Source of the DNA: Vitrella brassicaformis CCMP3155
Taxonomy: Eukaryota > Protista > Chromerida
Length of the DNA stretch: 64,000 bases
Assembly: GCA_001179505.1 (NCBI GenBank)
Contig: CDMY01000217.1
Location: forward strand, 1-64,000
Reading direction: 5' to 3'
Of this stretch, positions 1 through 64,000 are shown one piece after another. Numbering within the stretch: the stretch's first letter is position 1; every line of letters starts with the position of its first letter. A program made the translations under genes and the position numbers. Under the pieces are notes generated by a model. That model worked only from the letters and a program-made list of their open reading frames with translations, was not told the origin of the DNA and did no database searches.

Positions 1-96
1 CGCGGGATGAGGGTAGGTGGAGGGGGTTGGGTGTAGTCCGATACACGCTCGCTCATCCGAAAAGGAGGAGAAACAGCCGAGAAATCACCAACTCAA

Positions 97-960
97 TCAT
101 GGGGGGTAAGTACTGTACTCTCCTCTCTTTGCCTTCAAGAACGTAGCGCCATGATCAATCTCGAGCTTGACGTTGTAATCATTGATAAGGTAAGCGAGAG
201 AAAGCAGGTTGAACTTAAGCTTGGGCACATACAGCACGTTGTCCACCATGACCTTCTTCTTGCCTTTGTTGATCTCTCCACAGGTGAACTTGACGCAGCC
301 GACACCCATTGCTGGTGCGGTTGATTCATTCGCCATGATGACGTTGATGTCGTGATCGAGTGGTTTGATCTCGTCGAAAAGCTGCTCCTCAAAGCAGCAT
401 GATCGCACTGCTCCGGTGTTCATCATCATTGCCGTAGGTGAGGATGAAGACACACCATTCACGTGCACCACCTCATCAGCCAGTTCTTCTATCTCGACTT
501 CTCCAATCGTAGCGAAGTCCTCATTTCCTTGTTGCTGTTGTTTTTCCTCTTCGTAGACGTCGAATTGGTTGGCGTATTGGCGATTGGGACGTCGGTCGTT
601 CCGTCTCTCGTTGGCTCGTGCTCGGGTGTTGTTCATAATGACGTCGCATCCTTATCTCGTCATTCTGTAGGGCGCCATGTTTGCTGCTGCTGCCCTCCTC
701 TCTGCTGCTGTCCGCCAGTGTGCCAGGTGCGCTGAGAGGATTGGGCATAAGTGGATGAGGCAGGTCGCCAGTAATTGCTGCTCTGTCTGTTGGTGTTGCT
801 CACCTGGTTCCTCTATCCATTGCCATTGTTCCTGTTGATGTTATTGTATCTGTTGTCAGGTCGTCTGTCAGTCCATCCCTTCCTCTCATCATCATGCTGA
901 CTACACTGGTCTTGACGGTTATGTTGTCTTCCGGATGTGGGTGGGCGGGTGTATTGTTCG
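97..960 (-). mobile_element. Degenerate Ty1/Copia LTR-retrotransposon gag-pol fragment (gag linker plus protease region)
   Basis: ORF 97-636 has MMMNTGAVRSC (position of the Copia protease D[S/T]GA motif) and DNVLYVPKLKFNLLSL (typical Copia VLYVP.L..NLLS motif). The upstream N/R-rich region is broken by stops and frameshifts. No LTR identified. Confidence 0.7.
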
Positions 961-1142
961 TATGCGACAATGGAGCGAATCAACGAAGTTCGTTGCTCAA
1001 ATGAATATGCACGATACGCAATATCCTAGGTAAGGCCCATGTCGCCGTGAGTAGGAGTTGCAGTAGAGGTACCATACAGCTGGATAGCAAGACACATACA
1101 TGCAGGTCCAGAAACGACATGCAGTCCTCAATTCCCACGCCG

Positions 1143-1925
1143 TCACGCTACAGTGAAGACATCCATTTCGTCGGCCATAAATGCCTCACTGCCCCCAAAC
1201 ACAGCGTTGCCATGGTCTCTCACTCCCACATAGTCCTCAGGCACGACACGGCTGGGGATCCAGTGACAACAGCTGCGCATATCACTAGCAGCGCCACCCT
1301 CATAGCCCAACCACAGCCACCCACCGAGCCTCACCTTCGCCCCATCCGCTGTCCTCTCCCGCCCGGCCACCTGCACTGGCAGCCAGCCCTCCCCCATTTT
1401 GGTAGGTCCCTTGGTGAAGTGGCCGGCCTGAGAGAAATACCAAACATCACACCAGTAGTCGTTGTAGCCTGTTGGGTCGTCGGGCGGCCAGATGCCGTCA
1501 CTGATGAAGGCGCTGAAGACGTACTTGTCCTTGCGGATGACAAACACTAGGTTCTTCGTGTCACCCGCACACCGCAGGAAGTCGCCATACAATGGCCCGT
1601 CACGAGAAGCCCTGAAAATAGGAGAAAGACGAGAGAGAGAGAGAGTCAAACGACGGACGATATAGGACACCTGTAGATGAGCTTCAGTGTGTTTCCAGTT
1701 GTCGCTCCGATGAACCGATAGAGTGCCGCCGACTGGAGTGGATCAAAAGTTGCACCCTCGATCACCTGCAATCAAATCAACAGAACACCGATACCGCTCT
1801 CCCTCGCTGATGTCTGTGTTTATGACCTTGAGTGAGAGCAGTGATCGGCCGTCGACATGAATGACTTCCACTTCATCAGCCATGAAGTACTTACTGCCCC
1901 CAAACACAGCACGGTAATGCTTAAC
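1143..1925 (-). pseudogene. 5'-truncated tandem TLDc-domain gene (end of one domain plus one full domain)
   Basis: Spliced reading AVFGGSKYFMADEVEVIHVDGRSLLSLK|VIEGATFDPLQSAALYRFIGATTGNTLKLIYR|ASRDGPLYGD...LVFVIRKDKYVFSAF...FSQAGHF...AVFGGSEAFMADEMDVF* through two GT-AG introns. Homologous to the genes at 36.9-46 kb. The 5' part is replaced by minisatellite sequence near 1935. Confidence 0.75.
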
Positions 1926-1939
1926 CCTCACCCCACACG

Positions 1940-2040
1940 TGGTGAATGTTTCATTATTCATGCGCATGCTTGCGCATGCACAGGTGTGCGCACACAAACA
2001 TTCATCACCTACACACACTCCAAGTCCAAATGCGCATGTC
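1940..2040. repeat. Isolated 1-2 units of the ~60-bp minisatellite family
   Basis: gcgcatgcacaggtgtgcgcacacaaacattcatcacctacacacactccaagtccaaa matches units of the 4240-5245 array. Confidence 0.75.
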
Positions 2041-2069
2041 GTCGGTCTGCCGTCCCTGAAGAGATTCGA

Positions 2070-2809
2070 TGTGCGAGACGCAAGTCGGCAGCACAATGAC
2101 ATCGAAAGCCTTTCGCACATGTGGTGGGTGGTGTCATGTGTTGGCAGGCGCTGGTGTTCCTCGCAAGATGTGTGTCTACAATCAAGTGCGAGTTGCCGGC
2201 AAGAAGCTCGATGTGCAGATGGCCGACTGCGAGCAGTGGCCCATCCACTACCCTTGCTCAACGTGCATGGCTCGGTGAATGCCTATGCCACACTCACCTA
2301 CCCGGCCCTGCGCGGCTGCGTGGTCAGGGACAAGAGGGAGGCGGGCAGCAAACGGGTGGTGGCCCGGGCCATCAGGGCTGTGGAGACATGGAGGCGCCGA
2401 CTGGGGGGCAAGGCGACCTTCGACACAAGACGACGTTGCCTGTTGGGCTTGGGATTGGGAGGGGTAAGTCTCGCGAAATGAGGGAATCGCAAGCTGGACA
2501 CACTATGCGCTGTGTATCAGGCTCTGCGGCTGGAGAGGACAAGTACTTAGTGTATTTGGGTCAACACGTGCACAGCGAGCTCTTCGCGACACTCACGGGG
2601 TGAGAAACGATGGAAATCAATGCGCCTACACCCGTTCCCATCCTCTCTTGTGTGTTGATACAGTGCCGTTTCGTGTATGTATGTTGCCTTCGCACTCTCT
2701 TTCAAATTTCAAACACGACAGCTACACGGACGACTTCATCCCACTACCAGGTCAGAAAAGACTCCCCAGTCCATCCGACGCTTCCCACTTTTCAAGATTT
2801 GTGTATTGT

Positions 2810-2843
<34 letters not shown>

Positions 2844-3062
2844 TGCAGTGCCTACATGGGTGCAGCCGCTGCGTTTCATCGGTCTGCACGTCATGAACAC
2901 GCCAGCATCGGTGTACGGCCTCTCGCCCCCTCCACACGGCGGGTCACCCGACGACTCACGCTACGGGCTGCATGCCCTTTTTCCCTCGCGATGGAGGTGT
3001 TCCCACCTGCGTGCCGCATCGACCTGAAGGCAGAGACGGATGAGGACGACTTCGACCCATAG
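2070..3062 (+). other. Unidentified spliced coding fragment, possibly degenerate
   Basis: Several exon-like blocks with AG/GT borders (GSAAGEDKYLVYLGQHVHSELFATLTG; VPFRVCMLPSHSLSNFKHDSYTDDFIPLP; ...RIDLKAETDEDDFDP*). No family recognised and frame continuity is unclear. Confidence 0.35.
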
Positions 3063-3220
3063 TCGTCGCTGACAGGGAAGACCACTCTCAGTGCGGCTAG
3101 GAAGAAGTGAGAGTTGATCGCATATGCAACAATGTGAATAGATTAGCCACCTATGTGGTTGCCCCAAGTGGGCAGTGAGTGAGGTTGGATGGCCTGTTGG
3201 TTTTGCTTGAGTGGCGCCCA

Positions 3221-3662
3221 TGTGTACATGCGCAGCTGTGCGTACAGAGATGTTTATCATATTCACCCCTGCAAGTCCACGCGTACGTGCACAGCTGTGC
3301 GCACAGAGGCATTTATAAGATACACCCCCTGCAAGTCCATGTGTACATGCGCAGCTGTGCGTACAGAGATGTTTATCATATTCAGTCCTGCAAGTCCACG
3401 CGTACATGCGCAGCTGTGCGCACAGAGACATTCATAAGATACACCCCCTGCAAGTCCATGTGTACATGCGCAGCTGCGCGCAGCTGCGCGCACAGAGATG
3501 TTTATCATATTCACCCCTGCAAGTCCACGCGTACTTGCACAGCTGTTCGCATAGACATTCATAAGATACACCCCTTGCACGTTCACGCGTATGTGCGCAG
3601 CTGTGCGCACAGAGACGTCTATCATATTCACCCCTGCAAGTCCACGCGTACGTGCGCAGCTG
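3221..3662 (+). repeat. Minisatellite array, alternating 59/60-bp units (~119-bp higher-order repeat)
   Basis: The gc[g/a]cagctgtgc motif starts at 3230, 3289, 3349 and 3408. Units alternate between gatgtttatcatattc and cattt/cataagatacac variants. About 8 units. Confidence 0.92.
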
Positions 3663-3669
3663 TGGATTT

Positions 3670-3870
3670 GGTGTGTGCGCACCCCTGCGCATGCACGGGT
3701 TGACTTGGTGTGTGTGTATATAGTGAACGTGTTTTGCGCACCCCTGCATATGCACGTTTGGACTTGGTGTGTGTATATAATGAACGTGTCTGTGCGCACC
3801 CCTGCGCCTGCACGTGTTGACTCGGTGTGTGTGTATATGATGAATGTCTGTGTGCGCACCCCTGCGCATG
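3670..3870 (-). repeat. Minisatellite array in inverted orientation (~3.5 units)
   Basis: Units such as gcgcacccctgcatatgcacgtttggacttggtgtgtgtatataatgaacgtgtctgt are the reverse complement of the 4240-5245 units. Confidence 0.88.
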
Positions 3871-3906
3871 GTTTGCTTACTGTCCCTGTTTTTGGTTGCC
3901 GTGTAG

Positions 3907-4171
3907 AAGAACACTACACCCATTCAAGTTGCTGTGTTTTGCGGTAAAGTGGCTGTGCTGAAGGCGATGCACGCCAAGGGGGGCAAGGCGCTCCTTGACC
4001 AACAGGTAGATGTGGGCGCTGCTTGACACCAGGACAGACAGTAGGGACATTGTCCCCGTAGTGTGTGTGCAGGGAGGCTTTTTCCCCATCCACTGGGCGG
4101 CTTGTAAAGGCCATATGGAAGTCGTCAAGCTTTTGTTGAAGTGGAACGGGACACTCGAGAAACGAACTGAA
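3907..4171 (+). pseudogene. Two ankyrin-repeat exons (gene fragment)
   Basis: Exon 3907-4005 reads KNTTPIQVAVFCGKVAVLKAMHAKGGKALLDQQ. Exon 4073-4171 reads GGFFPIHWAACKGHMEVVKLLLKWNGTLEKRTE (P.H.AA..GH.EVVKLLL ankyrin consensus). GT-AG intron at 4006-4072. No start or stop found. Confidence 0.8.
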
Positions 4172-4239
4172 GTGGACCCTGTTACACACAATGCACCAGC
4201 CAGAAATGTGTCTGACTTGGTCAAGCCAATCACATCACA

Positions 4240-5245
4240 TACATGCGCACAGAGACATTCATCATATACACACCCTCCAAATCGACACGTGCATACGCAG
4301 GCGTGCGCCCAGAGACATTCATAATGGACACCCATTTCAAGTCCAAACGTGCAAGTCCAAACGTGCATGCGCAGGTGTACGCCCAGGGATATTCATTATA
4401 TACACCTACTCCAAGTCCAAACGTGCATGCTGTGTAGGTGTGCGCACAGAGATAGTCATCATATACACACCCTCCAAATCGACACGGACATGCACAGGTA
4501 TGCGCACAGAGACATTCATGATGGACACCCACTCTAAGTCCAAACGTGCATGCACAGGTGTGCAAAAGAGATATCATCATGTAAACCCACTCTAAATCCA
4601 AACGTGTATGCGCAGGTGGGCGCACATAAACATTCATCATATACACACACCAAGCCAACGCGTGCATGCACAGGTGTGCGCACAGGGGTATTCATCATAT
4701 ACACACACTGTATGCAACGCGTGCATGCGCAGGTGTGCGCACAGGAACATTCATGATGGACACCCACTCTAAGTCCAAACGTGCAAGTCCAAACGTGCAT
4801 GCGCAGGTGTACGCACAGAGACATTCATTATATACACCTACTCCAAGTCCAAACATGCATGTGCATGCTGTGTAGGTGTGCGCACAGAAACATTCACAAT
4901 GTACGGCCACTCCAAGTCCAAACGTGCAAGTCCAAACGTGCATACACCTGGGATATTCATGATGTATACCTACTCCAAGTCCAAACGTGTATGTGCATGT
5001 CCAGGTGTGCGCACAGAGACATTTATGATATACACACCCTCCAAATCGACACGTGCATGCAAAAGTGTGCGCACAGAGATATTCATCATATACACACACT
5101 CTACTCGACGCGTGCATGCGCAGGTGTGCGCACAAAGTCATTCATTACATGCACACACTCTACGTTTGGTCATTTTATATATACACTCCAAGTCCAAACG
5201 TGCATGCACAGGTGTGCGCATAGAGACATTCATGATGTACACCCA
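4240..5245 (+). repeat. Minisatellite array, ~60-bp units (~16 copies), some with an internal duplication of aagtccaaacgtgc
   Basis: Recurrent gcgcacagagacattcat...tacacacc..ccaagtccaaacgtgcatgc.caggtgt. Confidence 0.92.
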
Positions 5246-5793
5246 CTAGAAGTCCAAACGTGCATTGTGATTGGAAAAAAACTTTTTGTGGGATTGAATG
5301 TAGTTGCTTTCGGTGTTGGCGTGTGAGATGATACAGAGAGTTCTCTGCGTGCGTGCTCTCAACCTGTCGGTCGGTCTGTCAGTGTCTGTCTGCGTGCCTC
5401 GCTCTGTGTGCTCTCGCTTACCAGTCAGTGGTGTGCTCCCAATAGGCCGTATAGTCGGCCGTATCACTGACTGTGGGTGTAGGTGTTGGAAGATTTTGCC
5501 TGCATCCTAAGCACTTTCTGTGTCTGCCTTCGTAAATGCGTAATCAGGAAGCAGGTGATGGCCATAAGGCCTGATTGACTGATGCATGCATGTTTGCTTT
5601 GCTTGCGTAGATGGAGGGACTAACAAATGATGCGTGCGTGCCTACTGACTGATTGGACGGATGGTGTGTGCTCATCTGACTCATCTAAGCGTATGTGCCT
5701 TCTCAATCACTGCGTGCTCACCCTAGCATCAGCCCACAGCGCCACATCAGCCCCAACCCTCTCTATCCCAGCCAACTCAGACTCCCCACCCCT

Positions 5794-5864
5794 CATGAGG
5801 AATCTGTAAGTTGAAACCCTCGGGACCGAAGGGACTCTGGGGTTCAACTCACAGGTTCCTGATG
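5794..5864. other. Imperfect ~70-nt inverted repeat (hairpin)
   Basis: catgaggaatctgtaagttgaaaccc versus the reverse complement of ggggttcaactcacaggttcctgatg (catcaggaacctgtgagttgaacccc): 4 mismatches in 26 nt. Confidence 0.8.
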
Positions 5865-5879
5865 TATACAACACACTTT

Positions 5880-6350
5880 AAGTTTTCATTCTGCTATCAC
5901 TAACACGGTAGGAAGACTGCTGTCAGGTTCTTCTAAAAGCATCCTATCTTGCGGGTCCAATGGAGCTTCGCTGAGCTTGGAATTGAGCGCCGAACACCGT
6001 CAGGATTGCATCTTACCGGTTCAATGGAGCTTTGCTGAGCTTGGAATGGAGCGCTGAATAGGATGCGTTAGATGCATCTTTTCAAACTTCTACTCTGCTC
6101 TCACTAATACAGTAAGAAGATTTCTCTCGGATTCCTCCAAAACTATTGTATCTTCCAGGTTCGATGGAGTTCAGTAAGAAGACTTTAACAAAGCTTACGG
6201 AGCTTTTCAGAGCATGCAGTGGTCCGCTGAAGAGGCGCCTTGTAAGATACTCGCATTCAAGCTCTTGTTCTGCCATCACTAACACGGGAAAAAGACTGTT
6301 CTCGGATTCTTTCAAAATTACCGCATCTTGAAGGCTCAATAGAGCATACA
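5880..6350 (-). pseudogene. Degenerate, AT-richer coding sequence with three related ~27-aa repeats
   Basis: Units read ALLSLQDAVILKESENSLFPVLVMAEQ, TPSNLEDTIVLEESERNLLTVLVRAE* and APLDPQDRMLLEEPDSSLPTVLVIAE*. The tcactaa anchor is at 6276, 6101 and 5897. Confidence 0.55.
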
Positions 6351-6625
6351 TACCTCCCTCTCTTATTCATTCATCAGAGAAAGCACACAGGCAAAGAGAG
6401 AAGAGGCAGACAGGGATCTATTCAATCGTCCTCTCTCTGAGTAGGAGATGCGATACAAATCGAACAATTGTTGAGCAAATGAATTGTGACGTGATGAAAC
6501 GTCAAATTCTCATGTGTATGAAGGGAGAAAAACATACTAAATTTCATTCAGAATCACACCTTTCTTTGTACCTTGTCTGCGGCCGAAAAAGCATGCCACA
6601 AATGTGACCACAAGATTATCATGTC

Positions 6626-6967
6626 AGGGTGAATTTACAAAGGAGTTTGGACCAAGAATTGGCCGACCTCAGCGATGATGAGGACGAGCAGCGGCATGGC
6701 AACGAGCTGACGAGGGCCGACATCGAGCTGGTAGAGCAGAGGCTGTCTTTTCAGGTGCCCTGAGACCAGCTCCACACCGTGCACACCGAGCAGAACCTGG
6801 TCAAGCAGGTCATGAAGGCATGGAGCTGGAACAAGAAGGAAAAGCAGCACATTCTCCGCAAATGCGGCATCGACATGAACACCAGCAGGTGGGGGCAGCC
6901 GGTGGTCAAGAGAATCATCGCGCACATCCTCCTGCGCGGCCGACAGCCCCCTGCCGAGACTGACTGA
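6626..6967 (+). pseudogene. Coding-like segment with an internal TGA; unknown product
   Basis: Reads ...LDQELADLSDDEDEQRHGNELTRADIELVEQRLSFQVP*DQLHTVHTEQNLVKQVMKAWSWNKKEKQHILRKCG...AETD*. TGA at 6761-6763. Confidence 0.3.
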
Positions 6968-8710
6968 CTATCTATGCATGTGACTGGCTGGAATGAGGGG
7001 GTGAATGCTCGTGATTTGCTTGCGAGGGCTGCAGAGAGATGTAAAGAGAGGTCCTGTATGAGTGCCCGTCGCGACGAGAGTGATGTGCAAACGTTGCGTG
7101 ACTGGCTTCTTGCATCCATGTCGTGCATTGCTGCCCGTGAGTCGAGTCGGACTGTCCGTATCATCTCGCGCTTTTTGCCACTGTCTGTACAAGCTGCGTT
7201 ACTTCAGGGGGGGCAAGAAGGGCCTGCTAGTGAGTAGAGTGGAGTCCGCGAATTGGGCTAATGCCCAATTTGCGTCTTTAAGAAACAGCACGTCCGGCAG
7301 ACAAAACGTTCGATCACGATCGTATGGAAGAGAAAAGGAAAAGCGGTAGCGGTGATGTGTTGCTTGCAGTACTACAGATACGTCAATATGTCGAGAAGCT
7401 TCGTGTTTTTTTGTCACGTTTGGATCAATGATCGTTAAACTGATGTACCCTAAAGCTACAAGTTATTGAAAAAAGCTTGGCCGTCAGTCCGTCTAGGGTG
7501 CTCCATGAAACCGCTGCTCCTTGAAGAAGATCGCGCTTGCTTCGCGGAGAAAGTCAACGAACAAGGGTCTCTCTGGGCGCAAACTTCTTAAAAGTTGCAT
7601 CAACTGACTGTTAGCACACGAAACTGGCACGAAACGCGCCAGTTTGTGGTGGATGGGATGTTTCTCCCTTGTCCGGTCATGCAGCTGGTTGAGCTTGGTC
7701 TTTCTTGGGTGCCTTTTCACAGGCCCCTCAGTGCCGCATCGACTTTGTCGAGCTTCTGGCGGACTTGGGGCAGTGGGCTTGGTAGTGGATATGCTTGCAA
7801 GACTCCTCTCTGCAAATGCGGTCACCATCGACTGTCTGCTGCTTCCCCGCTTGGCGCCGCAGCCTCTTCTCGCCACTCTCGGAGTCATCAAAGACGTGCA
7901 GGAGCGAATCGACTGTCCAGCCTTCGGTGTTATCTGCAGCCACACCGGTAAGTGCCGCCAGCATGGCCGCCAGACACAGCCAATGTCTGCATTGCACTTC
8001 AGCAGAACAAGCCTCCACGGCTTTCATGACGGTCTTGCCGGTGCCGCCCCTGCGGGTCAGGCACACATGAGTAATGGCGCGATGTATTTGTTGTCCCTCA
8101 GGTCTTTGTAGTGGTTCAGCAAGTTGCTGCAGATGATTTGGAACGCCCGAATCTGCTCTTCGTTCAATTGATAACGGCTCGCCCAGTCTCATGCGGCTTG
8201 AATGCGGACGCCGGCTGCGCCAGCAGTCGAGTGAGGCTGGCAGCATCCATCGAGTGACCACCGTGTGTGAAGATTCGACTCGAAGAGAAGCTTCTCAGGA
8301 GGCTTGCTTCATCTGATGTGGCGCGGCTGTGGCCGATTTCATTTACCTTGTTGCGTTGCTGGTGCAGGTCATCTTTGGGCTGATCCTGGCGGTTCCCATT
8401 TGATTGACAAGCCGATTGATAGTCATCAACTCGGACGCCACAGGAGCGGCAACATGGGGGGTGTCTTGTGTTCTTGGTGCAGCCCTGAGTACCTGCATGC
8501 TATCGCCACGTCTGTCTTCAAGATCTGCATGTTTTTCAAGCTCCCGCCATTGTTGTCTGCATGTTTTTGAAGCTCTCGCCATTGTTGCATGCGTCCGTGT
8601 GCTTCTCGCCAACACTCGTGCTGTGCACGTCTCTGTGACGCATAATTGAACCACCACTTCGCACGCTTTTCTCGACCCCCGCCCAATTCGCGGCCCGGGG
8701 TGCCCACGCA

Positions 8711-11608
8711 GTGGGTGCCCCTTACTCGGAATGGAGTGGAGTGAAGGAATGGGAGTGGATGTTGGAACGACTGGCTGACGACTCATGGGCATGGCTGTAT
8801 GTTCTCTTCTCGCCTGACTCATGCATCTACTATGTTGGCTCCACTGCACATTTGCATGGGAGGCACATGGAGCACATGCACAAGATGCATCATCCTTCTC
8901 CGACCGACCTGCGTGTGTGTGGCTCTGCTGTGCGTCAGCCAGTTAGGCTAGAGAGGAGATATCGGGTGTGGCGGCGGCATAATGCCGACTCACTCCACTT
9001 CCTTCCTCTTCTTCCCCATCCGCAGTTGCATGTTGTGCGTGAGATTGAGCGTGCCATCATACATGCATACCAGCCCAAAGGCAATGTGTATGATAACCCA
9101 TGCCCACACATCGCTGCGAGGGGTTTTCATGTTGCCTTGGTAGGTGGTGGTGTGCACAGAGGCAGGCCTAGCTCATGGCTTCGCCGACGCATGGATGGTG
9201 ACTCTCTCTCTCCTCACCTGCATGCCAATATGTACAGAAAAGGCCTAGAGTCGTCACTGATCGACCGTGTTGTTTGTCGGTTACATAAAGTGCCTGCTTC
9301 TCTACATGCGCCCTCTGGATTTGACCCCTTCCTGCACATCAGCCGTGGCAGCCTGCGGCTCTGCTCTGCCTCTCTCTTTCTACCCCCTTTGCCTTCAGCA
9401 AGCATACATGGAGGTGGGGTAATTATAGTCAGGCAGCACAGGCATGGCAAGAGCGGCATTCCGATCGTGCAGTTGACCTGTATGCCGACTCGAGCTGTGT
9501 ATCGCTGCTCGTATGTTTTGCAGCCGAGAAGAAGTCACGTGTTGAGTGGAAGCGGGTGTCTGATGACTCTCTTTTCCATCTGCTGCGTTTGGGGCATCGG
9601 CTGCGTGTGTGGGGGAGGAAGGTGCTCTTCCTGCGCCGCCTTTTTGGTGTATTTAGACAGCGTGGTCTCATCTGGCCTGTACGTACCAAGTTGCGTCTGC
9701 CTGCAAGCGTCTTTGTTACTGCTCGTTTACATGCTCATTTGCGCAGTGTTGTGTTGACTGAAGGGGTGGGCAGTGAGAGGTGTCGTGCTATTCTGTCGAG
9801 CGCATCATTTTGTAATTCACCTGCTCGATCTTATCGGCGGGTGCTGTGCAATCACATTGCCTATGCCAAGAGTGTGAGTGCAGATGAGATTGCCATGGCT
9901 GATACGTCCTTCCCTCTGCCTGATGGTGCATGTGCACGCGTAGAGGATAACATGGCTCTTCCTGCAATTCACGATTTGCACCGTGAGCATCACGCACTAG
10001 CGAGGGAGTTGGCTGTCTGGGCGGATGCACATGCGATCGACCTGTCTGCCTCCCTTTTTTCCTCCATTGTGACGGAGTGCTTGCGACCGTCAAAGCCCGT
10101 CACAACGGAGGAGAGAGAGGTCGCAAATCGTATCAGTCGAGTGGCCGACCAGAGTAGCGAGGGTCGTATTTGTGTGCCATTGGATAAGAACAGCAAGCGT
10201 GCCCTTGTCTGCACAAGAAAGGCATATTGTGGCATGCTGCGTCGATCCGTGGTTAATCATCTTAACTTCGAGCGCACTGAATGGTCTCCTGAATGGTCTC
10301 CTGAGGAGGCCATTCAGGCGATGAAGGATGATCTTGTATGTACGATGGGGAAGGACTGGCTGAGACTGTGCAGGAAGGGCTGGCATGTTCGCAATCTACC
10401 CTACGCATACGTGCTGCCTAAGGATAAGTCGTATGGTGTGCACGGCTGCTCCAAACAGCATGCACACGAGCGTGTCATCATGTCGTTTGTCTGTTCCGCC
10501 ACTCGCTTTCTGTTGCGCATGCCTAGTCGGGCTCTATGGATAGCTGCTATGCTTGTGGGTGTCGACTCATGGCAGCTGTGGTCCATGAAGGGTTCTCGAT
10601 AGCTTTCTGTCTGACTTCCTGTCGAGCATGCGGAAAGAGCAGGCATGTACGGAGTGCTGCGTGCAATGTGGAGACAGGAAGGATGCGTTTTCTTTTGTCA
10701 AGGGGGACATTCCATCCATGCTCACCATCATAGATGGAGACAGCGCACTCTCTGCAGCTAGGGAGATACTTACTTTGGCCAAGCACCGCACACATGGCAA
10801 GTACATCTGTGTGAAGCGAGGCACACGTGTGGAGGGTCGCATCACCAGGAAGCGCAGCAAGAACAAGCGTGAAGTGTCCTTTACGTTTGATGAGGTGGCG
10901 TGTCTGATGGGCTTTGCTTGGCGTTGGCGTGTTTTTCGCATCGGTCAGATCGTCATGCGCCAGCGCACGGGTCTGCCGATGGGTGGGATGTCTTCCATGG
11001 TAATGTCCGACCTAGCCTTGTCCGCTCGGGAGAGGGACTTTTGTCGCGAGCAGATTTTTGCTCGGCGGCGGCAAGGTCTTTTCTCGCAGCTGCCTTGGCG
11101 GGCGGTGCGTTACGTGGATGACAACCTGTATGCCTCTACTGTCTTATGCGTGTCTTGTCTGCGTCGGGTGGCCGAGTGTACATATAGCGGTTGTCTTAGT
11201 CTTGACATGAAGGAGGTTGGCTCGTCTCTTACTTTTCTAGATGCACACATCGTTGGCACACACGAGCATCCATACATCGAGCACACTAGTCGCAACAGCG
11301 AGCGTGTAGACATGCTGGCAGACATGCGTGTGACGCGCTTCTTGCCTTTCCTTGGCCGTGTGCAAGGAGAAATCGAAAGCGTGAGGGGCATGTTTCAGGG
11401 GCATGTTTTGCGTGCATTGGATTGTTCGCTTACTCTCGATGCGGCTCGTGTGGCGTTGTGTCGGGTGGTCATGGAATGGCTGCTAATGGATTACCCGGCT
11501 AACTTGCTGTATAGGTTTGTATGTGCTACACCTAATGTACATCCAATAGTGGGTGTCCTGGGTGGTGCTTTGCGTTCTCTTTTATGTGGAACACGGGAAG
11601 GGATGTAG
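8711..11608 (+). mobile_element. Penelope-like retroelement with N-terminal GIY-YIG endonuclease followed by RT (Chlamys/Naiad-type order), two frameshifts
   Basis: EN: WLYVLFSPDSCIYYVGST...RHMEH...REIERAIIHAYQPKGN. RT: PLDKNSKRALVC, LPYAYVLPKDK, ERVIMS, KGDIPSMLT, RQRTGLPMGG, RYVDD (11108-11122), LTFLDAHI. Frameshifts at ~9330-9360 and ~10590. Element ends not defined. Confidence 0.85.
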
Positions 11609-11624
11609 GGAAGGTAACGGGTGC

Positions 11625-11900
11625 GCATATGTATGTGTTGTCGGCGTGCTGTTGTTGTGTTGGTGTGCTGTGGTTATGGCAATTGTTCTTGCATCCCTGT
11701 GTTTCGTCGCTTTTCCGTTCGGGTGCTCTCTCAACACTCTCTGATACGCACGGATGCACACCGACCGGATGGCTGGCATGTATGTGACCATAATGTGTAA
11801 TGCTGTCGGTGTGCTGCTGGTGTGGTGGCTATGGCAGGTTGTTTTTTCGCACTCGTCTATCTCGCCGCTGTTTCGTTCGGGTGCTCTCTGCAGCACTCTG
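11625..11900 (+). repeat. Imperfect direct duplication (offset 158 bp) just 3' of the PLE ORF
   Basis: gttcgggtgctctct at 11717 and 11875; the shared gtatgtg..., ggtgtgctg and ggttatggca/ggctatggca blocks are in the same order. Confidence 0.7.
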
Positions 11901-12660
11901 TGGTGTTCATCAAGACACAGACCATCTGCCCACATACACACACTGACTGGCTGGCTGGCTGGCTGGCTGTGCATGCATGCTCTCAGGTGTGTTGTTTGCT
12001 TTTTGCCGGTGGTCTGCGAGTGTGGCAGCGGCAGTTTCATGTTCAGTATGTGCATACACATGTGTGTGTGCGCAGGTGGTTGATGCGTAGCTTGCTCTTG
12101 CGATGTGCGTCTGATGAGATGCTGTTCACGGAGAATGCTCAACTGTACGGCGGCTATGATGGGCTGTAGGAATTCAGAAAGAGACTGGCTACTGATACGT
12201 GTGTTGGTTGTGTATAAGACGTCGTCATTGTGTGAACTGGAATAGTTCCATTTTGGTGCTGTCAGAGAGCCTTCACGTATCTGTCCGAATGCAGCAATGA
12301 CACAATGTACTAAAAGACGGTTCGAATGCACTAACAGACGGTCCGAATGCTCCCCAAAGGACGACACTAACGCGCCGATCCATCTACTTGCCGCACCCTA
12401 ACCGTATTATCAACCACTTGTCCCCAATTCTCCCGCTTTAACAACCCCTCACCCTCCCATCACCCCGCCACCCTCGTCCATGCGACAGACAAAAATCAGC
12501 GAAAAGCCATCCCCCGATGTGACGGATGCGACAAAAACAAAACGTGGCACCACGTATCGATACATACAAACATGGGTGCGTGCGTGAAAAGGTGTATGAT
12601 GTGCGTGTGTGTGTGTGTGTGTGTGATTGGCACAGCTCAACGTACCGTGTGTTTGTCACA

Positions 12661-13849
12661 TCAATACAGCCACCCAGCAGAGGGACAGAAGTAACAGCAA
12701 GCAGGCAGTACAGCAAAAACGGAAAAATGCATACAGGTGTGGAGGGCCCTGTATCCGCCCTGTCTCCGCACTCGCTCATGACGCGCCACTCTGCTGCTCG
12801 CCACTCTGCTGCTGGCCATCCTGCTGCCTGCCACCCTTTTTTGGCAATAGTCTCGCTTGAGTACGAGGCTTCGCGCCTCCTCTGGCTTGTTTATCGTATC
12901 TACGCGACCTTCGAGCATCGTCTGCCGCATGTGACAGAGCACGGGGTTCGCATAGGGCTGGCCGCGTAGGGTGACGGGCGACGTGTGGTAGCCGTGGCCG
13001 AGGCACCCGCCCAGGTCGTCGTCGCTGTTGAAGCCGTTGCAGTCGATCTCCCACACGTTCTTGTGCACTCTGTCCATTTTCGCTGGCCCCACGCGGCCCA
13101 TCCGCTGGCGCCATCCGCTGGGGATACGGCCAAGACTGTACGTCAGAGGCCGATCGTCAGATGCGTAGTACACACACACGGTCCGCTGCCATGCAGATGG
13201 ACGACGGCTCGTTGAGCATGTTGTTGAGCACGTCGGTCGCCACCATGAAGATATCGCCGAATACGCCTTTTATCCCGTACATCTCGTCCGCTCGAATGAG
13301 CGTCTGCCACAGCACGCGGTTCATGGAATGTGCCATGATGCTCAGCTTCTTCTGCATGAGCAGGTCGGTCTTCGAGTCGGGCAGCGGCACCGTGCCAAGG
13401 ATTCGCTCGTCGGCTCGCAGCACCTTGGCAAGCATTCGCTCGAATCCTGCTACGGAGGCATATGCGCGCCGGCGGTCATTCCAGTAGTCCCGGATGATGC
13501 CGATCTTGTCGCCACATGGCCAGATGAGACCCACCACCTTCACCTTGCTCGGGTTGTCCCCTGTCTTAGCCATCGCGTTGAACTGCTCTTGGATCTTGGC
13601 CGTCTGGTCGAGAGCACTTGCGGGCTGCACGTTGAAGCCATGGATGGAGAACAGCACATGGTCGGCCTTGCTGTTGAGCAGCCGGTCCAGGAAGTTCTTA
13701 GAGAAGACTTCTTTGTGTTCATCGTCGGGGCCGCTCTTGCAGAAGTGGACGTTTCCCGTGGCATCGTTATTCTTTTCGTCGAAGCTCACGGGCTTGGTGG
13801 GTGAATCGGGATTACCGAATGACTCCTTTGTCCCACCAAGGACGTTCAT
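12661..13849 (-). pseudogene. DUF900-family alpha/beta hydrolase, intronless, bacterial-type, disrupted
   Basis: Motifs SIHGFN, LIWPCGDKIGIIRDYWND, AHSM-NRVL, FMVATD, RVCVYYASDDRPL, RMGRVGP, EIDC, GHGY. The two ORFs (13157-13849 and 12661-13179) join if one GT unit is restored in a (GT)5 run at ~13170-13180. The Gly of AHSMG is missing. Confidence 0.8.
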
Positions 13850-14749
13850 TTTGTGGTTGGTGATGAACAGGAGCTCTCTGCATGCACGTGCCTAACACAT
13901 TCATGCGACAAGCAGACAATGGAGGAACGGCTGCACGACTTACGCTCCTCATCTTTGACGTGTGTAACTCACTCGTCGGGGTCGACATCGGTTCGTCGGC
14001 TTTTGAGGGACGTAATGCGGCGCTTCAGGGGAGATCCACGAGTGCGCCCGTGCAAGAAGCCAGCAGGCGTGCCTGCCGAGAGGTCATGGCAGCGCACAAC
14101 AGGGAGGGCGACGCACACCAGCAGAAGAAGGCCCAAGAACTTCATTGGCTGAAACACAAAAGCACTCATCATGTATCTCCTGTCAAATGAAGCATACAGT
14201 ATTTGTCCATTGCGCTCACCGTTTTTTTCTCGGAGTTCTGGAGCTGTTCTTGAGCTCTTATTCCACCCGTGGGGCCCGGTGTGGGGGTGACGAGTGCGCG
14301 CGGTTCCTCCTCTCTTCAGCCGATGAATGTGTGTGCACTCAGTCATACTCAGTCGATCGCTCGTTTGCTGTCTGATAAACACACACGCTATCAACACACA
14401 TCCATCCATCATCCGTCCATCCACACACACATGCGCACGGAGAGAGAGAGGGAGAGAGAGAGAGAGACGCATGGGCACACAGATGAAATGCCCCCCCCCC
14501 CGCCCGCTATGTGAGTGAAGCATCAAGTGCTTTTCAAAGAACTCAGTCACGCCACTCATTCAGACGCACTCAGTCTCCTTCCACCACTGCTCGTGAGACA
14601 GACAGACAGACAGACCCTCTCCACCCAGTAAAACACCACCAACACCCAATCGCCAGGCAACAACCCTCAGTCCGCCACCCGCCCCCTGTTGTGACGTCAT
14701 AATCACGTCCGTGAGACCGACTGGGGGAAGCGGTCGGGTCAGCGAGTGC

Positions 14750-15400
14750 TTCGGGCGCATCAAAGGCAGAGAACTCGATCGGCAGGCTTACCGCTGACTA
14801 TCACACGACGACCTCTGTGATGTCGTGGGTCCTCAGCAGACGGCCGCGGCACGGGTCGTCACTGTCGATGCGTGCCCACAGCACCTTCCTGTGTCAACCC
14901 CGTCTTTAAAGCACCACCCGGTGGGCAAAGCAGCCTGGACAGCGGGAATGCCGGTCGCCCTGTCGGATGGCGGGGCCGGTCCGTTTGTATCGATCAGCAT
15001 AGCTCACCATAAGGCATGCACCATACGAAACGACTCATCGCCGCTCTGTTTAACGGCTTGCTGCAGCCCCAGGCTTTGTTTGTCGTATGCGAGTAGGTGG
15101 CCGAGTAGCCGACTGACGGAATGCCGTCCTGCTGGGAAGGTGGGTCATCAGCAACTGAGCCGACAACACCAGGTCAGCCCATTGGCAGGCGGATGAACCA
15201 TTCCATCAGACGCCACGCATCGGTGCCCTGCTCCAGCACATAGGCCGCCCGCAGCACGTAGGTGAATGCGGGAGGGGCCGTGATGGTTGATAGATCCCAC
15301 ACGCCCACGCCACCGCTCCACGGCACCGAAGATGCCATCAGTCAGCACCGAGTCAGTCACTGATGGCCAGCAGTGGCTGAATGAATGAAGAGATAGCATT
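14750..15400 (-). pseudogene. Degenerate member of a probable lineage-specific multigene family
   Basis: Fragments FTYVLRAAYVLEQGTDAWRLMEWFIRL, DLVLSAQLLMTHLPSRTAF, RLLGHLLAYDKQSLGL and YADRYKRT lie in shifting frames with stops. The LEQG..W motif resembles LERGGKW at 16600. Family assignment is from recollection only. Confidence 0.4.
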
Positions 15401-16319
15401 CGGTGGCAGGGGCGTCGTGGCACCAGGGAGTGCGTGGACGTACGAGAGATCTGCAGGAACCCAACGCACAAAGAAGCAGCGCGGGCAGCGGTATCAGGAA
15501 ATGCCATCAGGCCACCGTGGAAGAGGGTTGGTGGCTGGAAACGGGGAGGGCTGGCGGGACGGGATGATGGCACCGCAGGAGAAGTGGGCTGCATCGTGAC
15601 TGCTGTGAGATCTCCAAGCCGTGACGTTAGAGATCTGCAGACACACAACAGACACGAAAAAAGCATCTGCATGTTTGCGGCATTTTGACGCGTCCCCTGC
15701 CTGTCCTCTGAATGCTGCCAACCACTGCGAGCTTGGCCTGCAGATCTCTTCTTTGCGCATTTTGGTGACAACAGGGCCATGTGGATGTCTGTGAGATGGA
15801 CAAAGAGCTGCTGTGATGCTAACGATCCACACAGGTGCCGCCATTGTCTTTTTGAGTGACGCTGATCTGACGAGGTGGTGAGGTAACTTGGGGCAAGCAG
15901 GCGGGACCAGTTGATGACATCTGTGTGATGTATGTGTGATGTTGGCAGACTTTCGGCGCTTTCCCGTATCTGGTGCGGTTGAGCAACAGGGCGAAAGAGA
16001 AAGAGAGAACCATGTGTGGTCAAGCAGCCAACTAAGGTAGGGAGAGGGAAGGAAAACCGCCTGGATGCGCACAGATCGATTTTCCTTCCCTCTCAAGTCA
16101 TGCATTCACTCATGTCAACTCATGTCATGTTTGAGGACGCGCAGATGTCGGGCGGTGCTGCTGTCGCCATCTTCTGCCAATGGTGACCGACACTTTTACT
16201 GCAGAAAGACAAAATCATGCAGTCACACAGATGTTTGTGTGTTGATTGAGTTGCAGGTTCCCGCAGTATATCGTCTTTCGATCAGCAGCAGCAGCAGCAC
16301 GAGGGCGCCAGCCTTCGTG

Positions 16320-16640
16320 ATGCCGAGGATTGCCCAACACGTGACGAGCTACTCACAGGTGGCCTACTTGCGCCTTATCGACACCGACCGCAAGCCGCCC
16401 ATTTCCCCTGTGCAACCCATCTCCCTCACGGCTAACGTCCTGCTGCCCATCCTCACCCGCTTACTGCCCATTGTGGTGGCGTCACTCGGCCCCGATGTGT
16501 TGGTGCAGGCGCCCATTCCTCAGCTCACCCAGGGGGTGGCTGTCACGGTGGCCACGAGGATGCTCATCGAAGAGCTCAGCCGCCGACTGTTCATGCTCGA
16601 GAGGGGCGGCAAGTGGTCCAGATGGAAATCTGTGTTGTAG
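16320..16640 (+). pseudogene. Truncated N-terminal fragment of a similar lineage-specific family
   Basis: Reads MPRIAQH...LLPILTRLLP...LSRRLFMLERGGKWSRWKSVL*. It stops right after the LERGG.W motif. Confidence 0.35.
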
Positions 16641-17727
16641 GCGGTCCGGCAGTGGAAGATAATCAGCTGGGGGTTCGCTGTGGGAGACCAACAGATGCGA
16701 CTGATGGATGGCGACAAGATTCTCGCCTTCCCACCCTCTTCACCACGCCCACCTCCCTCTTCCCTCATCCTGGAAGCTCTGGCTTGGTTGTGTTGACAGC
16801 GTGTCGGTGCTGCGTTTCCCCTCAATCTGCACAAGCGTGACCGACAGAGAGCAATGACTTTCTCTCTTGCTGATGTGTCGTCTGCTTGTGCCCCTCGGTG
16901 TCCCTCGCCTGTACCACAATGTCGGTCTTTGTGTTGACTGCTCCACGTGTGTCCTCAGCAGCGCCTGAAACACAGAGACGAACCCAAACGGACGAACACG
17001 TGCAATCCCACACGCCCTCCCGCAGCTCCATCATATCATTCCCCAATTCTTCGCCACTCCCCCTGCACTACACACCATCCCTTGATATGAGAAAGACCAC
17101 CCAACTCACCTTTCTGTCAGTGTTCGCCCGCGGACCTGGCCTCATGTCGGAGGGCTGCGTGGGTGCTGCGCGGGGAGGGGGTACTGTGCGGAAAGGCAAC
17201 GGCAGGTGAAGGCGAAAACAGGGAGAAAGCAGGTACGTGAAGGAGAGCGCGTCGTCGGCTGCTGCTGCTCAGGGCAATGAGGACAAGCTGGCGCGAGAGC
17301 GAAAACGAGCGAAACCGGCTTCAAAAAGTGGAGGAAACTTCAAAAGTCTCGACTGTCCCCAATTCGCCCCCCTTTTGTAAACTCGGCGAATCCCAAACGC
17401 CTCAACGAATCGTATATCGGCCATCGGTCAACCATTGCTGACGCCCGATGAGTGTAATTTGACGCCATGTGCCTTCTATCTACGTAAATTATCAATCTAC
17501 GTATGTACACACGTGCACAGAGGAACCGCATGCCAGCCAGCCGTCACATTACGGCCTCCATCACATCGATCTGCCTGCATATCATATCAAGCAAGCACAG
17601 AGACTCAGAGAGATTCATGTGGTGCATGAATTCGCCAAGTAATTGGCGGCCTTCCCTCACCTTTCATGTGTGTGCGCAATTGGTGGATACAATGAATGTC
17701 ATTCAGGTCGCCAGGATTTCCCGGCAG

Positions 17728-17778
17728 TCAGGCCTCGTCAGCGGCACCACTTCCTATCACACACACACACACACTCAG

Positions 17779-17809
<31 letters not shown>

Positions 17810-18647
17810 TGAGCACTTCTGTCCTATCTACTTCAAGGGCGCATCTGTACCTTCCGCTGCAGCTCGTGTAATGTGCCTGGCTCCGACAGGCGGCTTCGGA
17901 ACCGGCGGATCACCTTCGCGACCTGCCTGTCAGCACCAATTTCTGTCATCTTGTCCAGTGCGCCCGTCAGCAACGCGATGCTCTTCACACACACACACAG
18001 GCAGGTGGACAGGGAAATGGATTCTTCTCCTGTGTGTCTTTGGGTGTGCGTACGTGTGGCGCCAGGGAGGGCATCAGGAGGGTCAGCCGGTTCACCGCGG
18101 GGACCAGGAAAGACGGAGGCGCCAGGGACACTCGAGCAAGAGCGCACGTCTGCAAAAAGCCAACACACACACATCCACAGGCTCATTCAGAGTCTGTGTG
18201 TCTGTGCTGACTGACCATGGCGACTAGGTCCCTGCCGTCGCTCCGCCGGATGCAGCCCGTCGCACGCCAAATTAGCAGCTCCCACAGCCGAGCGTCCTTG
18301 TACCTGCATTCATTCGATCACGTGTATGTGTGTGGTGGGCGTGGCGTCCTCTGTCCGTCTGATCCATCCGTCCATATCAAACCACCTACCCACCCGAATT
18401 TGGCGTATGCGTTCATGATGATTGCGGTGGCTCTTGGAGAGAATGAGCAGAGAAACTCTTTCGACAGGCGAGAGGCCACCGTCTGTCACAGCACACACAA
18501 ACGCATGTTTGTGTCTGTCTGTCTCTCTCTCTGTCTGTCTGTCTATGTCCTTGTGTGTGTGTGTGTGTGTCGGTCACTGCGACTGGCGGTGACCTGAAGC
18601 AGGTAGGTGTTCATGATGATTACACGCGCAAAGGCATTCAGGGCCAT
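17728..18647 (-). pseudogene. Partial (3' exons only) duplicate of the HPR gene
   Basis: ~17450-18660 is near-identical to ~19680-21145. It lacks the 5' exons and differs by a 5-nt indel at ~17876-17880 that shifts the C-terminal frame. Confidence 0.75.
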
Positions 18648-18652
18648 CTACA

Positions 18653-18701
<49 letters not shown>

Positions 18702-19956
18702 AGGTCGGACAAAAACAGTCGGTTCTAAATAGGTTGTTTCATATGTTTTCGCACCCAGGGGTACCAATATTACTTCTCTATCAGTCGTATGTGGGCCTAC
18801 AGGTGGCCGACAAGGATCATCCTGCGGTCAAAAGTGGCAAAATGGTGACATTCTTTTGCGCTTGCGTAGCGTCGTCAGTTTTGCTGACCTGCCCCTCTCT
18901 CTCGGCACCTGTGTGAACAACCCAAGGGTGCAATTGATCCATCTGTTGGATGGGCCGGGCCTCACCCACAGAGCGAAAGACGTGCCTGCAGAGATAGATG
19001 ACACTCATGCATAGAGAGAAGTTCCGCTGCGCGTCAGAAAGTTCCGCTCGACGGCTGTGCGTGTCGTGTCGGGCTGGATGCCCTGGTCAATCAATCTGCC
19101 GCCCAGGAATCTCCCGCACACGGTCAGAACACCCCACACAGAGAACCATGTCTGTGAGTGCGATTGGCAAACGCACCTACTGTGAACAGACAGAGGCCTA
19201 TCAATCAGCACATAGCAAAGCCCTCCCTCATCGAGAGCAATCCTCTGACTGACACACGAATGAGCCTCCGGCTCTTGGCGCAACCAACACAGCCATACAT
19301 CTTGAGGGACCTGCACACACAGACAGACAACAGACACAGAGAGAGATGTCAGTCAGCTTATCTGATCTTCTGGCTGCTCCTGGCTGCGTGTGTGGCCTTC
19401 CTGTGAGCCTCTCTGCTGCTGATCTGGGCGTTTGGTGCGCATGCTTCTCCCTTTTCACACGTCTAAGCTCGCATTTTGCCGATCGCTGGGTCGGAGGCTT
19501 TCTCCCATTGCAAGGGGGGCGGGGCGGCGGCTGACGTGCTCATCTAAACCCTAGCTATGCGTGGGGTTTGCGAATTTTGTGAATGCGCGTGTGCAGCAGC
19601 AGGCGGCGGACACACCCACACACAGGTTTGTTCAGTTCATCGTAGAGAGAAGCAACCGTCCGTCGGTCTGTGTATGCAGACTAATATGACACCATGCGCT
19701 TTGACATACATATCAAATCTATATAGCTGTGCAATCAATCTGCTATGTACACACAGCACAATTAACCGCATGCCAGCCAGCCGTCACGCCCTCCATCACA
19801 TCGATCTGCCTGCATCAAACAAGCACAGAGACTCAGAGAGATGCATGTGGTGCATGAATTCGCCAATTGATCGGCGGCCTTTTCTCACCTTCCATGTGTG
19901 TGCGCAATTGGTGGATACAATGAAGGTCATTCAGGTCGCCGGGATATCCCGGCAAA

Positions 19957-19988
19957 TTACGCCTCGGCATCGGCACCATTTTCTATCA

Positions 19989-20022
<34 letters not shown>

Positions 20023-22235
20023 TGAGCTATCCTGTCCTGTCTACTTCAAGGGCGCATCTGTACCGTCCGCTGCAGCTCGTGTGATGTGCTCCGACAGGCG
20101 GCTTCGGAACCGGCGGATCACCTTCGCGACCTGCCTGTCAGCACCAATTTCTGTCATCTTGTCCAGTGCGCCCGTCAGCAACGCGATGCTCTTCACACAC
20201 ACACACAGGCAGGTGGACAGGGAAATGGATTCTTCTCCTGTGTGTTTTTGGGTGTGCGTACGTGTGGCGCCAGGGAGGGCATCAGGAGGGTCAGCCGGTT
20301 CACCGCGGGGACCAGGAAAGACGGAGGCGCCAGGGACACTCGAGCAAGAGCGCACGTCTGCAAAAAGCCAACACACACACATCCACAGGCTCATTCAGAG
20401 TCTGTGTNNNNNNNNNNNNNNNNNNNNNNNNNNNNNNNNNNNNNNNNNNNNNNNNNNNNNNNNNNNNNNNNNNNNNNNNNNNNNNNNNNNNNNNNNNNNN
20501 NNNNNNNNNNNNNNNNNNNNNNNNNNNNNNNNNNNNNNNNNNNNNNNNNNNNNNNNNNNNNNNNNNNNNNNNNNNNNNNNNNNNNNNNNNNNNNNNNNNN
20601 NNNNNNNNNNNNNNNNNNNNNNNNNNNNNNNNNNNNNNNNNNNNNNNNNNNNNNNNNNNNNNNNNNNNNNNNNNNNNNNNNNNNNNNNNNNNNNNNNNNN
20701 NNNNNNNCTGTGCTGACTGACCATGGCGACTAGGTCCCTGCCGTCGCTCCGCCGGATGCAGCCCGTCGCACGCCAAATTAGCAGCTCCCACAGCCGAGCG
20801 TCCTTGTACCTGCATTCATTCGATCACGTGTATGTGTGTGGTGGGCGTGGCGTCCTCTGTCCGTCTGATCCATCCGTCCATATCAAACCACCTACCCACC
20901 CGAATTTGGCGTATGCGTTCATGATGATTGCGGTGGCTCTTGGAGAGAACGAGCAGAGAAACTCTTTCGACAGGCGAGAGGCCACCGTCTGTCACAGCAC
21001 ACACAAACGCATGTTTGTGTCTGTCTGTCTGTCTATGTCCTTGTGTGTGTGTCTGTCGGTCACTGCGACTGGCGGTGACCTGAAGCAGGTAGGTGTTCAT
21101 GATGATTACACGCGCAAAGGCATTCAGGGCCATCTACACACACACACACACGGACAGACAGACAGAGCAACAGACACAGGCAGGCAGACATACAGGTTGA
21201 TAGACACCATTTCTCTGTGTGGGTACTTTTTTACAACTCTCACCGATATGTGCTCCGGCGTCAGCGTGTCGATTTGCTGAACAATCACAGGAGCCAGGGC
21301 AAAGAAGACGGCCGCATCCCTGCGCTGCCAGCCACACATACACCCACACACACACATCCCTTCTCGCCCCATCATCAGTCATCTCATCCGACTCACGTCC
21401 GCCTTTGCAAAAGCGCAGAGCACCATGACGGCCTCATTGCAGCTCAGTCTGTCGCTCGCCAAGCACACATCACGAGCAAACCGCTCCCACTGCGCGCCAT
21501 CCTCCGTCCCCTCGGTCGCCGCCCTTTCTATATCCTTTACCAGCCTCTTCGTCACGGAAATGGCCTTCGGGTGCTGTTGATGCTGCTGCTCTTGTTGGTG
21601 CTGGTGGGCTGGGTGCGTCGTATCTGCCGCTGCTGTCCATCCTGAACCACCGCACATCCCACTCCGAGGAGCCATGATGGGTGGGCGAGCAAGCTATGAT
21701 TGTCCCTCCCCCCCTCTCTCCTTGTGCACCCACCTCTGTCTTGGCGGCCTTCTTCACAGGCGACCCATTTTTGCCCACTGGATGCACCTGGCACGCACAT
21801 GGACATACACAGAAGAGCCAATCCATAGGCACACAATCATTCAGTGCCTGCATCAGTGACCCGCCGTACCCCGTTCTGCAAGGGCCGCTTCACCACGTCG
21901 TTCGGCTGTGATGGCGGATGTTTGCCTGGCATCGGTGCGGCTGTGGTGGTCGCTGCTTGTGGCTTGCCATGGTGCTTCTTGCTCTTGGCACATCGGCCAT
22001 GGTACTTGCCCTCCTCTGTCCAGTCCAACCAACACATCCCGACAAACGGCAGATCTGTCTGTGTGTCCGCCTGTTTGTTGCTTCGTGGCCACCTGTGACG
22101 CATAAGTTGTGATTCATGCTCATCGTTGCGAGGGCGCTTTGATGATTTGCGACCAATGCGAGGAGCTGCGGCGTTAAAGTTGCGTAGATGCAGGTGACAC
22201 TGGGGCACTCGGCGAGTGCAGGGAAAGAGAAACAT
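19957..22235 (-). CDS. Heptatricopeptide-repeat (HPR) protein, probably an organellar RNA-binding protein; multi-exon
   Basis: The spliced product has AFAKA, AFARV, AYAKF, ALARV and ALDKM motifs spaced 37, 38, 37 and 37 aa apart (e.g. LTPEHISMALNAFARV, FSPRATAIIMNAYAKFG). The Arg/Ser-rich, acid-poor N-terminus MFLFPCTRRVPQCHLHLRNFNAAAPRIGRK looks like a targeting peptide. GT-AG introns throughout. Confidence 0.8.
20408..20707. other. Assembly gap (300 N)
   Basis: Run of N. The other four gaps are at 54700-54999, 56572-56871, 57423-57722 and 58408-58707, each exactly 300 N. Confidence 0.99.
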
Positions 22236-22322
22236 CCGAGGAGATCTGCACTTCAAGCTCGCATTTGCGAGGGCGTTGTCAGAGGCGATTTTGGCTTCGT
22301 TGGTTTGGTTTGTGTGAGAGAG

Positions 22323-22784
22323 ATGTACCCCACGACGAGGGACGCAGGCAGAGGTGAGAACAATCCACACGCAAACCACCCTTCGTTTCTCATGCCCACG
22401 GCCGGATGGATGGATGGATGCCCCTCTCCTCCCCTCTCCCCATGCACTGATGCAGACCGTTTGTCCAACCAGCCGTACCTGGGGCCGATGCCGTCCAAGC
22501 CCACACCAGAAGGCGGCCTCGGCATGGGCGGTACAAAGGACATGGATGCACCGGTTCCCATGATGCATTGCTATAGTTCGTTTCCCTTTCCCCATCTCTC
22601 TCTCTCTCTCTCTCTCTCTATCTCATGGACAGGTGTGCATCAGTACGTTGGCGGTTCGCAGCAGGTGTATGGTGTTAGCGGTGTTGGTGTTGGTGCCGCC
22701 GGTGGTGCTGGTGCTGCTGGTGGTGGTGGGTATGCGGCGGGGCCGCCCAGCAGCGTGTCGATGATGTATGGGCCGCACCAGCAC

Positions 22785-22821
<37 letters not shown>

Positions 22822-23787
22822 TGGGCAAGCCGACGGGTAGGTGGGTGGGAAAGAGCCATTGATGCATCCAGCCGCACACACAGACGTGCCTTATGTGTGG
22901 CCTTCTGGGTGTGGTGGGGTGCGTGTGGGTTTTGCAGGTGGTTTGGGCATGGGTATCTATGACAGAGGTGGGCGAGGCAGCAAAAAAAGGAAAGAGAGAG
23001 AGGGGGAGTTCGTGTGGTGTGTGTGTGTGGTGTGTGTGGCTCCGTACGTCTGTGACTCTGTGTGTGTCAGTTGCGTCTCCTCCGGCGTCGTCCTTCGCTC
23101 TGAGAGGCGGCTATGGGCAGCAGACACAGACACAGACCGAGGGCATCAGAGGTCGGCGCATCCACACACACACGTGTTCAGACAAACTCTCCTCTTTGTC
23201 TGTGTCTGTGTCTGTGTCTTTGTGTGTGTGTGTGGTTTGGCAGGTGTGTCGGGCCCCCCTGGCCCCTCTGGCTACTCGATGCCCCTCTACTACACCAAAG
23301 ACACTGCACCGGTCGGTACACACATCCCGTCTTCACACACACATCCATCTGCACGTCAGCCGCCTGTCCGTCTGCCTGTCTGCCTGTCTGTGTGTCAACA
23401 ACACACACAGGGCCCATCGTACGTCAGTTCTGGCGAGTGGCAGTACCGACCTGTGCAGCGTCCGGTGCTCGGTACCAGCCAATGATTGGCTTTGTGGACG
23501 AGGAGGGAGGGGCTCGCGCATCCCCGTGTGTGTGATGTGTGTGTGTGCAGGTGCGCAGACGTCGCCGGCCGTCGAGACTGAGGGCGGCGGCAGGTACGGC
23601 CCGGCGTATGCCGTCCCATGGCAGGCGCGATCTAACGCTGACAAATCACCTGTCAAATATGCCGGTGGGTGAGCGATGCAATGAACACGTCTCTGATGGA
23701 TGGGATGGATGGATGGATGTGTTGACGTCTGCAGGTTTCCTGCCTTTGGAGGGGCCGTACCAGGACGACAGCTGCCGCATCGGATAA
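22323..23787 (+). CDS. Hypothetical low-complexity (G/P/Q/Y-rich) multi-exon protein
   Basis: Exon-like blocks between microsatellite introns: MYPTTRDAGR, DRLSNQPYLGPMPSKP, VHQYVGGSQQVYG...QQQQMGKPT, SGPPGPSGYSMPLYYTKD, GFLPLEGPYQDDSCRIG*. Ends approximate. Confidence 0.5.
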
Positions 23788-24064
23788 GTAGCTGATGATA
23801 ATACTGACACACACACACACATGCACACCCACCTGTGTGTGCGTGATATCCACCCCGCCACCCACCTTTGCGTGTACAGTGTGTAGACGGCCGTCCTCTC
23901 CTTTTGCATGAGCGTGTGTGACGATGGATGGATGGATGGATGTGTGTCTGTCTGTCTGTCTGTGTGTGTGCGTGTGACTTTGATCGCGCAGAGATGGTGT
24001 CTGGGTGACAGAGAAGGCCGACATACATACAGCGATTGAGTGGGTGTGTGTATGTGACCCATCC

Positions 24065-24135
24065 CCGCCGTGTCACCCCCGAATGCCGCCGTGTCACCCC
24101 CGAATGCCGCCGTGTCACCCCCGAATGCCGCCGTG
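24065..24135. repeat. 21-bp tandem repeat (3 full copies plus a partial)
   Basis: Unit ccgccgtgtcacccccgaatg. Confidence 0.95.
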
Positions 24136-24333
24136 CTTCCCTTCCCCCTTGCTGTCTGGCGCTGCCGGCAGTGCGTACAGATGGGGGCACTCAGATAGCG
24201 ACAGCTACCATTCATGCACACGTCCATTTGATGCGCGTGTTGCGGCATTCATTCATGTCCATGAATATCCTGCTTGTCGATCAAGTCGCCAAACACATGC
24301 AACGGACATGTATTGATTCGCCGTCCGCGTCGG

Positions 24334-24890
24334 TCATTTGCACCTCGGCATGCACCTCGGGCACTGGTCCTTGCTGGGGCTGAGGTGGTGGAGTCGGCTC
24401 AACCCATACATGCGCTGAACGAGAAGGCCGCTCTTGTGCTCATCCCTGTCACCACCTATGGACACACACAACAACAGCACGATGACGCGCCATCTTGGAT
24501 GATGCCTTTGTGTATGGGGGTGTTTGCTCTCCATGGGTATACGCACCTGCGGCGTGCTGCTGTGCTCGGGCGTCGCCCTCATCGCCAGACAGTCCCTCCA
24601 AACCCTCAGAATCAAGCTGCATAACCCACACACACCGACACAGAGGGAATCGAACGTTGGAGAGAGCGGTTCCCGTTGATTGAGATCAGACTCACACAGA
24701 GAGCTGCAGGGACGACAGACACATAGACACTGACCAACCTACAAGCGACGGACGAGCGGCCGATGGTTCAATCCCTCGCCTTTGTCCGCAAACCAACACC
24801 AATGCCCGCCATTTCCCGACCCCCCACACGCCCGCTCTCATTGCAGGAAAGCTCCCCACAGGCGTCTGCCGCTGCAGCAATGTCATCCAC
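24334..24890 (-). CDS. Small hypothetical spliced protein
   Basis: Exons LDSEGLEGLSGDEGDARAQQHAA and GGDRDEHKSGLLVQRMYGLSRLHHLSPSKDQCPRCMPRCK* join in phase through a GT-AG intron. Start uncertain. Confidence 0.35.
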
Positions 24891-25063
24891 GCTGATTCCC
24901 ATTCATCCGATCCCCTTTCCGTCGATCGGCCTCGTGCGAGCTTGAAGTTGCTTGCAGATCGTCATAACGCCCCTCATCTACAGCAGCAGCCGCCTGTGGA
25001 TGCGTAGATCTGTGTGTGTGAGGCCCACATCAGATCAGATCTGATCAGGTCAGGTCAGCTGTC

Positions 25064-25814
25064 ATGAGCACCCTCTTGCCACAGCGGCTTGGCGTTGCTG
25101 CTGTGGCTGTGAGGAGTCTGAGAAGAGCACCAGCAGCACCAGGTAGGTGCCCACACAAAGGACTGACACAGACACGCAATCTCTGTCTGTCTGTCTGTGC
25201 AGGGCACCAGCTTCATCAGCAGCTTCGCTTCTTGAGTCTGCAGGAGTATCAGTCGAAGGACCTCCTTAGGCGATATGGCATCAACGTGCAGAAGGGTCAG
25301 TGAGTCGGCCGAGAGGAGGAAACTTTCTTGGTCGCTCTCATTTCGTTGCCTTGCGTATCGTTGCATTGCGTCCACAGGCGCCGTTGCCAGCACGGCTGAC
25401 GAGGCTTTTGCCGGTAGGTCCGTCCGCACAACCAACGCACACAGACACACACAGAGAGGCAGACACGTGTGTGTGTGTGTGTCAGTTGCCGACCGCCTGA
25501 AGCGAGAGGGCGCCACTGATCTCATCCTCAAGTGTCAGATATTGGCGGGCGGCCGGGGGAAGGGCACACTCACGAGTGGGCTCAGGGGCGGCGTCAAGAT
25601 CTGCTCCACGTAGGCAGCGGCAGAGCACACACCATCGCTGCCGCTGCCTGTGTGTCTGTGTGTCTGTGTTGTGTGTTGATTTGCGCACATGTGTGTGGGT
25701 GTGGGTGTGGGTGTGTGTGGGTGTGTGCAGGCCGACAGAGGTGCGCGACTTCGCCAAAGACATGATTGGCTACCGACTGATCACACAGCAGACTGACGAA
25801 CTCGTAAGCGCACA

Positions 25815-25850
<36 letters not shown>

Positions 25851-26670
25851 TAGAGAGAAGGGAAGGCATCTCTGTCTGTCTGTCTGTCTGTGCCCAGGGT
25901 GAGGAGGTCAACAAGGTGCTGGTGCATGAGGGCGTCAACATCGTCAAGGAGCTCTACCTGGCCATCGTCCTCGACCGCTCGTACGCCTCGCCCGTCATCG
26001 TGGCCAGCACACAGGGCGGCATGGACATCGAACAGGTCGCCGAGACCGACCCTGACGCCATCCACGTGGTACGGTACCAGTCATGGCTCTCGCCCCTCAC
26101 ACACACACATGGATGGATGGATGGATGCTTTGCGTGTTCTGGTCGTCAGCGGCCGATTGACATCGATACTGGCGTGTCCGACAATGACGCGCGAGCCATC
26201 GCGCTTGCTCTCGGCTTCGACGACTCGTGTGTGCCAAAGGTCGGTCAGCCACCCACCAATCCCTGACACACGTGACACGAGTGTGCGTGTGTGTGTGGTG
26301 GGAGTTTAGGTGTCGCAGCAGCTCAAGCGGCTCTACGAGCTGTTTGTGGCGTGCGACGCCACGCAGGTGGAGATCAACCCTTTCGCCATTACTGACGTGG
26401 CGCCCGATGCCGTCATGTGTGTGGATGCCAAGATCGCCTTCGACGACTCGGCCAAGTACCGGCAGCAGGAGCTCTTCTCGATGGAAGGTGCCTGCCTCAG
26501 TGTGTGTGGGGGGGGGGGGCTTGCGGCAGTGCATCGACCTGTCTGTGTGTCTGTGTTGGTGGCAGATGAGTCGCTGATGGACCCTAGGGAAGCTGCCGCA
26601 CACAAGGCTGGTATGGCACACACACACAGAGAGGCATGCAATCGGACCTCTCAGCCAGGGTGAGAAGGGC

Positions 26671-26701
<31 letters not shown>

Positions 26702-27330
26702 CAGGTCTGAACTACATCGGCCTTGACGGCAACATTGGCTGCCTCGGTACCTGTCGACACACCCACACACATCGACACACACATCCATCCATCCATCCAC
26801 TATCTCATTCTCTCATTCAGTCAACGGCGCTGGGCTCGCCATGGCCACCATGGACATCATCAAATTGGTACCTACCACACACACACACAGTCACCCAACA
26901 CACACGCCCCCATGTGTGTATCTGTGTGTTTGTGTGTGTGGTTATGAACTGAAAAGCACGGCGGCTCCCCGGCGAACTTTCTCGACGTCGGCGGTGCGCA
27001 GACAGATACCCTTACACACAACACACAGCACACACATACACGAGAGGGCGTCTCTGTGTGTGTGTGCGTGTGTAGGTGGCGCCAACCGCCAGCAGGTGGC
27101 TGAGGCCTTCCGCATCCTGCAGGCTGACGATAAGGTCCACTGACACATCCGTCCATCCATGTGTGTGTTTCCATCTGTGTATGTGTGTGTGTGTGTGTGT
27201 GTGGACAGGTTCGTTCGATCCTGGTCAACATCTTCGGCGGCATTATGCGGTGCGACCTCATTGCGGAGGGGATTGTGCAGGCCGCCGAAGAGGTAGGGCA
27301 GATCTCTCACACACACCACACAGTCTCCCC

Positions 27331-27363
<33 letters not shown>

Positions 27364-27728
27364 TGTGTGTCTCAGGTAGAGCTGAAGATCCCTCTCGTCG
27401 TGCGGCTGAACGGTGCGCACGCTTCTTTCTTTGCCCATTTGCTTTGTGTGTGCATTTGGTGCGTGTGTGGTGTGGTGTGGTGTGTGTGGTGTGTGCAGGG
27501 ACGAATGTCGAGAAGGGCCGGAGGATCATCGCCGAGAGGATGGTCAACACAGACAAAAAGATCGACATCCAGGCAAGTCAAATCAAGCCTCCCACACAGA
27601 CACACACACACACACATCTCTCTCTCACTCTCTCTCTCTCTGTGTGTGTGTGTGTGACTAAGGTGATTGACGACTTTGAGGAGGCCGCCAAGGCCGCGTG
27701 CGCCACCATCCAGTCAGACGTGACATGA
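25064..27728 (+). CDS. sucC: Succinyl-CoA ligase beta subunit, mitochondrial; multi-exon
   Basis: [98 protein letters not shown]. Basic presequence [21 protein letters not shown]. Confidence 0.95.
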
Positions 27729-28361
27729 GAAGAACTACGATCCATGCCTGTGTGTGGGTGGGTGTAGGTGCGTGTTGCTATCCAACTAAGCCATACAGTG
27801 CACTAGAGCAGACACACTAGGCCGTCCATCCACACCTACACACCTATGTCTGTCTGTCTGTCTTTATGTCCATGAGGACGTGATGAGCTGAGAGATTTTT
27901 CACCCCCTGTCTGTCGGTCGGTCTGCCTGTCTGTCTGGGCGAGCCTGCCTGGCTTCAGTGTACAGTTTGTGTCTGAGTATTTTTCCCTACGGGACGAGTC
28001 TGTGTTTGTGTCAATTTCCTCCTCTCGACGTTCTTCTCTACGAGTGGTGCGTGTGGATGTAGGTGTAGAGACGGACAGACAGACGGTGGATACTTGGTGC
28101 TGATCATCAACAAGATAGATAGATGTGTTGATCCATGCGGAGAGCGACCGATGGCCGTGGGCGCCTCGCGTCGCATCGTCCCATAATCTGTCACTCACGT
28201 AAAGGTGTGATGGACAGACAAACCCCCCCCACCCCACGCACCCACCCCGCCAGCCAGCCAGCCATTCACACCCACTCCCACTGCACAAAGGCCCCGGTTT
28301 GTTGTCAAAGCTTGTTCTCCTATGCCATACCAACATACAAAGACACACGCGCATTTGTCAA

Positions 28362-28861
28362 TCAACGTGTTTGTGGGCATTCATGGTGTTGCGTGTGTGT
28401 CCTGCCTCTGCCTGCCTGGATGAGTTTCTCCCTCTCGCCGAAGTCCTTTGGGAAGGGCACGGTGGGCTCCTTGATGCTGACGTCACGCTTCAGCCGCTTC
28501 TCGTACTCGGCTAAATGACATGACACACAACATGTCGACATGTCGACACAGACAGACAGACCGACCGACCGACAGACAGACGGGCATCCGACACACACGC
28601 CTCCCTCCCTTTCTCTCTGTCAGCCGGTCTGTGTGCTCTCTCTCTCTGTCTGTCTGTCTGTCTGTCTGTCTGTTGGGTGAGCTCACCCACCTAGTTTTTC
28701 GTCTTGCTTCTCTCGTATTTCTCTCCAGAACTCCCGCTGCCGGATGTCCCGCTCAGCAGCTTTCTGGCCCTCATTCACCTGACAGACACACCGATCCGAT
28801 CATGGCGGCTGATTGACTGATTGACTGATTGACTGATGTGTGTAGAGCCTCTACGTGCCCC

Positions 28862-28894
<33 letters not shown>

Positions 28895-29127
28895 TGTGCG
28901 TGGCCGCCCACTGTCCACCCGACCGACCCACCGTGTAGACGTTGTAGAACCCCGTTTTACACAAAACGTACTCATAGCCCATCCTGGCACACAGAATGAA
29001 ATGGCTTGATGGCTTGATGGCTGTGTGTCGTTCATTACATCATTTACCCGCAGAGGAACATGATACCCATGAGGATGGGCAGCTTCTTGTTGACGCTCAC
29101 GTATGGCAGGCTCAGCTTGCCCTCCAT
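28362..29127 (-). CDS. Small single-TM protein, SMIM4/UQCC5 (UPF0640)-like
   Basis: Spliced reading MEGKLSLPYVSVNKKLPILMGIMFLCGMGYEYVLCKTGFYNVYTVNEGQKAAERDIRQREFW... The LP.....G..E....K.GFY pattern matches UPF0640 as recalled. 3' end uncertain. Confidence 0.55.
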
Positions 29128-29476
29128 GGATGGCAGAGAGGGCAGCTAGGCAGATCACTCACTCAGTGGCGGGCAGCAGCCGCTGGATCTTGATATATCT
29201 GCAGCACACACACACACATCGACTGTGTCGCTCCGGCGGTCCGGCGGTGCAGCAGGAGCTCTTTCACCTTCATGCCTTTACGCTTCCATCCTCACTCCGA
29301 AACGGCGGTCTCTGCGTCTGCGAGCTAAGCCGCATTCGCAGGGAAGATCTTCCTCGGTGTTCGTTCTCTTTGACGACAGAGAGAGATTACGCGCTTCGCT
29401 GCGTCGTGCTGCGAGTCATTAATTTGGCGTTGTGCGAATCAATCTCTCTCTTTTTGGGAGAAAGAAGGATAGAGAG

Positions 29477-29518
29477 ATGGAGGCCGGCACGTCTGCCGCA
29501 TCTCCCTCTGAGCCGCCG

Positions 29519-29550
<32 letters not shown>

Positions 29551-29648
29551 ATCGAGTCCGGCCCAGAGGGAGAGGGAGAGGGATACCATCTCGCTGGATG
29601 AGTTCAGGCGGCTGCAGGTCTGTGAGGGAGTGAGGGAGTGAGGTGCCA

Positions 29649-29680
<32 letters not shown>

Positions 29681-31394
29681 TAGGACAGATCAGCGGAATG
29701 GCATCCATCCATCTCATCTCTCTCTGTCTGTGTGTCTGTCTGTTTGTCTGTCTGTCGGTGTCTGTCTGTCTGTCTGTGTGAAATGGTGCAGCAACAACTG
29801 CTGGAGCTGAAGGTGGGTTACAGAGTGTGGAGTGTGTGGGTGGTTGGTTGGCATCTGCTGCGCCTGTGTGTGTGTGTCCATCATCATCATCTCTCTCTCT
29901 CTCTCTTTCTCTTTGTCTGTCTGTGTGTGTGTGTGTGTGTCTGTATGTTAGGCGGCAAACTATGCGCTCGAGGAGCGGTGCGTCAAGCTGCAGCAGGATA
30001 ATGTCAGCTTCGGCTCACAAGGTCCATCACGCCACACACACACACACACACAAGCACACGAACACACACACATATGCCGCTCTGTCTGTCTGTCTGTCTG
30101 TGTGTGTGTAGCTGGCAAGTTCTTCCACCGCCTGACGCCCAAGAAGCTGCAGCAGCAGCAGCAGCAGCTCTTGCAGATGGACACTGAGCCAATGGTCGGT
30201 CTGATGTCTGTCTGTCTGTCTGCACGTCACTGTGTGCGTCTGTGTGTGTGTGTATGTGTGTGTGTGCGCAGCAGCAAAACGAGTCCTCCCTGCAGGCCGA
30301 GATCTCTTCTCTGCGCGGCCAGCTGAGCTCGCTCAAGACGGTACGGTACACACACACACAGAGAGAGAGAGAGAGAGGTGTCTGTGTGTGTTACGGGTGA
30401 CTGACCTGCAGGCCTATGAGCAGGTTGTGTCTGAGAAGGAGAAGATGGTCGAGCAGGCCGAAGAGCTCTACAAGGTACACACACACACACAAACACACCA
30501 GACACACACACACGCACTCTCTCTCTCTGTCTCTCTCTCTCTGTCTTCAGGAGCAGGAGACCGCCCTCCGCACGACCCTCAAGGAGTACTACGAGCAGAC
30601 TCAAGCCGAAAAGGAGAAGGAGAGAGAGAGGCAGCAGCAGCAGCAGCAGCAGCAGCATGACGATGACCATGAGCATGAAGCCCCCCCAGCAGCAGCAGCA
30701 GCAGCATCGTTCGACCGCCTGCTGGCAGCCATCAAGGACAAGTACGGTTGCCCGACTCCACACACACACACACACACACCTCTCTCTCTGTGTGTGGTGT
30801 GTATGTGTAGGGTGACTCCTGAGGCGTTGAAGGCATTTCTAGACGAGAGAAAGAGAGAGAAACAGTGCACGACTGAGACTGATACGGCAGAAGGTGCGCT
30901 CGCTGACACACACACATGCAGTCCATCCATCCCTCTCTGTGTGTGTCTGTGTGTGTGTGGACAGAGGCGTCAGAGGAAGAATCCGCACCGCCAGCCACAG
31001 TCACAGACACACAAGAAGGTCTGCACCCACACCCACACACACAGGCAAACACACACACGGGCGTGATTCTGTGTGTGTGTGCAGAAGATACTGTGTCTTG
31101 GGTGTTGGAGGGTCTCTACGCCCTGCTGACTGAGCACTTGCAGACAGAGATGCAGCAGACAGAGAGAGAGGCCCCACAGCCACCACAGCTCCATCCAGCG
31201 AGAGCTTCCACCGACACCACTCTGCAGGCACCTACACACACGACAAGCGACACACGAATGCCTCAGCCCCCTCTCTCTCTGTCTGTGTCTCTGTCTGTGT
31301 GTGTGCAGATGAGCGAGTCGGAGGGCGGTGGTGTGTCCGATGAGGCCTCGGAGACGCAAAAGCGGTTTTTGACGAAGATTCAGAGGCAGCAGGT

Positions 31395-31428
<34 letters not shown>

Positions 31429-31898
31429 GGAGAAAGGGAGAGGGAGAGTGGCTTCCCTGCCAGCAAACCACGCGCGCGCACACACACAAATGTGTGTATG
31501 TGTGTGTGTGTGTGTCCGTAGATGGAGCTCGACACACTGAGGGAGACCGTCGACCGCCAGACGCTCCAAATCCAGCAGTGAGTCCACAGCCCCCACACAC
31601 CGCACACACACGTCCATCCCTTCCTCCATCCATCCCTCTCCCTCTCTGTGTGTGTGACACACACACGACCAGGTTGACCATGCAAGTCACCGAGTACAAG
31701 ACAAGCGAGGGCCACAATGTCGCCCAGAAGGTGCGCAGACACACACACACACAGAGACAGAAAGAGAGAGAGTGTGTGTGTGTGTGTAGTTGGAGGATCT
31801 CCGCACGCGCGAGGCGGCTTTGGAGAAGCAGAGAACGATGCTCATGCAGAGACTAGGTGGGTAGAGGTGTGTTGTCCATGTGTGTCTCGACTGCACTA

Positions 31899-31937
<39 letters not shown>

Positions 31938-33486
31938 GTCTGTGTGTGTGTGTGTGGTTGGGTGCAGAGGAGCAGTCCTCTGCAGCCAAGCAGGCCTACG
32001 AGATGAAGTGCGCCATCCAGGTGGGTGACCCTTCTCCCCCAACACACACAGCCACACACTCCGCTATTGAATGGGTGTGTGTCAACGAACCAACAGGACC
32101 TGGCGCAGCGGCTGAAGGAGCGGGAGACGCAAAACACGGTGAGGTCGCTGACAACACCCACACCCACAGAGAGAGAGAGAGAGATGCAGACACATCACAC
32201 ATATGCCTTCTTTGCTGGCTCTCTCTCCGTGTCTCTTTATGTCTGTGTGGTTTGTGCAGCAACTGCGTGACGAGCTGCTGGCCTTGCGGGCCGAGCAGAG
32301 CCGAATGCGGGAGGAACAGATTCTCCAACACGTACACACGCCCCTCACACACACACAGCCACAGCCACACACAGCTTCCCAAGTCTGTCTGTGTGTGTGT
32401 ATGTATGTGTGTGGGTGTTGTCATTCACAGCAAGAGCCGCGGCAACCACCAGCAGCAGCAGCAGCAGCAGGAGGGGAGCGCTCTCCCTCTGCGAGCGACA
32501 CGTCTATCGACCAACAGGTGAGGCACACACACACACACACACACAGAGATAGGGACACAGAGAGAGAGGGAGAGACGACGAACGTCAACACATCCCTCCA
32601 TCGCGTCATGATGGGTGGATGCGTCGCATTGCAGGCAGTCGGCCCCTCTGACTTGAGCGACATGGACATCAGTGTGCAGGAGGTATGTGCCCCCCCACCC
32701 CAACACACACACAGACACAGAGAGAGATAGAGAGATGTGTGTGCCTGTAGAGCCTGTCCGGTGGCGAGGAGAGAGAGAGGAGTCAGAGGGAGAGGGAGGA
32801 GCCGCTGTCGCCGTCGCCAGCTGCACTCGCACCACCACCACCGCCACCACCACCGCCACCCACTGACTCTGTCGAAGCTGCAGTAGCCCCCCCACTCACA
32901 GAGAGAGGGAGAGAGAGGGAGAGGGAGGGGGGTCTGTGCGTCTGTGTGTCTGTGTGTCAGCTGCGTCTCGAGCTGGATGAGCTCAAGATCGAGAAGGCCA
33001 TCAGCGAACGGAGAGCAAGGCAAGCCACACACCCTCCCTCCCTCCGTCCATCGCTCTCGCGCTCTCTCTCTCTCTCTGTGTGTGTGTGTTGGGTGCTGCA
33101 GGCAGGAGCTGAAAGAGATGAAGGCGCTGCTCAAGACGGAGAGGGACCTCAAGAACAGAGTAACCTCTCACACACACGCACTCAGAGAGAGAGCACCCAA
33201 CTGCCGACAAACAGATCAACAGACACACACCATCCCTCCGCCGCCCATTTCTCTATCTCTCTCTCTCTCTGCAGGCCGACCGCGAGTGCCAGCGTCTGTT
33301 GGCGCAGGCGATGGACAGCCAGCTGCACTTCCAGTTCACCGACGAAGACATCGACGAGGATGAAGATGCAGCGGCACACGGGGAGAGGGGAAATGGCACA
33401 CACGCAGAGAAACGGTGCGCACACACAGAGAGAGAGAAAGAGACAGACACAGAGATATTCGCGACGAAGAGCCCATCCCTCTCTCC

Positions 33487-33523
<37 letters not shown>

Positions 33524-34619
33524 TGTGTAGGGACGAGCGCCCAGACCACCGCGACCACCACACTGCCGGCGAGCCGTCATCAAGCAGCAGCAGCAGCAGC
33601 AGCACACAAGGGGCGAGTGCCTTCCAGATCACCAAACTGCAGAAACTGCAAAAGGTGCTCATTACATCAAGACAGACACCCCCCACTCTCTCTCTCTCTC
33701 CGTGTGTGTGTGTATGTGTGTGTGTGGTTGGTGTGTAGGAGAAAGAGATTCTGCGGACCCGTGTTGCGGAGCTGGAGAGCCTCACAAACGGTGAGAGAGT
33801 GAGTGTCTCTGCGCGCATCCCTCTTATGTCTTGTGTATTGTCCGCAGGGCTTATGGACGACCTGGCAAAGCTGCAGGACAGCGAAAATGCCCTCAAGGTC
33901 GACCTGTTTCTCACCCACTCCGCCCACACCCACACCCACACACATCCCTCCCTCATTTCTCTCTGTCTCTCTCTCCCTCTGTCTGTCTCTGTGTGTGCAG
34001 ATGGACCTCAAGGGCAAGAGCGAGATCATCGCACACCTCCTCAAGAAATACGCCCTCGCACACGAAGGCAAGACAGCCCCACGCCCCTCCACCACACCCC
34101 TTTCCCCCAACACACACCTGTCTGTCTGTCTGTCTGTCGCACGCGCAGAGAGCTTTCGCGCGCCGCCCACCAGTGGGCGCAACATCGGCAGCCTGTTCAA
34201 CCGAAACAAGGTACCCACACCCACACACACACAGACACACATACAGAGAGAGAGAGAGAGATATAGAAGGTGCCTCTCTCTCCCCCCCCCCCCTCTCTCT
34301 CTGTGTGTCGATGGATCAGGGCGCGTATCGCTCCCTGAAGCCGGCAGAGATGGAGCGCATCATGGAGGAGACCCTCCTCGACAACATACGGCTGCGGACA
34401 GACCTCCAAACCATTGGCGACGAGTTCAGGTCGGCACGGGTGCGTTGTTTGTGTGGGTGGATGTGTGTGTGGCGGGGGCATTCCTGTCCTGTGAATGGGT
34501 GGTTTAGGCGTCAGCTGGGCCATGGGCATCACCATCTGATGCCGTCAAGCTCATCAGCAGCGCCCCCTCCCCCTCCCCCACCACCGCCACCTCTCTCAGT
34601 GGCAACCACACACACGTAG
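29477..34619 (+). CDS. Long coiled-coil protein, GRIPAP1 (GRASP-1)-like; many exons
   Basis: N-terminal ISLDEFRRLQQQLLELK..NYALEE and C-terminal KSEIIAHLL...MERIMEETLLDNIRLRTDLQTIGDEF resemble the conserved termini of GRIPAP1. E/Q/K-rich heptads lie between. Confidence 0.65.
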
Positions 34620-35387
34620 GCACCCAATAGACACACACACACACACACACACATCGACGGATCCCTCTCCCTCTCTCTCTCTCTGTGTGCGTCTGTGTGT
34701 GTGGGATTCAGGGGTGACCACCATGACCACATTGATTCTGAGACGCCCCTTCACGAGGAAACGGTGCTGTTTGACGCCCAGCACAGCCACACCCACCCCC
34801 ACACACCAGCAGCCACAACACCCAACGCAGCCGCAGCCACAGAGAGGGGGGAGGGGGATGGGGAGGGGGAGGGGGAGGGGGACGACCGAGAGCAAGATGG
34901 AGAGCTCAGCTAGATGGGCGTGTGTGTCTGTGTGTCTGTCTGTCTGTCTGTCTGTGGTGTGTTTGTCGGTTGCGGGCACCACCATTTGTGTGTGCGCGTC
35001 TGTCTGTCTGTATGTGTGTATGTGTGTGTGTGTGTGAGGTGGGTAAGAGGTGACCCTTGCTGTCTGGGAGTGTGTGTTGTACTCTTGTTAGCTGGTGTGA
35101 TGTGTGAGTATCCAAACACGGAGATCTCGCCATTTGATTGATGCTGAGGCGTGTCATAAGTCAGTCACACCCCTTACACACACACGCACGCACACACGCA
35201 CAGTCCACCACCCACCCACACACAGACACAGGGAGAAAGAAGCATACATCACATCAATATACAACACAGCCCGCCGCCCTCCAACCGCTGCACAACAACA
35301 CCCATCCACCACACCCACCACACACTGTCTGGCCAACCGGCTGTTTATCAGATACAGACGAGAGATGATCCCTTCTTTCCCACCCAG

Positions 35388-35707
35388 CTAAGGAATCGGC
35401 TGCTGCGTGCTGTACGCCGGCGAATGCGAATTCTCGGCAGCCAACGTGCCCTTCACCATGTACTCGCTGTCACACACACACACACACACTGCCTGATGTG
35501 ATTGACTGATACATGGGTCAATCAGTGTGCTGATGCCCACCTGTGAGCCGTCTGGCTGCCGGCGTCGCCGATCTGGGTGAGAGGGCCCTGGGTCTCTACC
35601 GGCAGGCTGCCGCCACACACACACACACACACGAGAGAGAGAGAGAGAGAATGGGCCATCCATCCACGCGCATTGGGGGGGATTGGGGGCTACTGCATGT
35701 GCTGTCA

Positions 35708-35741
<34 letters not shown>

Positions 35742-36571
35742 GCTGACATGTATACCTCTTTGGGAAGAGCCACTCGTTGATGGCGAGATACAGTGAGTAG
35801 ACGCCGAACAGAAAGATCAGCGGCACATGCCCAATCGACACCGAGTGGAGTGTCCTGACCACACCACACACACACAGAGTCACCACAGCACAACACGACA
35901 GACACCCCAAGAAACACACAGCGTCGCGTCCACGAGATCTTCCCTGCCTCCCTCCCTCTCGCTGCCCCTCTCTCTGTCTATCGTACTCGTGTTGTTGGTA
36001 CGCGCCAAAGCCGGGGAACTCCACCGCCACGCTCACAGCCACCACTATCATCAACACAAACTGAACCAACCCATGGACACGTCATGGATGGCGGATTGCG
36101 GCCATTTTCAGGGGAGAGCCTCACTCACCTGCACCAGGGCGTTGAGGAGGAAGGTGGCGACCTGCACAAAACACACACACACACACACAGGGAGAGAGCG
36201 TCAGCACCCAAACAGGCACTTACGCGGCAGTCGCAGTGCGTGTAGATGCCCGCCAGCAGAGCCATTGTCGTCAGCAACGCACCCTGCACCCATCCATCCA
36301 TCCCTCGTCATCTTCCATATGCCTTTGACCACGAACCGACCGAGAAGTTGGCGAATATGAAGTTGATGTAGACAAACACGCCCTGCGCCCCTAGCAGCCC
36401 CACAAACAGCTCACGCGTCCACCCCCTTTTCATGCCCTTCCCTCCCCCTCCGCCATTGCCGCCGCCCTCTCCCTGTTCAGTGGTGCCGGGCTGGGTCTGC
36501 TGTTTGGAGTACTGGCTCACGCCCACGAGCGCTTCGTCCGCTGGGTGGTGGAGCTTGCTGCTGTCCATCAT
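35388..36571 (-). CDS. Hypothetical multi-pass membrane protein
   Basis: Hydrophobic exons ELFVGLLGAQGVFVYINFIFANF, GALLTTMALLAGIY, VATFLLNALVQ, FVLMIVVAVSVAVEF and VPLIFLFGVYSLYLAINEWLF are joined by GT-AG introns. Confidence 0.55.
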
Positions 36572-36916
36572 CTATGCCGAAATCGCGGCGGAAGGAAAAG
36601 GGTTCAGGGTTTGGGAACCCTACGACAATGGGCAAGGTGGCTGAACTTTCCAAGAAGTTTTAGCGGCGAGATCTGCAACGAGAGCAGCCGAGAGGCAGAG
36701 ATTCTCTCTGATATCTCCTCCCTGGTGTGCTGCGCTGCTGCTGGTGGAGTCTCCCGTCCGGTTGGGACGCTTTCGGCCCGAATGTCCGCTTGGGATCTAT
36801 CAACTATTCGGTGATATGTCCTCTCGTCTGTTCCTTCACCTCTCTGACCTCATCTGCCGGCTGCCTCGTTGACCCGACCAAACAAGATTCCCTGTCGTCC
36901 TTCTGTTCCCGACGCG

Positions 36917-38471
36917 ATGGTGCGGAGTGCTGTTTTCATGATGCTTCTCGCTGTGGCGTCGACCTGTGTCGCCACGGAGGCAAGACCCGCACAACAGGTG
37001 AGTGCACACACCCATGACCCGTATACGACCCATTCACTCATTCGCTTTGGTGAAAATGGCTGACTCGTGTGTTCAGGCCCATTTTCGTGGCCTGCAGGTG
37101 TCCCCGCCTGGCAACACGTCCCTGTGTGTGTCCGAGTATAAGGCGCTGCTCGGCCTGCTGGGGGGCAATGAGACCACACCGCTCACCTCACTCTACCGGT
37201 ACGCACACACATCATGCCATGACTCCAACAGCTGGCAGATGGCTCTCCGTCTGTGTGTGTGTGTGTGTGTGGCGTAGGACGTCTGTGGACGGCACCACTT
37301 ACGATGACCTGCTGGACAGTGTGGGCGTCGCAGAGCCTCTCGTGTTTGTCATCAGAAAGGACAAGTACGTCTTCGGCGCCTTCATCAACTGTGGTCTGGA
37401 GCTGCCCGACAACCCGACCGGCTGGCACGAGTACAGCTGTGACCTGTGGTATTTCTCGCTGGCCGGGCACTTCCCCCAGCCGACCAAGATCGAGTTCGGC
37501 GAATACAATCAGCATTTGTCGGTGGCGGGGAGGGAGGGGAGTGTGTATGGTGCGAATGTGGAGATTGGCTGGTGGCTGCGACTGGGTGAGAGGAGCCCTG
37601 ACGAGCCAGCTGCTGACATCCGCAACTGCCATCAGCTCACCCACAGGTCCCCCCTTCCCGCGGGCTATACAGGGGCGAGGGACAGCAATGGCCATGCAGT
37701 GCTGGGTGGGTCGAGGATTTTCCACGGTGATGAGATAGAGGTGCTGTATGTAGATGGATATTACGGTGGCGGTCGAATGCAGTATGTGACCCCGCCTAAC
37801 GGCACATCGTTGTCCGCGTCAGAGTATAAGGCGCTGCTCGGCCTGCTGAGGGGCAATGAGACCACACCGCTCACCTCACTCTACCGGTAGACACACATCA
37901 TGCCAACAGCTGGGATCGTGACAGCTATGGGCAGAGAGAGAGAGATCTGTGTGTGTGTGTGTGTGAGAGAGTGTGTTGTAGGACGTCTGTGAACGGCACC
38001 ACTTACGATGACCTGCTGGACAGTGTGTGCGACGTGTTTGTAATCAGAAAGGACAAGTACGTCTTCGGCGCCTTCATCAATTGCGGTCTGGAGCTGCCCG
38101 ACGATCCGACCAGCTGGCACTGGTACGACTGTGACCTGTGGTATTTCTCGCTGGCCGGCCACTTCGCCAGGCCGACCAAGATAGAGATCTATGGAGAGAT
38201 GCAGCGGGTGTTAGTGGCGGGGAGAGAGGGGAGTGTGTGGAGTGCGAATAAGTACATCGTGTCCATCGGTGGGTTCCTGTTGTTGGGTGACGATGAGGAC
38301 AGTGACCAGCCGGCTGCCGACATCCGCAGCTGCCGTCAATACAACTGGAGGTGGCATGTGCCTGCGGGCTATACAGGGGCGAGGGACAGCAATGGCTGGG
38401 CAGTGCTGGGTGGGTCAAAGTATTTCCATGCGGATGAGATAGAGGTGCTGCACGTAGTTGACGGGCAGTAG
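36917..38471 (+). CDS. Signal peptide plus two tandem TLDc domains
   Basis: Exon 1 reads MVRSAVFMMLLAVASTCVATEARPAQQ. Two copies follow of LYR|TSV.GTTYDDLLDSV...VFVIRKDKYVFGAFINCG...WYFSLAGHF...LGGS..FH.DEIEVL (TLDc motifs). Stop at 38469-38471. Confidence 0.85.
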
Positions 38472-38499
38472 GTGAGAGGGTGGTCGAGTCGGTGAGGCG

Positions 38500-41400
38500 G
38501 GGAGTCGTCTGGGCAAATATGATTTGCTTCTTTATTCAAGCCGCCACATGTGGTACGTCATGTGGTGTGTGTTGTGGTGTGTGTGTATATAATAGATGGA
38601 CTGGATGAAGATGGACGGCACCACAAAAGGGTATGCACATCCATTCTGTTTATCAGTCAATGGACTCACTCACTACAGTCACCCACTCACTGTGCGGTGT
38701 CTGGGCTGCCGTCTGTCTGTTGCCATGCGGTGATGGTTGTTGGCGAGAGTGTGTTGATCTCTGGTCGGTGCATCTGTCACACACGGCCGGCTCACAGACA
38801 GACAGGAGGACCAGCACAGTCACACACACACACACACGTTGGCCTGCCTGTCTCATTGTTGTGTGTGTGTGGGACAGAGAGAGAGGCCGATGTGTTTTTC
38901 CGTTCACTCGCCTGGGCGAGTGTGTTCTGTCTGACATGGGTGTCTGTATAATGGTGTGTCCATCGTGTCTGTGGTACTCTGTGTTATTTTCCTGCATGCG
39001 TGTGTGTCCACCCTCTCCCTCTGTGGGCATCTTGACGATTGATCCGAGGCAACTTGACGATCTGATCAATCGACTGACTGACTCAGACACATGCTTATCC
39101 ATGGAAAGAGTTGACCTCACGGCCGTCACCCGCGGCACACACCGGCAGACACACTAAAAGAGATATGGCCGGCAGGTGAGTCAGCTGGGCAGCCAAACAC
39201 ACTCACACATCGGCCGCAGCATCACATCAAAATCGGCCGGCAGCGGACCGGATCGCACCACATGCACTCACACTCACACCCACACCCACACCCACAGGCA
39301 GCCAGCCATTCGGTCACAGAGCAGCAGCAGCTGGTCCACACAGTGAGCGGTGGGCGATGTGTGCTGAAGAACAAACCGATCGGCGACAGAGATGAATGAC
39401 GACAGCCAGCACCCAACTTGAGATGCCCTCCTGACAACACACACACACACACACACACAGAGGGCAGGGCGGCACTCAGCCACATGGCGACAGAGGGGAT
39501 GCATCGCTGCGCACCCACCAGTGCGTGTTGGCTGATGGATCGGTCAGCCGTCACTCCATCGAGGCCGTCCACGCGACAGAGAGATAGAGAGTCAGTTCCG
39601 ACTCATCGGCCGATCTCACAGCGGCAGCCGCTCGGCCGTCGTCTGGCTTTGTTCCAGCGAGTGAATCAGCACACCAACCACACCTGACACACACACACAG
39701 ACGTCATCGGCCGCCCCTCTCTGTCCGTCTGTGTGTCCCTCCCTCTCTGTGTGTCCGTCTGTGTGTCCCTCCCTCTCTGTGTGTCTGTCGGTGTACCATT
39801 GCTCGCAGACACCAAAGCCCATCATCAGACCGCCGCACACCGCCGCATAATGAGCTCTCGTGTTGTCCGGCTGACGTCCGTCAGTCGACGACCGACACCC
39901 ACACGCAAAAGGGCCACGAGAGAGAAACAAAGGGAGATACAGAGAGAGAGATGTCAGCTAAGGCCAGGCAGTCAGTACTTATTGGGCAGCGGGGGTCGGC
40001 TCATCGGCCGATCTCTCTCCCTTCAGCACACATCATCGCCACCACTCAGTCACACAGACAGACACACATGACTCACAGCCGAGTGCCCCATGACTGACAC
40101 CAACAGGCAGCCAAACAGCGGAACGAATGGCGGGCACACCAAAAAAACGAGACTGACCTTCCTCTCTCTCACTCTCTCTGTGTGCCGTCCCATATCTCTC
40201 CCTCTCTCTCCTTCCCACGCAGACTGCGTCAATCCGTCAACACGAGTGGGTGTACAAGTACGACACACAGACAGACGGATGGCAAGAAGACACATCCGCT
40301 GCCTCATGAGCCAGGCAAACAGACAGATCTCTCTCTCTTCTCTCTGTGAGCGTGTGTGTGCGCTACCAACACCACTGCCTCATTTGGTGGGATGGTTAAG
40401 CAGTCGTGTGTGTGTCCATTCCCTCGCTCGCCCCCCTGTGCGCATCTCTGTCACCGCCCGGCAACCCTAATGCACCAACACCCTTCATGGGCTGACGCTC
40501 TTGCATTGCCGACTCCTACGAGATGCCCACAGAGAGAGGGGAGGAGGACACACACGCAAAGAAAACCATACACAGCTGGCAAAACCAAAACGGTCTCTCT
40601 CACTCAGGCAGATCAGTGTGTATGTGTGTCGGCCTGTCTGTCTGTGAGCCGGCCGTGTGTGACGGATGCATCGACGAGAGATCAACACTCTCGCGAGCAA
40701 CCGTCACTCAAGACCATACTACAGACAGACGGCAGCCGCCACCCCACACAGCGATCCCTTTGTGCAGCCAGCCAGCCAATCCTCCCTCTCTGTCTGTCTG
40801 TCATCTCTCCCCCGCCCCCCACTCACCAGCCGACACACTCATGGCAGCTGACGGCTGAGAGGTGGGAGGTGGTGGAATGACAATGGCAGCCAGACCGACC
40901 GACACGCGAAGCCCCACAACACAACACAGTGAGATCGACGCACATACGACCAAAAGGCGACATCGTGAGAGATTCAGTTCAGTTCAGTCAGCCCGTCCGT
41001 CGGCTCATCAGCCGATCTCTCTCCCTTCAGCACACATCATCGCCATCAGCGCGTCGAAGCCATCAGAGAGCCACTCAGACAGCCACACCGCACTCTGTGG
41101 ACAGACAGACAGACAGACAGACATTTGTGTGTGTGAGTCCTGCCTGTGTCCCAATGTGTGTGTGTGCCCATCTCTCTCTGCGTACCAGTTGGTCGAGTGC
41201 AGTGTTGTCGCCAGGCACCGCCGCCCCGCCCCGCCACACGACATCTGCAGCCCACCACACACACAGACAGATGACAACCACCACCACCACCGCCCGTCAT
41301 CACAGCGCCATGCATCACCTCGGCGTGTCACTCACCCCGTCGTGTGTGTCAGTCGCCCCGTGTGTGTATTCTTCGGTGAGAGCGCCCGAGAACAGAGAAC

Positions 41401-41500
41401 CGGAGGGAGGGAGAGAGGAAGGGGTGAGGGCAGATGACAGATCTCGTGCAGTGGGCCGTCAGGAGGGCTGACAACGGGCCGACAAGGGGCGGGGCAGGGC
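38500..41500. repeat. Composite spacer of shuffled repeat modules and microsatellites; related blocks at 43100-44500 and 46100-49800
   Basis: Modules recur: gatggacggcaccacaa (~38610, 43270, 46270), gagccggccgtgtgtgacggatgcatcgacgagagatcaac (~40645, 47330, 48685; a diverged inverted copy at ~38750-38800) and catcggccgatctcacagcggcagccgctcggcc (~39605, 47710). Confidence 0.8.
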
Positions 41501-42205
41501 GGCCAGAGGGTTCGAGGGGTCAAGGGTGGGGTTTTCTACCCTGAACCCCACGAGCTGTGGGCCACCAGACCCCCAGCCTTTGCCGCATTCTTTTCGCTGT
41601 TTGTCTCTTCTGTCGTGTCAATGGTCTCACTGCGGAGCGGTCAATGTGATGAAAAAAGAAAATCAATTTGCGGAAGTCGGTGATCGAGTGACGATCGAAT
41701 TGCCGTTTTTCTCGAAGCTCACACATTCATTTGGCCTTTTCGGTGCACGAGATTGTCCAGTGAGAGTCCAGAGGACCATCCAGTGAGAGAACGGAGGGCT
41801 GAGAGAGGAAAAGCTTGTTCCTCCAACTCGCACCGCCCTTCTCTCTGCCCTCCACACACACAAGATGGCGAGTCGGCGGGAGCGTCAATGGGGAGAGCTT
41901 TACAAGAAGTCTGAGTGGAGAGATCTGCAATTCCCGAGCGATGAGCCCCGAGAGGGAGAGAGTCTCTCTGATCTATTCTCCCTGATCTCACTCACTGCTG
42001 TCTTGTTCATCATCGAGGTATCACAACACGCACCGCTTTCTTTTGTGCAGCTTCGGTCAGTGGACCTTAGCAACTGAGGGCAGCCGCTGCTTCCTATCTG
42101 CGCTCACGCTGCCTCCCCGTGGCATTTGCGGTGAGAGCTTAAGGGGGCTGGGCTCTCGAACAGTTTCAGCGCACCCAGCTAGGTGGAAGGGTTGTCGTCC
42201 AGGCG

Positions 42206-42485
42206 ATGGCACAGCTCTCCACGTGTGCTGCGCTGCTGATGATGACTGTCAGCTTGACGTGTGTTGGCGCAGAGGGACAGCAGGTGCACCACACACGGAG
42301 GCCATCAATCCATTCCTTCGATACTCTGGTGTGCATGGCTGTCTTGTGTGTCCAGGTCCGTCTGCGTCGTGTGCAGGTGTCCCCTCCTGGCGGCACGTCG
42401 CTGTCTGCCGCAGAGTATGAGGGGCTGCTCGACTTGATGGGCAATGACAATGGCACAAAACTCAACTCACTGTACCGGTAGGCAA

Positions 42486-42529
<44 letters not shown>

Positions 42530-43051
42530 GTGTGTGTGTGTGTGTGGCGTAGGACGTCGGTGCACGGCACCACTTACGGTGACCTGCTGGACAGTGTGGG
42601 CGACGCAGAGCCTCTCGTGTTTGTAATCAGAAAGGGCAAGTACGTCTTCGGCGTCTTCATCAATTGTGGTCTGGAGCTGCCCGACGACCCGACCGACTGG
42701 CATAAGTACGACTGTGACCTGTGGTGGTTCTCGCTGGCCGGCCACTTCCCCGAGCCGACCAAGATCGACATCGACCGAGGGGATCAGTGGGTGGCGGTGG
42801 CGGGGAGGCAGCGGGGTGCGAGGGGTGCGGGTGTGAGGATCGGGTGGTGGCTGTCGTTGGGTCTAGGCCACGGTGACAGTGACCGGCCGGCTGCCGACAT
42901 CCGCAGCTGCATGCAAATCACCGGTAGCCGCATGGTGCCTGAGGGCTATACGGGGGAGTGGGATGAGTATGGCGACGCAGTGCTAGGCGGGTCGGACTTC
43001 TTTCATGCCGATGAGATAGAGGTGCTTCACGTGATGGGGAATAGTCGGTGA
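42206..43051 (+). CDS. Signal peptide plus single TLDc domain (3 exons)
   Basis: MAQLSTCAALLMMTVSLTCVGAEGQQ|VRLRRVQVSPPGG...LNSLYR|TSVHG...LGGSDFFHADEIEVLHVMGNSR*. Second intron at 42478-42552. Confidence 0.88.
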
Positions 43052-45213
43052 GGAAGGGGGCATGTTTCGATTTGGCGTGCGATGAGATGAGTGCTTTATG
43101 GAGGTTCGATTGGCTTTTGTATGCCTCACATAAACACACCTAGTGCATGGCTGCATGTGGTGTAGCAGAGGGGATTAGACGATTGGGGGGGATTTGCAGT
43201 TACTTCTTTGTTCAAGTCGCCGCATTTGGTGTGTGGCCTACATAGTGGGATGGACTGACTGGCTGAATGGATGGACGGCACCACAAGAGGGTGTGCACAT
43301 CCATCCTCTGTTTGTCCATCAGTGGACTGGCCATGCAAAGCTTATCACATCTGTGTGTCGATGTCTTGCCCACCCGTCCCTTATCGAACACGTTCACTCA
43401 TTCACTCAACCATACAACACACCACACACACATCCATCTGTGTGTGTGTGTGTGTCTGTCAGCCGCTCGACGGCCACCGCACACAGAGAGCGATGATCAT
43501 CACAGAAGACAACAACACACACATCCATCTCTGTGAGTCTCATCTGATTGTCTGTGTGCTCACTGCCCACATCAGTCAGCGCCCCTCAACGCAGCGGACA
43601 TGGCAGCCACTCAGTCAATCAATCAAAGGCAACACACATCACCAGCAAGACACCCAACATGACACAGCGGCCGTCAGGTGGCTGAGGTGTCACACCAGAC
43701 AGACACAACCGATACCCTGACAGTGAGGAGGTCAGTCAACGAACAGCCTGGCCACTCCTGTGTGTGTGCGTGTGTGTGTGTTTCTGTGTCTGTCAGCCGC
43801 TCGATGGCCACCAAACACAGAGAGCGATGATCGACACTCAACGTGTAACTTGACCACCAAGCAGCCGACAGCCAGCACACCTACAAACGATGCACACGAC
43901 GGACAGACGAACCAAACCGACGTCTCTCTCTCTCTCTCTCTCTCCTTCCCACAGGCACATACACATCAGCAGCAATAGACAGACAGAGAGGCACACAGAA
44001 GCCATGCAGTGGGATGCGCACATCGGTCCATCCGCGAGTGGGCTGCCCACCAGCGCCATCGGCATGGCCTCCCCAACAGACATACAGACAGCACCTTCAC
44101 CGTCACCGAGTCACACCTGCACCCACACAGGCGACACAGACCGTTGTGTGTGTCCTCTCCTCCGTGTGCCCATCTCTCTGCGTACCAGTTGGTCGAGTGC
44201 AGTGTTGTCGCCAGGCACCGCCGCCCCGCACCGCCACACGACATCTGCAGCCCACCACACACACAGACAGATGACAACCACCACCACCACCGCCCGTCAT
44301 CACAGCGCCATGCATCACCTCAGCGTGTCACGCACCCGTCGTGTGCATCAGTCGCCCCGTGTGTGTGTTTTTCGGTGAGAGCGCCCGAGAACAGAGAACC
44401 GGAGGGAGGGAGAGAGGAAGGGGTGAGGGCAGATGACAGATCTCGTGCAGTGGGCCGTCAGGAGGGCTGACAACGGGCCGACAAGGGGCGGGGCAGGGCG
44501 GCCAGAGGGTTCGAGGGGTCAAGGGTAGGGTTTTCTACCCTGAACCCCACGAGCTGGGCCTTCTGTGGTGAGCTCGCATGAAAGGCCCCAGCAGACCCCC
44601 AGCCTTTGCCGCGTTTTTTTCGCCTGTTTGTCTCTTCCGTCGTGTCAATGGTCTCACTGCGGAGCGGTCAATGTGATGAAAAAAGAAAATTAATTTGCGG
44701 AAGTCGGTGATCGAGTGACGATCGAATTGCCGTTTTTCTCGAAGCTGACACATTCGTTTGGCCTTTTCGGTGCACGAGATTGTCCAGTGAGAGTCCAGAG
44801 GACCATCCAGTGAGAGAACGGAGGGCTGAGAGAGGAAAAGCTTGTTCCTCGAGCTCGCACCGCCCTTCTCTCTGCCCTCCACACACAAAGATGGCGAGTC
44901 GGCGGGAGCGTCAATGGGGAGAGCTTTACAAGAAGTCTGAGTGGAGAGATCTGCAACGAGAGCACCCGAGCGATGAGCCCCGAGAGGGAGAGAGTCTCTC
45001 TGATCTCCTCTCCCTGATCTCACCCACTGCTGTCTTGTTCCTCATCTGCATCGCCAGGTATCACAATACGCACCGCTTTCTTCTGTGCAGCTTCGGTCAG
45101 TGGACCTTAGCAACTGAGGCCTATCTGCGCTCACGCTGCCTCCCTGTGGCATTTGCGGCGAGAGCTTAAGGGGGCTGGGCTCTCGAACAGTTCGAGCGGA
45201 GACTCTCCACGCG

Positions 45214-45510
45214 ATGGCACAGCTCTCCACGTGTGCTGCGCTGCTGATGATGACTGTCAGCTTGACGTGTGTTGGCGCAGAGGGACAGCAGGTGCACCAC
45301 ACACGGAGGTCATCAATCCATTCCTTCGATACTCTGGTGTGCATGGCTGTCTTGTGTGTCCAGGTCCGTCTGCGTCGTGTGCAGGTGTCCCCTCCTGAGA
45401 ACACGTCGCTGTCTGCGTCAGAGTATGAGGCGCTGCTCGACTTGATGGGCAGTGACAATGGCACAGAACTCAACTCGCTGTACCGGTAGGCAATCACACA
45501 CACACACACG

Positions 45511-45546
<36 letters not shown>

Positions 45547-46054
45547 TCTGCGTGTGTGTATGTGTGTGTGTCGTAGGACGTCTGTGGACGGCACCACTTA
45601 CAATGACCTGCTGGACAGTGTGGGCGACGCAGAGCCTCTCGTGTTTGTCATCAGAAAGGGCAAGTACGTCTTCGGCGTCTTCATCAATTGTGGTCTGGAG
45701 CTGCCCGACGACCCGACCGACTGGCATAAGTACGACTGTGATGTCTGGTATTTCTCGCTGGCCGGCCACTTCCCCAAGCCCACCAAGATCGACATCGACG
45801 AAGGGGATCACTTTGTGGTGGTGTCGGGGAGGGAGGGGAGTCTGTCTGGCTGGGCGAATGCGGAGATCGGTGGGCGGCTTTATTTGGGATTCCGGCCTTA
45901 CATCCGCAGCTGCATGCAGGTCACCGATAGCCGTTATCTGCCTGCGGGCTATACGGGGGAGAGGAACGAATATGGCGGTGCTTATCTGGGCGGGTCGTAT
46001 GACTTCATAGCGGATGAGATAGAGGTGCTTCACGTGGTGGGGAATAGCAGATGA
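45214..46054 (+). CDS. Signal peptide plus single TLDc domain (3 exons), paralog of 42206-43051
   Basis: Same exon 1 peptide. Ends LGGSYDFIADEIEVLHVVGNSR*. Second intron at 45486-45576. Confidence 0.88.
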
Positions 46055-49009
46055 GGAAGGGGGGATGTTTCGATTTGGCGTGCGATGAGATGAGTGCTTT
46101 GTGGAGGTTCGATTGGCTTTTGTGTGCCTCACATAAACACACCTAGTGCATGCTGCATGTGGTGTAACAGAGGAGATTAGACGATTTGGGGAGAAATGCA
46201 GTTACTTCTTTGTTCAAGTCGCCGCATTTGGTGTGTGTGGATATAATGGGATGCACTGGCTGGCTGAATGGATGGACGGCACCACAAGAGGGTGTGCACA
46301 TCAATCCCCTTTGTCCGTCAATGGACTCGCCGTGCAAAGCTTGTCACATGTGTGTGTTGATGTCTTGCCCACCCGTCGTCCCTCATCGAACACAGCCACC
46401 CATTCACTCAACCACACAACACACCACACACACACATCCAGATTGTCTGTGTGTGTCTCTGTGTGAGTCTCATGTCATTGTCTGTGTGCTCACTGCCCAC
46501 ACCACTCAGCGCCCCTCAACGCAGCGGACATGTCAGCCACTCAGTCACTCAAAAGCATTACACACATCACCAGCAAGACACCCAACATGACACAGCTGCC
46601 CTCAGGTGGTTGAGGTGTCACATCAGACAGACACAGCCGATACCCTGAGAGTGAGGAGGTCAGTCAACGAACGGCCTGGCCACTCCTTTGTGCGTGTGTG
46701 TGTGTGTGTGTGTCTGTGTCTGTCAGCCGCTCGATGGCCACCACACACAGAGAGGGATGATCAACCCTCACTGTGTCAACTGACCAACAAGGCCGAGACA
46801 GTCAGCACACCGACACACGATGCACACGACAGACGAACCAAACCGGCGTCTCTCTCTTTTTCTCCTTCCCACAGGCACATACACAACAGCAGCAATAGAC
46901 AGACAGAGAGGCACACAGAAGCCATGCAGTGCGATGCGCACATCGGTCCATCCGCCGGTGTCAGTGTGTGTTTATCGACATGGGATCATCACAGCAGCGC
47001 ATCTCCATTCCCTCGCCCGCCCCCCTGTGCGCATCTCTGTCGCCGCCCGGCAACCCTAAAGCTCCAACACCGTTCACGGGCTGACGCTCTGGCGTTGCGG
47101 GGAGGAGAGCTAGATGCCCACAGAGAGAGGGGAGGACACACACGAGGGAAATCAACACATGGTACCGATACAAGACATGATAGAGAGGTCAGTCTCTCTC
47201 TCATCCACTCGACAGGCGGAGAGCTTTCCGTGGCGCTGGGTGGCTTTGTGAGTGTCTGTCCAGCTCTCTCTCTCTCTCTCTCTCTCAGGCAGGTTATCTG
47301 TGTGTGTGTGTCGGCCTGTCTGTCTGTGAGCCGGCCGTGTGTGACGGATGCATCGACGAGAGATCAACACACTCTCGCGAGCAGACCTCACACCCGCCCA
47401 AGAGACAGACAGACGGCCACCGCCAGCCCACACAGCGATTCCTTTGTGCAGCCAGCCAGCCACTCCTCCCTGTCTGTCTGTCTGTCTGTCATCTCTCCCC
47501 CGCCCCCCACTCATCAGCCGACACACTCATCGCAGCAGACGGCTGAGAAGTGGGGGACGAGAAGGAGACATGACAATGGCAGCCAGACCGACCGACACAC
47601 AAAACCCCACAACACAACACACTCTCATAAACACGACAGCCGTCAGTCCATCGATGCCGTCCACGCGGCAGAGAGACAGACAGTCAATTCGCTCACATCA
47701 GCTCGTCGACTCATCGGCCGATCTCACAGCGGCAGCCGCTCGGCCGTCGTCTGGCTTTGTTCCAGCGAGTGAATCACCACACCAACCACACCTCACACAC
47801 ACACAGACACAGACGTCATCGGCCGCCCCTCTCTGTCCGTCTGTGTGTCCCTCCCTCTCTGTGTGTCTGTCGGTGTACCATTGCTCGCAGACACCAAAGC
47901 CCATCATCACACCGCCGCACACCGCCGCATAATGAGCTCTCGTGTTGTCCGGCTGTCTGTCGTCCGTCAGTCGACGACCGACACCCACACGCAAAAGGGC
48001 CACGAGAGAGAGACAAAGTGACAGAGAGAGAAATGTCAGCTAAGGCCAGGCAGTCAGTACGTATTGGGCAGCAGGGGTCGGCGCATCGGCCGATCTGTCT
48101 CCCTTCAGCACACATCATCGCCACCACTCAGTCACACCGACAGACAGACACACATGACTCACAGCCGAGTGCCCCATGACTGACACCAACAGGCAGCCAA
48201 ACAGCGGACGGAATGGCAGGCACAACAAACGAGACTGACCTTCCTCTCTCACACTCTCTGTCCAATATATATATCTCTCTCTCCCACGCAGATGGCGTCA
48301 CTCCATCAACACGAGTGGCTGTGATGGCAAGAAGACACACCCACTACCTCATTTGGTGTGATGGGTAAGCAGTCGTGTTTGTCCATTCCCTCGCCCGCCC
48401 CTGTGTGCGCATCTCTGTCACCGCCCGGCAACCCCAAAGCACCAACACCCTTCGTGGGCTGACGCTCTCAGGTTGCCGGGTACGGACTTAGATACCTACA
48501 GAGAGGGGGGAGGACACACACGAGGGGAAACCAAAACATGGTACCAGATACAAGACATGATAGAGAGGTCAGTCTCTCTCCCATCCACTCGACAGGCGGA
48601 GAGCTTTCCGTGGCGCTGGGTGGCTTTGTGAGTGTCTGTCCAGCTCTGTGTGTGTGTGTGTGTGTGTCTCGGCCTGTCTGTCTGTGAGCCGGCCGTGTGT
48701 GACGGATGCATCGACGAGAGATCAACACACTCTCGCGAGCAGGCGTCAGCCACAGCTGCCACACAGACAGACGGCCACCGCCACCCCACACAGCGATTCC
48801 TTTGTGCAGCCAGCCAATCCTCCCTCTCTGTCTGTCTGTCTGTCATCTCTCCCTCGCCCCCCACTCATCAGCCGACACACTCATCGCAGCAGACGGCTGA
48901 TGAGTCGAGAGCGGGTGTGCGATGGCAGCCAGACCGACAAGCAAAACCACACAGCACCACACAGAGTCAGTCAGTCAGTCAGTCGTCGACTCATCGGCCG
49001 ACCTCTCGT

Positions 49010-49046
<37 letters not shown>

Positions 49047-49507
49047 TGCTCAGCGCCAGTCAGTCAGTCGGTCCATCCGCGAGTGGGCTGCCCACCAGCG
49101 CCATCGGCATGGCCTCCCCAACAGACAGACAGACAGACAGACAGCACCTTCACCGTCACCGAGTCAGACCTGCACCCACACAGGCGACACAGACCGTTGT
49201 GTGTCCTCTCCTCCCATCCATGTGTGTGTGGCTGTCTGCCTGCCGACACACTTATGGCAGCAGACGGCTGAGGCTTGAGAGATGGCAGAGAGATGACAAT
49301 GGCAGCCAGACCGACCGACACACAGAGCCCCACAACACAACACAGTGAGATCGACGCACATACGATCAGAGGGCGACATAGTGAGAGATTCAGTTCAGTT
49401 CAGTCAGCCCGTCCGTCGGCTCATCAGCCGATCTCTCTCCCTTCAGCACACATCATCGCCATCGCGTCGAAGCCATCAGAGAGCCACTCAGACAGTCACA
49501 CACTGAG

Positions 49508-49538
<31 letters not shown>

Positions 49539-49897
49539 GTCTGTGTGTGTGAGTCCTGCCTGTGTCCCAATGTGTGTGTGTGCCCATCTCTCTCTGCGTA
49601 CCAGTTGGTCGAGTGCAGTGTCGTCGCCAGGCACCGCCGCCCCGCACCGCCACACGACATCTGCAGCCCACCACACACACAGACAGATGACCACCACCAC
49701 CGCCCGTTATCACAGCGCCATGCATCACCTCGGCGTGTCACTCACCCGTCAATGTCATGTGCATCAGTCGCCCCGTGTGTTTTTCGGTAAGAGCGGCACG
49801 GAGGGAGGGAGGGAGGGCAGGTGTCCTGATGACAGGCCGTCGAGGAGGCTGGGAACGAGCGAAAACAGCCGTGTTGCCTCTCTGAGACGGGGGGGAG

Positions 49898-52800
49898 ATG
49901 GGGGGGAGGCTTCTGCTAAGCTCGCATCCTCAGCAACGATTTCGCGCAATGAGAGGCAAGTACGGCGGCCCCGATGGCAATTCTGCGCTAGGCGCACCGA
50001 GAGATGGCTCCTCGCCGCCTCTGACGACCCCTTCGCCGCTTTCAACGTGCCCCCACTCGCCGTCACCGGCACAAGCAACAGGGGGGAATGGAGGAGCTCC
50101 GACGGCACACATTCGGCACGAGGGCGGCTCGGAGGGACGGGAGGAGGGGGAGGGAGCTCGGGAGGGGGAGGGAGAGTGTCGGCTGTTGCTGCTGCGGGAA
50201 GGAGAAGACCATGCGAGAGACCATGGAGAGGGAGAGCCCTCATGCAGCCACCCCAAACAGCCGCTCCGGTATGACACTCAGTCAACATGTGAGCCTTCCC
50301 CGCAGTGCTGCGACTCCCACTCCCACTCCCACTCACACACACAAGCGGCCAACGACAGTGCCGACGCCGATGAGGTCGTAATCGTTATCGAGCCACCATC
50401 ACCATCACCATCACCAGAACGAACAAAGCCAGCAGCACCAGCAGCAGTAGCACCAGCAGCAGCAGCCCCGGCCGATGATGAAGGCTTTGACGAAGAGTGC
50501 GGGAGTGTGGGGTCTGACGAGGGGATTGTGGGGGAGTGCAAGGCCATCGATCACACGCCGGTCTTCAGGATGGGAGGGCAGATGTCGCCCAAGGTCGGCA
50601 GTGGCACCCAGCAGCCGACAGGGCAGACGGCCGCCTCTAAGCGGGAGACCAGGATGATGTCGGAGGTGCTTTCGGGAGTGGACTTGCCGAGCGTTGCTGA
50701 GACGTCGGTCTTTTATCGCTCGTAAGCCCTCCTGTGGACATGCAGAGAAACACCCACACACACTCTCTCTCTCTCTGTGCGTGTGTGTGTGTAGGTTTGG
50801 GTATCTTGACTGCATGCAGTTTGTGCTTTTGGTCGTGCTGCTGGCCATCGCCATCGCAACCGCCCTCATCTGGCGGACTCACCTCGGGAGCGGCAGAGAG
50901 GACGGCACCGTGACGGTCACGGTGCCGCGGGCGTATCTAGGCGTTGCGACTTTCTTTGCTGGTATGTACGCCCACGGGCGGTTTCTGGCTTCACTCTCTC
51001 TCTCTGTGACTCTCTCCCTCTCTCTCTCTCTCTCTCTGTGCAGCGCTTTACGTCTACACCAACACCGTCCACACCGAGTTCGCTCTCCTGCAGGCGGCCG
51101 CCATGACGATCGCCATGCAGATCGCCGCCGCATGCTCATTACCACCACCACTCGCAGTGGATGGTGAGCACCCCACAGCCCTCCCCCCCACACACAGAGA
51201 GAGACACAGACACATTGGTGGGTGTGTGTGGTGTGTGGGGGGTGGGGGTCATGGTCTGCAGACAGCCCTTTGTCGATCGCAAGAGCGTTCGCACTCGGTG
51301 TGGGTGCGATCGAAGTGACGAGACTGACGGCGTGGCTGGCGAGAACGGCATATAGACGGGAGAAATGGTACGCACCCACACACAAACACACAGATATACA
51401 CACAAGGAGGTATTGACGCCTCTCTCTCTTTCTCTCTGTGTGCGTCTGTGTGTGTGTGTGTCTCTCTTTGTGTGCAGGTGGTGTGTGCCTCTCTGGTACG
51501 CCCAGACCCTCCTCCCTCTGCTCAGCAACCTGCTCGTCATGACAGCTGCAGTCGCGGCCGGATGGCTGTGGGTGTGGGTGTGGGTCGATCGCAGCCCTTT
51601 GACTAAGTTGGCAAACAGGACAGATAGTGGCACCACGACAACGACCGCAGTGGAGACGGAAATGTGGGCGGTTGCCTACATCCTGGTCCGTATGCCACCC
51701 ACCCACACCCACACCCACACACAGAGACAGAGAGAGAGAGCGCGCGCATTTGTGCGTCCTTTTTTCCATTCCACAGGCATTCCGCTGGGTCCTCTTCGCC
51801 CTCGGCGACATACTCCTCTCCCCCCTCATAGACAAACACCACTCCTCCGTGCCCTTCACGCCCCTCTCCCTCCCCTGCGCCCTCATCCTGCCGTCCACAC
51901 TCGTATTCGCCCTAGCAGTGGTGGAGGGGCGAGTCCTGTGGAGGGGGGCGGCTGTGGTGTGGGGGGTGGAGACGCTGTGGGTGCTTTGGCGCGCTGTGGG
52001 ATCCAGACGGGCGTGGGTGTGGGCATGGGCGTGGAACGGTGCGCTTTCTCACTCTCGGGAGGATCGTGTGTTGTGCGCCATCATTATCATTGTCTCTCTC
52101 TCTCTTTCTCTCTGTGTGTGTGTGTGTGTGTGTATTTGTGTGGTGGGTGCAGGACCGCACGGCTTTGTCAAGTGGTGTGTGCGGCGGTTGTTTTGCTGCC
52201 GCGGCCGCTGCCGTCTGTGTGAGAGGTGGTGGTGGAGATGGCTGCGGCGGCCGGCATTGCCACTGAGCGACATTCACGGCACCTTTGCTGCTGCTGCTGC
52301 AAAGGGGAGAGAGGTAGGTATGGGCGTACTGGATGGACAGACACACACACGTGTATGTGCGTGTTGTGTGCAGGTGTTTGATTCAGGACGGCGTCAAGAC
52401 GACAAGTCTCTGCTCTCATTCTCATTCTCATCCTCATGGCTGGGAGGGAGAAATCGGTACTTCCCTCCCCCCTCAGCCACACACACACACACATACACAC
52501 ACAGAGAGAGAGAGAGAGAGAGACAGAGGGAGAGAGAGAGGAAGGGACACACGAACACTCTCCCTCTCTGTCTATCAGCAATGGCACCAGCACTGTCAAC
52601 AGAGACACCCCCTTTCCCCTCTACTACACCCCCTCCCAGCTCATCCGCTCCAATCCTGCCTACATCCCCCAGAAGCAGTGCCCCTGGTGCACACCAAAGG
52701 ACACATGTCAACGCCACACCAGAGAGAGACAGGCCGAGAGGGAGAATCTCGTTCCCAGTGTGGTGACCATCGAGCAGCGGCTGAATGGCGAGGAGGACAT

Positions 52801-53029
52801 CAACAGATGGCTGGTGTATCGGGCGTGTATGCGGAGTTTTGCTGTGGTGTGGGGGATGCTACTGCTGCCCAATGGAGGTGGAGGTGGAGGTGCGATTGGA
52901 GTGTTGGTGTGCACCGTTGCGTTGGATTGGGTGGGCCTGTTTGTGGTGGTGACGGTGTTGCGACGGCATCTGGTTTACAAGCAGGTGCTGCGTACTCTCC
53001 CTCTCTCTCTGCGTGGACGTACTGCTCAC

Positions 53030-53083
<54 letters not shown>

Positions 53084-54610
53084 TGCCTGGGCCTACGCGC
53101 GATTGCTCGAGGCCAAGCTGCTTTTCCAGCTGCCCCCAGCAGAAGGCACGGCCTCGCCCTCGTCGTGGGGAGGGGACGGCCGGCCGTTCTTCCCTCACCC
53201 TGGAAGGCTCGTCAAGAAATGTACCCAAAACACACAGAGAGAGAGAGAGAGAGAGAGGGGACAGCGAGAGAGGGAGAGATTTGCTGACACACACACACAG
53301 AGACATGTCTTTCTCTCCCTCTCTCCCTCTCTCCCTCTCTCTCTCTCTCTCTGTCTGTCTGTCTGTGTGTGTCTGTCTGTGTGTGTCCGTCTGTGTGTGT
53401 CCGTCTGTGTGTGTCCGTCTGTGTGTGTCTGTCTGTGTGTGTCAGGGCGGTATGTGAATGCGATCCACGCCGCTCGTCTCCGGAAGGGTCGAGCTCTGCT
53501 GCAGCAGATATGCGACAACGACATCCTTATCAGCGGACAAGACGACGAAAGTGGTCGGTCCGCTCCACCGCCACCACCCCCACCACAACACACACATGTG
53601 TCGGTGTGTGTGCAGATGAGGACACGCCAACAGCAGAGCAGCCACACCCGCAGCAGCAGCAGCAGCAGCAGAAGGAAGCTGCCCCCCAGCCCTTGCAGTT
53701 GTCCGATCAACAGCAGCAGCAGTGCCTTGTGGCCACCCCCACCCCCCCAACAGCAGCACCATTGCCACCACCATTGCCACCAGCAGCACCATCACCACCA
53801 GCGGCACAGACAGCGACAATAGCAGCAGCAGCGAGAGACGACACAAGCGACGGTCAGTCCACCATATCGCTCGGACACATCAGTGTTTGACGCGTGTGTG
53901 TGTGGGTGTGGGTGCAGTGTGTGACAGTGCGGCCATTCCTGATGAAGGGCACCCCGTGGCCGATGCCGAGACCCACATGACCATCCCAAAACCAGGTTGG
54001 CGGCCACACTCATACGCAGACACAAAAAGAGACAGAGAGACAGAGGGAGGGAGAGGGAAGGAGAGATCAAAGCCATAGACTCATTTGATGGGTGTGAGTG
54101 AGTATCTGTGTGTGTAGGTCACGAGGCATTGTTTTGCCGCATCTATGGCGACCAGGACAGCCAGCCATACTGCGAGTCAGACGACAAGGCTTCTTCCTCT
54201 CGTACAGCCACACAGACGCACACACACACACACAGAGGGAGAGAGAGAGGGAGAGAGACACACAGACATACCGATGTGTGTGTGTGGGTATGTTTGTGTG
54301 TTTGTGTGTTCAGTGTCTCTGCGGAATGCGGTCCCCTTTAATATCGGCGACCGAAGCCCGCCAGACAGCCCAAACCCAAAGCCCAACCACACAAGCGATG
54401 TGAGCACCCCCAACACATATTCATTTCATTTAGACACCGCGACAAATGCACCCACTCTGTCTGTGTGTGTGTGGGTGTAGAAGAAGCAGCAACAGCAAGA
54501 GCAAGAGCCGCAGAATGGTTGTGTGGATGCGTCTGTGTGCGCCATACAAACCCCGGCCGTCTCGACACCAATGCAGGTACGAAAACACGTGCACCAATCC
54601 ATCCTCCCAT

Positions 54611-54662
<52 letters not shown>

Positions 54663-56465
54663 TCTGTGTGTCTGGGTGTGTGTGTGGGGGGGGGGGGGGN
54701 NNNNNNNNNNNNNNNNNNNNNNNNNNNNNNNNNNNNNNNNNNNNNNNNNNNNNNNNNNNNNNNNNNNNNNNNNNNNNNNNNNNNNNNNNNNNNNNNNNNN
54801 NNNNNNNNNNNNNNNNNNNNNNNNNNNNNNNNNNNNNNNNNNNNNNNNNNNNNNNNNNNNNNNNNNNNNNNNNNNNNNNNNNNNNNNNNNNNNNNNNNNN
54901 NNNNNNNNNNNNNNNNNNNNNNNNNNNNNNNNNNNNNNNNNNNNNNNNNNNNNNNNNNNNNNNNNNNNNNNNNNNNNNNNNNNNNNNNNNNNNNNNNNNG
55001 GGGGGGGGGGGGGTGTCTACCATCACAACACACACTGTCAGCCACTGAGTGTCTCCCCGGCCCTCTCTCTGCCGGTCATCGACGCGACGCATCTGTGGAA
55101 AGACGGTACTACGCCCACAGACAGACAGACAGACAGACGCCGGTATACCTTGGTGTGTGTGACACTGTGTGTGTCTGTGTGTGTGTGCAGATGAGGTGCC
55201 CACCCCCATTGACACCCCCACCGACACACAGAGGGAGGAACACATGCAGCCAATGCACATCGAGGTTAGAGAGAGAGAGAGATGGGCACACGAGCTGTGT
55301 GTGTGTGTGTGTGTGTGTAGGTGGCGCACTCTCTGCTGGCCGAGGGGTTCCAGCCAGCGTCGATGTCAGCACACACCCCGCAAGAAGGAGCTGCCAGCAA
55401 TGGCCACATAGACAGACAAAACCTGGACATACAGATTATCCACAATGGTATACCCAAACCCCTTCACACACACACACAGACACACACACAGAGAGAGAGA
55501 GAGTGTGTGTGTGTGTGTATGTGTGTGTGCACCCTCAGTGGTCCGACAAGTGATCAACGCTGGTGTGCACACCAGAGAGAGAGACGACGGTCGGCACACC
55601 CCCACACCCAACACGTTAATCCCTCATCCACTGTGTGTGTGTGTGTGTGTGTGTGTGGGCAGACGGCCATGGCGGCCACAGCGCGTCTGGCGCGCAGCCC
55701 GCCACAAGGCGAAGGAAGACACAGGCAGTAAGGAGCGAAACAGGCGCCATTCATCCACAGCTCAGCTGTGTGTGTGTCTGTGGGTGTGGGAGCAGCACAG
55801 TGACACCACACACAAAATGTTCAACAAAGTCATCAGCAAAGCCAACAAAGCCTGCAGAAAGGCCATCAGCAAGAACAAGCGGCCGACACACCACCCTGTC
55901 CACTCAACGAAGTACACACACACATAGAGAGAGAGAGAGAGAGTGCGTGTGTAAGTGAGTCTGTGTGTGTGTGTGTGTGTGCAGGCATCACACCACAAGC
56001 AGCACCACCACTACTAGCACCAGCAAGAAGAAGCAGCAGCTGACGGCGTGTGTGCTGCTGCTGGGCCACTTCAGCACACACAGAGACTTCACCGACCCCT
56101 TCAAACGATGCGGTACACATACACACCCACACACATCTACACACCCACACACATCTACACACCCACACACACAGAGGGACAGAGAGTGGTGGCTGTGTGC
56201 GTGTGTGGGCAGAGGACCTGCAGCGGCGAATGGGGGCTGCTCTGCGCCTCAAGGGCGTCTTTGCCACAGGCAACCACTGCTACACACGCACACACACACA
56301 CACACACCACTGCCGCAGACAAACCCCACACACACAGATTGTCCATTCACACCTCTCTCTCTCTCTGTGTGTGCAGGTTTCTCCTTTCTGCAGTCATATT
56401 TCCTGCAGGCTTTTCTGCTGTGCTGTACGGTGTTCACTGCCGCCTTGCTGCCGCTCTTCTGCTGA
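49898..56465 (+). CDS. Large hypothetical multi-pass membrane protein; many exons, spans a gap, may be more than one gene
   Basis: A low-complexity first exon is followed by many hydrophobic exons (MQFVLLVVLLAIAIATALIW; LLPLLSNLLVMTAAVAAGWLWVW; FAVVWGMLLL...LDWVGLFVVVTVL; FLQAFLLCCTVFTAALLPLFC*). Family not recognised. Confidence 0.5.
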
Positions 56466-57181
56466 CCTCTGACCTACTTACTGTCTGCCACTGATTGGTT
56501 GACGAGCTCGGCTTGCTGGCGGGGGGCTCTTCGTGGGCGTGTGAGTGCATTTGTTGGTGTGTGTGTGTGTGNNNNNNNNNNNNNNNNNNNNNNNNNNNNN
56601 NNNNNNNNNNNNNNNNNNNNNNNNNNNNNNNNNNNNNNNNNNNNNNNNNNNNNNNNNNNNNNNNNNNNNNNNNNNNNNNNNNNNNNNNNNNNNNNNNNNN
56701 NNNNNNNNNNNNNNNNNNNNNNNNNNNNNNNNNNNNNNNNNNNNNNNNNNNNNNNNNNNNNNNNNNNNNNNNNNNNNNNNNNNNNNNNNNNNNNNNNNNN
56801 NNNNNNNNNNNNNNNNNNNNNNNNNNNNNNNNNNNNNNNNNNNNNNNNNNNNNNNNNNNNNNNNNNNNNNNGACATGGCGGACAGTGTGTGTGTGGATGG
56901 TGGGTGGTGGGTACTGACGACTGAGGTGCTTTCTCACTTTGTCTGTCTGTCTCTCTGTCTGTGTGTGTGTATGTGGATCTGTATTGTATTGTATTGTGTA
57001 TCGTGCCAACGCACCGGTGAGTGACTGAATGAGTGGGTCGGTCCATCCCCCCAAAGCGTCAACCAGTGCACAGCCATCACTCAGATAAAGAGACGAATAA
57101 ATGACCCAACACACAAACACCCAAAAAAGCGCTCGGCCGCACACACACACATCGGCGCTTGTCTCTCTGTCTGTCTGTCAG

Positions 57182-58091
57182 TCAGTGTGTCAGACAGTCA
57201 GTTGTGAGGCAAAAGACGTCCGCCACGTGCCGCTCCATCGGCCACGACACGGGCGGCTGAAACACTGAGGCCATCTCGCGGATGCGCTCCTCTGTCTGCG
57301 GACCTGTTGGTGGGCAGCCATCGACACACGGAGAGAGATGTGTGTGTGCGTGTGTTTGTGTGTGTTGGGTGTATCCTCTCTCTCTCCCTCTCTCTCTCTC
57401 TGTGTGAGGGGGGGGGGGGGAANNNNNNNNNNNNNNNNNNNNNNNNNNNNNNNNNNNNNNNNNNNNNNNNNNNNNNNNNNNNNNNNNNNNNNNNNNNNNN
57501 NNNNNNNNNNNNNNNNNNNNNNNNNNNNNNNNNNNNNNNNNNNNNNNNNNNNNNNNNNNNNNNNNNNNNNNNNNNNNNNNNNNNNNNNNNNNNNNNNNNN
57601 NNNNNNNNNNNNNNNNNNNNNNNNNNNNNNNNNNNNNNNNNNNNNNNNNNNNNNNNNNNNNNNNNNNNNNNNNNNNNNNNNNNNNNNNNNNNNNNNNNNN
57701 NNNNNNNNNNNNNNNNNNNNNNGGGGGGGGGGGGGAATGCACCTCGTCTGTCATTTCGCTGCCGAGATCTCTCGCTGCACACCCACACACGTATTTCCGT
57801 CTGGCGGTGCGTGTGTGTGTGTGTGTGGAGGCTGACATGCAGGTGTCAGGCGAGCACATGACGTAGAGAATCACCGACGAGTCGGCCCTCCTGTCGCGGG
57901 CGATCTCTGTCCAGTTCTGACGGTCACTGTCGACACACACACACACACAGAGGGAGAGCGACAGAGAGACATATGAGTGCCTGTATGTGTGTGTGTGTGT
58001 GGGTACCTCTTGAAGGCATTGCAGGCGTCAATGACCACTCGGGTCTTTCGCTCCGTGTTGGGGCTGTCCATCAGGCAATCCGCCATTGCTG

Positions 58092-58127
<36 letters not shown>

Positions 58128-60237
58128 TAAAGACCCCCACACACACGCCCCACACCCCACACCCGCCCCCACAAGCGAACCTTTCCTAGCATCCGATTGC
58201 CGGCCCTCGCCACCACCAGCTGCACCGTCCTGGCCGCCGCCGCCGCCGTCTGGTGGTGCGATGACCACCCAACCAGCACCACCACCACCACCATCACCAT
58301 CACCACCATGTTGCTCCAACACGCGAGCCACCGAGGACTTGCCTGCACACAGTCCACACAGAGAGACACAGAGAGAGAGAGGGATGGAGGGATGGAGGGA
58401 TGGATGTNNNNNNNNNNNNNNNNNNNNNNNNNNNNNNNNNNNNNNNNNNNNNNNNNNNNNNNNNNNNNNNNNNNNNNNNNNNNNNNNNNNNNNNNNNNNN
58501 NNNNNNNNNNNNNNNNNNNNNNNNNNNNNNNNNNNNNNNNNNNNNNNNNNNNNNNNNNNNNNNNNNNNNNNNNNNNNNNNNNNNNNNNNNNNNNNNNNNN
58601 NNNNNNNNNNNNNNNNNNNNNNNNNNNNNNNNNNNNNNNNNNNNNNNNNNNNNNNNNNNNNNNNNNNNNNNNNNNNNNNNNNNNNNNNNNNNNNNNNNNN
58701 NNNNNNNGGGGGGGGGGGGGGGGGCTGCGTACGTCGCATGTCTCTAGTTTTGTGTTCTCGTCGGGCCGCAGACGCCCATACTGCAAGGAGGCCTGCTGCT
58801 GCTGCTGCAGTGCATTCCTCTCCCTCTGTGTGCGTGTGCGCCGGTTGCGTGTCTTTTGTGGCCGATGTGTGCTGGGGGTGGCACTGCTGCCGGTGGTGGT
58901 GGTGGTGGCGGTGGGGGGGATGCTGGCCCTTGTGTGTGGGGGGTGGGTCGACCGACCTGCAGACACACACACACACACACACACAGAGGGAGAGAGGGAG
59001 AGAGGGAGAGAGAGGGGATGGCGTCTCTAGATGGTATCCATCAAGGCTTACCTGTCTCTCTCTCTGCCTCTGCCCGTCTCTGTGTCGGTCTCGGTGTCTG
59101 CGCTTCTGCGTGGTGTTGCGCCAGCTCCCATTCGTCCGCAGAATCAAACACGTCGTCGCTGTCGCTGTACTCCTGCAGCCATCCACACACACACAAATGG
59201 GTGAGCGGCTGTGTAGGTGTGGGTGTGCCTACAGGTCTGCGCGTGTCGTTGGCAGCGGGCGAAGGCATTTGCAGCGCGTCGAAGGTGCCAATGGCGCCAG
59301 AGGCATCTCCAGGGGCGGTTTGGCTGTCCTATACGACACACACATCCACAAATCCACACAAAACACACACCCGCTCAGAATGCCCAGAGTGGTCACATAC
59401 GTCGGGCGCTTGGCGAGAGGAAGACACAGACACAGACACAGAAGCCGCTTCTGCACACAACACACACACACCACTTGTGGTGGATGCTTGCACAATCGAT
59501 TTCTAAGGCGTACGCCTGTGTGTCGTCGTCTCTCTGGTGGTGGTGGTGGTGGGCGTCTGCTGGGTGCTCGGCACAGCTGTGGACCTCTCCTAACCACACA
59601 ATCACACACATACACATAAAGAGAGAGGGGGAGGGAGGGGGGGAGAGGTCACTGGCTGACCTGGTCCCTGTCTGTAAAGAGGGGTTGGCTGCAGTGCTCA
59701 CACCGGGGATCCTCGTCTTTCGCCAGCTCTAGCTCCAAAGCATTGGGCAAGCTGACACATACAGAGAGAGAGAGATAGAGGGAGGGGGAGAGAGGGGTGG
59801 GTGCGTGTGTGTGTGCGTTACCCACCCACAGCTCTCGCAAAGGAAGTACTCAGGGGGATCCTTGTCTCTGTCTCGGTCATTGTCAGAGGCAGCCTGCTGC
59901 TCATAGACCAACCACAACAATGGATGGATGGATGGACGGACGGATGGATGGATGGATGGATGGAAGCACATGCACACACCCGGGCATACCTTTGAAGCAC
60001 CTGCACCAGCATCAGCAGCAGCAACCGGGGGGTTCGTTGCTCGCGTCGCCGCCCGCTGCCTCTGCAAACAAACAATACTACCACCACCTCTCTACCTCTC
60101 CCCCCCCTCTCAGACACCCACCCCACCTGACCTTTTGCTCCTTCTTTCTCCTCTTGGTCTCCTTCCGCCGCTGATTGCGGGTCATGTGGGGGGCCGGCCG
60201 AGCCGAGGATGACGCCGCCTGCTGCTGCTGATGGGAC

Positions 60238-60272
<35 letters not shown>

Positions 60273-60917
60273 GAGAGAGAGAGAGGGAGAGGGTGAGAGA
60301 GGGGGTGGGTATCCATCCACTTGTGTGCCTGTCTGTTGTGTGTCTGTCTGTCGGTCTGCCTGTCTGTGACTGAATGATTGTGTGCACCTCCCTGTCTGTC
60401 CCCCCCACCGACCCCTCTGACCGTTCTCCTTCCTCCGTCCACAGCACCGCCCCGCACTTCTGGCAGGCGAACTCGTCAGCCTCTTCCAGGCCCTCTATCA
60501 GCATATTCTTGTACCTGACACACACGCACACGCACACACACACGCACATTAACACACACCAATTGTTAACACGCCCATCAAGCCATATTTTGGTGTGCGT
60601 GCATTGGCCTGTGCGGTGTGCATCTACATACCTGCAGTGAGGGCACTCGATGTGCGGCTCATCGTTTGGCTCATCGTTTTGCTCGTAGTCGCAAAAAAGG
60701 TCTCCTTCGGCGTCTTCAATGACATTCCCGTAGTCGTCATACCTATAAAAGTGCACACACATAGGCACGCACACACACACAGGGCACAGGGAGAGAGTCC
60801 GTCTGACAGTGTCTGTCAATGGCCGCATCTGGTGCCCGTATCTCTCAGTCACTCTCACCGTCTGTGCTCTCCTCCCTCGCCGAAGTCGCCAAATCCGTCG
60901 TCAGAACTCACATCCAT
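57182..60917 (-). CDS. Hypothetical protein with two CxxC...CxxC zinc-ribbon modules; spans two gaps
   Basis: MDVSSDDGFGDFGEGGEHR|RYDDYG...IECPHC|RYKNMLIEGLEEADEFACQKCGAVL, then YFLCESCG|...DPRCEHCSQPL. 3' end approximate. Confidence 0.55.
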
Positions 60918-61091
60918 CGCCACTCAGCGAGCTCAAAATCCTCAGGCTGGGGGCGTGGGGGGCCCGCCGTCTCGCCCGCCGTCTCACTGCCAGTGCCTTC
61001 GTTTCTCTTCCCTGTGTGCCGAGCGAGGGCAAGAAGAGCTAGTGCAGAAAGATCGAATCGACCTCATCGCTGGTCTGAGTCGCGCGCAGCA

Positions 61092-62877
61092 ATGGGAGGT
61101 TTCTGTTCGCAGCCGCAGCGGAGCGCCAAGCATGTGGTCATCGTTGGAGGGTCGGTCAACTCGAACGAACGAACAGGGGGCAGGGAGGAGAGGAGGAGAT
61201 GCATCTGTGCGTGTGTTTGTGTTTCACATGTGTCTGCAGAGGTTTGGGCGGCAAGTCGATGGCGGGCCTCGCAGACACAGCTTTCGCCGTCACTCTCGTC
61301 GAGAAACGGGGTACGGGGCACTGGGTAGCACTGGGGCGGGGGAAGCTCATGTGTGCAGAGGCATGCATTTGCAATTGCAATGCAGGTGCGATGATCTACA
61401 AGATCGGCATGCCCCGAGGCCTCGTCGACACCTCCTTCGCCACCGACTGCCTGGTGAAATGAATGCTATGACAATGCCTTTCTTGCCGACACTGTGTGTG
61501 TGTCTGTTTGGTTTGCAGGTGCCATACGACAAGCTGATGCCCAATGGCGGCACTGTGCGGACGGGTGTGGCGGTGACTCGTGTGGACGGCAGTGCGTCGA
61601 AGGTCCACCTCGACAATGGCAGCGACCTTTCGTACGACTACCTCATTCTCGCCGTCGGGGCCCGCAGTCACAGCCCTTGCGAGCCGCCCCCCAACGCCTG
61701 TGACGAGACATCCACTGCTGGCATCATTGAGTACTTCAAGAAGGTGATCGGCTCTCTGATCGGCAAATCGGCAGATCGGGAGCATTTCCGTCGGTCATGA
61801 CGATGACGATGGTGTGTGTCATTGCAGGTGTGTGAGGAGATCAAGACGGCGAGCAGGGTGGTGCTAGTGGGGGGCGGGCCAGTGGGTGTGGAGCTGGCGG
61901 GGGAGATCAGGCAGGCCTTCGGGGCGGAGAAGAGCATCACCGTCTGCCACAGCGGGCCGGCGCCGTGCCACAATCAGCAGGGCATCGACACGCCAGCTGG
62001 TACTCTCACCGACCGAGAGAGCGAGCGACCGATAGCCATCCTCTCTCTCTCTCCTTTCCTTCCCTGGTCGTCGCTTGGTGCGTGCAGCCTTCCAGAAGAA
62101 GCTGCTCGACGCGTGCAAAGCCCAGAACATCGACCTGAAGCTCAATGTCAAAGCCGACCTGTCCACACCGGCCGTCCAAGAGCAGCTTGCCCAGAAGGGC
62201 TATGCCACCGGAGACCTCCCCATCACCCTCTCTGACGGAGAGGTCATCCAGGCTGACATGGTGATTTCCTGCATCGGCGCCACACCTGGCGGACAAACCC
62301 TTGAAGGCGTCACGTTGGACGGGAAGGGCGCGATCAAGGTCAACGAGCACCTGCAGGTGGAAGGCTTCGACGCGGGCAATGTGTTCGCCATCGGAGATTG
62401 CACCAACACCCAGGAGCTGCGGCTGTCCGGCACTGTAGGCCACCGACTGGGAGAAGGGAAGGAAGAATGTTTTTCCTTACTCTCTCTCTGTGTCTGTGTC
62501 GTTTTGTTTTTCAGGCGGCAGGGAAGTACAAGATGGGCATGATGGGGGCGACGGGCAATGCTGACGTGGTGTTTGACAACATCAAAGCCATCGAGAAGGG
62601 GAAGAAGCCGTCAGCCAAGATCGTGCAGCCGCCCAAGACGGCGATGATGATCGTCCCTGTCGGCACACACGACAAAGTACGCTACGCCTGTCGTGTGTGT
62701 CTGTGTCTCGCTGTCTCAATGTGTGTGTGTGTGTGTGTGTGTGTGCAGAAGATGGGCGCGGTGGTCGCTCCGGTGCCTAACATGAGGCACGGGACGCTGA
62801 TGGGGTTCAAGCAGAAGGACTACTTCCTGAAGATTCAGAGAGACATCATGAACGCACCCCTCTCAGCCAAGAAATGA
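61092..62877 (+). CDS. FAD-dependent pyridine-nucleotide oxidoreductase, AIFM2/FSP1-like; multi-exon
   Basis: KHVVIVGGGLGG (FAD Rossmann motif, spliced), VTLVEK, YDYLILAVGA, VVLVGGGPVGVELAGEI (NAD(P)H motif), IKVNEHLQVEG, VFAIGDC. N-terminus MGGFCS. Confidence 0.88.
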
Positions 62878-63003
62878 CCAACGATCAGTGAATGGACAAC
62901 GGGAACAATGTAATGAACACACACATGACAGCGTGAGCATCATGTGTCTGTGCGTGTGAGTGAGAGAGACAGGCACACACAGTCTGCCTGCCTATCTGCC
63001 TGT

Positions 63004-63316
63004 CTGTCTCCTTCTTTACGCCCGCGTGGCCGTCTTGTGGTTTGTTTGGCTTGATTTCGGTGCGCCCGTGTCGATTGTTCCTGTCTGTCTGTGTGCGGTG
63101 CATTCGGACGGACAGGGGGTGAGGGTGTGGCGCGGCCATGAGGTCGATACACACACACATCTGTCTCCTTCTTTACGCCCGCGTGGCCGTCTTGTGGTTT
63201 GTTTGGCTTGATTTCGGTGCGCCCGTGTCGATTGTTCCTGTCTGTCTGTGTGCGGTGCATTCGGACGGACAGGGGGTGAGGGTGTGGCGCGGCCATGAGG
63301 TCGATACACACACACA
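63004..63316. repeat. Near-exact tandem duplication of a 157-bp unit
   Basis: ctgtctccttctttacgccc... starts at 63004 and 63161. Confidence 0.92.
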
Positions 63317-63357
63317 GAGAGACAGAAAGAGAGAGACGACGAGTGGACAATGAGCTC

Positions 63358-63523
63358 ATGTCGAGACCCAATCACAGCCATCCACCAACATACACATTTT
63401 CCCCTCCAGACACGCTGCCCTACCTCCCCGCCACCGCCCCCTCCACCCACTGATCCCCTCGGCCGACGTCGATCTTTGGTGGGCCGGCCAGGGGAAATGC
63501 CCGGCCAGTGAGAAATGCCACAC
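63358..63523 (-). pseudogene. Internal TLDc-family fragment with a frameshift and stops
   Basis: Reads VWHFSLAGHFP / PTKIDVGRGDQWV..AVAGR*GSVSGGENVYVGGWL*LGL, homologous to the middle of the TLDc genes. Confidence 0.7.
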
Positions 63524-64000
63524 GTCAGTCAGTTTGTTGTGTGCATATGTCCGTGCGTTTGTTCATTGACGTCATGCGCCTTTCGTCCGTCTGAGTGAAG
63601 GTGTCCGTCCACTGCCCGTCCAGCCAGGCTTAATCAAGTCACACAGACAACCCATGTCAGGTCAGCCAGGCAGCCAAGCGATCAAAAACAGACGGGCGGC
63701 GGAGAAGGATACGAAACAGCAGCTGTCTCTTTGGCTGGGTGCGTGTGTGCGGCGTTCGCTCCAGCTCTATCTATCTATTCGCTTGGCTCGAGACAGACGG
63801 AGTGGGTCCTCACAGTGGGAAAAATAAGATAAATTCCCTTTGTGTCTGCCTTGGTCTTGACCTTGCAGCTGTAGCCTTTCTTGCAGCGCTGCAGAGGGCC
63901 GCAGGTTTCCAAGTGGTCGCCTTTTGTCTGCAAACACACGTACGTGTGTTGGCTACGTCATCGTCATGCACGAGTCATCATCAGTGCTTTCCCCCCTTTC

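Follow-up and report, generated by a model that had tools for sequence, protein, structure and literature searches.

A TLDc gene family of Vitrella brassicaformis with a diverged cassette between similar flanks: a putative variable binding module

Introduction

How can two neighbouring genes stay nearly alike in their non-coding DNA and differ sharply in one part of the protein that they encode? We consider this question for a pair of TLDc genes of Vitrella brassicaformis CCMP3155, an alga of coral reefs, in a window that comprises the first 64,000 nucleotides of contig CDMY01000217.1. From the letters of the DNA, the original prediction had taken the two genes to be recently duplicated and hypervariable in the C-terminal half, and had proposed diversifying selection or segmental gene conversion on a ligand-binding patch. 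The window is eukaryotic, with spliced genes, introns rich in microsatellites and 57% G+C.

Work on TLDc domains has dealt with regulation of the V-ATPase and with protection against oxidative stress. Chromerids are the closest photosynthetic relatives of the apicomplexan parasites and live with corals. In the literature that we searched, no extracellular or repertoire-like role of TLDc is described and no paper joins the terms "TLDc" and "Vitrella"; the Vitrella genome paper (Woo et al. 2015, PMC4501334) does not contain the word "TLD" in its text.

Results

Layout of the tandem units

We begin with the two direct repeats of about 3.0 kb, c1 and c2, each of which carries one TLDc gene. The exons were searched one by one, and the database protein P0001 is used as a stand-in for the full product: by word search, exon 3 of c1 is 100% identical to this protein of 221 aa, which is listed for Vitrella brassicaformis CCMP3155 and carries the annotation "TLDc domain-containing protein". 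The features of the locus are:

41150..44030, + strand: tandem unit 1 (c1), made up of the gene with its upstream region and 3' flank; outside the cassette its identity to unit 2 is 92-100%
44150..46950, + strand: tandem unit 2 (c2), a direct repeat of the c1 unit by MAFFT alignment
41160..41860, + strand: conserved upstream (promoter/leader) module, 3% diverged between c1 and c2 and 5-11% diverged from the paralogous loci L014, L004 and L007
42206..42283, + strand: putative signal-peptide exon of c1, 26 codons with a hydrophobic core; agrees with the annotated product P0001
42356..42477, + strand: exon 2 of c1, in which the TLDc domain begins and an N-x-T sequon is present; its junction to exon 3 agrees with P0001
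42553..43051, + strand: exon 3 of c1, 165 codons and stop, most of the TLDc domain
42776..43009, + strand: hypervariable cassette of c1, exon-3 residues 75 to about 152, by change-point analysis
45214..45291, + strand: putative signal-peptide exon of c2, identical to that of c1
45364..45485, + strand: exon 2 of c2; its splice to exon 3 is visible in the transcript contig L071
45577..46054, + strand: exon 3 of c2, 158 codons and stop; L071 is 100% identical over 45679-46302
45800..46012, + strand: hypervariable cassette of c2, by change-point analysis
36917..38471, + strand: neighbouring two-domain paralog, with a putative signal exon and TLDc domains at 37279-37758 and 37983-38462

Elsewhere in the genome, no fewer than 8 loci match the upstream module at 82-92%. 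The stretch that follows it (41866-42018) had at first been read as a coding exon 1, a reading that we withdraw: since c1 and c2 differ here by an 8-nt indel and the 36.6-kb paralog carries a stop at the corresponding place, it is an untranslated leader or promoter. The coding start of the two genes is then placed in the exons at 42206-42283 and 45214-45291, for which the hydrophobic core suggests a signal function. The annotated product P0001 begins at an internal Met of the c1 exon.

Domain and fold

The exons 3 of c1 and c2, each taken alone, score 26.8 and 29.6 bits on the Pfam TLDc profile (PF07534), above its gathering threshold of 24.5 bits, and P0001, the full product, reaches 37.0 bits (E = 4e-9) with a match to positions 18-166 of the 170 in the profile. 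The two domains of the neighbouring paralog fall below the threshold on exon 3 alone (22.7 bits for that at 37279, no match for that at 37983), yet they are 68-69% identical to c1. The structure predicted by AlphaFold2 from P0001 and 20 paralogs has a pLDDT of 86.5 and a pTM of 0.83. When it is compared with the PDB using Foldseek, the 14 best matches are all TLDc structures (E from 5e-7 to 1e-3), among them NCOA7, OXR2, TBC1D24, mEAK7, Oxr1 and Rtc5p, and no match beyond these is significant. The probability is 1.00 for 8ar6, 4acj, 6r82, 7u4t and 7fde, and the target-normalised TM score is 0.55-0.67 against single-domain TLDc structures, with an identity to solved TLDc domains of only 14-18%. 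According to the model, the products have the TLDc fold of the solved structures, a beta-sandwich with flanking helices.

A diverged cassette between similar flanks

The two units were aligned with MAFFT, and their identity was followed in a sliding window of 60 nt before a two-breakpoint likelihood scan was applied. The identity is 92-100% in the upstream region, the introns, the first 74 codons of exon 3 and the 3' flank, and falls to 37-70% between 42780 and 43017. The scan delimits a block (42776-43009 in c1, 45800-46012 in c2) with 63 differences in 210 positions, or 30.0%, against 103 in 1967 aligned bases, or 5.2%, outside it; the likelihood ratio statistic against a uniform rate is 108.8. 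The predicted contrast of near-identical flanks and a sharply diverged later segment is thus borne out, as is the claim that all indels of the segment are in frame (+1, -6 and -2 codons). The two domains of the neighbouring paralog, which had been said to vary in the same way, do so as well, with a pN of 0.089 in the N part vs 0.244 in the C part (37279-37758 vs 37983-38462).

The next question is whether this block has the same age as its surroundings. In the N part of exon 3 the pair has a dS of 0.108 and an omega of 0.39; in the C part the dS is 0.524 and the omega 0.54. Four-fold sites at unchanged residues differ in 3 of 32 cases in the N part and in 9 of 29 in the block, while the upstream DNA is 3% diverged. 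The synonymous divergence of the block is about 5 times that of the flanks, and since selection on the protein cannot raise synonymous divergence, the block is older in its ancestry than the flanks. Within the C part, the first 30 codons have an omega of 1.65, which is not significant, and the last 32 codons have a dS of 1.08 and an omega of 0.17, which marks an old segment under purifying selection. The c1/c2 pair on its own cannot demonstrate selection. The term "recently duplicated" therefore fits the flanks and does not fit the cassette, with its higher synonymous divergence; likewise, a C-terminal half made hypervariable by selection is not what the pair as a whole displays (omega 0.54, with the last 32 codons purified), and that part of the prediction holds for residues 75-118 across the family.

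The same contrast across the family

A six-frame search of the 72.7-Mb assembly (1064 scaffolds) with the TLDc exon gives 437 first-look candidates, and at least 153 exon-level TLDc matches are found in the Vitrella brassicaformis CCMP3155 genome, clustered on few scaffolds. The reading frame is open in 80 of 85 domain copies. One Cys position is invariant in the family and a second is kept in 84% of the copies; in some members (e.g., P0021) a RING finger replaces the signal peptide. A metagenome scan for relatives in other strains, made with a single-protein query, gave no match.

Whole loci were aligned for c1, c2, L014 (on the same scaffold at C217:72.7 kb, 27 kb away and inverted), L004 and L007 (on other scaffolds), which makes five genes on three scaffolds, and for the environmental contig L072 (ENA ERZ893784). 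Among these six loci, the upstream DNA is 3-11% diverged pairwise, the N-terminal part of exon 3 5-17%, and the 3' UTR 7-11%, L007 excepted; for the signal exon the divergence is 0-4% among c1, c2, L014, L004 and L072 and 15-19% in the pairs with L007. The block is 18-32% diverged in each pair. The contrast of flank and block is a property of the family and not a special case of c1 and c2. In a subclade of 11 genes, the four-fold divergence rises from 0.111 (N part) to 0.212 (C part).

Transcripts and artefacts of assembly

Over 624 nt (45679-46302), a length that takes in both edges of the cassette and 250 nt of 3' UTR, c2 is matched at 100% by the JGI transcript contig L071, which also shows the splice between exons 2 and 3; c2 is transcribed. 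The contig is itself chimeric: bases 1-222 are 100% identical to C217:115.8 kb, and other portions come from other paralogs. We had considered L071 as a strain ortholog and discarded this, as the contig comes from the same strain and joins transcripts of different paralogs; its use here is limited to evidence of expression and splicing. For one stretch of 120 nt in it, the assembly offers nothing above 88% identity and may therefore lack some paralogs. An assembly chimera, named beforehand as something that could produce the pattern, is rejected by the agreement of L071 with c2 across both cassette edges and by the recurrence of the pattern in other genes and in the ENA contig L072.

Exchange between paralogs

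In the 11-gene subclade the PHI test is significant for exon 3 (p <= 0.001), for its N part (p = 0.006) and for its C part (p = 0.007). The site patterns among c1, c2 and L014 change from 64:33:24 in the 5' part to 17:43:15 in the block (chi-square p = 3e-5), and the cassette of c2 is sister to that of L014, not to that of c1 (support 100/99, 84% identity and a common deletion). In the AU tests, the groupings c1+c2, c1+c2+L014 and the 11-gene subclade are not rejected as clades of the C part (p = 0.15-0.33). Because these tests are not significant, the evidence from topology, which consists of the c2+L014 support, the site-pattern test and PHI, is moderate. The gene conversion or mosaicism that had been proposed is upheld by these tests together with the dS of the block (0.52 vs 0.11 in the N part): the pair is a mosaic of homogenised or young flanks, 3-8% diverged, and an older cassette, because the block dS is about 5 times that of the flanks and the recombination tests are positive.

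Where would such a cassette come from? Whole-genome DNA searches with each cassette in the 72.7-Mb assembly return best matches of 75-77%, and that of c1 has none above 76% elsewhere; at such identities there is no recent donor in the assembly.

Two mutational mechanisms were considered and rejected. A hot spot or hypermutation is at odds with the family dS, which is equal across the three parts of exon 3 (0.28/0.25/0.34), and with a synonymous tree length that is not higher in the C part. Mutagenesis of the type driven by a diversity-generating retroelement (DGR) would call for a nearby template about 90% identical to the variable region; there is no such repeat (no second cassette copy above 77% in the genome), no A bias and no raised family dS.

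Selection on residues 75-118

Selection was measured on 28 phylogenetically independent closest paralog pairs, with exon 3 split into the N part, a variable segment (residues 75-118) and the end (residues 119-165). The dS values are by NG86, the pairwise ML values use GY94/F3x4 with kappa 1.5-3, and the likelihood code for GY94/F3x4 was written for this analysis and run on nucleotide trees and on pairs.

N part: dS 0.28; omega 0.63 by NG86, 0.40 by pairwise ML, 0.27 by ML on the 28-gene tree
Residues 75-118: dS 0.25; omega 1.36 (CI 1.16-1.61) by NG86, 1.5 (1.3-1.8) by pairwise ML, 1.5 (p = 0.03) by tree ML
Residues 119-165: dS 0.34; omega 0.82 by NG86, 0.7-0.8 by pairwise ML, 0.75 by tree ML

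For residues 75-118 the pairwise ML gives a 2dlnL of 14-18 against omega = 1, so that the dN/dS check proposed beforehand returns a value above 1 for this segment by NG86, pairwise ML and tree ML alike. For the whole C part, the family-wide omega is 1.06 (NG86 pairs) and 1.0 (tree ML). The youngest clean pair, L020/L024, has a dS of 0.08-0.10 throughout and a dN of 0.16 in residues 75-118 vs 0.02 elsewhere. In a FUBAR-like grid scan, 18 sites of the C part and 2 of the N part reach P(beta>alpha) >= 0.9, and these selected sites are interleaved with strongly purified ones; since recombination inflates site-wise false positives, the counts are to be read with this caveat, and only two sites pass the Bonferroni threshold, exon-3 residues 58 (N part) and 75 (C part).

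Trp and Tyr together make up 16.7% of the residues at selected sites vs 3.6-7.5% elsewhere. The selected residues stand at i, i+2 in three consecutive strands (P0001 135-139, 150-152 and 156-158) as well as in the loops that connect these, a pattern that would put them on one face of the sheet in the modeled fold. Diversifying selection, as first suggested, thus stands for residues 75-118 over the 28 pairs (1.36 by NG86, 1.5 by ML) and does not extend to the whole C-terminal half of the c1/c2 pair (0.54). Taken together, the comparisons support diversifying selection combined with gene conversion as the probable origin of the pattern.

Discussion

Explanations of the pattern

We think it fairly probable that c1 and c2 belong to a variable-cassette TLDc family in which positive selection acts on the cassette, duplication and gene conversion homogenise the remainder, and the domain is the scaffold of a variable binding module. 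The two genes are adjacent members of a large family; since a putative signal peptide stands ahead of the domain, secretion or display on the cell surface is probable for their products. The cassette of about 235 nt would encode three successive beta-strands with their loops, and positive selection would keep it different among paralogs (omega of about 1.5 at residues 75-118), the fast strand positions alternating with buried conserved ones and being rich in Trp, Tyr, Gly, Arg and Asp. Recent duplication and gene conversion between paralogs would account for the likeness, among some 10 genes of one subfamily, of the promoter/leader, the signal exon, the introns, the 3' UTR and the N-terminal half of the domain. 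Secretion, ligand binding by the variable face, and a role in recognition or defence are to be understood as putative functions that the sequences suggest.

Could the divergence have been imported without any special selection, by a recent tandem duplication followed by one gene-conversion tract of about 235 nt from a divergent paralog? The sharp edges of the block, its length, which is typical of such tracts, its dS of about 5 times that of the N part, and the grouping of the c2 cassette with that of L014 all agree with this account, and the stretch of 120 nt of L071 unmatched above 88% indicates that the assembly may miss paralogs. We nevertheless regard it as unlikely, for with a duplication that is only 3-5% old one would expect the later donor to retain an identity above 90%, and none above 77% is present in the 72.7-Mb assembly; the contrast appears in each pair among six genes and would need many independent replacements from unsampled donors; and an omega of 1.5 in pairs of uniform dS would be left unexplained. 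A different account lets the cassette diverge in place after very recent duplications, by positive selection or local hypermutation, without exchange between paralogs. The young pair L020/L024 has exactly such a pattern, and the AU tests do not reject one tree for both halves. This account is distinctly unlikely in our judgement: the family dS is equal (0.28/0.25/0.34) and the synonymous tree length of the C part not higher, the four-fold differences of c1/c2 (9/29 in the block vs 3/32 in the N part, with 3% upstream) cannot be produced by selection on the protein, PHI is significant, and with no adenine bias in the spectrum and no template repeat the block is not DGR-like.

That the C-terminal segment is simply decaying under relaxed constraint, or that the pattern is an artefact of assembly or alignment, is highly improbable. 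An omega near 1 for the whole C part (1.06; 1.0) and indel-rich loops that make alignment harder are what such a view can draw on; it has to face an omega significantly above 1 at residues 75-118, with sites interleaved among strongly purified positions, open frames in 80 of 85 domain copies, c1/c2 indels that are all in frame, the 100% agreement of L071 with c2 across both cassette edges, and the same pattern in an independent metagenome contig.

The variable-cassette reading can be extended. Vitrella may have turned the TLDc fold into the variable module of a large system for recognition of non-self or of partners, with several architectures, among them signal peptide-TLDc (secreted or on the surface) and RING-TLDc (E3-ligase-like), and with positive selection acting on the cassette and gene conversion keeping the remainder uniform. 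We offer this extension tentatively and consider it rather doubtful.

Implications

At least 150 copies, a segment of 44 residues at an omega of about 1.5, and paratope-like residues make the family a candidate for chromerid recognition of a variable target, perhaps bacteria, viruses, host surfaces or mating partners. If the recognition reading is true, the family would be the equivalent, in a protist, of the LRR, SPRY or FREP repertoires. According to the structural model, it would also offer a small scaffold that folds well, with a natural variable face mapped residue by residue. For genome evolution, it presents a clear case of non-coding flanks that are better conserved than the coding sequence, since conversion acts on one part of the gene and selection on another.

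Comparison with known systems

The known TLDc proteins (OXR1/Oxr1p, NCOA7, TBC1D24/Skywalker, mEAK7/TLDC1, TLDC2 and Rtc5p) are single- or few-copy, intracellular partners of the V-ATPase. The Vitrella genes share with these cytosolic proteins the Pfam domain PF07534 and the fold, and differ from them in a putative signal-peptide exon, N-glycosylation sequons, conserved Cys, at least 150 copies and a cassette with omega above 1. The signal-type N-terminal exon argues against a cytosolic location of the products of c1, c2 and the 36.9-kb gene.

The conotoxin superfamilies and the three-finger toxins of snake venoms are secreted multigene families with conserved signal and UTR and a hypervariable mature region. 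Non-coding and leader sequence more conserved than the mature coding sequence, an omega above 1 and tandem arrays are common to these toxins and the Vitrella family; the latter has an unrelated fold, belongs to a free-living or coral-associated alga, and has a family-wide dS that is not raised.

Recognition repertoires on a fixed scaffold, with exchange between paralogs, are found in the solvent-exposed positions of plant NLR LRRs, the variable loops of TRIM5/SPRY, the FREPs of molluscs and the MHC exons with their homogenised introns. By analogy, the Vitrella family would resemble them in its selected alternating beta-strand positions and loops, in recombination that homogenises the rest, and in being large and clustered; it differs in that its scaffold is TLDc and its recognition role is putative.

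Family members inside and outside the window

Combining the window with transcript and environmental sequences, we find relatives of the tandem TLDc gene copies c1 and c2. The environmental metagenome contig L072 (ENA ERZ893784, k147_4446360, 3656 nt) encodes a further member of the c1/c2 subfamily, and Vitrella-like DNA is therefore present in the ERZ893784 sample. When L072 is compared with c1 and c2, the flanks are 6-10% apart while the cassette, the hypervariable block of exon 3, is 27-29% apart. The transcript contig L071 (JGI 3300017297, Ga0186270_111986) is chimeric and joins at least three paralogs: its bases 1-222 match positions 115835-116056 of scaffold C217 at 100%, and its bases 444-1067 match c2 at 100%. 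Bases 223-345 have no match above 88% in the assembly, which suggests unassembled paralogs or an assembly artefact. In the window itself, a TLDc exon at 1149-1601 is a more distant branch of the family.

TLDc exon, introns and cysteines (window positions)
1149-1601, minus strand: another TLDc family exon, 56% identical to c1
42478-42552: intron 2 of c1, at the exon 2/exon 3 boundary
45486-45576: intron 2 of c2, at the exon 2/exon 3 boundary
37189-37286 and 37888-37982: further microsatellite introns of the same type
42713-42715 (c1): Cys, exon-3 residue 54, in 84% of domain copies
42908-42910 (c1): Cys, exon-3 residue 119, invariant among 80 domain copies

The two cysteines may form a disulfide, and such a bond, if formed, would agree with a secretory protein. 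(CA)n(GA)n(GT)n microsatellites make up the intron that separates exons 2 and 3, which has a conserved acceptor at its end and is not of equal length among the copies.

Intergenic repeat

The TLDc genes are flanked by an intergenic repeat, roughly 0.9 kb long and non-coding, within which no convincing ORF is seen.

Copies of the intergenic repeat
Window 40415-41333
Window 47295-47621
Window 48382-49743
L072 2633-3576

Dozens of copies, with 72-91% identity, are found on scaffolds C217, C315, C523 and C347. This repeat may serve as the substrate for unequal crossing-over in the TLDc arrays.

RING-bearing relatives

Two family proteins, P0021 (a JGI transcript) and P0011 (on scaffold C217, beyond the window), have 57-62% identity to c1, and in both an N-terminal RING finger replaces the signal peptide. 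In P0021 it matches zf-C3HC4 at 30.8 bits, above the Pfam threshold. TLD is the sole Pfam match in P0011, where the Cys/His pattern is discernible by eye only. E3-ligase-like proteins thus make use of the variable TLDc module as well.
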